From Escherichia coli (GTDB taxonomy: Bacteria; Pseudomonadota; Gammaproteobacteria; Enterobacterales; Enterobacteriaceae), in NCBI RefSeq assembly GCF_003334355.1, contig NZ_QOWP01000068.1: 5,921 nucleotides of DNA; one strand, given 5' to 3'. The notes below the pieces were generated by a model, which was not told where the DNA came from, made no database searches, and worked only from the letters and a program-made list of their open reading frames with translations. How positions within the stretch are numbered: the stretch's first letter is position 1; the number at the start of each line of letters is the position of its first letter. The translations under genes and the position numbers were made by a program. This document shows, in pieces, positions 1 through 5,921 of the stretch.

Positions 1-125
1 TGCAGTTGCCATGTTTTACGGCAGTGAGAGCAGAGATAGCGCTGATGTCCGGCAGTGCTTTTGCCGTTACGCACCACCCCGTCAGTAGCTGAACAGGAGG
101 GACAGCTGATAGAAACAGAAGCCAC
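1..125 (-). CDS. insA: IS1 InsA, N-terminal fragment (truncated by the window edge)
   Basis: Minus-strand GTG at 125-123, then codons translating [41 protein letters not shown]; the CxxC...CxxC zinc-finger-like pattern matches InsA as I recall it. Confidence 0.8.
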
Positions 126-157
126 TGGAGCACCTCAAAAACACCATCATACACTAA

Positions 158-180
158 ATCAGTAAGTTGGCAGCATCACC
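158..180. repeat. IS1 terminal inverted repeat (IRL), 23 bp
   Basis: atcagtaagttggcagcatcacc is the reverse complement of GGTGATGCTGCCAACTTACTGAT, and an imperfect inverted match to the repeat at 5845-5867. Confidence 0.85.
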
Positions 181-315
181 CGATGTGACTATGATCGTAT
201 CCGGTGAGTACAGCTTTGATCCAAAGGCTGGTTTTCTGTGATGATTGACCAGCCTCAGAGTATTGATGACACCACCGTTCATAACAGATCGGCATTACTA
301 TGCATAAGTACTGTC

Positions 316-1368
316 TCATATTCTCGCCAAAACACTTTTTAATGCCTTTGCGAATTCATCCAGACTTATATTGTCAATTTTTTGCCCAACGACGACTGAC
401 TCCGAAACATCGGCCATTGCGGGCCATCGCGTTTTGTAATCAGCATAAATTGCAACAACGGGAGTATTATAGGCACTTGCCATATGTAATATTGAGGTGT
501 CAGGAGTTATTGCGATATAAGCATCTTTTATGATTGCTGCTGAACGTTTAATCGAGGGTGATAAGGATAAACGGTAGACATTATTATAACAATCCACTAA
601 TACCCTGGCTTTATCTTCCCCTTTTGGTCCATGAACGATCACTATTGGTATATCTGTTTCACTTTGAATTTTTGCTATTAGATTTTCTGCAATCGATAAT
701 GAAAATGTACGTTCCTGCGAGCTACCTTCTAAATTAAGCGCAATGTAAGATCCTAACGATCGCATTTCCTCGCGCACCTCATCGAGTACATCCTCACTTA
801 GTGGCAATTCATATATTGGCCTGACTGCTGGAAAACCCGCCTCACGCATCATAAATGCCCATGTCATGGGTACAGGAGCCCGGAGATTCTGATCCATCCG
901 GGACGCGTTCTTGCACAAAGGGGAGTAGCACTTCATGGTTAAACCAACAACCTGAAAATTCGTTTTTGCTTTTAACTGACTGATAAATATCATCGTTTTC
1001 AGGTTCTTTTTACGCATCGCCTCTATACAAAGATCCGGCGTACCGTATTGCTGTGTTATGTTCTTTGCTAAATCTTTTATTTCTTTTAATGTTGCGTGAT
1101 CCTGCATAGTCATTGTGACTAATGTTAATTTAGTCTTTTCAAGTTTAAGTGCATTAAACACTTCTAAATTAATTGTCGACGTAACAATTAAAAGATGCTT
1201 AATTTTATGCAATTCAAGCGCCCGAATAACAGGAAAGATGGCCATAGCATCGCCAATCTGGTCGGGAATATGGATAACAACAAACTCTGTTTTTTCAATA
1301 TTAAAATTATAAGCTTTATAATCGTAGTAACTAAATGCAATACGTCTCAACAATGATGCTAAAAACAT
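316..1368 (-). CDS. yeeL: Glycosyltransferase family 9 (ADP-heptose:LPS heptosyltransferase-like) protein; YeeL-like
   Basis: Single uninterrupted minus-strand frame ending in TGA at 318-316. The N-terminal region (VVIHIPDQIGDAMAIFPVIRAL) resembles the GT9 'GD' motif region, and the C-terminal region (ITPDTSILHMASAYNTPVVAIYADYKTRWP) resembles the conserved GT9 DSGpmHlAaA...P-x-valfG block. Start is uncertain: the ORF track opens at a TTG (1431); the first in-frame ATG is at 1368-1366, preceded by GGGAGG/GAGG, which gives 350 aa. Position next to shiA matches the yeeL locus. Confidence 0.75.
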   Translation of the reverse strand: MFLASLLRRIAFSYYDYKAYNFNIEKTEFVVIHIPDQIGDAMAIFPVIRALELHKIKHLLIVTSTINLEVFNALKLEKTKLTLVTMTMQDHATLKEIKDLAKNITQQYGTPDLCIEAMRKKNLKTMIFISQLKAKTNFQVVGLTMKCYSPLCKNASRMDQNLRAPVPMTWAFMMREAGFPAVRPIYELPLSEDVLDEVREEMRSLGSYIALNLEGSSQERTFSLSIAENLIAKIQSETDIPIVIVHGPKGEDKARVLVDCYNNVYRLSLSPSIKRSAAIIKDAYIAITPDTSILHMASAYNTPVVAIYADYKTRWPAMADVSESVVVGQKIDNISLDEFAKALKSVLARI

Positions 1369-1682
1369 ACCTAACCTCGCCTCCCTACTGGTTATAATGC
1401 ATTGCAGTCTATCAGACTCATCATGGCGCAATTTTGTGCATATGCGGACTTTTATGTTTCATATCTCGAACCTGTGGGTCCTCTGCTTAATCCTTAAACA
1501 ACACCAGCAACTCCTGCGCTTTCATCTTCCAGCGAATTTTTCATGTTGCCGTTAATCGGCCATAAAATCATTTGCAGATGCGCTCTGTCGAGGTAGTCTC
1601 ATAAGGTTCGTTTATAGATCGACGGCAATGTGAGTTACCTTTTCCATACTAATTATAAAAAGACAGTACAAACAGGATCATT

Positions 1683-2999
1683 ATGGACTCCACGCTCATC
1701 TCCACTCGTCCCGATGAAGGGACGCTTTCGTTAAGTCGCGCCCGACGAGCTGCGTTAGGCAGTTTCGCTGGTGCCGTCGTCGACTGGTATGATTTTTTAC
1801 TCTATGGCATTACCGCCGCACTGGTGTTTAATCGCGAGTTTTTCCCGCAAGTAAGCCCGGCGATGGGAACGCTCGCCGCATTTGCCACCTTTGGCGTCGG
1901 ATTCCTTTTCCGTCCGCTCGGCGGTGTCATTTTCGGTCACTTTGGCGACCGACTGGGACGTAAGCGCATGTTAATGCTGACCGTCTGGATGATGGGCATC
2001 GCGACAGCCTTGATTGGTATTCTTCCTTCCTTCTCGACCAGTGGGTGGTGGGCACCTATTTTACTGGTGACGCTGCGTGCCATTCAGGGATTTGCCGTCG
2101 GCGGCGAATGGGGAGGCGCGGCGTTGCTTTCCGTTGAAAGTGCACCGAAAAATAAAAAAGCCTTTTACAGTAGCGGTGTACAAGTTGGCTACGGTGTAGG
2201 TTTACTGCTTTCAACCGGACTGGTTTCATTGATCAGTATGATGACGACTGACGAACAGTTTTTAAGCTGGGGCTGGCGCATTCCTTTCCTGTTTAGCATC
2301 GTACTGGTACTGGGAGCATTGTGGGTGCGCAATGGCATGGAGGAGTCCGCGGAATTTGAACAACAGCAACATTATCAAGCTGCCGCGAAAAAACGCATCC
2401 CGGTTATCGAAGCGCTGTTACGACATCCCGGTGCTTTCCTGAAGATTATTGCGCTACGACTGTGCGAATTGCTGACGATGTACATCGTTACTGCCTTCGC
2501 ACTTAATTATTCAACCCAGAATATGGGGTTACCGCGCGAACTTTTCCTCAATATTGGTTTGCTGGTAGGTGGATTAAGCTGCCTGACAATTCCCTGTTTT
2601 GCCTGGCTTGCCGATCGTTTTGGTCGCCGCAGGGTTTATATCACAGGCGCGTTAATCGGAACGTTGAGCGCATTTCCTTTCTTTATGGCGCTTGAAGCAC
2701 AATCTATTTTCTGGATAGTTTTCTTCTCCATAATGCTGGCAAACATTGCGCATGACATGGTGGTGTGTGTGCAACAACCGATGTTTACCGAAATGTTTGG
2801 TGCCAGTTATCGCTATAGTGGCGCTGGAGTCGGTTATCAGGTTGCCAGTGTGGTTGGCGGTGGATTTACACCTTTTATTGCCGCTGCACTCATCACTTAC
2901 TTTGCCGGGAACTGGCATAGCGTCGCCATTTATTTGCTGGCTGGATGCCTGATTTCCGCAATGACCGCTTTGTTGATGAAAGACAGTCAACGCGCTTGA
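1683..2999 (+). CDS. shiA: Shikimate/dehydroshikimate transporter ShiA (major facilitator superfamily)
   Basis: 438-aa ORF with ATG at 1683 preceded by AGGA. MFS motif-A-like sequences GHFGDRLGRKRM and LADRFGRRRV are present, and the protein is hydrophobic throughout. The sequence is recognised as E. coli ShiA from memory. Confidence 0.93.
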   Translation: MDSTLISTRPDEGTLSLSRARRAALGSFAGAVVDWYDFLLYGITAALVFNREFFPQVSPAMGTLAAFATFGVGFLFRPLGGVIFGHFGDRLGRKRMLMLTVWMMGIATALIGILPSFSTSGWWAPILLVTLRAIQGFAVGGEWGGAALLSVESAPKNKKAFYSSGVQVGYGVGLLLSTGLVSLISMMTTDEQFLSWGWRIPFLFSIVLVLGALWVRNGMEESAEFEQQQHYQAAAKKRIPVIEALLRHPGAFLKIIALRLCELLTMYIVTAFALNYSTQNMGLPRELFLNIGLLVGGLSCLTIPCFAWLADRFGRRRVYITGALIGTLSAFPFFMALEAQSIFWIVFFSIMLANIAHDMVVCVQQPMFTEMFGASYRYSGAGVGYQVASVVGGGFTPFIAAALITYFAGNWHSVAIYLLAGCLISAMTALLMKDSQRA

Positions 3000-3005
3000 T
3001 AGCCT

Positions 3006-3045
3006 GGCGAAGATCATCCGATCTTCGCCTTACACTTTTGTTTCA
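3006..3045 (+). terminator. Candidate intrinsic terminator downstream of shiA
   Basis: Perfect 9-bp stem GGCGAAGAT (3006-3014) / ATCTTCGCC (3021-3029) with 6-nt loop CATCCG, followed by the T-rich tract TTACACTTTTGTTT. Begins 7 nt after the shiA stop. Confidence 0.45.
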
Positions 3046-3100
3046 CATTTCTGTGACATACTATCGGATGTGCGGTAATTGTATGGAACAGGAGACACAC

Positions 3101-4555
3101 ATGAATAATAAGGGCTCCGGTCTGACCCCAGCTCAGGCACTGGATAAACTCGACGCGCTGTATGAGCAATCTGTAGTCGCATTACGCAACGCCATTGGCA
3201 ACTATATTACAAGTGGCGAATTACCTGATGAAAACGCCCGCAAACAAGGTCTTTTTGTCTATCCATCACTGACCGTAACCTGGGACGGTAGCACAACCAA
3301 TCCCCCCAAAACGCGCGCATTTGGTCGCTTTACCCACGCAGGCAGCTACACCACCACGATTACTCGCCCTACTCTCTTTCGTTCGTATCTTAATGAACAA
3401 CTTACGTTGCTGTATCAGGATTATGGTGCGCATATCTCTGTGCAACCCTCGCAGCATGAAATCCCCTATCCTTATGTCATCGATGGCTCTGAATTGACAC
3501 TTGATCGCTCAATGAGCGCTGGGTTAACTCGCTACTTCCCGACAACAGAACTGGCGCAAATTGGCGATGAAACTGCAGACGGCATTTATCATCCAACTGA
3601 ATTCTCCCCGCTATCGCATTTTGATGCGCGCCGCGTCGATTTTTCCCTCGCACGGTTGCGCCATTATACCGGTACGCCAGTTGAACATTTTCAGCCGTTC
3701 GTCTTGTTTACCAACTACACACGTTATGTGGATGAATTCGTTCGTTGGGGATGCAGCCAGATCCTCGATCCTGATAGTCCCTACATTGCCCTTTCTTGTG
3801 CTGGCGGGAACTGGATCACCGCCGAAACCGAAGCGCCAGAAGAAGCCATTTCCGACCTTGCATGGAAAAAACACCAGATGCCAGCATGGCATTTAATTAC
3901 CGCCGATGGTCAGGGTATTACTCTGGTGAATATTGGCGTGGGACCGTCCAATGCTAAAACCATCTGCGATCATCTGGCAGTGCTACGCCCGGATGTCTGG
4001 TTGATGATTGGTCACTGTGGCGGATTACGTGAAAGTCAGGCCATTGGCGATTATGTACTTGCACACGCTTATTTACGCGATGACCACGTTCTTGATGCGG
4101 TTCTGCCGCCCGATATTCCTATTCCGAGCATTGCTGAAGTGCAACGTGCGCTTTATGACGCCACCAAGCTGGTGAGTGGCAGGCCCGGTGAGGAAGTCAA
4201 ACAGCGGCTACGTACAGGTACTGTGGTAACCACAGATGACAGGAACTGGGAATTACGTTACTCAGCTTCTGCACTTCGTTTTAACTTAAGCCGGGCCGTA
4301 GCAATTGATATGGAAAGTGCAACCATTGCCGCGCAAGGATATCGTTTCCGCGTGCCATACGGGACACTACTGTGTGTTTCAGATAAACCGTTGCATGGCG
4401 AGATTAAACTTCCCGGCCAGGCTAACCGTTTTTATGAAGGCGCTATTTCCGAACATCTGCAAATTGGCATTCGGGCGATCGATTTGCTGCGCGCAGAAGG
4501 CGACCGACTGCATTCGCGTAAATTACGAACCTTTAATGAGCCGCCGTTCCGATAA
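3101..4555 (+). CDS. amn: AMP nucleosidase (EC 3.2.2.4)
   Basis: 484-aa frame from ATG 3101 (MNNKGSGLTPAQALDKLDALYEQ...), preceded by GGAGA at 3091-3095. The C-terminal half shows nucleoside phosphorylase/hydrolase-fold features (VNIGVGPSNA, AIDMESATIAAQG). The 536-aa ORF in the track starts inside the shiA 3' end and is not accepted. Confidence 0.95.
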   Translation: MNNKGSGLTPAQALDKLDALYEQSVVALRNAIGNYITSGELPDENARKQGLFVYPSLTVTWDGSTTNPPKTRAFGRFTHAGSYTTTITRPTLFRSYLNEQLTLLYQDYGAHISVQPSQHEIPYPYVIDGSELTLDRSMSAGLTRYFPTTELAQIGDETADGIYHPTEFSPLSHFDARRVDFSLARLRHYTGTPVEHFQPFVLFTNYTRYVDEFVRWGCSQILDPDSPYIALSCAGGNWITAETEAPEEAISDLAWKKHQMPAWHLITADGQGITLVNIGVGPSNAKTICDHLAVLRPDVWLMIGHCGGLRESQAIGDYVLAHAYLRDDHVLDAVLPPDIPIPSIAEVQRALYDATKLVSGRPGEEVKQRLRTGTVVTTDDRNWELRYSASALRFNLSRAVAIDMESATIAAQGYRFRVPYGTLLCVSDKPLHGEIKLPGQANRFYEGAISEHLQIGIRAIDLLRAEGDRLHSRKLRTFNEPPFR

Positions 4556-4822
4556 TAAGTTCTGAACCTTCTCATCAGAAATAGATGTGAAGGATTAAGT
4601 AAGACATCTGGCAAATAGCCTGCAATCAACGCGGGCTGTTTGCTTCCTTGGGCAGATGCGAGTTTCATTATCGTCTTAATGATTTCCGCATATTAAAAGC
4701 ATGTATGCTTTCAAAATATAATTATAAAAAATCCCGCCAACAACATTAGTTTTTATAAAACAAAATATAAGATTATGGCTTTAGAATATTTTTATTTCTA
4801 ATAGACGAGATTTTTCCGGTTA

Positions 4823-4831
4823 TGATATAAT
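4823..4831 (+). promoter_or_regulatory. Candidate extended -10 promoter element for yeeN (TGATATAAT)
   Basis: TGnTATAAT at 4823-4831, about 66 nt upstream of the yeeN GTG, within a 342-bp AT-rich intergenic region. No convincing -35 at 17-bp spacing, which is compatible with an extended -10 promoter. Prediction from sequence only. Confidence 0.35.
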
Positions 4832-4897
4832 ATGCTGATTTAACACATGTTAACGATTTACCAGTAATGTAAATAAATTTTCGAGGAGATCATTCCA

Positions 4898-5614
4898 GTG
4901 GGACGTAAATGGGCCAATATTGTTGCTAAAAAAACGGCTAAAGACGGTGCAACGTCTAAAATTTATGCAAAATTCGGTGTAGAAATCTATGCTGCTGCTA
5001 AACAAGGTGAACCCGATCCAGAATTAAACACATCTTTAAAATTCGTTATTGAACGTGCAAAGCAGGCACAAGTTCCAAAGCACGTTATTGATAAAGCAAT
5101 TGATAAAGCCAAAGGCGGCGGAGATGAAACGTTCGTGCAGGGCCGTTATGAAGGCTTTGGTCCTAATGGCTCAATGATTATCGCCGAGACATTGACTTCA
5201 AATGTTAACCGTACGATTGCTAACGTTCGCACAATTTTCAATAAAAAAGGCGGCAATATCGGAGCGGCAGGTTCTGTCAGCTATATGTTTGACAATACGG
5301 GTGTGATTGTATTTAAAGGATCAGACCCTGACCATATTTTTGAAATTTTACTTGAAGCTGAAGTTGATGTTCGTGATGTGACTGAAGAAGAAGGTAACAT
5401 TGTTATTTATACCGAACCTACTGACCTTCATAAAGGAATCGCGGCTCTAAAAGCAGCTGGAATCACTGAGTTCTCAACAACAGAATTAGAAATGATTGCG
5501 CAATCTGAAGTTGAGCTTTCCCCAGAAGATTTAGAAATCTTTGAAGGGCTTGTTGATGCCCTTGAAGATGACGACGATGTACAAAAAGTTTATCATAACG
5601 TCGCAAATCTCTAA
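4898..5614 (+). CDS. yeeN: YebC/PmpR-family protein (DUF28), YeeN
   Basis: 238-aa ORF with GTG start at 4898 preceded by GAGGAG (4882-4887). The N-terminus [27 protein letters not shown] parallels the YebC-family N-terminus (GHSKWANIKHKK...), and the tail is acidic (EDDDDVQKV). Recognised as E. coli YeeN from memory. Confidence 0.93.
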
Positions 5615-5623
5615 TTATATTTT

Positions 5624-5660
5624 AAAGAAATCTGTCTTTACGGCAGATTTCTTTAATCTC
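5624..5660 (+). terminator. Candidate intrinsic terminator downstream of yeeN (AT-rich hairpin, possibly bidirectional)
   Basis: Inverted repeat AAAGAAATCTG (5624-5634) / CAGATTTCTTT (5644-5654), 11 bp perfect with a short loop, followed by TTTAATCTC. The stem is AT-rich so strength is uncertain. Begins 10 nt after the yeeN stop. Confidence 0.45.
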
Positions 5661-5844
5661 ATATAACCCTTATAAAAAATATAATGTTCAACTCGTCATA
5701 TTGATTATAAAAAATCCCCGTTCCCAGAGAAATAATATTTATTAAAATTCCAGTTCTTCTTTTTCTGATTACAGAAGGCAAAGTGGCAATTACGCATAGT
5801 TTCCCGATAAAGACGCGATAGCGACATCCCGCATAAGGCATTTT

Positions 5845-5867
5845 GGTAATGACTCCAACTTATTGAT
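5845..5867. repeat. IS1 terminal inverted repeat (IRR), 23 bp
   Basis: ggtaatgactccaacttattgat; differs from the repeat at 158-180 at a few positions, as expected for IS1 IRL versus IRR. Confidence 0.85.
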
Positions 5868-5921
5868 AGTGTTTTATGTTCAGATAATGCCCGATGACTT
5901 TGTCATGCAGCTCCACCGATT
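5860..5921 (-). CDS. insB: IS1 InsB (transposase C-terminal part), 3' fragment truncated by the window edge
   Basis: Minus-strand reading gives ...SVELHDKVIGHYLNIKHYQ followed by stop TAA (complement of 5862-5860), matching the InsB/InsAB' C-terminus from memory. Confidence 0.75.
   Translation of the reverse strand, partial: SVELHDKVIGHYLNIKHYQ

Follow-up and report, generated by a model that had tools for sequence, protein, structure and literature searches.

Two directly oriented IS1 copies around the native yeeL-shiA-amn-yeeN genes of Escherichia coli: probable separate insertions

When a group of chromosomal genes lies between two IS1 copies of the same orientation, does it form a mobile unit of the Tn9 type, or have two insertion sequences come to lie close to each other through separate events? 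This question is raised by the window, by which we mean the whole stretch of 5,921 nucleotides of E. coli DNA analysed here. Both of its edges fall within IS1, and the genes yeeL, shiA, amn and yeeN lie in between. On the basis of sequence comparisons we consider it probable that two separate IS1 insertions took place in the spacers bordering the native yeeL-shiA-amn-yeeN genes of an IS1-rich, commensal-type E. coli close to strains PSS-12 and CP8-3_Sichuan (hereafter CP8-3).

IS1 termini and the DNA between them

The features of the window and of its surroundings are compiled in Table 1. As read from the sequence, the reverse complement of positions 158-180 (GGTGATGCTGCCAACTTACTGAT) is the IRL of IS1, and positions 5845-5867 (GGTAATGACTCCAACTTATTGAT) are its IRR. 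The two agree at 18 of 23 positions, i.e., imperfect terminal inverted repeats of about 23 bp are present. The left-edge terminus is assigned to IRL because the minus strand from 125 to 1 encodes the N-terminal 41 residues of InsA (residues 1-41), and the Pfam domain Zn_ribbon_InsA was detected on the same product. Positions 1-180 and 5845-5921 show no mismatch to the last 180 and the first 77 nt, respectively (in window orientation), of the IS1A copy of PSS-12, a complete element of 768 bp (L001 11665-12432). Since both termini are in minus orientation, the two copies are direct repeats, and the span they enclose amounts to 5,664 bp (5844-181+1). The sequence-only reading had placed IS1 termini of the same orientation at both edges, with the IRL end at 180 and the IRR start at 5845, and had counted 5,664 bp with four intact genes between them. 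The termini were confirmed by their 100% identity to the PSS-12 element, and the enclosed span by coordinates, open reading frames and the RefSeq annotation of PSS-12 and CP8-3. Both IS1 copies are presumably full length, with 180 and 77 nt of them visible in the window.

Table 1. Features of the window and IS1 insertions at nearby sites in other E. coli (window coordinates)
Feature	Position	Strand	Basis or remark
IS1 copy, IRL-proximal 180 nt (IS1A type)	1..180	-	runs on leftwards past the window
insA, first 125 nt	125..1	-	within left IS1 fragment
Native DNA adjoining left IS1, first 9 nt CGATGTGAC	181..189	.	PSS-12 comparison
Native yeeJ-yeeL intergenic spacer, distal part	181..315	.	collinear with PSS-12 (L001 6001 onward), K-12 synteny
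yeeL homologue, intact glycosyltransferase family 9 (GT9), 350 aa	316..1368	-	identical PSS-12 DNA = WP_000477906.1
shiA, shikimate transporter, 438 aa	1683..2999	+	ORF list; RefSeq annotation of identical DNA in PSS-12 and CP8-3
amn, AMP nucleosidase, 484 aa	3101..4555	+	RefSeq annotation
yeeN, YebC/PmpR-family regulator, 238 aa, GTG start	4898..5614	+	ORF list; RefSeq annotation
Right IS1 target-site duplication, inner copy, 8 bp GGCATTTT	5837..5844	.	PSS-12 vs K-12 comparison
IS1 copy, IRR-proximal 77 nt	5845..5921	-	runs on rightwards past the window
insB 3' end	from about 5860	-	within right IS1 fragment
IS1 simple insertion, EC20-72C-1	83 bp left of 181		own 8-9 bp duplication
IS1 simple insertion, DXMF6-3R	577-585		own 8-9 bp duplication
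IS1 simple insertion, DXMF6-3R	1351-1359		own 8-9 bp duplication
IS1 simple insertion, CP8-3	5745-5753		own 8-9 bp duplication
IS1 simple insertion, YSP8-1	about 151 bp right of the right site		own 8-9 bp duplication

The DNA between the termini resides at its ordinary place in the chromosome. K-12 MG1655 has the same gene order without IS1 at the locus, and the comparison of synteny with this strain bore out what the sequence-only reading had stated on K-12. The yeeL gene of K-12 is a pseudogene with an internal stop, whereas the copy in the window is intact. At least 80% of the window sequence is found in one place in 5,232 of 5,426 complete E. coli genomes, and all loci inspected, be it in K-12, PSS-12, CP8-3 or other E. 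coli, represent the native yeeL-shiA-amn-yeeN position. Neither RNA families (Rfam) nor tRNA genes were found within the window, with asnW located beyond the right IS1, and repeats within the window comprise short matches at chance level only.

Two insertion sites with different distributions

The target duplication and the outer flank of the right copy were read in PSS-12 as a proxy for the source genome. This strain carries an IS1 at the identical nucleotide (5844/5845), and the 8-bp sequence GGCATTTT is present on both of its sides. The junctions in PSS-12 read ...AAGGCATTTT/IS1/GGCATTTTTCTC..., as compared with the single uninterrupted ...AAGGCATTTTTCTC... of K-12. The PSS-12 copy at this site measures 768 bp, is annotated with a frameshifted transposase and is followed by native asnW-yeeO. 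Over the inner 5,664 bp PSS-12 differs from the window by one SNP, located in amn at 3381 (G in the window, A in PSS-12). CP8-3 likewise differs by one SNP up to 5753, where its own IS1 starts. PSS-12 lacks the left IS1, and its yeeJ pseudogene ends 126 bp left of window position 181. The presence of a right IS1 with its own 8-bp duplication in a genome devoid of the left one argues that the two copies arrived separately. Thus, by comparison with PSS-12, the right IS1 appears to be a simple insertion, and the block seems not to have been inserted as a unit; rather, two independent IS1 insertion events are indicated.

At the left site the native sequence of PSS-12 runs ...GAATCGCGTT/CGATGTGAC... 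without an IS1. The left copy, too, is probably a simple insertion, in which case CGATGTGAC would be the inner copy of its target duplication, and the outer-left junction is predicted to read ...GAATCGCGTTCGATGTGAC/GGTAATGACTCC..., that is, yeeJ-side DNA plus the 9-bp repeat of CGATGTGAC. In the comparison with 5,426 complete E. coli genomes the insertion site 180/181 was found only in the window. No contiguous match to the left junction exists in these genomes, and the seven matches that cover at least 80% of it are all two-piece joins to IS1 at other sites. The 32-mer spanning the junction had no match in the contigs of GTDB representative genomes and none in JGI metagenome contigs. We propose that one IS1 landed in the yeeJ-yeeL spacer (180/181) and the other in the yeeN-asnW spacer (5844/5845). 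The right copy, which is common to PSS-12 and looks like a simple insertion with an 8-bp duplication, would have come first, and the left copy would represent a later, lineage-private event.

It is conceivable, though unlikely, that the left junction is instead the end-point of an IS1-mediated rearrangement (adjacent deletion, inversion or recombination with another IS1) and that the DNA beyond it is not yeeJ. Two genomes provide precedents at this locus. Res13-Lact-EB12-05 has an IS1 of the window's orientation 248 bp further left, which borders on an RHS element instead of yeeJ and lacks a target duplication. In IH5 the yeeL gene contains an internally deleted IS1, through which the locus is connected to the fim/gntP region. 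Compatible with such an event, the left site is 10-16 bp away from the edge of a variable yeeJ region, where homology stops in about 2,300 genomes. However, six of the eight IS1 copies examined at the locus are simple insertions with target duplications, and in the nearest relatives yeeJ, or what is left of it, still adjoins the spacer. If the left junction were rearranged, two direct IS1 copies would still surround the block, but the left copy would point to a structurally altered chromosome.

Separate insertion events are a recurrent theme in this neighbourhood. IS1 elements inserted independently at five other nearby sites in other E. coli, each with its own 8-9 bp duplication (Table 1). 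An insertion interrupts the yeeN-asnW spacer in about 250 of 5,415 genomes; for the yeeJ-yeeL spacer the figure is about 50 of 5,044. In 203 genomes one of the outer flanks has an IS1 of the window's orientation no more than about 1 kb away.

IS1 abundance and the edges of the window

The closest matches to the window, at 0-1 SNP, come from E. coli isolated from human and pig faeces, whose genomes show about 21 IS1 matches each; other near relatives reach at least 40 at the top. If 21 copies are distributed over 4.7 Mb, at least one adjacent IS1 pair within 5.7 kb is expected with a probability of about 0.41, or 0.23 if direct orientation only is considered; with 40 copies the probability rises to about 0.85. 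Given 20-40 IS1 copies per genome, pairs this close are expected by chance, and two closely spaced IS1 around native genes are an ordinary arrangement in an IS1-rich strain. The sequence-only reading had suggested an IS1-rich background such as Shigella. Its first part agrees with the roughly 20-40 copies in the relatives, whereas the assignment to Shigella is unnecessary as the closest relatives are commensal and livestock E. coli; the collections searched contained no Shigella genomes, and the ranking of relatives applies to E. coli.

The position of the window edges inside IS1 is most likely explained by short-read assembly, which breaks at collapsed IS1 repeats. On this circumstantial ground the window is probably a complete short-read contig, and the arrangement would account for the assembly break at this locus. 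Draft assemblies often have contig ends or scaffold gaps 175-185 nt into IS1, and in two unrelated contigs the end falls exactly on IS1 nucleotide 180. Truncated InsA products of 40, 41 and 42 aa occur in 885, 2,433 and 1,273 blocks, respectively. A specific break hot spot at IS1 nucleotide 180 was considered and rejected because the 40- and 42-aa controls are also common, the impression being in part an effect of query selection.

A contig of this kind raises the question of whether a single IS1 copy supplies both ends of the window, either in a circle consisting of IS1 plus the 5,664 bp or in a tandem array (IS1-block-IS1-block) linearised by the assembler. Such structures would have the same two junctions as a block between two flanking copies. 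Moreover, both IS1 ends match one IS1A perfectly, and both can be placed on the single IS1 of PSS-12. We nevertheless regard this explanation as very unlikely: a circle has no replication origin and would not persist at assembly-level coverage, the novel junction between IRL and CGATGTGAC still requires IS1 transposition at 180/181, and contigs of this type derive by far most often from a chromosomal segment that lies between two IS1 copies.

Mobility of the block and comparison with known systems

If both copies are 768 bp long, the unit would measure 7.2 kb, and its outer ends, IRR on the left and IRL on the right, would form a valid IS1 end pair. The sequence-only reading had called the arrangement a Tn9-like composite. 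The architecture is indeed that of such an element, with a pair of IS1 in direct orientation bracketing a DNA segment, but the transposon part of the claim was not supported. The cargo is native and syntenic, the right IS1 of PSS-12 has its own duplication while the left one is absent, and a plasmid or phage copy was not found. Judged by PSS-12 as a proxy one SNP away, no single target duplication frames the outer ends of the unit, and the block was encountered neither at a second location or replicon nor as cargo foreign to its site. Whole-block matches among plasmid records are chromosome-like entries of 0.39-4.9 Mb with 97-99% identity, and none is a genuine plasmid. The match to NZ_CP019906.1, a 29 kb plasmid record, is confined to 493 bp of yeeL. 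NZ_CP126949.1 (145-kb IncFIB) was discarded as a candidate: it starts with an indel-ridden amn'-yeeN fragment, runs past the IS1 site of the window and looks like a misassembly with no relation to IS1. The phage collection contained no copy of the block, its sole match being a Salmonella chromosomal record with 88% identity.

It seems highly improbable to us that the source strain harbours an active 7.2-kb IS1-yeeL-shiA-amn-yeeN-IS1 unit, be it amplifiable or excisable (tandem array or circle) or mobile to plasmids as a composite transposon. If it were so, a shikimate transporter, an AMP nucleosidase, a YebC-family regulator and an intact GT9 glycosyltransferase could be moved to plasmids. Least probable of all is that a functional composite transposon of the Tn9 type moves, or once moved, as this unit, despite the direct IS1 copies with their valid outer end pair and an IS1 that is evidently active in the lineage (genomes 0-1 SNP apart differ in IS1 positions), because the block sits at its native, syntenic position and on no genuine plasmid or phage, and the target duplication in PSS-12 straddles the right IS1 alone, with the left copy absent. 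Transposition of IS1-flanked units reportedly drops steeply with length, and a unit of 7.2 kb is thus expected to be far less active than the 2.6-kb Tn9.

With two separate insertions as the preferred explanation, the resemblance to a composite transposon would be architectural, and the block would not have moved. Direct IS1 copies are substrates for recombination, and the corresponding statement of the sequence-only reading agrees with this established knowledge. Realistic consequences would be that the block is deleted or tandemly amplified through RecA, or that IS1 promotes deletions or inversions in the adjacent DNA. In this lineage the direct repeats make it possible for yeeL-shiA-amn-yeeN to be lost or amplified, as for argF of K-12, but there is no sign that either has occurred: a synthetic junction combining the left flank, one IS1 and the right flank, as expected after IS1 x IS1 deletion, was covered to at most 84% in any of the 5,426 complete E. 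coli genomes. A literature search on this locus yielded nothing specific. The arrangement matters little; it is a strain-level marker of recent IS1 activity, as IS1 positions differ between genomes with 0-1 SNP over 5.7 kb.

The single IS1 copies of PSS-12, CP8-3, YSP8-1 and EC20-72C-1 resemble those of the window in element, orientation, spacers and 8-9 bp duplications. Unlike the window, each of these strains has one IS1 at the locus and no bracketing pair.

Tn9 (IS1-cat-IS1) shares with the window the direct orientation of IS1 and the outer IRR...IRL pair. By contrast, it carries a foreign resistance gene on about 2.6 kb, whereas the cargo of the window is native and the unit would span 7.2 kb. 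Plasmids and phage P1 harbour Tn9, whose insertion as a unit leaves an outer 9-bp duplication, whereas the window block was found nowhere else and the duplication at the right IS1 in PSS-12 flanks that copy alone, the left one being absent.

The closest known analogue is IS1B-argF-IS1C of K-12, in which two same-strand IS1 surround ordinary chromosomal genes. In MG1655 the minus strand carries both IS1B (279163-279930) and IS1C (290634-291401), with 10,703 bp, argF among them, in between. This block reportedly tends to be amplified, deleted or picked up through IS1. In the window, too, resident chromosomal genes are surrounded by direct IS1 repeats; its block is shorter (5.7 kb), and neither amplification nor movement of it nor, among the complete E. 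coli genomes, a deletion product was observed. The two blocks also differ in their setting: that of argF is part of a cryptic prophage region and is considered acquired DNA, whereas yeeL-shiA-amn-yeeN is core-like DNA at its native, syntenic position.

IS1 termini and content of the window

The window both begins and finishes within IS1, in two separate element fragments, of which 180 nt are visible at the left and 77 nt at the right. Both fragments match the complete annotated 768-bp IS1A of strain PSS-12 with 0 mismatches and in identical orientation. Together with the terminal repeats, this match bears out the sequence-only reading that the edges are directly oriented IS1 termini, and its count of four intact genes in the 5,664 bp between them agrees with the gene coordinates. 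Neither a tRNA nor an Rfam family was found when both were sought in the window. An exact 15-nt direct repeat, ATTATAAAAAATCCC, located in AT-rich regions up- and downstream of yeeN (4721-4735 and 5704-5718), could be due to chance in DNA of this composition.

Features of the window, and IS1 insertions of other genomes at the same locus (window positions)
Feature	Position	Strand	Remarks
First 41 residues of InsA	125..1	minus	translation; Pfam Zn_ribbon_InsA on product
IS1 left terminal repeat, GGTGATGCTGCCAACTTACTGAT	158-180		read as reverse complement
yeeL homologue, family-9 glycosyltransferase	316-1368	minus	intact
shiA	1683-2999		intact
amn	3101-4555		intact
yeeN	4898-5614		intact
IS1 right terminal repeat, GGTAATGACTCCAACTTATTGAT	5845-5867		sequence reading
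EC20-72C-1 IS1	83 bp left of 181		8-bp duplication; same orientation as window copies
DXMF6-3R IS1	577-585, inside yeeL		9-bp duplication; same orientation
DXMF6-3R second IS1	1351-1359, inside yeeL		9-bp duplication; opposite orientation
CP8-3 IS1	5745-5753		9-bp duplication; same orientation
YSP8-1 IS1	~151 bp to the right of the right IS1 site		9-bp duplication; same orientation

In draft assemblies, contigs or scaffold pieces very commonly break off 175-185 nt into IS1, and for two unrelated contigs the end is precisely IS1 nt 180. Blocks listing a truncated InsA number 885 for the 40-aa product, 2,433 for the 41-aa product and 1,273 for the 42-aa product. The 77-nt overlap at the right corresponds to a common assembler k-mer size and may be linked to an assembly break. 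Given the frequent stops inside IS1 and this overlap, the window is probably a complete short-read contig between collapsed IS1 repeats; if so, extending it by 1 kb from the assembly alone may be impossible.

Native locus and nearest relatives

The gene order of K-12 MG1655, yeeJ-yeeL (pseudogene)-shiA-amn-yeeN-asnW-yeeO, is the same as that of the window and is free of IS1, in agreement with the sequence-only reading. Thus, the bracketed segment is resident chromosome and not imported cargo. Among 5,426 complete E. coli genomes, 5,232 have 80% or more of the window in a single place. The closest are those of PSS-12, from human faeces in Ecuador, and CP8-3_Sichuan, from a pig. Over the inner 5,664 bp, a single SNP (position 3381) separates PSS-12 from the window; CP8-3 likewise shows 1 SNP (position 968), counted up to 5753 where its own IS1 starts. 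The IS1-rich background proposed earlier is confirmed by about 21 IS1 matches per genome in the nearest relatives and up to at least 40 in other near relatives. Shigella is not needed as the host because the nearest relatives are E. coli, although this part of the proposal is not formally refuted, the searched collections being devoid of Shigella.

The yeeL-like glycosyltransferase (350 aa) is intact in the window, PSS-12 and CP8-3, and an internal stop renders it a pseudogene in K-12 MG1655 and YSP8-1. Its neighbor yeeJ is already decayed in the nearest relatives: the PSS-12 gene (locus L001, 1-5874) has an internal stop, and that of CP8-3 (locus L002, 1243-5874) is 5' truncated and adjoins an IS629 remnant and a group II intron. 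For about 2,300 of 5,044 genomes, the match to the yeeJ-yeeL spacer starts only at query positions 111-117, i.e., 10-16 bp left of window position 181 (L001 5985-5991) and near the left IS1 site. This point appears to be the boundary of a variable yeeJ region that is present, absent or divergent.

Origin of the two IS1 copies

PSS-12 carries an IS1 at exactly the right site of the window and, alone among the complete genomes, matches the right junction contiguously. The site reads ...AAGGCATTTT / IS1 / GGCATTTTTCTC... in PSS-12 and, uninterrupted, ...AAGGCATTTTTCTC... in K-12. The element thus bears its own 8-bp duplication, GGCATTTT, with native asnW-yeeO beyond, and comparison of this duplication with the K-12 sequence identifies the right IS1 as a simple insertion. 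Target duplications of 8 bp fall inside the range reported for IS1. In the source genome, such an insertion would give the outer junction ...GGCAGCATCACC / GGCATTTTTCTCTTTATC..., followed by asnW-yeeO.

No IS1 is present at 180/181 in PSS-12 or CP8-3, where the native left site, located 126 bp downstream of pseudogene yeeJ, reads ...GAATCGCGTT / CGATGTGAC.... The left junction was found as a contiguous match in no genome of the set of 5,426 complete E. coli genomes: all seven high-coverage matches arise by joining to an IS1 located elsewhere. Searches of the representative-genome and metagenome collections did not find the junction either. Judged from these comparisons, the left IS1 is an event private to this lineage. 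That a genome only 1 SNP away has the right IS1 by itself, flanked by a duplication of its own, argues that the copies arrived separately and that the segment was not inserted as a unit. We therefore consider two independent IS1 insertions the likely origin of the arrangement.

If the left IS1 is a simple insertion, the outer junction in the source would be ...GAATCGCGTTCGATGTGAC / GGTAATGACTCC.... Alternatively, it might be the end-point of a rearrangement, for which the locus offers precedents: in Res13-Lact-EB12-05 (L005 7333-8100) an IS1 that lacks a target duplication connects the yeeL side with an RHS element, and in IH5 (L008 8391-8581) an IS1 with an internal deletion, of which 75 + 116 nt remain inside yeeL, is joined to the fim/gntP/uxu region. 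The two junctions would equally result from a circle or tandem array in which each repeat holds a single IS1, a conceivable, lesser alternative.

Separate insertions are in keeping with the history of the locus, which gains IS1 repeatedly. About 250 of 5,415 genomes have an insertion in the yeeN-asnW spacer and about 50 of 5,044 have one in the yeeJ-yeeL spacer, and 203 genomes carry a window-oriented IS1 within about 1 kb of one outer flank. All four simple spacer insertions, at loci L001, L002, L004 and L006, are oriented like the window copies, a number too small to call a bias. The two IS1 copies of DXMF6-3R (L007 4406-5173 and 5957-6724) form an inverted pair around about 780 bp of yeeL and are another accidental composite-like pair at this locus. 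With 20-40 IS1 copies per genome in relatives, two copies should fairly often lie within 5.7 kb of each other: the computed chance is about 0.41 with 21 copies and rises to about 0.85 with 40.

Mobility of the segment and known IS1-flanked units

The pair formed by such independent insertions now offers homologous recombination a passive substrate through which the segment could be deleted or amplified. The anticipated product of IS1 x IS1 deletion did not materialize in complete E. coli genomes, where coverage of a synthetic junction (left flank, single IS1, right flank) never exceeded 84%. The plasmid collection contained no genuine plasmid with the segment: whole-segment matches (97-99% identity) were chromosome-sized or chromosome-like records of 0.39-4.9 Mb, i.e., whole or partial chromosomes that are entered in PLSDB. 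NZ_CP126949.1, the record of a 145-kb IncFIB APEC plasmid, was rejected as an IS1-borne copy because its fragment runs past the IS1 site and is unrelated to IS1. At positions 1-1780 the record holds chromosomal DNA, an amn'-yeeN-spacer fragment of 96% identity with numerous single-base indels, which extends into the asnW-side spacer and probably represents a long-read misassembly or chimera. The phage collection yielded a Salmonella chromosomal match only and no phage copy.

Of the Tn9-like composite that had been proposed, the direct IS1 pair stands, and likeness to Tn9 ends there: judged by proxy, neither unit-wide duplication, nor occurrence at a second site, nor foreign cargo was found. 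The IS1-bracketed segment is a composite transposon in name only, and probably a very inefficient one. The observation is real but ordinary and of an already known kind. Its closest real analogue is the argF block of K-12, where IS1B and IS1C lie 10,703 bp apart, both on the minus strand, and which is known from the classical literature for IS1-mediated amplification and deletion.

Follow-up and report, generated by a model that had tools for sequence, protein, structure and literature searches.

Organization of the locus

The window, meaning here the whole 5921 base stretch that was analysed, holds the E. coli yeeL–shiA–amn–yeeN block with a partial IS1 in direct orientation at either edge. 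The unique 5664 bp show 100 % identity to strain PSS-12 (NZ_AP027697.1), and in a BLAST comparison with that strain the entire window tiles on a single IS1 plus the segment (6432 = 768 + 5664 bp). Of the left and right IS1 copies only 180 and 77 nt, respectively, are visible, in the same direct orientation. Features are given below in window coordinates, where the window coordinate equals the PSS-12 locus coordinate minus 11820.

1–180, minus strand: left IS1 copy, terminal 180 nt with the IRL end; equals positions 589–768 of the 768 bp PSS-12 IS1
125–123, minus strand: GTG start of insA in the left IS1 copy, the frame running off the left edge (from translation)
158–180, minus strand: IS1 left terminal inverted repeat (IRL), 23 bp, last base 180, ATCAGTAAGTTGGCAGCATCACC
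167–195, plus strand: hybrid sigma-70 promoter-like site, TTGGCA (in the IRL), 17 nt, TATGAT (in the flank); 10/12 match to consensus
181–189, no strand: target sequence CGATGTGAC beside the IRL, which in a simple insertion would be one copy of an 8–9 bp target-site duplication; in the window, L021 and L022 alike, the right flank starts at PSS-12 12001
181–315, no strand: yeeL-proximal 135 bp of the 261 bp yeeJ–yeeL spacer, 100 % identical to and collinear with PSS-12 12001–12135
225–255, no strand: 8 bp perfect inverted repeat with a 15 nt loop, AGGCTGGT (225–232) and ACCAGCCT (248–255), 8/8 complementarity
316–1368, minus strand: yeeL, intact gene for a 350 aa glycosyltransferase of family 9 (GT9) (ORF; PSS-12 WP_000477906.1)
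5837–5844, no strand: left copy of the 8 bp target-site duplication GGCATTTT of the right IS1; in PSS-12 on both sides of that IS1
5845–5921, minus strand: right IS1 copy, first 77 nt with the IRR end; equals PSS-12 IS1 positions 1–77

The left edge ends in an authentic IS1 terminus. The last bases of window 1–180 read ...GTTGGCAGCATCACC, the complement of the IRL; the terminal inverted repeat GGTGATGCTGCCAACTTACTGAT stands at the tip, window 158–180 being its complement, and the insA frame opens about 55 nt inside the IRL, with the N-terminus of InsA (41 protein letters) encoded by window 125→3 on the minus strand. Among 13 full-length IS1 copies examined from other strains, 10 lack the variant IS1 base found at window 54. 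The break between IS1 and chromosome falls at 180|181 and is base-precise, the IS-free references having a T where the last base of IS1 is a C: in alignments with K-12, PSS-12 and three other strains, the junction in the IS-free genomes is ...GAATCGCGTT|CGATGTGAC..., as against ...GCATCACC|CGATGTGAC... in the window. The initial annotation had placed the IRL junction at exactly this bond, and the match of window 1–180 to the PSS-12 IS1 bears it out.

The yeeJ–yeeL spacer

The convergent yeeJ and yeeL stops are annotated 261 bp apart in both K-12 (yeeJ end 2052014; start of the yeeL pseudogene, b4497, 2052276) and PSS-12 (11874 and 12136 of the locus). Window 181 is position 12001 of the PSS-12 locus, which places the IS1 insertion point intergenically, 126 bp past the yeeJ stop and with 135 bp left on the yeeL side. 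The yeeL stop at 316–318 and the 135 bp flank at 181–315, both noted at first reading, agree with the ORF and with the PSS-12 annotation. The flank maps to PSS-12 12001–12200 at 100 %, is single-copy and was found in 5061 of the 5426 complete E. coli genomes. Judged by these alignments, 181–315 is native chromosomal spacer, unaltered and unrearranged.

The initial annotation had named yeeJ as the K-12 neighbour on this side, which the K-12 annotation confirms, and had supposed that the IS1 replaced or interrupted what lay here. Alignment of 181–315 to the region downstream of yeeJ retains the first part of this picture and removes the idea of an interrupted yeeJ, whose stop lies 126 bp to the left of the IS1. 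No yeeJ reading frame reaching window 181 was seen in close relatives. A candidate C-terminus of YeeJ at 182–241 was likewise rejected, the annotated yeeJ stop being 126 bp further left. The left edge is an IS1 IRL end joined to the yeeJ–yeeL spacer of a chromosome that is, here, essentially identical to that of PSS-12.

A hairpin and a terminator in the spacer

The inverted repeat at 225–255 was described correctly from the outset, with 8/8 complementary arms and a 15 nt loop, and the view that it is not a terminator also holds: a run of T is absent on either strand and the terminator scan was silent, the 15 nt loop exceeding the 3–8 nt loop range of that scan. Its stem-loop is stable and contains G+C, with an 8/8 stem that folds at −16.1 kcal/mol on the plus strand and −15.2 on the minus strand (z about −3.1). 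Downstream (3′) of the stem there is no T/U-run, the sequence being CAGAGTATTG on the plus strand and TTGGATCAAA on the minus strand.

On the yeeJ (plus) strand, AAAGAGTGCTCC-ATTC-GGAGCACTCTTT and the T-run behind it form the sole canonical terminator of the spacer. It has a 12 bp stem, a 4 nt loop and T6, occupies PSS-12 11894–11921, begins 20 nt past the yeeJ stop and is placed beyond the IS1, 79 nt leftwards of the insertion point. That the hairpin noted first lacks a U-tract is explained by the position of the spacer's real terminator, across the IS1. No intrinsic terminator for yeeL is recognizable anywhere in the 261 bp spacer.

The hairpin itself is a native, conserved, single-copy feature of the spacer. 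Among dinucleotide shuffles of 181–315, 3.5 % yield an 8 bp perfect inverted repeat with a loop of 3–20 nt, and about 1.9 such repeats are expected per shuffled 5.9 kb window; for a scan of the whole window the repeat is only marginally beyond chance. A role for the repeat as a functional element in yeeL (or yeeJ) RNA, as opposed to a chance origin, is unlikely. Stability on both strands at that z value would favour a function, as would the arms, which are unchanged in seven spacer alleles while the alleles vary elsewhere; however, the whole stretch 223–298 is equally invariant, so that the conservation is not of the arms alone. In the WL297 allele, the most divergent found (78 % identity), C228→T is paired with G252→A (CG→UA), and 100 % of the hairpin alignment cells are paired. 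This covariation, however, is a single compensatory event and is not significant, 61 of 500 shuffles scoring as well. The lack of a recognizable intrinsic terminator for yeeL in the spacer also counts towards a functional hairpin; against it stand the frequency of such repeats in the shuffles, the absence of any Rfam match at the gathering score, and the 15 nt loop and missing T-run, which are unlike a terminator. A search for tRNA and tmRNA returned nothing, and the hairpin sequence is present in one copy per genome, which is not the pattern of a dispersed repeat of the REP/ERIC type. The functional forms considered were a 3′-end stabilizing hairpin and part of a Rho-dependent termination region; either would fit any scenario for the junction.

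A promoter-like site at the junction

Joining the IRL to the spacer sets the outward −35 box of the IS1 end 17 nt from the native TATGAT, within the 16–18 nt expected between an outward IS1 −35 box and a −10 box in the flank. The IS1 inverted repeat is documented to carry a −35 box that points outwards (PMC8764528). The resulting promoter-like site is directed rightwards and would read antisense into yeeL; no promoter-like site is present in the uninterrupted PSS-12 spacer. Five promoter-like sites were found in 1–1700 against 5.2 expected, and the hybrid site is to be read as a consensus match only. From the other direction, transcripts of yeeL, which has no recognizable intrinsic terminator, would enter the IS1 in the direction of insA. 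Judging by its title, Machida et al. 1983, an entry in the reference list of PMC12428005, reports that flanking read-through represses IS1 cointegration.

The right IS1 copy

The right IS1 differs from the left in that both of its flanks can be read in PSS-12. The 8 bp GGCATTTT lies on both sides of the IS1 in that strain and occurs once in IS-free genomes; the right copy is, by its sequence, a simple insertion between yeeN and asnW with a duplication of its own, of 8 rather than 9 bp. As a single piece the right junction was found in PSS-12 only among the 5426 complete genomes. The native yeeJ...asnW setting of the segment between the two IS1 copies is seen in 5232 genomes, and relocation of the segment as a unit with an outer duplication, the mark of a composite transposon, was not found. 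The two IS1 copies are therefore separate insertions and not the ends of a unit that moved in, given the native position of the segment and the right copy's own duplication.

The flanks cgatgtgac (181–189) and aggcatttt (5836–5844) were both read correctly in the initial annotation, which took their difference to mean that the junctions were not one simple insertion event. This argument fails: it sets the inner flank of one IS1 copy against that of another, and such a comparison is uninformative, because a target duplication brackets one single IS1 copy.

Origin of the left junction

The left junction has no single-piece match in the 5426 complete E. coli genomes and is absent from JGI metagenome contigs and from GTDB representative genomes. 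The predicted complementary junction (GAATCGCGTTCG..GGTAATGACTCC) is absent from JGI metagenome contigs, and a literature search combining yeeJ and IS1 found no paper describing the left junction. Identity over 5664 bp, together with a right IS1 junction that among the complete genomes only PSS-12 shares with the window, indicates a source very closely related to that strain and few steps removed from it.

Whether IS1 enters this region by simple insertion or REARRANGEMENT can be compared with the IS1 junctions of other strains, which were catalogued at the locus in PSS-12 locus coordinates.

11810: IS1 simple insertion, duplication CAGGTGATC
11835: IS1 simple insertion, duplication GCTTGGGTT
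11839: IS1 simple insertion, duplication GGGTTTGCT
11918: IS1 simple insertion in the T-run of the terminator, duplication CTTTTTTA
12027: IS1 simple insertion, duplication AGTATTGCT
11141, 11753, 12001 (twice), 12393 and 12406: six IS1 junctions without a duplication and with foreign DNA on one side

Taken across the locus, the prior for simple insertion against rearrangement is roughly even. About half of the catalogued IS1 copies lack a duplication, including both of those at the window's own base, an observation that tells against simple insertion. The junctions without a duplication and with unrelated DNA on the far side are those of L003, L006, L019, L020, L021 and L022. The five other IS1 copies that keep yeeJ-side sequence on the far side all have duplications of 8–9 bp, and a duplication of 8 or 9 bp is the norm for IS1 (PMC12428005).

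The left junction probably arose by ordinary one-step transposition of IS1. On this account yeeJ and its terminator would be intact on the far side, with another copy of CGATGTGA(C) standing before them; the far side would read ...GAATCGCGTTCGATGTGA(C) immediately before the IRR end, and the far-side junction would be ...CAAGAATCGCGTTCGATGTGA(C)|GGTAATGACTCCAAC. The main competitor, somewhat unlikely, is that the IS1 marks a rearrangement in which the DNA to the left (yeeJ, and possibly more) was lost or exchanged. The routes to such a product would be an IS1-mediated adjacent deletion or homologous recombination with another IS1, after or instead of insertion, and the outcome would be an unrelated locus on the far side and no duplication. 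Precedents exist at the locus: HSP60 (L021) and CP131_Sichuan (L022) carry an IS1 at the same base without a duplication and with yeeJ gone, the far side being the HPI (downstream of fyuA) or an asnT-side integrase, and similar losses are found nearby in L003 and L006. The IS1 of L022 is a mosaic of two IS1 types, a signature of recombination between IS1 copies; PSS-12-type genomes offer about 21 IS1 places as recombination partners; and in the literature a missing duplication has been read as IS1-mediated deletion (PMC10786849). A rearrangement would, however, need two steps in a lineage that matches PSS-12 throughout the 5.7 kb. In PSS-12 itself the spacer is intact, and about 62 kb to its left, a stretch that includes pgsA and tRNA-Cys, is free of IS1. 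With no left IS1 within that distance and essential genes in between, a one-step adjacent deletion would not be viable, provided that the source genome resembled PSS-12 also to the left of the IS1, as this argument assumes.

Two further readings carry much less weight than either transposition or rearrangement. It is highly unlikely that the window comes from an IS1-bounded unit, either a tandem duplication, [segment + IS1] × 2, or an excised circle of IS1 plus segment, made by replicative transposition of the right IS1 into position 181 on the sister or the same molecule. In such a product the yeeN end of that very segment would stand before the left IS1. The arrangement is suggestive in that both IS1 ends match one and the same PSS-12 IS1, down to the variant base at window 54, in that they are in direct orientation, and in that the whole window tiles on one PSS-12 IS1 plus the segment; cointegrate chemistry would also be expected to give an IRL|target junction in an excised or duplicated product. 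A circle without an origin, however, would not be maintained; in a tandem duplication the wild-type yeeJ–spacer junction would persist and would normally break the assembly at 181 and not 180 nt into the IS1; and the shared IS1 variant occurs also in the unrelated strains L002 and L024. An assembly artefact, produced when a contig ran on in error into a collapsed IS1 repeat, is extremely improbable. The window does start and stop inside IS1, as repeat-bounded contigs do, and the junction was found in no other genome, but the break coincides to the base with the true end of IS1, two finished genomes have a genuine IS1 boundary at that position, and mis-joins seldom fall exactly at the tip of an inverted repeat.

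Recurrent use of one target base

Two genomes only, HSP60 and CP131_Sichuan, have an IS1 at the same base as the window, in each case via the IRR and hence in opposite orientation. The IS1 at this base is IS1A in HSP60 and a 6 %-divergent type in CP131_Sichuan; the two elements are identical over positions 1–292 and differ at 42 sites in 293–768, the part that contacts the flank. Homologous recombination should be unable to switch the IS end that contacts the flank, so the event seen in the window would be independent of those in L021 and L022.

About eleven independent IS1 junctions fall in a zone of roughly 700 bp. With ten other independent junctions in a 750 bp zone, the chance that at least one of them lies at the window's base is 0.013, and the chance for at least two is about 1e-4. 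The recurrence at one base suggests a preferred IS1 target, the joined sequence being CGRTGTGACTATGATC. AT-richness is the usual explanation for IS1 target preference. Tentatively, and with a little less than even confidence, IS1 strand transfer may have a natural hot spot at the bond 180|181, precise to the base and hit on no fewer than three independent occasions; the precision would then come from a protein bound there or from the local structure of the DNA rather than from AT-richness.

Nothing in the nearby sequence explains the recurrence, although several local features were considered at the target. A long imperfect palindrome based at 181, seen in an RNA fold of 181–315, was rejected, the DNA fold with upstream context giving z +0.38 and a different centroid. 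No IHF-type site (WATCAANNNNTTR, up to 1 mismatch) was found near the target, and homology to the IS1 ends near the target was nothing notable, at best 9–10 of 15. Selection for the hybrid promoter as the cause of the recurrence is weakened by the HSP60 junction, which has the opposite orientation and no promoter-like site; the argument from promoter spacing does not hold for the IRR-oriented copies.

Significance

These results correct the reading of the locus on three counts: the IS1 lies between genes rather than within yeeJ, its flank is spacer in native form, and the terminator lies beyond the IS1. The importance beyond annotation is small. The junction is an ordinary instance of a thoroughly known event, and the recurrence at the same base is its sole mildly unusual aspect. 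Two minor points are of possible interest to specialists in mobile elements. The base at the junction appears to be a natural case of three independent IS1 events at one position, in a region that has repeatedly lost yeeJ and the yersiniabactin island (HPI) to IS1. The promoter-like site made by the junction, which would read antisense into an intact yeeL, is likewise a minor point that may be of interest.

Comparison with known systems

The hairpin at 225–255 resembles a Rho-independent terminator in having a perfect, G+C-containing stem between convergent genes, and differs from one in its 15 nt loop and in the lack of a T-run on either strand. The promoter-like site resembles the IS1 hybrid promoters described in PMC8764528, which combine a −35 box in the IRL with a resident −10 box; the candidate here, however, points antisense into the 3′ end of yeeL and not into a downstream gene.

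At the level of the whole window, two IS1 ends in direct orientation around a 5.7 kb gene block, visible over 180 and 77 nt, give the appearance of an IS1 composite transposon of the type known as Tn9. Unlike such a transposon, the block is in its native chromosomal position and the right IS1 has its own duplication. The IS1-mediated deletions or IS1 × IS1 recombinants of HSP60 and CP131_Sichuan share the target base and the IS1 agent with the window; in those strains the IRR end stands on the flank and the far side is foreign, whereas in the window it is the IRL end that stands on the flank. The simple IS1 insertion with a duplication of 8–9 bp (Grindley 1978, as cited in PMC12428005) is matched by the authentic IRL terminus on an unaltered intergenic target and by the 8 and 9 bp duplications of other copies at the locus. 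It differs in that, for the left copy, one flank only lies within the window and the second copy of the duplication would lie outside it.

IS1 junctions between yeeJ and yeeL

The IRL of the left IS1 copy abuts a base that is also an IS1 boundary in two further E. coli strains, HSP60 and CP131_Sichuan: window position 181 (12001 in L001, the locus of the closest relative, PSS-12) corresponds to L021 6034|6035 and L022 6023|6024, respectively. In HSP60 and CP131_Sichuan it is the IRR that touches the shared base; beyond the other end of the element lies DNA of the yersiniabactin island (HPI) or of an integrase, and there is no duplication. Assuming uniform targeting, at least two coincidences at the window's base have a probability of about 1e-4. 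Among 5426 genomes, approximately 11 independent IS1 junctions are gathered in the 3′ end of yeeJ, the spacer and the 3′ end of yeeL, and several are accompanied by loss of yeeJ and/or the asnT-adjacent HPI.

L001 about 11750-12410 (window about -70 to 590): IS1-rich zone, seen in loci L003, L005, L006 and L017-L025 of other strains

Strains IH5 and PK6 have an identical junction within yeeL (L019 6390|6391 and L023 4674|4675; L001 12393), with the left flank ...GGATAAACG and with DNA on the other side that differs between the two. Either the two strains inherited this junction from a common ancestor, or IS1 targeting is recurrent at this site as well.

Relationships of the IS1 copies

Compared with the HSP60 IS1A (L021 5267-6034), the CP131_Sichuan IS1 (L022 5256-6023) is a mosaic, being identical at positions 1-292 and carrying 42 differences in 293-768. 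Such a structure is consistent with recombination of two IS1 types that would have deleted the HPI and yeeJ. The right flank of 2.1 kb is near-identical between these strains. The left IS1 copy has an A at window position 54 (IS1 position 127 from the IRL), which changes an insA codon synonymously (ACC->ACT). The right-hand IS1 of PSS-12 has this base too, as do 3 of 13 full-length copies examined from other strains. Such sharing is compatible with the left copy having arisen locally, without proving it.

Flanking genes and features of the junction

yeeL (window 316-1368, - strand) is a 350-aa glycosyltransferase family 9 gene, intact here and in most strains, and a pseudogene in K-12 MG1655. 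The PSS-12 yeeJ (L001 4798-11874) is full length, yet its annotation lists it as a pseudogene and gives it an internal stop; thus, the adhesin may already be inactive in this lineage regardless of IS1.

The IS1 end itself creates a promoter-like site that is not in the uninterrupted spacer and reads into yeeL in antisense.

167-195, + strand: promoter-like site TTGGCA-17-TATGAT, 10/12, spanning the IS1 junction

In intact spacers, the insertion point is straddled by a perfect inverted repeat with arms of 10 nt, TCACAGAAAA/TTTTCTGTGA; these arms are parted by IS1, and the right one is located in the loop of the 8-bp inverted repeat (225-232/248-255). The left arm of the 8-bp repeat shares bases with a weak terminator-like site, which would compete with the hairpin of that repeat on the + strand.

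L001 11954-11963 and 12052-12061 (right arm, window 232-241): arms of the 10-nt inverted repeat
211-230, tail to 240, + strand: weak terminator-like site with 7 pairs, G-T among them, and the tail GTTTTCTGTG
3006-3029: perfect inverted repeat after shiA, 10-bp arms
5622-5656: perfect inverted repeat after yeeN, 13-bp arms

These longer inverted repeats downstream of shiA and yeeN are likely the window's intrinsic terminators, and the 8-bp repeat can usefully be contrasted with them.

Follow-up and report, generated by a model that had tools for sequence, protein, structure and literature searches.

The yeeL-shiA spacer of an Escherichia coli chromosomal segment holds a mapped promoter and the known RyhB-regulated leader of shiA

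The window, by which we mean the whole stretch of DNA that was analysed (5,921 nucleotides of Escherichia coli contig NZ_QOWP01000068.1), is an E. coli-type chromosomal segment carrying the genes yeeL, shiA, amn and yeeN. The spacer considered here is bounded by the first two of these.

316-1368, minus strand: yeeL, encoding a family 9 glycosyltransferase; its start codon ATG is the complement of 1366-1368
1683-2999, plus strand: shiA, encoding the shikimate transporter; its start codon ATG is at 1683

The spacer (1369-1682) measures 314 bp and has the same length in the RefSeq annotations of K-12 and strain cq9. If the longer, TTG-initiated yeeL ORF ending at 1431 is taken, 251 bp are left, and the range of about 250-314 bp given in a preliminary description of this DNA is thus confirmed. 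The surroundings of the spacer are common in the species, as 5,338 of 5,426 complete E. coli genomes match a query of 1300-1750, mostly at 95-99% identity. In the window yeeL is an intact ORF of 350 codons. RefSeq strains have it annotated as a family 9 glycosyltransferase, while the K-12 copy is annotated as a pseudogene. Between 1559 and 1750 (-124 to beyond +60 relative to the shiA ATG) the window and K-12 are identical, and the eight differences found within the spacer all fall at 1402-1558, upstream of -124. Because of this identity, the start site and pairing results obtained in K-12 apply to the window.

Copies of IS1 in the same orientation lie at both ends of the window, with 1-180 corresponding to the last 180 nt of the element and 5843-5921 to its first 79 nt, as identified by alignment to the complete IS1 of strain PSS-12. 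They flank the 5,662-bp yeeL-shiA-amn-yeeN segment in a composite-transposon-like arrangement. E. coli PSS-12 carries an identical right junction, and the left junction occurs as one continuous match in no complete E. coli genome among the best matches listed. A contig labelled as a 'Candidatus Nanosynbacter sp.' MAG (JARKOR010000252.1, locus L003 in our set) encodes a ShiA 100% identical to that of the window, and at the DNA level it agrees with window 181-1750 to 99.9%. This contig is most likely E. coli DNA that was mis-binned into a Candidatus Nanosynbacter genome.

The transcription start of shiA has been mapped in K-12. The supplementary table of Kim et al. 2012 places it at 2051590 on the plus strand of NC_000913.2, with 194 reads and a 5'UTR of 77 nt; the 50 nt of upstream sequence given there match K-12 exactly, and the start corresponds to G1606 in the window. 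The shiA start reported by Capping-RACE accords with earlier data. The elements of the promoter and leader that are laid out around this position are the following.

1562-1576, plus strand: A-tract (1562-1568, UP-element-like) and -35 element TTTGCA (1571-1576)
1586-1602, plus strand: promoter block TGTCGaGGTAGTCTCAT, spanning -20 to -4 and containing the -10 element TAGTCT (1594-1599)
1606, plus strand: transcription start of shiA, a G, from Kim et al. 2012 and transferred via the identity with K-12
1606-1682, plus strand: 5' untranslated leader of shiA, 77 nt, a riboregulatory element
1606-1624, plus strand: 5'-terminal hairpin, with consensus register 1606-1611/1619-1624 and core pairs 1608-1610/1620-1622
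1607-1656, plus strand: RyhB pairing region (-76 to -27), with the seed-complementary core GGCAAUGUGAGU at 1624-1635 (-59 to -48)
1630-1648, plus strand: 5' arms of the self-inhibitory structure, GUGAGU (1630-1635) and the anti-AUG sequence UCCAUA (1643-1648)
1674-1699, plus strand: Shine-Dalgarno sequence AGGA (1674-1677), start codon AUG (1683-1685) and the 3' arms UAUGGA (1682-1687) and GCUCAU (1694-1699)

The -35 element matches the consensus at 4/6 positions and the -10 element at 3/6, with a spacing of 17 bp between them and the start 7 nt downstream of the -10. Judged by its sequence, this is a weak sigma-70-type promoter, and its poor match to consensus is the reason why it was missed both by a consensus scan and in the preliminary description. 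A start further upstream, with TAAAAT (1563-1568) serving as -10 and GGUAGUCUCAU pairing with the RyhB site as in a fold of 1590-1720, was also considered and was rejected in view of the start site data. The pairing of GGUAGUCUCAU with the RyhB site was rejected for a second reason, as changes in the partner are not compensated.

Comparison with other genomes separates the spacer into two parts. Among 80 orthologous shiA loci that were retrieved, homology to the Escherichia lineages L005-L008 and to Enterobacter starts abruptly at 1561-1562 (-45). The match to yeeL extends to 1416, and in L005, L007 and L008 the yeeL homologue is found inverted, about 1.5 kb away and 72% identical, which suggests a local rearrangement. 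The homology break together with the displaced yeeL homologue delimits 1561-1682 as the module belonging to shiA, the left 190 bp or so travelling with yeeL:

1369-1560, unstranded: part of the spacer linked to yeeL, holding TATAAT at 1393-1398 (plus strand), with no detectable role in shiA control

The table of Kim et al. 2012 lists no transcription start within 1369-1560. The description of the spacer as a divergent control region is accordingly misleading, with the homology of the Escherichia lineages beginning only at 1561 and the yeeL homologue standing elsewhere in another orientation.

Within the module, conservation over 79 distinct sequences is concentrated in four islands: AAAA..TTT.C at 1564-1575, CGnGGTAGTCTCA at 1589-1601, leader positions 1626-1653, and ACAGGA..AUGGA. 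In the first island, 70-90% or more of the sequences share AAAA (1564-1567), TTT (1571-1573) and C1575. For most of CGnGGTAGTCTCA (-17 to -5), identity is 90% or higher over a range of genera that takes in Escherichia, Rahnella and Klebsiella, and ACAGGA and AUGGA are conserved to at least 90% as well. The preliminary description had named the absence of conserved non-coding blocks as an outcome that would refute it; such blocks are present across the orthologous loci.

The leader is the site of a well described regulation. shiA was the first described target to be activated by the iron-starvation sRNA RyhB, whose pairing with the shiA 5'UTR undoes a structure that keeps translation from being initiated (Prevost et al. 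2007, as cited in later work). Activation by RyhB has been reported independently in several studies, is Hfq-dependent and was seen in vivo and in vitro, and RyhB also activates a reporter made of the 77 nt of the shiA 5'UTR and 46 codons. The experimentally defined pairing extends from -76 to -27 on shiA with a thermodynamic core at -59 to -48 (PMC3546686, citing Prevost 2007). In the window the core GGCAAUGUGAGU forms 12 contiguous pairs with RyhB nt 44-55 at -19.2 kcal/mol, calculated with the RyhB of K-12 (checked against the annotated K-12 gene), the strain of the window being other than K-12. In dinucleotide shuffles of the leader, 12 pairs were reached in 0 of 2000 cases and an energy of -19.2 kcal/mol in only 3 of 2000. 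GGCAAUGUGAGU is also the sole site with at least 11 contiguous RyhB seed pairs on either strand of the window. These figures come from seed-only scans, which were used instead of RNAduplex runs with full-length RyhB, as the latter gave meaningless arm-to-arm duplexes on long targets. By the published start and the identity with K-12, the 77-nt leader transcript is long enough to include the whole site.

The strongest RyhB duplex predicted in the window lies not in the leader but inside shiA, at 2303-2340 (codons ~207-220), where RyhB nt 34-75 would pair at -35.4 kcal/mol over a background of -14.1 +/- 5.0. Shuffles preserving protein and codon usage gave an equal site anywhere in the gene in 3 of 150 cases and at 2303-2340 in 1 of 300, and the energy at the homologous position ranges from -12 to -37 across orthologs. 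This duplex is probably due to chance.

Folding of the leader points to occlusion of the start codon. Two helices, 1643-1648/1682-1687 and 1630-1635/1694-1699, recur in each of the minimum free energy folds of 1606-1700, 1606-1720, 1606-1740 and 1606-1820, and the probability that the AUG is unpaired is 0.11-0.23 across the leader folds. When the RyhB pairing region (1607-1656) is masked, i.e. forced to be single-stranded, this probability rises from 0.23 to 0.80; 1670-1690 becomes 19 times more likely to be fully open, whereas a control mask has no such effect on either. For the Shine-Dalgarno sequence itself the prediction is a mostly open state (P about 0.6), and the folding energy of the leader is not below that of shuffles (z = -0.15 for 1590-1720). 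The model thus favours occlusion of the AUG over occlusion of the Shine-Dalgarno sequence or a strongly structured leader.

The different structural elements vary in different ways across genera. On an alignment that was not fitted to structure, RNAalifold calls a single helix, the 5'-terminal hairpin. All six of its pairs change on both sides (columns 6-20, for example, read CG in 23, UA in 13 and UG in 4 cases), and the sequences of its arms vary by genus. Of the cells for the two inhibitory helices (45 sequences), 75-78% preserve the pairing, and changes are one-sided except in a single cell, which is expected as one arm of each consists of start codon and coding sequence. A RyhB seed match near -59 with 9-17 contiguous pairs is found in Escherichia, most Enterobacter, Leclercia, most Lelliottia and Kosakonia, and also in Rouxiella silvae and 'Serratia' M24T3. 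It amounts to 8 pairs in Citrobacter and Pseudocitrobacter and is absent near -59 in Klebsiella, Raoultella, Rahnella and Tatumella. This distribution broadly agrees with an earlier report that counted the shiA interaction among the less conserved RyhB targets. An AT-rich leader element, AAUAAU/AAAAA, is conserved in nearly all genera, including Klebsiella and Rahnella that lack the RyhB site. Conservation without that site implies some function of its own, candidates being the binding of Hfq, of the ribosome or of Fur.

Taken together, the 122 bp at the right-hand side of the spacer (1561-1682) very probably constitute a complete, self-contained control module of shiA with a RyhB-activated leader, and the 190 bp or so to the left very probably belong with yeeL. 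From the present analysis this draws on the identity with K-12, the promoter geometry, the seed complementarity, the predicted occlusion and its relief, the conservation and the covariation; from the literature it draws on the start site, the RyhB- and Hfq-dependent activation and the extent of pairing. In such a module, the weak promoter would drive transcription from G1606 and provide the 77-nt leader. On its own, the leader would pair UCCAUA with the start codon and GUGAGU with codons 4-6, keeping translation low. Upon iron starvation the repression of ryhB by Fur would be lifted, and RyhB with Hfq would pair with 1607-1656, nucleating at the core. By occupying both upstream inhibitory arms, RyhB would free the AUG and the ribosome-binding region and raise both translation and mRNA stability. 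More ShiA would then import shikimate and feed enterobactin synthesis. Perhaps the 5'-terminal hairpin shields the 5' end of the mRNA or presents the adjoining RyhB site, and the A-rich tract may aid Hfq or ribosome binding.

The spacer is therefore ordinary and already explained, as it consists of a known RyhB-regulated leader and a mapped promoter. The preliminary description had reported no recognisable operator. This does not hold, given a clear published RyhB pairing site and a weak published predicted Fur site in the spacer. It had also called the regulation of shiA poorly characterised, which is fair for transcriptional control, little documented so far, but overlooks that translational activation by RyhB is a textbook case. 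The spacer reads as lacking control elements because its signal consists of RNA complementarity and a promoter with poor consensus rather than a protein operator. Scans for operators thus miss a classic example of sRNA activation. A comparison with the curated Rfam families likewise left 1369-1700 unmatched, with E values up to 1 allowed. Several comparative observations made here were not found in the accessible literature, namely the sharp module boundary at -45, the lineage-restricted RyhB site, the compensatory 5' hairpin, and the conservation of the AT-rich element and of the -10 block without RyhB pairing.

The module can be placed among known systems. RyhB is otherwise mainly a repressor. 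The rpoS leader, regulated by DsrA, RprA and ArcZ in an 'anti-antisense' mode, likewise folds onto its translation start and is opened by Hfq-dependent sRNAs that pair with the upstream arm. It is much longer (a reporter carried 564 nt of it), pairs near -100 and responds to three sRNAs, whereas the shiA leader has 77 nt and one known sRNA. Activation of glmS by GlmZ is similar in that an inhibitory hairpin is opened by an sRNA that pairs at -40 to -22, 5' of the ribosome-binding site. The glmS site differs by its position in the intercistronic region of the processed glmUS mRNA and by a GlmY/RapZ cascade in place of iron. The closest counterpart is the K-12 shiA 5'UTR itself (Prevost et al. 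2007, Mol Microbiol 64:1260, as cited in later work), which has the same start site, RyhB site, inhibitory pairing and gene. The control module is without differences between the two, and the window is set apart from K-12 by its intact yeeL, its IS1 flanks and the eight upstream substitutions.

Classical Fur-repressed promoters, such as those of the ent and fep genes, serve the same purpose as the shiA module, the induction of siderophore supply under iron starvation, and for shiA an AT-rich Fur-like sequence and an in vitro gel shift with Fur are on record. Fur could repress shiA directly as well, resulting in a double control by iron with Fur acting on transcription and RyhB on translation. 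The site proposed for this is the following.

1644-1658, unstranded: predicted Fur site CCATACTAATTATAA, at +39 to +53, overlapping TATAAA and the AAUAAU/AAAAA tract

This site was predicted together with a gel shift of a shiA promoter fragment by Fur (PMC8085971, 2021). It matches 10/14 positions of the 7-1-7 Fur motif, and a further match of 9/14 overlaps the -35 element, the A-tract/-35 region (1562-1576) being an alternative place where Fur might act. The AAUAAU-type element is, moreover, conserved in Klebsiella and Rahnella, where a RyhB site is lacking. Against this, the gel shift was done with Fur in 80-160-fold molar excess, and the position of the site comes from prediction, not from a footprint. 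Eight other places score as high or higher for the motif (the window has seven places at 10/14 and two others at 11/14), and no 19-mer Fur box within three mismatches was found. Two in vivo studies assign the induction to RyhB alone: one states for UPEC and K-12 that shiA 'was regulated only by RyhB', and the other puts the share of RyhB in the induction under iron limitation at 100%. In comparison to the ent and fep promoters, the Fur-like site of shiA is weak and lies downstream of the start instead of over the -35 and -10, and the in vivo data show no direct effect of Fur. Direct control of shiA by Fur, and with it the double iron control, appears possible but unlikely to us.

Another reading concerns the -10 block. 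CGnGGTAGTCTCA could be the operator of an additional transcription factor or an alternative-sigma -10, which would place shiA under a conserved transcriptional control independent of RyhB. The conservation extends to the non-consensus -10 bases G, T and C, and Klebsiella, Raoultella and Rahnella retain the block although they have no RyhB site. An RNA pairing with the RyhB site does not account for it, as changes of the partner in Citrobacter and Klebsiella are uncompensated. The amn promoter, however, is equally invariant over ~15 nt around its -10, and also across its -35, in the same 46 genomes. Furthermore, no dyad or direct-repeat symmetry is seen in CGnGGTAGTCTCA, and no regulator gene is a conserved neighbour of shiA; in Enterobacter, Klebsiella and Rahnella, the genes found beside it encode PagP, a c-di-GMP phosphodiesterase and a pseudouridine synthase, the other ORFs being without a family match. 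Informal comparison of the block with the consensus sequences of RpoE, RpoH, RpoS, FecI, TyrR, TrpR, LexA, IscR, NarL, FadR/GntR-type regulators, PurR and Cra gave no convincing match, and a literature search for the sequence of the promoter block returned only unrelated eukaryotic primers. We consider such an operator or sigma element rather improbable. By its invariance CGnGGTAGTCTCA seems older than the lineage-restricted RyhB site. That it binds a regulator, or is a sigma-specific element, that sets shikimate uptake, with the covarying 5' hairpin as a second functional element of the leader, is a reading to which we likewise give a low probability.

Control by TyrR through a weak box, TGTGAG-N6-TTTCCA at 1629-1646, is hardly credible. 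The box agrees with TGTAAA-N6-TTTACA at 9/12 positions, lies in a conserved stretch and keeps the G and the C that are essential in a TyrR box. Yet matches with three mismatches occur 7 times in the window where 4.4 are expected (28 of 200 shuffles reach 7), and at +24 to +41 the box coincides with the RyhB core and an inhibitory arm, which already explain its conservation. No report of shiA control by TyrR was found in the literature on shiA, TyrR and shikimate, covered mostly at listing level. The preliminary description was thus right in seeing no TyrR box, the best match in the spacer having three mismatches and occurring at chance frequency.

Its two candidate -10 hexamers are both present in the spacer, each one base lower than given (TATAAT at 1393-1398, TATAAA at 1654-1659), and a pattern scan of the spacer with no consensus sigma-70 pair bears out that neither has a good -35 partner. 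That the region is an uncharacterised divergent one with simple constitutive promoters built on these hexamers, a reading that could appeal to their existence and to the lack of a strong consensus promoter in the scan, is extremely improbable and for shiA already refuted by the start site data: neither hexamer serves the mapped start at G1606, TATAAA lying at +49 within the leader, downstream of a RyhB site that the regulated mRNA must contain, and TATAAT 213 bp upstream of the shiA start in non-conserved, yeeL-linked DNA with no recorded transcription start.

A start assigned to yeeL lies on the shiA side of the spacer.

1673, minus strand: weak antisense transcription start (Kim et al. 2012: 2051657 on the minus strand, 3 reads), assigned to yeeL with a 305-nt leader

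It precedes the shiA ATG by 10 nt and would give rise to an RNA antisense to the entire shiA leader. On the minus strand CATAAT (complement of 1680-1685) is suitably spaced to be its -10, as read from the sequence.

Three further hairpins of the window resemble terminators. One, CGTCCCGATGAAGGGACG followed by CTTTCGTT at 1707-1724 (plus strand), lies in shiA codons 9-14, 25 nt into the coding sequence. A terminator-like match occurs nowhere else in 1250-1800, where 0.3 would be expected, and the hairpin forms in all sufficiently long leader folds. The others were noticed as sub-threshold Rfam matches, Thr_leader at 23.6 bits (threshold 55) and OrzO-P at 25.3 bits (threshold 60), located at 4558-4645 and 5570-5654, where a hairpin and a U-tract stand just 3' of the stop codons of amn and yeeN. 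These matches most likely reflect intrinsic terminators and not the families named. Finally, the amn promoter (3035-3066, with the start at 3072 according to Kim et al. 2012) is near-invariant over ACTTTTGTTTCACA and GTGACATACTATCGG in 46 genomes, a degree of conservation that points to putative regulator sites.

Follow-up and report, generated by a model that had tools for sequence, protein, structure and literature searches.

We analysed a stretch of 5,921 bp of Escherichia coli DNA (hereafter the window), which corresponds to the shiA-amn region. Both genes passed their NCBIfam equivalog cut-offs; a yeeL-like open reading frame lies upstream of shiA, and yeeN lies downstream of amn. The 101-nt spacer between shiA and amn is base-for-base identical to that of K-12 MG1655, and window coordinates convert to NC_000913.3 by addition of 2051960. 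Among 5426 complete E. coli genomes, the stretch 2900-3250 was found in 5410, where it is annotated as shiA/amn, and the spacer was present at 95% identity or more in 5397. The features discussed below are as follows.

1683-2999, plus strand: shiA (shikimate:H+ symporter) coding sequence, from the open reading frame list and the RefSeq annotation; NCBIfam NF007414, 904 bits against a cut-off of 538.
3006-3029, plus strand: stem-loop at the shiA 3' end, with a perfect 10-bp stem and the loop ATCC; likely an intrinsic terminator with a weak U-tract.
3030-3035, plus strand: TTACAC, a weak candidate third Pho half-site in 11-bp register, E. coli-specific and not conserved.
3034, plus strand: mapped shiA RNA 3' end, 5 nt past the stem (Term-seq, M63 glucose, OD 0.4).
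3035-3046, plus strand: conserved block 1, CTTTTGTTTCAC, which holds the distal half-site TTTCAC (3041-3046) and, in Escherichia, doubles as the T-rich tail of the hairpin.
3041-3058, plus strand: TTTCAC-ATTTC-TGTGAC-A, Pho box (PhoB binding site), assigned from identity with a ChIP-seq site, the top matrix match and conservation.
3054-3064, plus strand: amn -10 region, with TG (3054-3055) and the overlapping hexamers CATACT (3057-3062) and TACTAT (3059-3064), placed from conservation and the transcription start.
3072, plus strand: amn transcription start (G), giving a 29-nt 5' untranslated region (Kim et al. 2012).
3090-3094, plus strand: amn Shine-Dalgarno sequence AGGAG, 6 nt before the ATG; the alignment keeps AGGAG or GGAG.
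3101-4555, plus strand: amn (AMP nucleosidase) coding sequence, from the open reading frame list and the RefSeq annotation; NCBIfam TIGR01717, 836.8 bits against a cut-off of 364.7.

Several observations concern the surroundings of the spacer. The yeeL-like open reading frame (316-1431, minus strand) is intact and encodes 371 residues with weak heptosyltransferase similarity; yeeL of K-12 is annotated as a pseudogene, and bases 1-180 of the window did not align with K-12. A Term-seq 'orphan' 3' end at 2056608, which is window position ~4648 on the plus strand and 93 nt past the amn stop, is probably the end of the amn transcript; beyond it the 340-nt amn-yeeN spacer is very A/T-rich. Directly before the amn ATG lies an ACACACA run (3095-3101). 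A published MazF study includes amn in its list of mRNAs cleaved at an ACA that lies 2 nt before the start codon, and such a cut would yield a near-leaderless amn mRNA. No Rfam family was detected at gathering thresholds in either the spacer or the whole window.

The shiA end of the spacer is occupied by the stem-loop, which begins 7 nt past the shiA TGA and had been picked out in a first-pass annotation made from the letters of the window. Its arms, GGCGAAGATC (3006-3015) and GATCTTCGCC (3020-3029), are 10 nt each, 100% complementary and separated by a 4-nt loop. The predicted RNA fold of -17.5 kcal/mol compares with a shuffle mean of -6.7 ± 2.3 (z = -4.76), and none of 200 shuffles was as stable; the stem-loop itself is of the stable, GC-rich kind found in intrinsic terminators. 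The further suggestion that this hairpin marks the end of shiA agrees with Term-seq data (Adams et al. bioRxiv 10.1101/2020.07.18.207399, supplementary file 1, sheet M63 0.4), in which position 2054994 on the plus strand, equivalent to 3034, is classed as the 'primary' shiA 3' end. We verified the convention of that file (50 nt upstream and 10 nt downstream of each end) on its thrL entry. The end was recorded in one of the three growth conditions, M63 only, with a modest count of 758 reads.

The tail that follows the stem, TTACACTTTTGTTT, has four T in its first eight bases and was not called as a terminator by a simple scan with a threshold of five. The U-tract is weak (UUACACUU) and is interrupted by ACAC (UUACACUUUUGUUU). 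Simple scans of 2700-3400 called neither a terminator nor a canonical sigma-70 promoter, which is consistent with a weak U-tract and with a promoter that has no -35 element. No change was seen in the stem across E. coli and E. albertii, whereas its loop occurs as ATCC, AACC or GTCA. In Enterobacter and Lelliottia, shiA and amn are adjacent and there is no comparable hairpin. The hairpin is likely a weak, Escherichia-specific intrinsic terminator whose T-rich tail is borrowed from the conserved block of the amn promoter.

Alternatively, the hairpin could be a stem that protects the 3' end: shiA transcription would end further downstream, either at a Rho-dependent site or by running into amn, and exonucleases would then trim the RNA back. 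The interrupted U-tract with its four T in eight bases would suit such a stem, and the mapped end, 5 nt past the stem, is nearer to it than the usual 7-9 nt; so too would the restriction of this end to M63 with its 758 reads, and the neighbouring shiA and amn of Enterobacter and Lelliottia, where the shiA stop lies ~8 nt from the promoter block and the hairpin is missing. However, the stem is strong and has a GC-rich base, a T-rich stretch does come after it, the Term-seq authors class the end at 3034 as primary for shiA, and within Escherichia an invariant stem is combined with a variable loop. We consider trimming a doubtful explanation, although one to be taken seriously, and continue to treat the hairpin as a likely terminator.

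In the five Enterobacter/Lelliottia loci the shiA-amn spacers measure 76-88 nt and the shiA stop comes to within ~8 nt of the CTTTTGTTTCAC block; shiA transcription may read into the amn promoter there. We also noted a perfect 8-nt inverted repeat between 3015-3022 (CATCCGAT; hairpin loop and 3' arm) and 3063-3070 (ATCGGATG; bases 5' of the amn start). An alternative pairing between the two was rejected: an 8-nt repeat arises in ~8% of shuffles, neither E. albertii nor the E. coli loop variant displays covariation, and 3063-3070 lies upstream of the amn transcription start.

Immediately beyond the hairpin the spacer carries the amn promoter. The first-pass annotation had placed it under the inverted motif described below, with CATACT and TACTAT as candidate -10 hexamers, and the published start agrees with that placement: G3072 falls just past both hexamers (PMC3415461). 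In the source (Kim et al. 2012, PMC3415461, supplementary file 2) this start is entered as NC_000913.2 2053056 on the plus strand with 71 reads and an upstream sequence ending in ACTATCGGATGTG; the cells were not phosphate-starved. A simple scan of 2700-3400 found no -35 match at this promoter. The element TG(3054-3055)-A-CATACT is near-invariant across species, and the start lies 10 nt past CATACT, where 7-8 nt would be usual. Conservation therefore favours CATACT with its TG, and the distance to the start favours TACTAT. A canonically spaced downstream promoter using ATGTGC (3068-3073) as its -10 element is unlikely, as the hexamer is poor, the stretch is not conserved and the start is at 3072.

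One natural variant parts the -10 region from what precedes it. In E. coli 20AR0354 (NZ_CM132272.1) the end of an IS1 element abuts TACTATCGG at the equivalent of ~3059 in the window, and IS1 replaces everything upstream of that point, including the Pho box, the hairpin and the end of shiA.

The sequence overlying the amn promoter had been read as an inverted motif, TCACA-N4-TGTGA. The motif is real, and its precise position is 3043-3056: TCACA at 3043-3047, TTTC at 3048-3051 and TGTGA at 3052-3056, with arms that cannot be extended. At least one inverted repeat with 5-nt arms and a 4-nt gap occurred in 8.6% of the sequences obtained by shuffling the 101-nt spacer. The bare repeat is thus unremarkable, and any significance comes only from its match to the PhoB matrix and from its conservation.

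To score PhoB sites we built a log-odds matrix from the 58 other ChIP-seq sites of Fitzgerald et al. 2023, with the amn site excluded, and ran it over both strands. Of all positions in the 5,921 bp, 3041-3058 on the plus strand gave the best match. Its score of 13.0 bits exceeds those of 14 of the 58 training sites and corresponds to a frequency of ~2.9e-5 per position, or 0.005 matches expected in the spacer. On the minus strand the same 18-mer scored nearly as high (11.3 bits), and the plus-strand orientation of the PhoB site is therefore tentative. Read on the plus strand, the 18-mer is a degenerate direct repeat with an 11-bp period, (G)TTTCAC-ATTT-(C)TGTGAC, which contains TCACA-N4-TGTGA and each half of which is one step from (C)TGTCAC.

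The first-pass annotation had seen no convincing Pho box in the spacer. This view does not stand, since the motif itself is the Pho box. PhoB ChIP-seq in phosphate-limited MG1655 (Fitzgerald et al. 2023, PMC10294691, Table 1) places an amn peak centre at 2055017, equivalent to 3057, and the site listed there, TTTCACATTTCTGTGACA, is identical to 3041-3058. The listed site was assigned by MEME within the ChIP peak rather than by footprinting, and its ChIP score of 1 is the lowest class (PMC10294691). Taken together, the TCACA-N4-TGTGA motif is very probably the published PhoB site on the amn promoter, and as such already known. The symmetry of TCACA and TGTGA is incidental and does not argue for a symmetric operator: it arises because TTTCAC and TGTGAC deviate from TGTCAC at complementary positions.

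Two weaker PhoB-like sequences were noted. Upstream of the box, the 18-mer 3030-3047 (TTACAC-TTTTG-TTTCAC) reached 6.4 bits (6.2 when rescored), against 6.9 bits for the weakest ChIP-validated site. Inside amn, a Pho-box-like 18-mer at 3194-3211 on the minus strand (TGTAATATAGTTGCCAAT) scored 10.9 bits, the third-best matrix match in the window. The ChIP-seq table gives it no peak of its own (PMC10294691); it lies 137 bp from the centre of the promoter peak and might be hidden within that peak.

For a comparison across species, amn loci of 80 species were gathered; the alignment covers 136 nt flanking the amn start codon in 25 Enterobacteriaceae. Two blocks stood out, and the sequence between and around them was variable. 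In block 1, T3041 never varies, and conservation reaches 90% or more at C3035, T3036, T3037, G3040 and T3042-C3044. Block 2 (TGACATACTATC, 3054-3065) shows no variation at T3054, G3055, C3057, A3058, T3059 and A3060, and at least 90% conservation at T3062. Both blocks persist in genera that have no shiA upstream of amn, and they therefore belong to amn.

The aligned 18-mer reached at least 10 bits in 16 of the 25 species, with linkers that drift (ATTTC, ATTCC, AATCC, AAAGC, ATTGC, AATTC). Half-sites and -10 block are kept in Escherichia, Citrobacter, Enterobacter, Phytobacter, Pluralibacter, Trabulsiella, Siccibacter, Kosakonia and Superficieibacter. In Enterobacter/Lelliottia the 18-mer scored only 3.9-5.6 bits and the linker is GC-rich (AGGCG). 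The box is lost (4.3 bits or less) in Salmonella diarizonae, Citrobacter R56, Pseudocitrobacter, Kluyvera, Klebsiella oxytoca, and three taxa of Cedecea and Shimwellia, and species without the box still keep TGnCATAC. In Salmonella and Citrobacter R56 the bases at 3052-3053 are GC instead of TG, a change that spares the extended -10 element. Among the sampled E. coli variants the half-sites and the -10 element were invariant, with polymorphisms confined to the linker (T3050C), the hairpin loop and the vicinity of the transcription start. T3050C, which changes the linker from ATTTC to ATTCC, is the commoner allele among these variants and the Citrobacter state; it lowers the score from 13.0 to 11.3 bits. 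The matrix match and this phylogenetic footprint were established here by computation.

Regulation of amn by phosphate, which the first-pass annotation had mentioned with reference to older literature, was borne out by K-12, EDL933 and avian pathogenic E. coli (APEC) data, and amn is PhoB- or phosphate-dependent in all three published transcriptomes. In K-12 at low phosphate, amn RNA stood at 42,299 in the wild type and 12,429 in delta-phoB, a 3.4-fold difference (log2 1.8, q = 6.7e-18), and RNA polymerase occupancy within amn dropped in delta-phoB (Fitzgerald et al. 2023, PMC10294691). In a microarray study of O157:H7 EDL933, amn was 14.5-fold up at low relative to high phosphate and 5.2-fold higher in the wild type than in delta-phoB. 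A Pho-constitutive pst mutant of APEC showed a 6.1-fold increase in amn. The RegulonDB list of PhoB targets includes amn, and the amn promoter has served as a part that responds to phosphate but leaks noticeably at the basal level. Published experiments thus document PhoB occupancy, PhoB- and phosphate-dependent levels of amn mRNA and RNA polymerase occupancy, the transcription start and the shiA 3' end. In K-12 the induction of amn is modest and its basal expression high.

AMP nucleosidase is inhibited by phosphate. Low phosphate would consequently raise both the activity of the enzyme and, through amn, its synthesis, which makes the regulation physiologically sensible. The 1989 amn paper of Leung and colleagues in Biochemistry is said to have described a phosphate box and phosphate regulation of amn, and reportedly also an effect of cAMP.

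In the explanation that we favour, the shiA transcript would end at the stable stem-loop 3006-3029, giving the RNA 3' end at 3034, and the amn promoter immediately downstream, which has no -35 element and TG-n-CATACT/TACTAT as its -10 region (3054-3064), would initiate at G3072. Upon phosphate limitation, phosphorylated PhoB would bind 3041-3058 as a head-to-tail dimer, with TTTCAC and TGTGAC as direct-repeat half-sites 11 bp apart, and the bound PhoB would raise amn transcription several-fold over a substantial basal level. Which bases PhoB contacts, and how it would help RNA polymerase from 3041-3058, is inferred.

The arrangement of the site is unusual. Relative to G3072 the amn 18-mer occupies -31 to -14. 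At the phoB promoter, in the same start-site dataset (PMC3415461), the 18-mer occupies -39 to -22 and CATAAT -12 to -7. The amn box is therefore 8 bp nearer the start than the phoB box and ~8-11 bp nearer the -10 element, depending on the hexamer chosen. It overlaps the invariant TG (3054-3055) and CA (3057-3058) of its own -10 region, whereas a canonical box (about -39 to -22) ends ~9-10 bp upstream of the -10 element. The canonical model has the box lying across the -35 region, in contact with the C-terminal domain of sigma. Because the amn box overlaps its own -10 region, it fits this model poorly.

A conserved, non-canonical mode of activation could be envisaged. PhoB would sit one helical turn nearer the start, over the spacer and extended -10 element of a promoter that works without PhoB, and would activate by a contact other than that between the upstream protomer and region 4 of sigma-70; or PhoB would switch transcription between the two overlapping -10 hexamers. 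We put this forward tentatively and regard it as rather unlikely. Activation by PhoB from a box lying over the -10 element is a modest mechanistic point, for specialists in the geometry of response regulators and RNA polymerase.

The geometry would become ordinary if PhoB used only TTTCAC and the DNA upstream of it (3030-3047, the canonical -39 to -22 relative to CATACT), TGTGAC being kept mainly because TG (3054-3055) and AC belong to the extended -10 element, and the published 18-mer being partly a coincidence. In this register 9 nt separate the box from CATACT, precisely the canonical distance and the one seen at the phoB promoter. T3054, G3055, A3058 and T3062 are invariant or nearly so in the 25 species even where T3052 and G3053 are lost, and conservation is higher in the TTTT just 5' of TTTCAC than in the linker that the published register implies. 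The E. coli score of 6.4 bits also falls just under that of the weakest ChIP-validated site. However, TTACAC is not conserved: outside E. coli, 14 of 24 species give this register a negative score, and none gives it more than 4.9 bits. Moreover, T3052 and G3053 are kept in 17 of the 25 species (G3053 in 18) while the five adjacent linker positions drift, which suggests selection on the whole of TGTGAC, and the start at 3072 fits TACTAT better than CATACT. We judge the upstream register improbable and retain 3041-3058 as the PhoB site.

The inverted motif had also been described as CRP-like, with the wrong orientation and spacing for a canonical CRP site. That caution was justified. A pattern search for TGTGA-N6-TCACA with up to three mismatches gave no match overlapping 3030-3070, and across the window 15 such matches were observed against 22.8 expected; a CRP site at the motif was rejected on this basis. 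A PhoB-independent operator for a symmetric dimeric regulator of amn, CRP-like or other, is highly improbable, for although the arms are perfect reverse complements, both conserved in many genera, and cAMP reportedly affects amn, CRP-type matches are absent over the motif and fewer than chance in the window, the pentamers are everted and spaced by 4 nt rather than 6, T3041-T3043 and C3057-A3060 outside the symmetric arms are more conserved than T3052/G3053 inside them, and PhoB accounts for both occupancy and regulation.

The first-pass annotation was accordingly right about the terminator and about where the promoter lies, in dismissing CRP and in pointing to phosphate, and missed the PhoB assignment, which had already been published. 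Both units of the spacer, the shiA 3' end and the amn promoter with its Pho box, have been described before: amn has long counted as a member of the Pho regulon, and a published ChIP-seq table contains precisely the 18-mer 3041-3058. The outcome is a correction of annotation, in which what looked like a CRP-type inverted repeat turns out to be a Pho box once it is read as a direct repeat.

Comparison with known systems places each element. Like intrinsic terminators, the shiA hairpin combines a stable GC-rich stem-loop after the stop codon with a T-rich stretch and an RNA 3' end just past the stem; unlike them, its U-tract is interrupted by ACAC and it escapes a simple scan. With extended -10 sigma-70 promoters (TGnTATAAT) the amn promoter, if CATACT is taken as its hexamer, shares a TG at -15/-14, an A at -11, a T at -7, the lack of a -35 element and basal, activator-independent activity. 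It differs in that the start lies 10 nt past CATACT and that the better-fitting TACTAT has no TG. CRP sites (TGTGA-N6-TCACA) share both pentamers with the amn motif, in which, by contrast, their order is everted and they stand 4 nt apart rather than 6.

With the Pho boxes at PhoB-activated E. coli promoters (pstS, phoA, phoB, ugpB, phoE, phnC) the amn box shares TGTCA(C/T)-like direct repeats, an 11-bp period and an A/T-rich linker. As at other Pho regulon promoters, the box is bound by PhoB in vivo, the gene is induced by phosphate limitation in a phoB-dependent manner, and there is no -35 hexamer; lists of the regulon already include amn. In contrast to those promoters, the amn box lies at -31 to -14 (phoB, -39 to -22) and abuts or overlaps the -10 element, and induction in K-12 is ~3.4-fold over a high basal level, with a ChIP signal in the lowest class. 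The amn half-sites also carry one mismatch each (TTTCAC, TGTGAC), which generates the incidental inverted symmetry; the case illustrates that two imperfect direct-repeat half-sites can mimic an inverted repeat.

Follow-up and report, generated by a model that had tools for sequence, protein, structure and literature searches.

The spacer between amn and yeeN in Escherichia coli is a composite of the ancestral amn flank, DNA specific to E. coli and a yeeN cassette, and both its AT-richness and its type of promoter reflect a foreign origin that had been missed by the original prediction. It is very likely best explained by the import of a cassette of the Lactococcus type, with an extended -10 promoter that would be read by the sigma-70 polymerase and on which H-NS would have a mild effect. 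The window, i.e. the whole stretch of 5,921 nucleotides that was analysed, comprises the shiA-amn-yeeN region of E. coli, followed from 5845 by the end of an IS1 copy. The stop codon of amn occupies 4553-4555 and yeeN begins with a GTG codon at 4898, which delimits a spacer of 342 bp (4556-4897). The features recovered in and around this spacer are:

4610-4644, plus strand: hairpin with a 14-bp stem, read as the amn terminator (-23.8 kcal/mol, z = -4.1)
4645-4711, no strand: AT-rich DNA found only in E. coli, without a match to the Salmonella or Lactococcus loci; the start of the approximately 1.5-kb block between amn and asnW
4654-5026, no strand: promoter island 2054637_373, converted from the U00096.2 coordinates given in Table 1 of PMC3661553
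4712-4801, plus strand: upstream A/T-rich part of the enterobacterial yeeN cassette, recognised by its Salmonella homology and containing copy 1 of a direct repeat (4721-4735)
4802-4807, plus strand: hexamer TAGACG in the -35 position, with 4 of 6 consensus matches, 18 bp from the -10 (promoter scan)
4823-4831, plus strand: extended -10 element TGATATAAT, made up of TG, A and a perfect TATAAT (promoter scan and conservation)
4838-4897, plus strand: predicted 5' UTR of about 60 nt (fold, alignment of eight strains, and alignment with the L. kimchii leader from 4861)
4898-5614, plus strand: coding sequence of yeeN (yebC2-type), 238 aa, with a GTG start (NCBIfam NF009044, 348 bits)
5622-5656, plus strand: yeeN terminator hairpin with a 15-bp stem, in the right part of the cassette (-18 kcal/mol, z = -8.1)
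5704-5718, plus strand: copy 2 of the 15-nt direct repeat ATTATAAAAAATCCC, an exact repeat with a spacing of 983 bp that brackets yeeN
5845-5921, no strand: end of an IS1 copy between yeeN and asnW, outside the promoter region (IS1 transposase annotated in genomes with identical matches)

The earlier description of a 342-bp AT-rich spacer with long A/T runs was borne out by these coordinates and by a G+C content of 31.6% for the spacer as a whole (41% in 4556-4640 and 28% in 4641-4897, with amn at 50%); the two runs quoted in support of it were located at 4714-4735 and 4751-4774. The coding sequence of yeeN is likewise AT-rich, as had been claimed, with an overall G+C content of 40.2%, the earlier figure of 37% having been a 60-nt sample. 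The designation of the entire spacer as an untranslated region was looser, in that a 5' UTR of no more than about 60 nt is predicted and the spacer opens with 89 nt of amn 3' flank, terminator included. This segment (4556-4644) would be the ancestral flank of amn, ending in a strong hairpin.

The ancestral arrangement emerges from a comparison with the DNA around amn that was fetched from 80 other species. In none of these 80 species is yeeN found within 5 kb of amn, and their homology to the window at the nucleotide level ends at the amn stop codon. The gene order in the sister taxa is amn, a spacer of 45-900 bp, tRNA-Asn (asnW, on the minus strand) and yeeO, and this order is seen in the sister Escherichia lineage (approximately 91% identical), E. 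albertii, Enterobacter cloacae and others. The spacer of the sister species contains a G+C-rich hairpin, GCAAAAAGCCCGC..GCGGGCTTTT, that immediately adjoins the tRNA-Asn 3' end. The hairpins of three sister species have their best alignment at window 4611-4640, and an nhmmer profile built from seven species recovered its best window match here, in the syntenic place, albeit with marginal significance (E = 0.097 over 11.8 kb). One pair of the hairpin stem is C-G, T.G or T-A depending on the E. coli strain. The element at 4610-4644 can be read as a probable relic of a bidirectional terminator that abuts the 3' end of asnW in the sister species. Given the retention of this ancestral hairpin and the gene order of the sister species, about 1.4-1.5 kb of extra DNA extends in E. 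coli from approximately 4645 to asnW, and this E. coli-specific block, missing in the relatives, would have come to lie between the hairpin and the tRNA gene. A match of 4660-4740 to the spacer of the sister Escherichia lineage was dropped as it is not collinear, and the hairpin match was preferred.

A few individual genomes present variations on this locus. One genome labelled as E. coli (NZ_JAATUR010000007.1) has amn and yeeO sequences with only some 91% identity to those of E. coli, lacks yeeN at the amn locus and has an unrelated 314-bp spacer (6456-6769) instead; it is probably a cryptic Escherichia lineage, and as such useful for dating the insertion. In another E. coli genome (NZ_OZ261667.1) an IS4-like ISVsa5 is present in the amn-yeeN spacer, to the left of window position ~4697 and thereby upstream of the conserved promoter, with both the promoter and yeeN intact. 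The IS1 end at 5845-5921 is a strain-specific insertion: collinearity with strain EF7-18-58 stops at 5844, and the DNA is uninterrupted here in most E. coli genomes. At the other end of the window, upstream of shiA, a 371-aa ORF on the minus strand (316-1431), situated in a stretch with a G+C content of 33-38%, could be a further foreign gene; it shows a weak match to LPS heptosyltransferase (TIGR02193, 37.6 bits, far under the cut-off) and possibly resembles yeeL.

The yeeN cassette extends from about 4712 to about 5680 (approximately 0.95 kb) and would form a self-contained unit consisting of A/T-rich upstream DNA, promoter, leader, gene and terminator. It is also found in Salmonella, on a different island. 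Blastn comparisons of window 4786-5679 with the Salmonella copies gave 83-88% identity over the aligned stretches, and a weaker similarity reaches back to approximately 4712-4730, so that the left edge of the cassette is fuzzy between 4712 and 4786. The unit shared with Salmonella includes the TAGACG hexamer, the promoter, the leader, the gene and the terminator hairpin, the last of which has a counterpart in Lactococcus in the form of that genus's own hairpin at the same position. The yeeN copies of Salmonella occupy unrelated positions; serovar Infantis carries the gene as STM4499, adjacent to yjhP (STM4500) and further genes of unknown function. Searches for a phage or true plasmid carrier of the cassette in the corresponding collections gave mislabelled chromosomes and distant Firmicute yebC genes, and no carrier. 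Being a solitary gene equipped with a promoter and terminator of its own, and having an odd composition and insertion sites that vary with the host, yeeN is comparable to phage "morons" and other autonomous imported units. It differs from the morons in lying outside any prophage, in the absence of a carrier element among those searched for and in having a chromosomal housekeeping locus as its donor context.

The closest relatives of YeeN beyond the enterobacteria are from Lactococcus kimchii (89% at the amino acid level), L. termiticola (84%) and Streptococcus (78%). At the nucleotide level yeeN and the yebC2 gene of L. kimchii are 80.4% identical, which exceeds the 77.5% identity between L. 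kimchii and L. termiticola; judged by these values, yeeN appears to nest within the diversity of Lactococcus, and L. kimchii, at 80% identity, would be a relative of the donor and not the donor itself. In the Lactococcus-type loci yebC2 follows a HIGH_NTase1 gene, and wherever the flank is long enough (loci L083-L085 and L095) the row is rsfS, a methyltransferase, HIGH_NTase1 and yebC2, with different neighbours in L097. The donor context of yebC2 is thus a chromosomal housekeeping locus. The nucleotide alignment of E. coli with L. kimchii runs from 4861 through the coding sequence, together with a collinear match at 4820-4834; the segment 4712-4819 is without a Lactococcus counterpart in this alignment. 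In a five-way alignment of E. coli, two Salmonella-labelled genomes and two L. kimchii-type loci, TGATATAAT and the RBS GGAGA are invariant. The presence of a shared TGATATAAT, leader and Shine-Dalgarno sequence before the Lactococcus gene implies that yeeN brought its extended -10 along as a promoter of the donor type. The cassette would accordingly descend from the yebC2 gene of a Lactococcus-like donor, with its own TGATATAAT, an unstructured leader of about 60 nt and an AGGAG Shine-Dalgarno sequence. The yeeN genes of E. coli and Salmonella are likely to be xenologs from a Lactococcus-like (Streptococcaceae) donor, captured as a complete transcription unit, rather than old yebC paralogs, with the Gram-positive-style extended -10, leader and RBS likely to be still driving yeeN in enterobacteria after insertion beside asnW in the E. 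coli lineage. No statement of a Lactococcus-type origin of yeeN was found in the searchable literature, which treats YeeN as a second YebC paralog.

The extended -10 predicted at 4823-4831 is indeed present, TGATATAAT being perfect, with TG at 4823-4824, A at 4825 and TATAAT (6 of 6) at 4826-4831, 66 nt 5' of the yeeN GTG. The promoter scan couples this TATAAT with TAGACG at the 18-bp spacing (10 of 12 matches, TG present). Counting both strands, the 5.9-kb window contains two occurrences of the TGNTATAAT pattern where 0.35 would be expected, and 12 of 200 shuffles likewise reached at least two. As AT-rich DNA could yield a -10-like word by chance, the reality of this -10 rests on its conservation: TGATATAAT is unchanged in eight diverse E. 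coli strains, three Salmonella-labelled copies and three of the five Lactococcus-type loci, and is replaced by TGCTATAAT in the remaining two, TGnTATAAT being present in all five. The TAGACG hexamer is common to E. coli (invariant in the eight strains) and the Salmonella copies. In several Lactococcus-type loci TGnTATAAT comes immediately after the terminator of the upstream gene, which leaves no room for a -35. The same combination of TG, perfect TATAAT, weak -35 and 18-bp spacing characterizes the extended -10 (TGn) promoters of the sigma-70/sigma-A class. This architecture lets the polymerase work without a good -35, and the TGn motif is especially common in Gram-positive promoters, with which its occurrence in the Lactococcus-type homologs is in keeping. 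The sigma-70 polymerase of E. coli would hence be expected to recognise the extended -10 largely unaided by the weak TAGACG. By comparison with the established promoters of this class, the yeeN promoter is known from its sequence and from published in vitro binding of the holoenzyme to the spacer (PMC3946193).

Directly upstream of the -35 position lies a conserved block, ATATTTTTATTTCT, which from its sequence could be a candidate UP element. Transcription is predicted to start at 4837-4838, 6-7 nt past the -10, and would drive yeeN more or less constitutively; the Shine-Dalgarno sequence GAGGAGA (4883-4889) lies inside the resulting 5' UTR. The catalogued start TSS_2057071_+ was rejected as the start of yeeN, as this entry belongs to a Bacillus subtilis column. 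A second perfect TATAAT at 4717-4722, with TTAAAA at 18 bp, occurs only in the present strain and EF7-18-58 among the eight, and was likewise rejected as an alternative promoter as the sequence is CACAAT in the other six; the present strain has perhaps acquired an additional promoter-like site upstream at this position.

The spacer is found in 5411 of 5426 complete E. coli genomes, with an identity to the window that ranges from below 90% (97 genomes in the 80-90% band) to 100%, K-12 being 94.4% identical (5.6% different). The distribution of this variation along the locus was obtained from the alignment of the eight diverse E. coli strains, with the following shares of variable sites:

amn: 4.9%
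4556-4640: 21%
4641-4735: 12.6%
4736-4800: 10.8%
leader, 4841-4897: 1.8% (1 of 57)
yeeN: 3.3%
5681-5845: 23.6%

The most variable stretch is thus the non-coding DNA downstream of the yeeN terminator (5681-5845), and 4764-4817 contains a single variable site among the eight strains. The variability of the spacer and of 5681-5845 fits the raised diversity that has been published for acquired DNA bound by H-NS. Given that TAGACG and TGATATAAT are invariant and the leader nearly so, with variable flanks on their sides, this pattern of substitution points to a single, presumably functional promoter and leader within fast-changing non-coding DNA.

Published coordinates were transferred to the window by adding 1977 to the U00096.2 positions to obtain those of NC_000913.3 and then subtracting 2051960, with yeeN at NC_000913.3 2056858 as the anchor; the offset of 1977 is a presumed one, in agreement with the presumed U00096.2 position of yeeN. 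The spacer has figured in several genome-wide surveys. In the genomic SELEX study of Shimada et al. 2014 the amn>yeeN spacer was bound in vitro by the sigma-70 holoenzyme alone (PMC3946193, Table 3), and the constitutive promoter predicted in that study, TAGACG-18-TATAAT, is the one described here; the same table carries an H-NS mark on the spacer. This agreement strengthens the earlier assignment of an extended -10 promoter to yeeN, and the reading of the spacer as a promoter region is already known, having been published and catalogued, and of an ordinary kind. Panyukov and Ozoline 2013 listed amn(+)/yeeN(+) 2054637_373 among 78 E. coli "promoter islands", regions in which PlatProm predicts start points at a very high density (PMC3661553, Table 1), and noted it as H-NS-bound in the Kahramanoglou and Oshima data and as foreign by five predictors. 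Higashi et al. 2016 (PMC4720273, S3 Table) scored H-NS binding for the spacer and credited it with a known promoter, the distance between strains averaging 0.028, and Forrest et al. 2022 placed yeeN among H-NS-bound genes, flagged as not horizontally acquired according to their databases (PMC8894471). In the RNA-seq data of the latter study yeeN has a logCPM of 9.43 in the wild type, which does not look silent, and is raised approximately 2-fold in an hns deletion (logFC +1.0, P = 0.036), a weak derepression. Inspection of published H-NS data, as proposed earlier, thus found the spacer H-NS-bound in several data sets (PMC3661553, PMC4720273, PMC3946193, PMC8894471), and of the nucleoid-associated proteins put forward by the original prediction it is H-NS, not Fis or IHF, that is documented here. 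A scan for the high-affinity H-NS motif TCGATAAATT found no enrichment. A binding peak of a minor sigma factor holoenzyme has also been reported inside yeeN, at window 5349 (U00096.2 2055332; PMC5493296).

These observations invite comparison with the xenogeneic silencing mediated by H-NS. The G+C content of 28% in the spacer and 40% in yeeN, far under the 50% of amn, is combined with foreign ancestry, and the yeeN DNA resembles the typical targets of such silencing in being foreign, low in G+C, lineage-specific, bound by H-NS and flanked by diverse non-coding DNA. It differs from them in the mildness of the silencing (approximately 2-fold), in its fixation throughout the species and in coding for a translation factor, not for a virulence or accessory protein. 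H-NS would coat this DNA on account of its G+C content of about 28% and lower its output modestly, about 2-fold. The amn-yeeN spacer also shares with the promoter islands of Shavkunov, Panyukov and Ozoline, of which it is one of 78, an AT-rich and H-NS-bound sequence beside a gene predicted to be foreign (PMC3661553). It departs from this transcriptionally poor class in having a single conserved promoter, a traceable donor origin and fairly abundant yeeN RNA.

It might be argued from this membership that the spacer is primarily a silencing platform, in which overlapping sites trap polymerase and H-NS in a heterochromatin-like state with mostly abortive transcripts, the extended -10 being one of many non-productive sites. 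The islands are as a class poorly productive, with low transcription and high H-NS occupancy (PMC3661553), which fits awkwardly with a working yeeN promoter, and the promoter scan did recover four promoter-like sites in the spacer, two per strand. However, over 4400-5921 the number of such sites is 7, against 4.6 +/- 1.7 expected, and hence not clearly enriched, and the other perfect -10 (4717-4722) is private to two of the eight strains. Moreover, conservation is far stronger in the -35, the -10 and the leader than in the adjacent spacer, the -10 being kept across phyla, and yeeN RNA is abundant in the wild type (logCPM 9.4) and only 2-fold up without H-NS, all of which makes a silencing platform quite unlikely. 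An integrase-mediated island at the 3' end of asnW, of which the AT-rich DNA would be the scar and the 15-nt repeat the duplicated attachment site, was considered as another source of the composition of the spacer. In its favour, the block specific to E. coli fills precisely the interval from the old terminator to the 3' end of asnW, and is thus tRNA-adjacent; asn tRNA genes are hotspots of islands; and ATTATAAAAAATCCC is highly non-random, 15 nt having been reached in 0 of 2000 dinucleotide-preserving shuffles of the two flanks, with its core TTATAAAAAAT occurring four times around yeeN, including one minus-strand copy with a single mismatch. Against this, there is no integrase gene in the 1.5-kb block, and a remnant of the tRNA-Asn 3' end beside the hairpin is unsupported (841 of 1000 shuffles score as well), so that the block is not a classical tRNA island. 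The repeat is in addition not derived from a tRNA, no direct repeat like it was found around the Salmonella cassettes, and its copy 1 appears to fall within the stretch that E. coli and Salmonella have in common; as described above, no carrier was found in the plasmid and phage collections. An integrase-borne origin is therefore regarded as unlikely, and ATTATAAAAAATCCC may be an insertion or duplication scar.

Control of yeeN by an element transcribed from the upstream region, be it a structured cis-regulatory RNA (leader or riboswitch), a small RNA or a small protein, is in our view highly improbable. The length of the spacer, a hairpin (GCAGGT..ACCTGC) in the 5' UTR of yeeN in both Salmonella and L. 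kimchii, and a 33-codon ORF with a TTG start (4648-4749) would be compatible with it. However, a permissive Rfam scan of 4300-5921, of the kind proposed earlier for excluding a structured RNA, recovered nothing near a gathering score, the best matches in the spacer being Thr and Trp leaders on the amn terminator with 17-24 bits against cut-offs of 41-55. The fold of the E. coli leader is no better than that of shuffled sequences (z = +0.9), and the ORF is situated in a highly variable part of the spacer with no ribosome-binding signal seen. Neither E. coli nor four of the five Lactococcus-type lineages examined (L084, L095-L097) have the 5' UTR hairpin. Where it occurs, as GCAGGTyAyTArCCTGC (L087 5948-5964, L086 5946-5967 and L083 2948-2964, with window ~4845-4865 as the counterpart), its sequence appears to work as a marker of shared ancestry that links the enterobacterial copies to an L. 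kimchii-like donor, and not as a conserved regulator. An imported cassette that carries its own promoter thus remains the reading preferred over these three alternatives.

What is added here to the published record is that the promoter, together with the leader and the gene, was imported from a source of the Lactococcus type to a site beside asnW, and is thereby an instance of H-NS-bound, acquired AT-rich DNA with its native promoter. As a mere promoter region the spacer is of little importance, resembling many other AT-rich upstream regions bound by H-NS. YeeN/YebC2 is a translation factor that relieves ribosome stalling at polyproline and has been compared in this role with its "paralog" YebC (PMC12234827, PMC11990639). 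A recent import of the E. coli and Salmonella copies from a Lactococcus-type source, if correct, would explain both the difference in behaviour between YeeN and YebC and the close likeness of YeeN to the Streptococcus protein. The locus would also provide a clean natural example of a promoter functioning across phyla, as might be expected of an extended -10 that needs no host-specific -35 or activator. Further, it would offer a dated, species-wide case in which H-NS and selection have shaped the flanks of an acquired gene, with the promoter and leader frozen and the adjacent non-coding DNA quickly diverging.

Follow-up and report, generated by a model that had tools for sequence, protein, structure and literature searches.

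The window analysed here, a stretch of 5,921 nt of Escherichia coli DNA, comprises the end of yeeJ, the genes yeeL, shiA, amn and yeeN, and one end of an IS1 element. The ORF at 4898..5614 is annotated in RefSeq as yeeN; its coordinates and the GTG start claimed for it in the first-pass annotation are correct. The encoded protein differs from K-12 YeeN (b1983) at a single position (T142S). In K-12, yeeN is followed downstream by asnW, yeeO, asnU, cbl, nac and asnV. The window contains the following features:

yeeJ, end of the gene
316-1368, minus strand: yeeL, an intact family-9 glycosyltransferase gene
1683-2999: shiA
3101-4555: amn
4556..4784, no strand: AT-rich part of the spacer between amn and yeeN, peculiar to the Escherichia locus and left of the shared unit
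4721..4735, no strand: left copy of a 15-bp exact direct repeat (ATTATAAAAAATCCC), from a repeat search
4785..5715, plus strand: yeeN unit common to Enterobacteriaceae, with the same ends but other flanking genes (blastn)
4802..4831, plus strand: sigma-70 promoter TAGACG-18-TATAAT with extended -10 (TG at 4823-4824), from a promoter scan
4883..4888, plus strand: Shine-Dalgarno sequence GAGGAG, 9 nt 5' of the GTG and kept across enteric units
4898..5614, plus strand: yeeN coding sequence (238 aa, GTG start), YebC_II/YebC2-type member of the TACO1/YebC family
5622..5656, plus strand: hairpin of the intrinsic-terminator type with a 13-bp perfect stem and a U-rich 3' arm
5704..5718, no strand: right copy of the 15-bp direct repeat, overlapping the right end of the shared unit (TTGATTATAAAAA)
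5837..5844, no strand: 8-bp target-site duplication of IS1 (GGCATTTT)
5845..5921, minus strand: IS1 end, a strain-specific insertion in the yeeN-asnW spacer, with the inverted repeat ggtaatgactcc... starting at 5845

YeeN had been proposed to be a YebC-family paralogue, and profile searches bear this out. The N-terminal TACO1_YebC_N domain (Pfam PF20772) covers residues 3-73 (E = 2.9e-25) and PF01709 residues 83-235 (E = 2.7e-51), so that both domains together span the full length. The protein scores 219.6 bits against TIGR01033 (cut-off 208.75) and 352.1 bits against NCBIfam NF009044 (PRK12378; cut-off 196), but with 240.4 bits it stays under the cut-off of 243 of the YebC equivalog model NF001030. 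For E. coli YebC the pattern is reversed (277.7 bits on NF009044, 375.3 bits on NF001030). S. pyogenes YebC and the L. taiwanensis protein behave like YeeN on both models. Solved structures of the family that match YeeN are 1kon (E. coli YebC, E = 3.8e-45), 4f3q (E = 5.9e-44) and 1lfp (E = 9.7e-34), and the TACO1 structures 9olf (E = 8e-27) and 5ekz (E = 2e-24) match over the whole length. The N-terminus reads (V/M)GRKWANI, Y84 lies within GRYEGFGPN, and K21 and K25 are kept.

In neighbour-joining trees of ~240 columns, YeeN-like proteins and B. subtilis YebC2 form one clade in 200/200 bootstrap replicates. E. coli YebC, B. subtilis YrbC, L. delbrueckii YebC and B. burgdorferi YebC fall outside this clade; four outgroups, E. 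coli YebC not among them, are 133-residue fragments from Hong et al. S1 Data. A published maximum-likelihood tree agrees with the YebC2 clade (PMC11990639). The phylogenetic comparison suggested in the first-pass annotation hence places YeeN with YebC2 and apart from E. coli YebC, and by sequence the yeeN product is assigned to the YebC_II/YebC2 clade, not to the YebC clade. The remark that the sequence cannot tell which activity YeeN has is true for the sequence alone, but the tree groups YeeN with B. subtilis YebC2 and S. pyogenes YebC.

As noticed before, yeeN is AT-rich compared to its neighbours: its GC content is 0.402 versus 0.509 for shiA and 0.504 for amn, and raw third-position GC amounts to 0.285, 0.526 and 0.464, respectively. 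Both flanking spacers are AT-rich as well (GC of 0.316 at 4556-4897 and 0.320 at 5615-5845). Against a reference of 161 annotated K-12 genes from six regions, yeeN has a GC z-score of -2.95 and a GC3s of 0.270 (z = -3.7), and only one of the 161 genes has a lower GC3s. By contrast, its codon adaptation index, calculated with 29 ribosomal-protein and elongation-factor genes, is average for the same 161 genes (0.431, z = +0.1), and the codons AGA, AGG, ATA, CGA and CGG do not occur in yeeN at all. Base composition is therefore atypical and codon quality is not poor. The proposed check of codon adaptation against the host thus gave a divided answer: GC and GC3s are atypical for K-12 and CAI is host-typical, which leaves the reading of yeeN as an acquired gene unrefuted. 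Earlier compositional methods had also flagged yeeN as foreign (PMC3661553, Table 1).

Where the gene came from can be narrowed down. Among the matches listed, the nearest relatives of YeeN outside the Enterobacteriaceae are Lactococcus proteins, with identities of 93% for L. taiwanensis, 89% for L. kimchii, 84% for L. termiticola and 84-85% for the L. garvieae group; dozens of Streptococcus species in the same matches have 76-79%. The host range considered here is that of the listed matches of a genome scan and as such a sample. Identity to B. subtilis YebC2 is 66% over the available 132-residue N-terminal part, to E. coli YebC 41% (E = 5e-54), and to YebC2 of the marine gammaproteobacterium Colwellia, which branches elsewhere in the tree, 44%. 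In the neighbour-joining bootstrap, the enteric copies are monophyletic in 199/200 replicates. They group with L. taiwanensis and L. kimchii in 164/200, with L. taiwanensis alone in 94/200, with the Streptococcaceae in 192/200 and with Colwellia in 0/200. In this tree, the acquired paralogue postulated in the first-pass annotation nests inside Lactococcus.

Start codon and composition point in the same direction. All 14 full-length enteric copies and three Salmonella-labelled copies begin with GTG, the start of the 5'-truncated enteric copy L016 being unscorable, and enteric yeeN genes have a GC3 of 0.22-0.39 beside flanks with 0.45-0.59 GC. In contrast, every Streptococcaceae copy compared has an ATG start and a GC content matching that of its flanks. 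In Lactococcus, the gene belongs to a ribosome-related cluster, yhbY-nadD-yqeK-rsfS-methyltransferase-tmcAL-yebC2, whose order is kept between species. Genome-typical GC and conserved synteny argue against the Lactococcus copies being contaminations or derivatives of the enteric gene. Homology to L. taiwanensis is detectable on the DNA level, too: it extends over window positions 4889-5653, i.e. from 9 bp 5' of the start to 39 bp 3' of the stop codon. Furthermore, yebC2 is missing from K. pneumoniae, C. koseri, Serratia and Y. pestis (Hong et al., Table S1, as read here). Taken together, identities, tree, GTG and low GC3 versus ATG and flank-like GC, synteny, and the absences among enterics indicate a transfer from a Lactococcus-like donor to enterics. 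Acquisition of yeeN by enterics is strongly supported. The gene displays tree conflict, donor-like composition, patchy distribution and variable context, and is a xenologue that entered the enteric lineage in a single transfer, the donor being a Lactococcus-like representative of the Streptococcaceae. In the literature searched, no paper naming a donor was found.

In Enterobacteriaceae, sequence comparison delimits yeeN as a unit of ~0.9-1.1 kb with a promoter and a terminator of its own. In blastn, the E. coli segment is 84-89% identical to 14 other enteric loci. The left ends of homology are located at window positions 4784-4790 and the right ends reach up to 5713-5715. The upstream part comprises ~112 bp in Escherichia and ~250-280 bp in most other genera, the downstream part 40-100 bp. 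The hexamers of the promoter (10/12 matches plus TG in the promoter scan) are near-invariant across enteric units, and in a genomic SELEX study, TAGACG-18-TATAAT is entered for yeeN as a constitutive promoter of RpoD and carries a mark for H-NS (PMC3946193). Downstream of the gene, the inverted repeat of the putative terminator is 100% complementary and folds with -18.3 kcal/mol (z = -8.3; 0/200 shuffles as good). The homology to L. taiwanensis (to 5653) spans nearly all of this hairpin. A strict terminator scan missed the hairpin, which has too few G-C pairs. YeeN protein has been detected in proteomics, and the yeeN transcript is regulated.

The left part of the amn-yeeN spacer lies outside this unit, as homology to other enteric loci begins only at ~4785. 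The spacer has been described as an H-NS-bound 'promoter island', and five methods flagged it as foreign (PMC3661553, Table 1). A simple scan for promoter-like sites revealed no excess (7 found versus 5.3 expected), but the main promoter stood out clearly. A search for an E. coli empty site with the 15-bp repeat as scar, using the amn end joined to the post-repeat junction as query, yielded four apparent matches, all of them alignment overhangs; in the one that was inspected, yeeN was still present. No known RNA family was found in the yeeN unit at any gathering score. A candidate regulatory hairpin in the 5' UTR, which other enterics possess with a few compensatory changes, was rejected, as it has a weak consensus energy (-3.2 kcal/mol) and is broken in E. 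coli.

On the protein level, the genes flanking yeeN differ in almost every enteric species sampled. Examples are:

E. coli: amn and asnW
another Escherichia species: directly 3' of icd, in the e14 attachment region
Salmonella: tRNA-leuX island, adjoining yjhP and accompanied by BREX, dnd or restriction cassettes
Citrobacter species: adjoining ychF, btuE or arsC

Hence, the unit occupies species-specific integration or island hot spots such as asnW, icd and the leuX island. A remnant of a P4-type integrase is present directly upstream of yeeN in Citrobacter R56 (tblastn, E = 5e-7), and a weak match to such an integrase was found at the Superficieibacter locus (E = 1e-3). Within 4 kb of yeeN, the Citrobacter and Superficieibacter loci contain no tRNA genes. 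Carriage by plasmids was considered and rejected, since the plasmid entries matching with >95% identity turned out to be chromosomes or wrongly filed records of megabase size. Matches suggestive of phage carriage proved to be Firmicutes genes at prophage edges and one Salmonella contig. Among these matches, there was no genuine plasmid or phage copy, and no vehicle for the unit was found.

Synonymous divergence of yeeN does not follow that of its hosts. Between E. coli and Citrobacter, dS is 0.31-0.61 for yeeN versus 1.03-1.30 for ychF and pth. When E. coli is compared with the other Escherichia species, yeeN reaches 0.52 versus 0.24-0.39 for icd, rluE and nudJ, and between E. coli and Salmonella, yeeN has a dS of 0.48. 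The divergence of yeeN is decoupled from the host tree, although a GC3 near 0.27 may depress its dS, which weakens the case for recent lateral spread but not that for the Lactococcus origin. We infer that yeeN entered the enterics once, was later spread laterally by integrative islands, which decayed afterwards, and was retained by selection.

Prevalence and substitution patterns bear on retention. The segment 4500-5921 is covered to at least 80% in 5396 of the 5426 complete E. coli genomes, and nearly all of these alignments end where the IS1 of the window begins. Across enteric copies, dN/dS of yeeN is 0.02-0.09, and no disrupted yeeN was encountered among the enteric copies sampled. Consequently, yeeN is kept by purifying selection and almost universal in E. 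coli.

The biochemical activity of YeeN is established by published work, which was performed with the K-12 protein, i.e. T142S apart from the protein of the window. Purified E. coli YeeN partly rescues the pentaproline stall of P5-FolA in the PURE system (PMC12234827). Y84A and the basic-patch mutant M2 are inactive in this assay, and the requirement for Tyr84, the aromatic residue needed for RNA binding, was shown on E. coli YeeN itself (PMC12234827). YebC outperforms YeeN on P5-FolA, and a stable association of YeeN with ribosomes was not seen in PURE (PMC12234827). In a 2026 study, YeeN stimulated Pro-Pro-Pro synthesis 1.9-fold, competed with YebC, differed from it in its preferences among backbone-altered and non-canonical amino acids, and inhibited translation at high concentration (PMC13284719). 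Salmonella lacking yeeN grows normally, regardless of whether efp is present, and depletion of yebC is harmful in Salmonella without efp (PMC12234827). No in vivo phenotype of yeeN loss has been reported. The role of yeeN had been called unresolved in the first-pass annotation, which is no longer accurate for its biochemistry: in vitro, purified YeeN rescues both P5 and PPP. The same annotation had stated that YebC2 and TACO1 act on ribosomes stalled at polyproline stretches, and the literature confirms this (PMC11990639, PMC12234827, PMC12724405). TACO1 prevents polyproline stalling in mitochondria, and cryo-EM revealed that it binds the EF-Tu/A-site region and contacts the A-site tRNA (PMC12724405).

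Homology and the published assays suggest how YeeN might work. Its main target would be the ribosome and not DNA, and it would bind transiently near the A site and the peptidyl-transferase centre via the basic patches of domains I and II and Tyr84. There, it may promote the formation of peptide bonds at substrates of low reactivity, Pro-Pro included. It would occupy the site of the housekeeping YebC, with a weaker effect on polyproline and a different substrate profile. The geometry assumed for ribosome binding is taken from TACO1 and would apply to YeeN by analogy; a sequence search of the PDB revealed no structure of a YeeN-ribosome complex.

Two alternative views of what YeeN does deserve attention. 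It could be a DNA-binding transcriptional regulator of the YebC/PmpR type whose effect on translation is secondary or an in vitro artefact. This is what the RefSeq and NCBIfam name, DNA-binding transcriptional regulator, implies; several YebC_I proteins have been reported to bind promoters (summarised in PMC11990639), and both YeeN and YebC are listed in nucleoid/H-NS-associated particles (PMC13106914). Yet all reports on transcriptional regulation concern the other clade, YebC_I (PMC11990639), and in the literature searched neither a DNA-binding test of YeeN nor promoter binding or a regulon was found. Moreover, PURE consists of purified components and defined mRNAs, and the point mutants Y84A and M2 have lost the effect. 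S. pyogenes YebC, which is 79% identical to YeeN, crosslinks to rRNA, and its loss raises ribosome pausing at Pro-rich motifs. A regulator is therefore improbable. We assign an equally small chance to the view that yeeN is a silenced and largely dispensable hitch-hiker, the H-NS-repressed leftover of a decayed island that plays no present role. The H-NS-bound 'promoter island' upstream, the GTG start, the association with islands, an activity lower than that of YebC and the lack of a growth phenotype in Salmonella would all agree with such a leftover. They have to be set against the low dN/dS and undisrupted state of the enteric copies, the presence in all but 30 of 5426 E. coli genomes, conserved promoter hexamers and Shine-Dalgarno sequence, a regulated transcript, a detected protein and a CAI that is average and not poor.

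Regarding origin, yeeN could be an old, vertically inherited yebC paralogue which became AT-rich by local mutation bias or selection. Its near-universality in E. coli and its host-typical CAI are in line with this, as is the description of YebC2 as conserved in Firmicutes and Gammaproteobacteria (PMC11990639). However, the much higher identity to Lactococcus than to E. coli YebC or Colwellia YebC2, the position within the Streptococcaceae, the absence from Klebsiella pneumoniae, C. koseri, Serratia and Yersinia, a chromosomal position that differs per enteric genus and a divergence decoupled from that of host core genes make vertical descent very improbable. Still less can be said for IS1 as the carrier of yeeN, be it as part of a composite transposon or by another IS-mediated acquisition. 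An IS1 end is indeed found 230 bp past the yeeN stop codon, and this neighbourhood had been taken as consistent with acquisition, about which it says nothing; that IS1 brought yeeN in is refuted by the population data. The inverted repeat at 5845 corresponds to the IS1A/IS1B ends in thousands of records, but the exact yeeN-side junction is present in only one of the 5426 complete E. coli genomes, strain PSS-12, as opposed to 5396 for yeeN. In PSS-12, GGCATTTT recurs past the far end of IS1, and the undisturbed K-12 site contains a single copy, i.e. the element generated a clean 8-bp target duplication of its own. In a second strain, an independent IS1 has inserted into the same spacer, at a distance of 94 bp towards yeeN. 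Only one flank of yeeN contains an IS1, at variance with a composite transposon. The IS1 of the window is a recent insertion unrelated to yeeN, and the chance that it brought the gene in is negligible.

Therefore, we consider it highly probable that yeeN encodes a ribosome factor of the YebC_II/YebC2 type and is a xenologue from a Lactococcus-like donor, maintained under purifying selection as a self-expressed unit at species-specific island hot spots, with no relation to IS1. A more far-reaching scenario is tentative and, in our estimation, rather doubtful: the Lactococcus gene, having entered the enterics once, would have moved between genera as a self-expressed unit of ~1 kb at integrase/tRNA island hot spots, beside changing defence cassettes, and would have been selected for widening the range of hard-to-translate sequences, e.g. 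in foreign or island genes, rather than for the polyproline motifs served by EF-P and YebC.

Gene and function had been described before; what is added here, i.e. the named donor and the movable unit, is modest, and the picture of the TACO1/YebC family as a whole is unchanged. For yeeN, the database name 'DNA-binding transcriptional regulator' is misleading and should be read as YebC_II-type translation factor. Proline-rich sequences are handled in E. coli by three or four systems with overlapping tasks (EF-P, EfpL, Uup and YebC), which YeeN joins as a factor of foreign origin. In the Lactococcus-like donor, a YeeN-type protein is the sole YebC-family factor. This amounts to a clean natural experiment: the native host depends on the protein to an important extent, and the recipient can apparently do without it, yet purifying selection conserves it in >99% of E. 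coli. The question is thereby sharpened to why nearly all E. coli retain a second factor that is weaker and competes with the first, and the contrast between native host and recipient makes the contribution of this second factor directly testable. This contrast is also of relevance where YeeN and YebC are employed in engineered translation systems.

The closest characterized counterpart of YeeN is S. pyogenes YebC (SPy_0316), a YebC_II protein (Ignatov et al., 2025). Both proteins are 78.9% identical over 237 residues, belong to the same clade, share Tyr84 and the basic residues and have the same best NCBIfam model with an identical score. E. coli YeeN was tested alongside S. pyogenes YebC and rescued polyproline stalling (PMC12234827). 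In S. pyogenes, however, YebC is the sole family member and a native protein with clear mutant phenotypes, an ATG start and host-typical GC, whereas in E. coli, YeeN comes in addition to YebC, is foreign, starts with GTG and has an H-NS-bound upstream region. B. subtilis YebC2 (YeeI), from the same YebC2 clade as YeeN, resolves polyproline stalling independently of EF-P (Hong et al., 2025). It matters in vivo, as evidenced by synthetic defects with efp and yfmR, and the YebC_I paralogue YrbC is inactive on the reporter. Enterics look reversed: here, the YebC_I protein is the stronger one and redundant with EF-P, and YeeN is not. E. coli YebC (b1864, YebC_I) has the family and the domain architecture in common with YeeN; in vitro, each of the two relieves polyproline stalling, and they compete for a single site. 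In contrast to YeeN, it belongs to the other clade and is encoded by a native gene with a GC content of 0.52 and a CAI of 0.71, the level of ribosomal-protein genes, compared to 0.40 and 0.43 for yeeN. Human and mouse TACO1 are homologous to YeeN over the whole length but are mitochondrial proteins with an N-terminal extension. Finally, horizontally transferred EF-P variants (PMC11388002) provide a precedent for the lateral transfer of a proline-stall factor, albeit one that belongs to another protein family and acts at the ribosomal E site.

The yeeN gene is bracketed in the window by two copies of an exact direct repeat of 15 bp, one on either side:

4721-4735 and 5704-5718: exact 15-bp direct repeat ATTATAAAAAATCCC

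The copy on the right overlaps the right end (TTGATTATAAAAA) that is common to the yeeN units, the segments of about 1 kb shared by the enteric loci. Longer units occur in other genera, and their left ends read CTGGATTATCAC. Possible explanations of the 15-bp repeat are an insertion scar and an attachment core. An empty site for testing it as a scar was looked for in E. coli, and none was found.

Upstream of the GTG start codon, the unit carries a short hairpin in the 5' UTR. Citrobacter, Superficieibacter and Kluyvera have conserved it, with a few compensatory changes; the E. coli version is disrupted.

4845-4865 in the window, and about 60-45 nt upstream of the GTG in loci L003-L015: short 5'-UTR hairpin (GCAGGTTATTAACCTGC)

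The AT-rich spacers contain, or lie beside, two short open reading frames. Both are probably chance ORFs, since neither is annotated in the RefSeq records that cover the yeeN locus.

4432-4668, minus strand: 78-aa ORF
5659-5841, minus strand: 60-aa ORF

Independent IS1 insertions into the AT-rich yeeN-asnW spacer have occurred in at least two strains, at sites 94 bp apart. The copy in the window is accompanied by an 8-bp target duplication, GGCATTTT.

5837-5921 in the window, about 9215 in locus L001 and 6066-6840 in locus L095: IS1 sites in the yeeN-asnW spacer

Like yeeN, yeeL is foreign by composition (GC 0.384, GC3s 0.31). Its CAI of 0.25 is close to the lowest, with only one of the 161 K-12 genes below it. 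This gene is a pseudogene in K-12 and intact here.

316-1368, minus strand: yeeL, intact, family-9 glycosyltransferase

In two enteric loci, with a weaker match in one of them, the yeeN unit is immediately preceded by the remnant of an integrase, which aligns to residues 308-352 of the integrase pseudogene linked to asnV in strain CP8-3. In Salmonella, yeeN is located within the tRNA-leuX island and adjoins yjhP. After it comes one of several interchangeable defence cassettes, which may be BREX, dnd phosphorothioation, or HsdR together with a McrA-like HNH protein.

L007 3609-3695 and L003 3610-3681: P4-type tyrosine integrase fragment (FPGDHNPRKPMSENTISKALRTM...)
L097 9106-9831, L090 and L096: Salmonella yeeN loci

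The YebC2 gene of Lactococcus is the last in a cluster of genes related to ribosomes and tRNA (yhbY, nadD, yqeK, rsfS, a methyltransferase gene and tmcAL), which fits a role in translation in the donor lineage.

L091 284-5717 and L013 171-4717: Lactococcus YebC2 clusters

A separate YebC2-like branch (proteins P0142, P0144, P0132, P0139, P0140 and P0143) occurs in Colwellia, some Bacilli and Erysipelotrichaceae. Its top NCBIfam model is the same as that of YeeN, yet its members share only ~44-47% identity with YeeN and begin with MGRAYQNRK or MGRHFEVRA. The 'YeeN' of marine Gammaproteobacteria thus probably belongs to another lineage than enteric YeeN.

Follow-up and report, generated by a model that had tools for sequence, protein, structure and literature searches.

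IS1 is an element of about 768 bp whose insA and insB' frames yield a DDE_Tnp_IS1 transposase through a programmed -1 frameshift, and its insertion generates a target-site duplication (TSD) of 8-9 bp. The inverted repeats at its two ends measure about 23 bp each and were taken here as GGTAATGACTCCAACTTATTGAT (IRR) and GGTGATGCTGCCAACTTACTGAT (IRL). The presence of a TSD indicates a standard insertion, whereas its absence points to recombination between IS copies or to an adjacent deletion (PMC11708052). As for the chromosomal interval in which the present IS1 is found, the paper that links yeeN with asnW is about the islands located at asn-tRNA genes, rather than about the spacer between these two genes (PMC7232551).

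We analysed a stretch of 5,921 nt of Escherichia coli DNA (contig NZ_QOWP01000068.1 of assembly GCF_003334355.1), hereafter referred to as the window, in which the sequence downstream of yeeN runs into an IS1. According to the original prediction, yeeN is succeeded on the K-12 map by asnW and yeeO, both in the opposite orientation, an order that we confirmed in K-12. It left two alternatives: either an IS1 was inserted ahead of the tRNA gene or an IS1-mediated rearrangement removed or relocated the asnW-yeeO side. The comparisons described below sustain the first, through collinearity with K-12 and through the complete genome of strain PSS-12, and lend no support to the second. The junction is most likely an ordinary insertion polymorphism, and it is already known and annotated in a public genome. 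The features discussed throughout the text are collected in Table 1.

Table 1. Features of the window, in window coordinates, followed by the IS1 sites sampled in or next to the yeeN-asnW interval, given as nucleotides past the yeeN stop codon
Feature	Position	Strand	Remarks
Second IS1, IRL-proximal 180 nt	1-180	-	IRL motif at 163-180, IRL ends at 180; window starts inside the element
Chromosomal segment	181-5844		5,664 bp flanked by IS1 ends in direct orientation
Tail of the yeeJ-yeeL spacer	start of the 181-5844 segment		From annotation
GT9/yeeL	319-1371	-	Family-9 glycosyltransferase; gene name from annotation
shiA	1683-2999		Gene name from annotation
amn	3101-4555		Gene name from annotation
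yeeN	4898-5614	+	Intact; YebC/PmpR family, NCBIfam NF009044, E 1.7e-105
Proximal part of the convergent yeeN-asnW spacer	5615-5844		230 nt, 31.7% G+C; collinear with K-12 2057575-2057801
Perfect 15-bp hairpin	5622-5656		Directly 3' of the yeeN stop; 188 nt from IS1 and untouched by it
Open frame of 60 codons	5659-5841	-	From the ORF list; remnant of a 69-codon frame
Target-site copy GGCATTTT	5837-5844		Adjoins IRR; equals K-12 2057794-2057801, single copy there
IS1 end, IRR-proximal 77 nt, IS1A-like	5845-5921	-	IRR motif; window ends inside the element
IS1 site	+84		ET151
IS1 site	+140		CP8-3_Sichuan
IS1 site	+191		CFS3273, 98202
IS1 site	+231		PSS-12 and the window
IS1 site	+256		BEC1-S17
IS1 site	+390		YSP8-1
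IS1 site	asnW-yeeO spacer		MS 85-1

Two IS1 ends bound the window

At the right-hand side, the IRR (GGTAATGACTCCAACTTA, approximately 5845-5867) has its first nucleotide exactly at 5845. The minus strand carries the 3' end of insB, whose stop codon is at 5860-5862, and the C-terminus of InsB, ending in SVELHDKVIGHYLNIKHYQ, was read from 5860-5919. These terminal 77 nt show no difference from the IS1A copy annotated in PSS-12. The end of yeeN, the length of the spacer and the start of the IRR given in the original prediction were all borne out by the ORF list and the IRR motif.

The entry in the original prediction carried no link to the left-hand end of the window, which lies within an IS1 as well. 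On this left-hand side, the reverse complement of IRL closes the element, and the 5' part of insA is found on the minus strand, from which 41 codons of the InsA N-terminus were read. The left IS1 has the same orientation as the right one. Of each copy, one side is contained in the window, and the portions of the reading frames that can be seen are the InsA N-terminus and the InsB C-terminus. The left IS1 is located in the spacer between the convergent yeeJ and yeeL genes, where window position 181 lies 127 nt past the yeeJ stop (PSS-12 coordinates). Not one of 5,426 complete E. coli genomes, among them PSS-12, contains the left junction (180/181) in one piece, and exact-junction scans retrieved it from neither the genome nor the metagenome contig collections; the right junction gave no hit in the genome contigs. 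The 180 nt visible on the left are identical to the IRL end of the IS1 that PSS-12 carries between yeeN and asnW.

With both of its ends within IS1 and a right-hand overlap of exactly 77 nt, the window probably represents an entire short-read contig broken at repeats, albeit the overlap on the left is 180 nt and not 77 nt, so this reading of the contig ends is not fully tidy. Within the segment enclosed by the two elements, the glycosyltransferase gene (351 codons, with weak similarity to heptosyltransferases) is intact both here and in PSS-12, while yeeL is annotated as a pseudogene in K-12.

The spacer between yeeN and asnW

In K-12 MG1655, yeeN ends at 2,057,574 and asnW occupies 2,058,027-2,058,102, leaving a spacer of 452 bp between them. 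The pairwise alignment proposed in the original prediction showed that the 230 nt following yeeN in the window are collinear with the first 227 bp of this longer spacer (220 out of 230 columns identical, with a single 3-nt indel). The break point of the IS1 falls just after K-12 position 2,057,801, from which 225 nt are left to asnW.

A tRNA-Asn gene had been expected in the window, and no sequence resembling one had been seen in 5615-5844. The latter observation holds: ARAGORN detected no tRNA in the 5,921 nt, Rfam yielded no tRNA match in the whole window even at E<=1, and the T-arm motif of asnW (GGTTCGAGTCC) and its reverse complement (GGACTCGAACC) are absent from both strands. The expectation does not, given that asnW begins 452 nt after yeeN in K-12 and would lie past 5615-5844 even in the absence of any IS. 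The window contains no asnW because its sequence stops within the IS1, ahead of that distance.

The Rfam scan of the whole window at E<=1 returned two matches, both below threshold and both rejected as chance: OrzO-P, on the hairpin downstream of yeeN (25.3 bits, gathering score 60, E 0.87), and Thr_leader (23.6 bits, gathering score 55). A type I toxin-antitoxin system or a small gene in the spacer was likewise considered and rejected, as PMC7232551 deals with islands and not with this spacer, and as the 60-codon frame is not conserved. As a separate observation, the distal half of the K-12 spacer, which lies beyond the window, includes a stretch with a hairpin, CTCACTGAAGCGTGAG (approximately 7870-7960 of the K-12 locus), that is almost invariant in ten strains, whereas the proximal half is variable. 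This stretch may belong to the 3' trailer of asnW or represent another functional RNA.

The perfect hairpin that follows yeeN has a folding energy of -18 kcal/mol (z -8.06), a value that none of 200 shuffled sequences equalled, and it is kept in ten strains. Its U-run lies mostly within the stem, and a simple consensus terminator scan made no call. We regard it as the probable terminator of yeeN, possibly acting in both directions since it is symmetrical. A terminator-like hairpin of asnW is found on the opposite side of the IS1 in PSS-12.

The same junction in a complete genome

An 80-nt probe spanning the right junction, with 40 nt of spacer and 40 nt of IS1, was searched in the 5,426 complete E. 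coli genomes. It was retrieved in one piece from a single genome, that of PSS-12 (NZ_AP027697.1), which differs from window positions 181-5921 (5,741 nt) by one SNP, at window position 3381. In that strain, the IS1 is present in full, with 768 bp. Its annotation reads IS1A family transposase with programmed frameshift, and it is flanked by an 8-bp direct repeat of GGCATTTT, the second copy of which directly follows the IRL end. Beyond the IS1, 225 bp of spacer lead to asnW, followed by yeeO, asnU, cbl, nac, asnV, ldtA and cobTSU, as in K-12. The synteny check that the original prediction had proposed for yeeO, asnU, cbl and nac thus returned, in PSS-12, the normal order, with a spacer that is collinear and continues to asnW past the element. 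Together, the TSD and the intact synteny indicate that the IS1 entered PSS-12 by simple insertion, the outcome that the original prediction had set down as refuting a rearrangement.

Additional sequences were found through an exact-protein look-up of the 60-aa frame, which led to three draft contigs (L015-L017), none of them spanning the IS1. Two of these (L016 and L017, from GCA_043238235.1 and GCA_043238335.1) are 99.96% identical to the window and end at window position 5842, as is consistent with the same right-hand insertion breaking their assemblies. They support a scenario in which the right-hand insertion is shared and strain-specific IS1 gains came later. Both contigs also contain a divergent IS1 variant (L016 5099-5417 and L017 5099-5174; 97.5% identical over the first 80 nt), located inside GT9/yeeL at window position 741. 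The third contig (L015, ABYNAX010000027.1 of GCA_049246015.1) belongs to another haplotype, 98.9% identical with 62 mismatches. Its end (contig positions 1-60) falls at window position 5843, at most 1 nt from the insertion site, and could reflect a repeat that inserted independently at this very nucleotide.

IS1 insertions across the interval

Chimeric probes, composed of the yeeN 3' end, IS1 and the asnW region, detected IS1 in or next to the yeeN-asnW interval in approximately 222 out of 5,426 complete genomes, 192 in the orientation seen in the window and 30 in the opposite one. This count is matched by the state of the K-12 spacer, which is in one piece in 5,190 out of 5,415 genomes and split in the remaining 225. 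We sampled at least seven distinct IS1 sites (Table 1), each with a clean TSD of 8-9 bp, and asnW was kept in all of them. Their location at different nucleotides indicates that they arose through independent events. The case of CP8-3_Sichuan is illustrative: it differs from the window by one SNP (position 968) as far as its own IS1, whose junction falls at window position 5754. That two near-identical sequences carry their IS1 at +140 and at +231, respectively, indicates recent activity of IS1 in this background.

No IS1 in the opposite orientation was found in one piece at the same nucleotide as in the window, and three genomes carry one approximately 22 nt away, which represents another independent site. 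The 192:30 skew probably reflects the clonal inheritance of a few common insertions. The common orientation of the first loci sampled was discarded as evidence of a bias, as the query itself favoured that orientation. In E. coli 19KM1831 (NZ_CP151026.1; L012, 850-1249), the yeeN-side part of the spacer is found without annotated tRNA-Asn and yeeO, with a gene for a tetratricopeptide-repeat protein in their place. Such an arrangement would amount to a true rearrangement or island at asnW, of the type considered in the original prediction, albeit in a different strain.

Origin of the junction and alternative explanations

The explanation that we favour is that an IS1 transposed into the AT-rich spacer of the convergent yeeN and asnW genes, 230 nt past the yeeN stop and approximately 225 nt before asnW. 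Lying between the yeeN hairpin and the asnW terminator, the insertion would be neutral for both genes. Such a position is in line with the many insertions tolerated in the interval, and the left IS1 likewise occupies a convergent spacer. The genome from which the window derives would later have gained this further IS1 between yeeJ and yeeL, enclosing the yeeL-shiA-amn-yeeN block of 5.66 kb between direct IS1 ends. We assign a probability of roughly 0.8 to this explanation as a whole, a joint figure that takes in a simple IS1 insertion, its presence in the window's genome and in PSS-12 by descent, and an asnW located beyond the element, out of view and not lost. The TSD and the asnW gene on the far side of the IS1 are observed in PSS-12; for the window's genome, they are predicted by comparison with that strain.

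Specific sequences would be expected outside the window. A simple insertion on the right would give an IRL-side junction in which ...GGCAGCATCACC is joined to GGCATTTTTCTCTTTATC (in longer form, ...AAGTTGGCAGCATCACC joined to GGCATTTTTCTCTTTATCTTTGTACGG), with the distal spacer starting as GGCATTTTTCTCTTTATC... and leading to asnW. On the outer side of the left IS1, the IRR end would be joined to ...AATCGCGTT(CGATGTGAC) on the yeeJ side. The corresponding junction would read ...AAGAATCGCGTTCGATGTGAC followed by GGTAATGACTCC, with a duplication of CGATGTGAC (or of 8 nt) if the second element also arrived by simple insertion.

The main competing explanation is that, in the window's genome, the asnW-yeeO side was replaced, either by recombination of one IS1 copy with another or by a deletion or inversion that extended from the right IS1 into adjacent DNA. 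The DNA past 5921 would in that case be something other than the remaining spacer. The second IS1 is a reason to consider it: IS1 ends lie at both sides of the window, one being specific to its genome, and direct IS1 copies 5.66 kb apart are a substrate for recombination. Moreover, strains similar to PSS-12 contain 20 or more places matching IS1, IS-associated deletions with no TSD occur frequently (PMC11708052), the zone of the asn-tRNA cluster is known for its plasticity (PMC7232551), and 19KM1831 shows no asnW after the spacer. Against it, the sole complete genome with the right junction displays a textbook insertion, with TSD and intact synteny, the window differs from that genome by one SNP in 5.7 kb, and all seven IS1 copies sampled in the interval are simple insertions. 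With nothing positive in favour of a rearrangement in the window's genome itself, we consider it unlikely.

Similarly improbable, in our view, is the proposal that the yeeN-asnW spacer is a preferred target of IS1 and that the direct IS1 pair makes yeeL-shiA-amn-yeeN a mobilisable or amplifiable unit of the Tn9 kind. The points behind it are the many independent insertions, the skew in their orientation and the draft contig of the other haplotype that breaks at most 1 nt from the insertion site.

We regard as very unlikely a further reading, in which yeeL-shiA-amn-yeeN plus IS1 already exists as a Tn9-like composite unit, be it tandemly amplified, circular or carried by another replicon, such that both ends of the window might belong to a single IS1. 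The direct orientation of the two ends agrees with it, as does the identity of window positions 1-180 with the IRL end of the PSS-12 copy between yeeN and asnW, and assembly of a circle or of tandem units would yield precisely such a contig. However, each of the inner junctions occupies its native chromosomal position, and a circle of this type without a replication origin would not persist. The segment 181-5844 had nine matches in the plasmid collection, 95-99% identical, seven of which are records of 0.39-4.9 Mb containing the whole segment, the other two being partial; the collection held neither an IS1-bounded mobilised unit nor a small plasmid with the segment.

The remaining alternative concerns the 60-codon frame on the minus strand, described in the original prediction as having no recognisable features. 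The frame is present and matches no family in NCBIfam or Pfam. In uninterrupted genomes, it starts ten codons earlier (MKYRTKIKRK-MPYAG..., 69 aa), and the IS1 removes that start. Its homologues are sporadic 'hypothetical' calls in Escherichia and Shigella, of 36-96 aa and with differing C-termini. The frame is shifted or truncated in four out of ten strains (O157:H7, 19KM1831, ET151 and JJ1886), and is left unannotated in K-12, PSS-12, JJ1886, O157:H7 F8092B and SMS-3-5. It is most likely a chance open frame in AT-rich DNA rather than a gene. That it is a real small-protein gene decapitated by the IS1 is extremely improbable: it stays open in K-12, SMS-3-5, PSS-12 and several others, the 3-nt indel that separates the window from K-12 preserves the frame, and it is occasionally called as a protein, but it is broken in the four strains mentioned, the called lengths are inconstant, it lacks both a family match and an annotation in K-12 or in the PGAP records examined, and six other IS1 insertions have occurred in or near it at no evident cost.

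Significance and comparison with known systems

The insertion carries little biological weight. Set between two convergent genes, past the end of each, it should affect neither of them. In practice, it can serve as a lineage marker, the junction being common to PSS-12 and, apparently, to two draft assemblies. It also illustrates that a neighbour that seems to be missing at the edge of a sequence can lie past the repeat that ended it. With the direct IS1 pair as substrate, shiA-amn-yeeN could be deleted or amplified, which would be relevant only if such a derivative were observed.

Compared with known systems, the arrangement resembles a Tn9-type composite transposon in having two direct IS1 ends around a segment, here of 5.66 kb. 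It differs from it in that each IS1 occupies a native position with respect to the reference order, with no sign that the unit has moved; of both elements, the inner ends are those seen. With the other IS1 copies in the interval, the insertion shares the element and the AT-rich spacers. Each of those copies has a TSD of 8-9 bp and retains asnW; they lie at other nucleotide positions and, in several cases, in other strain backgrounds. PSS-12, unlike the window's genome, has no IS1 in the yeeJ-yeeL spacer, and it is in PSS-12 that the far side of the right-hand element is visible; the junction itself is identical in the two in sequence, position and orientation, and is embedded in 5.7 kb of flanking DNA that differ by one SNP.
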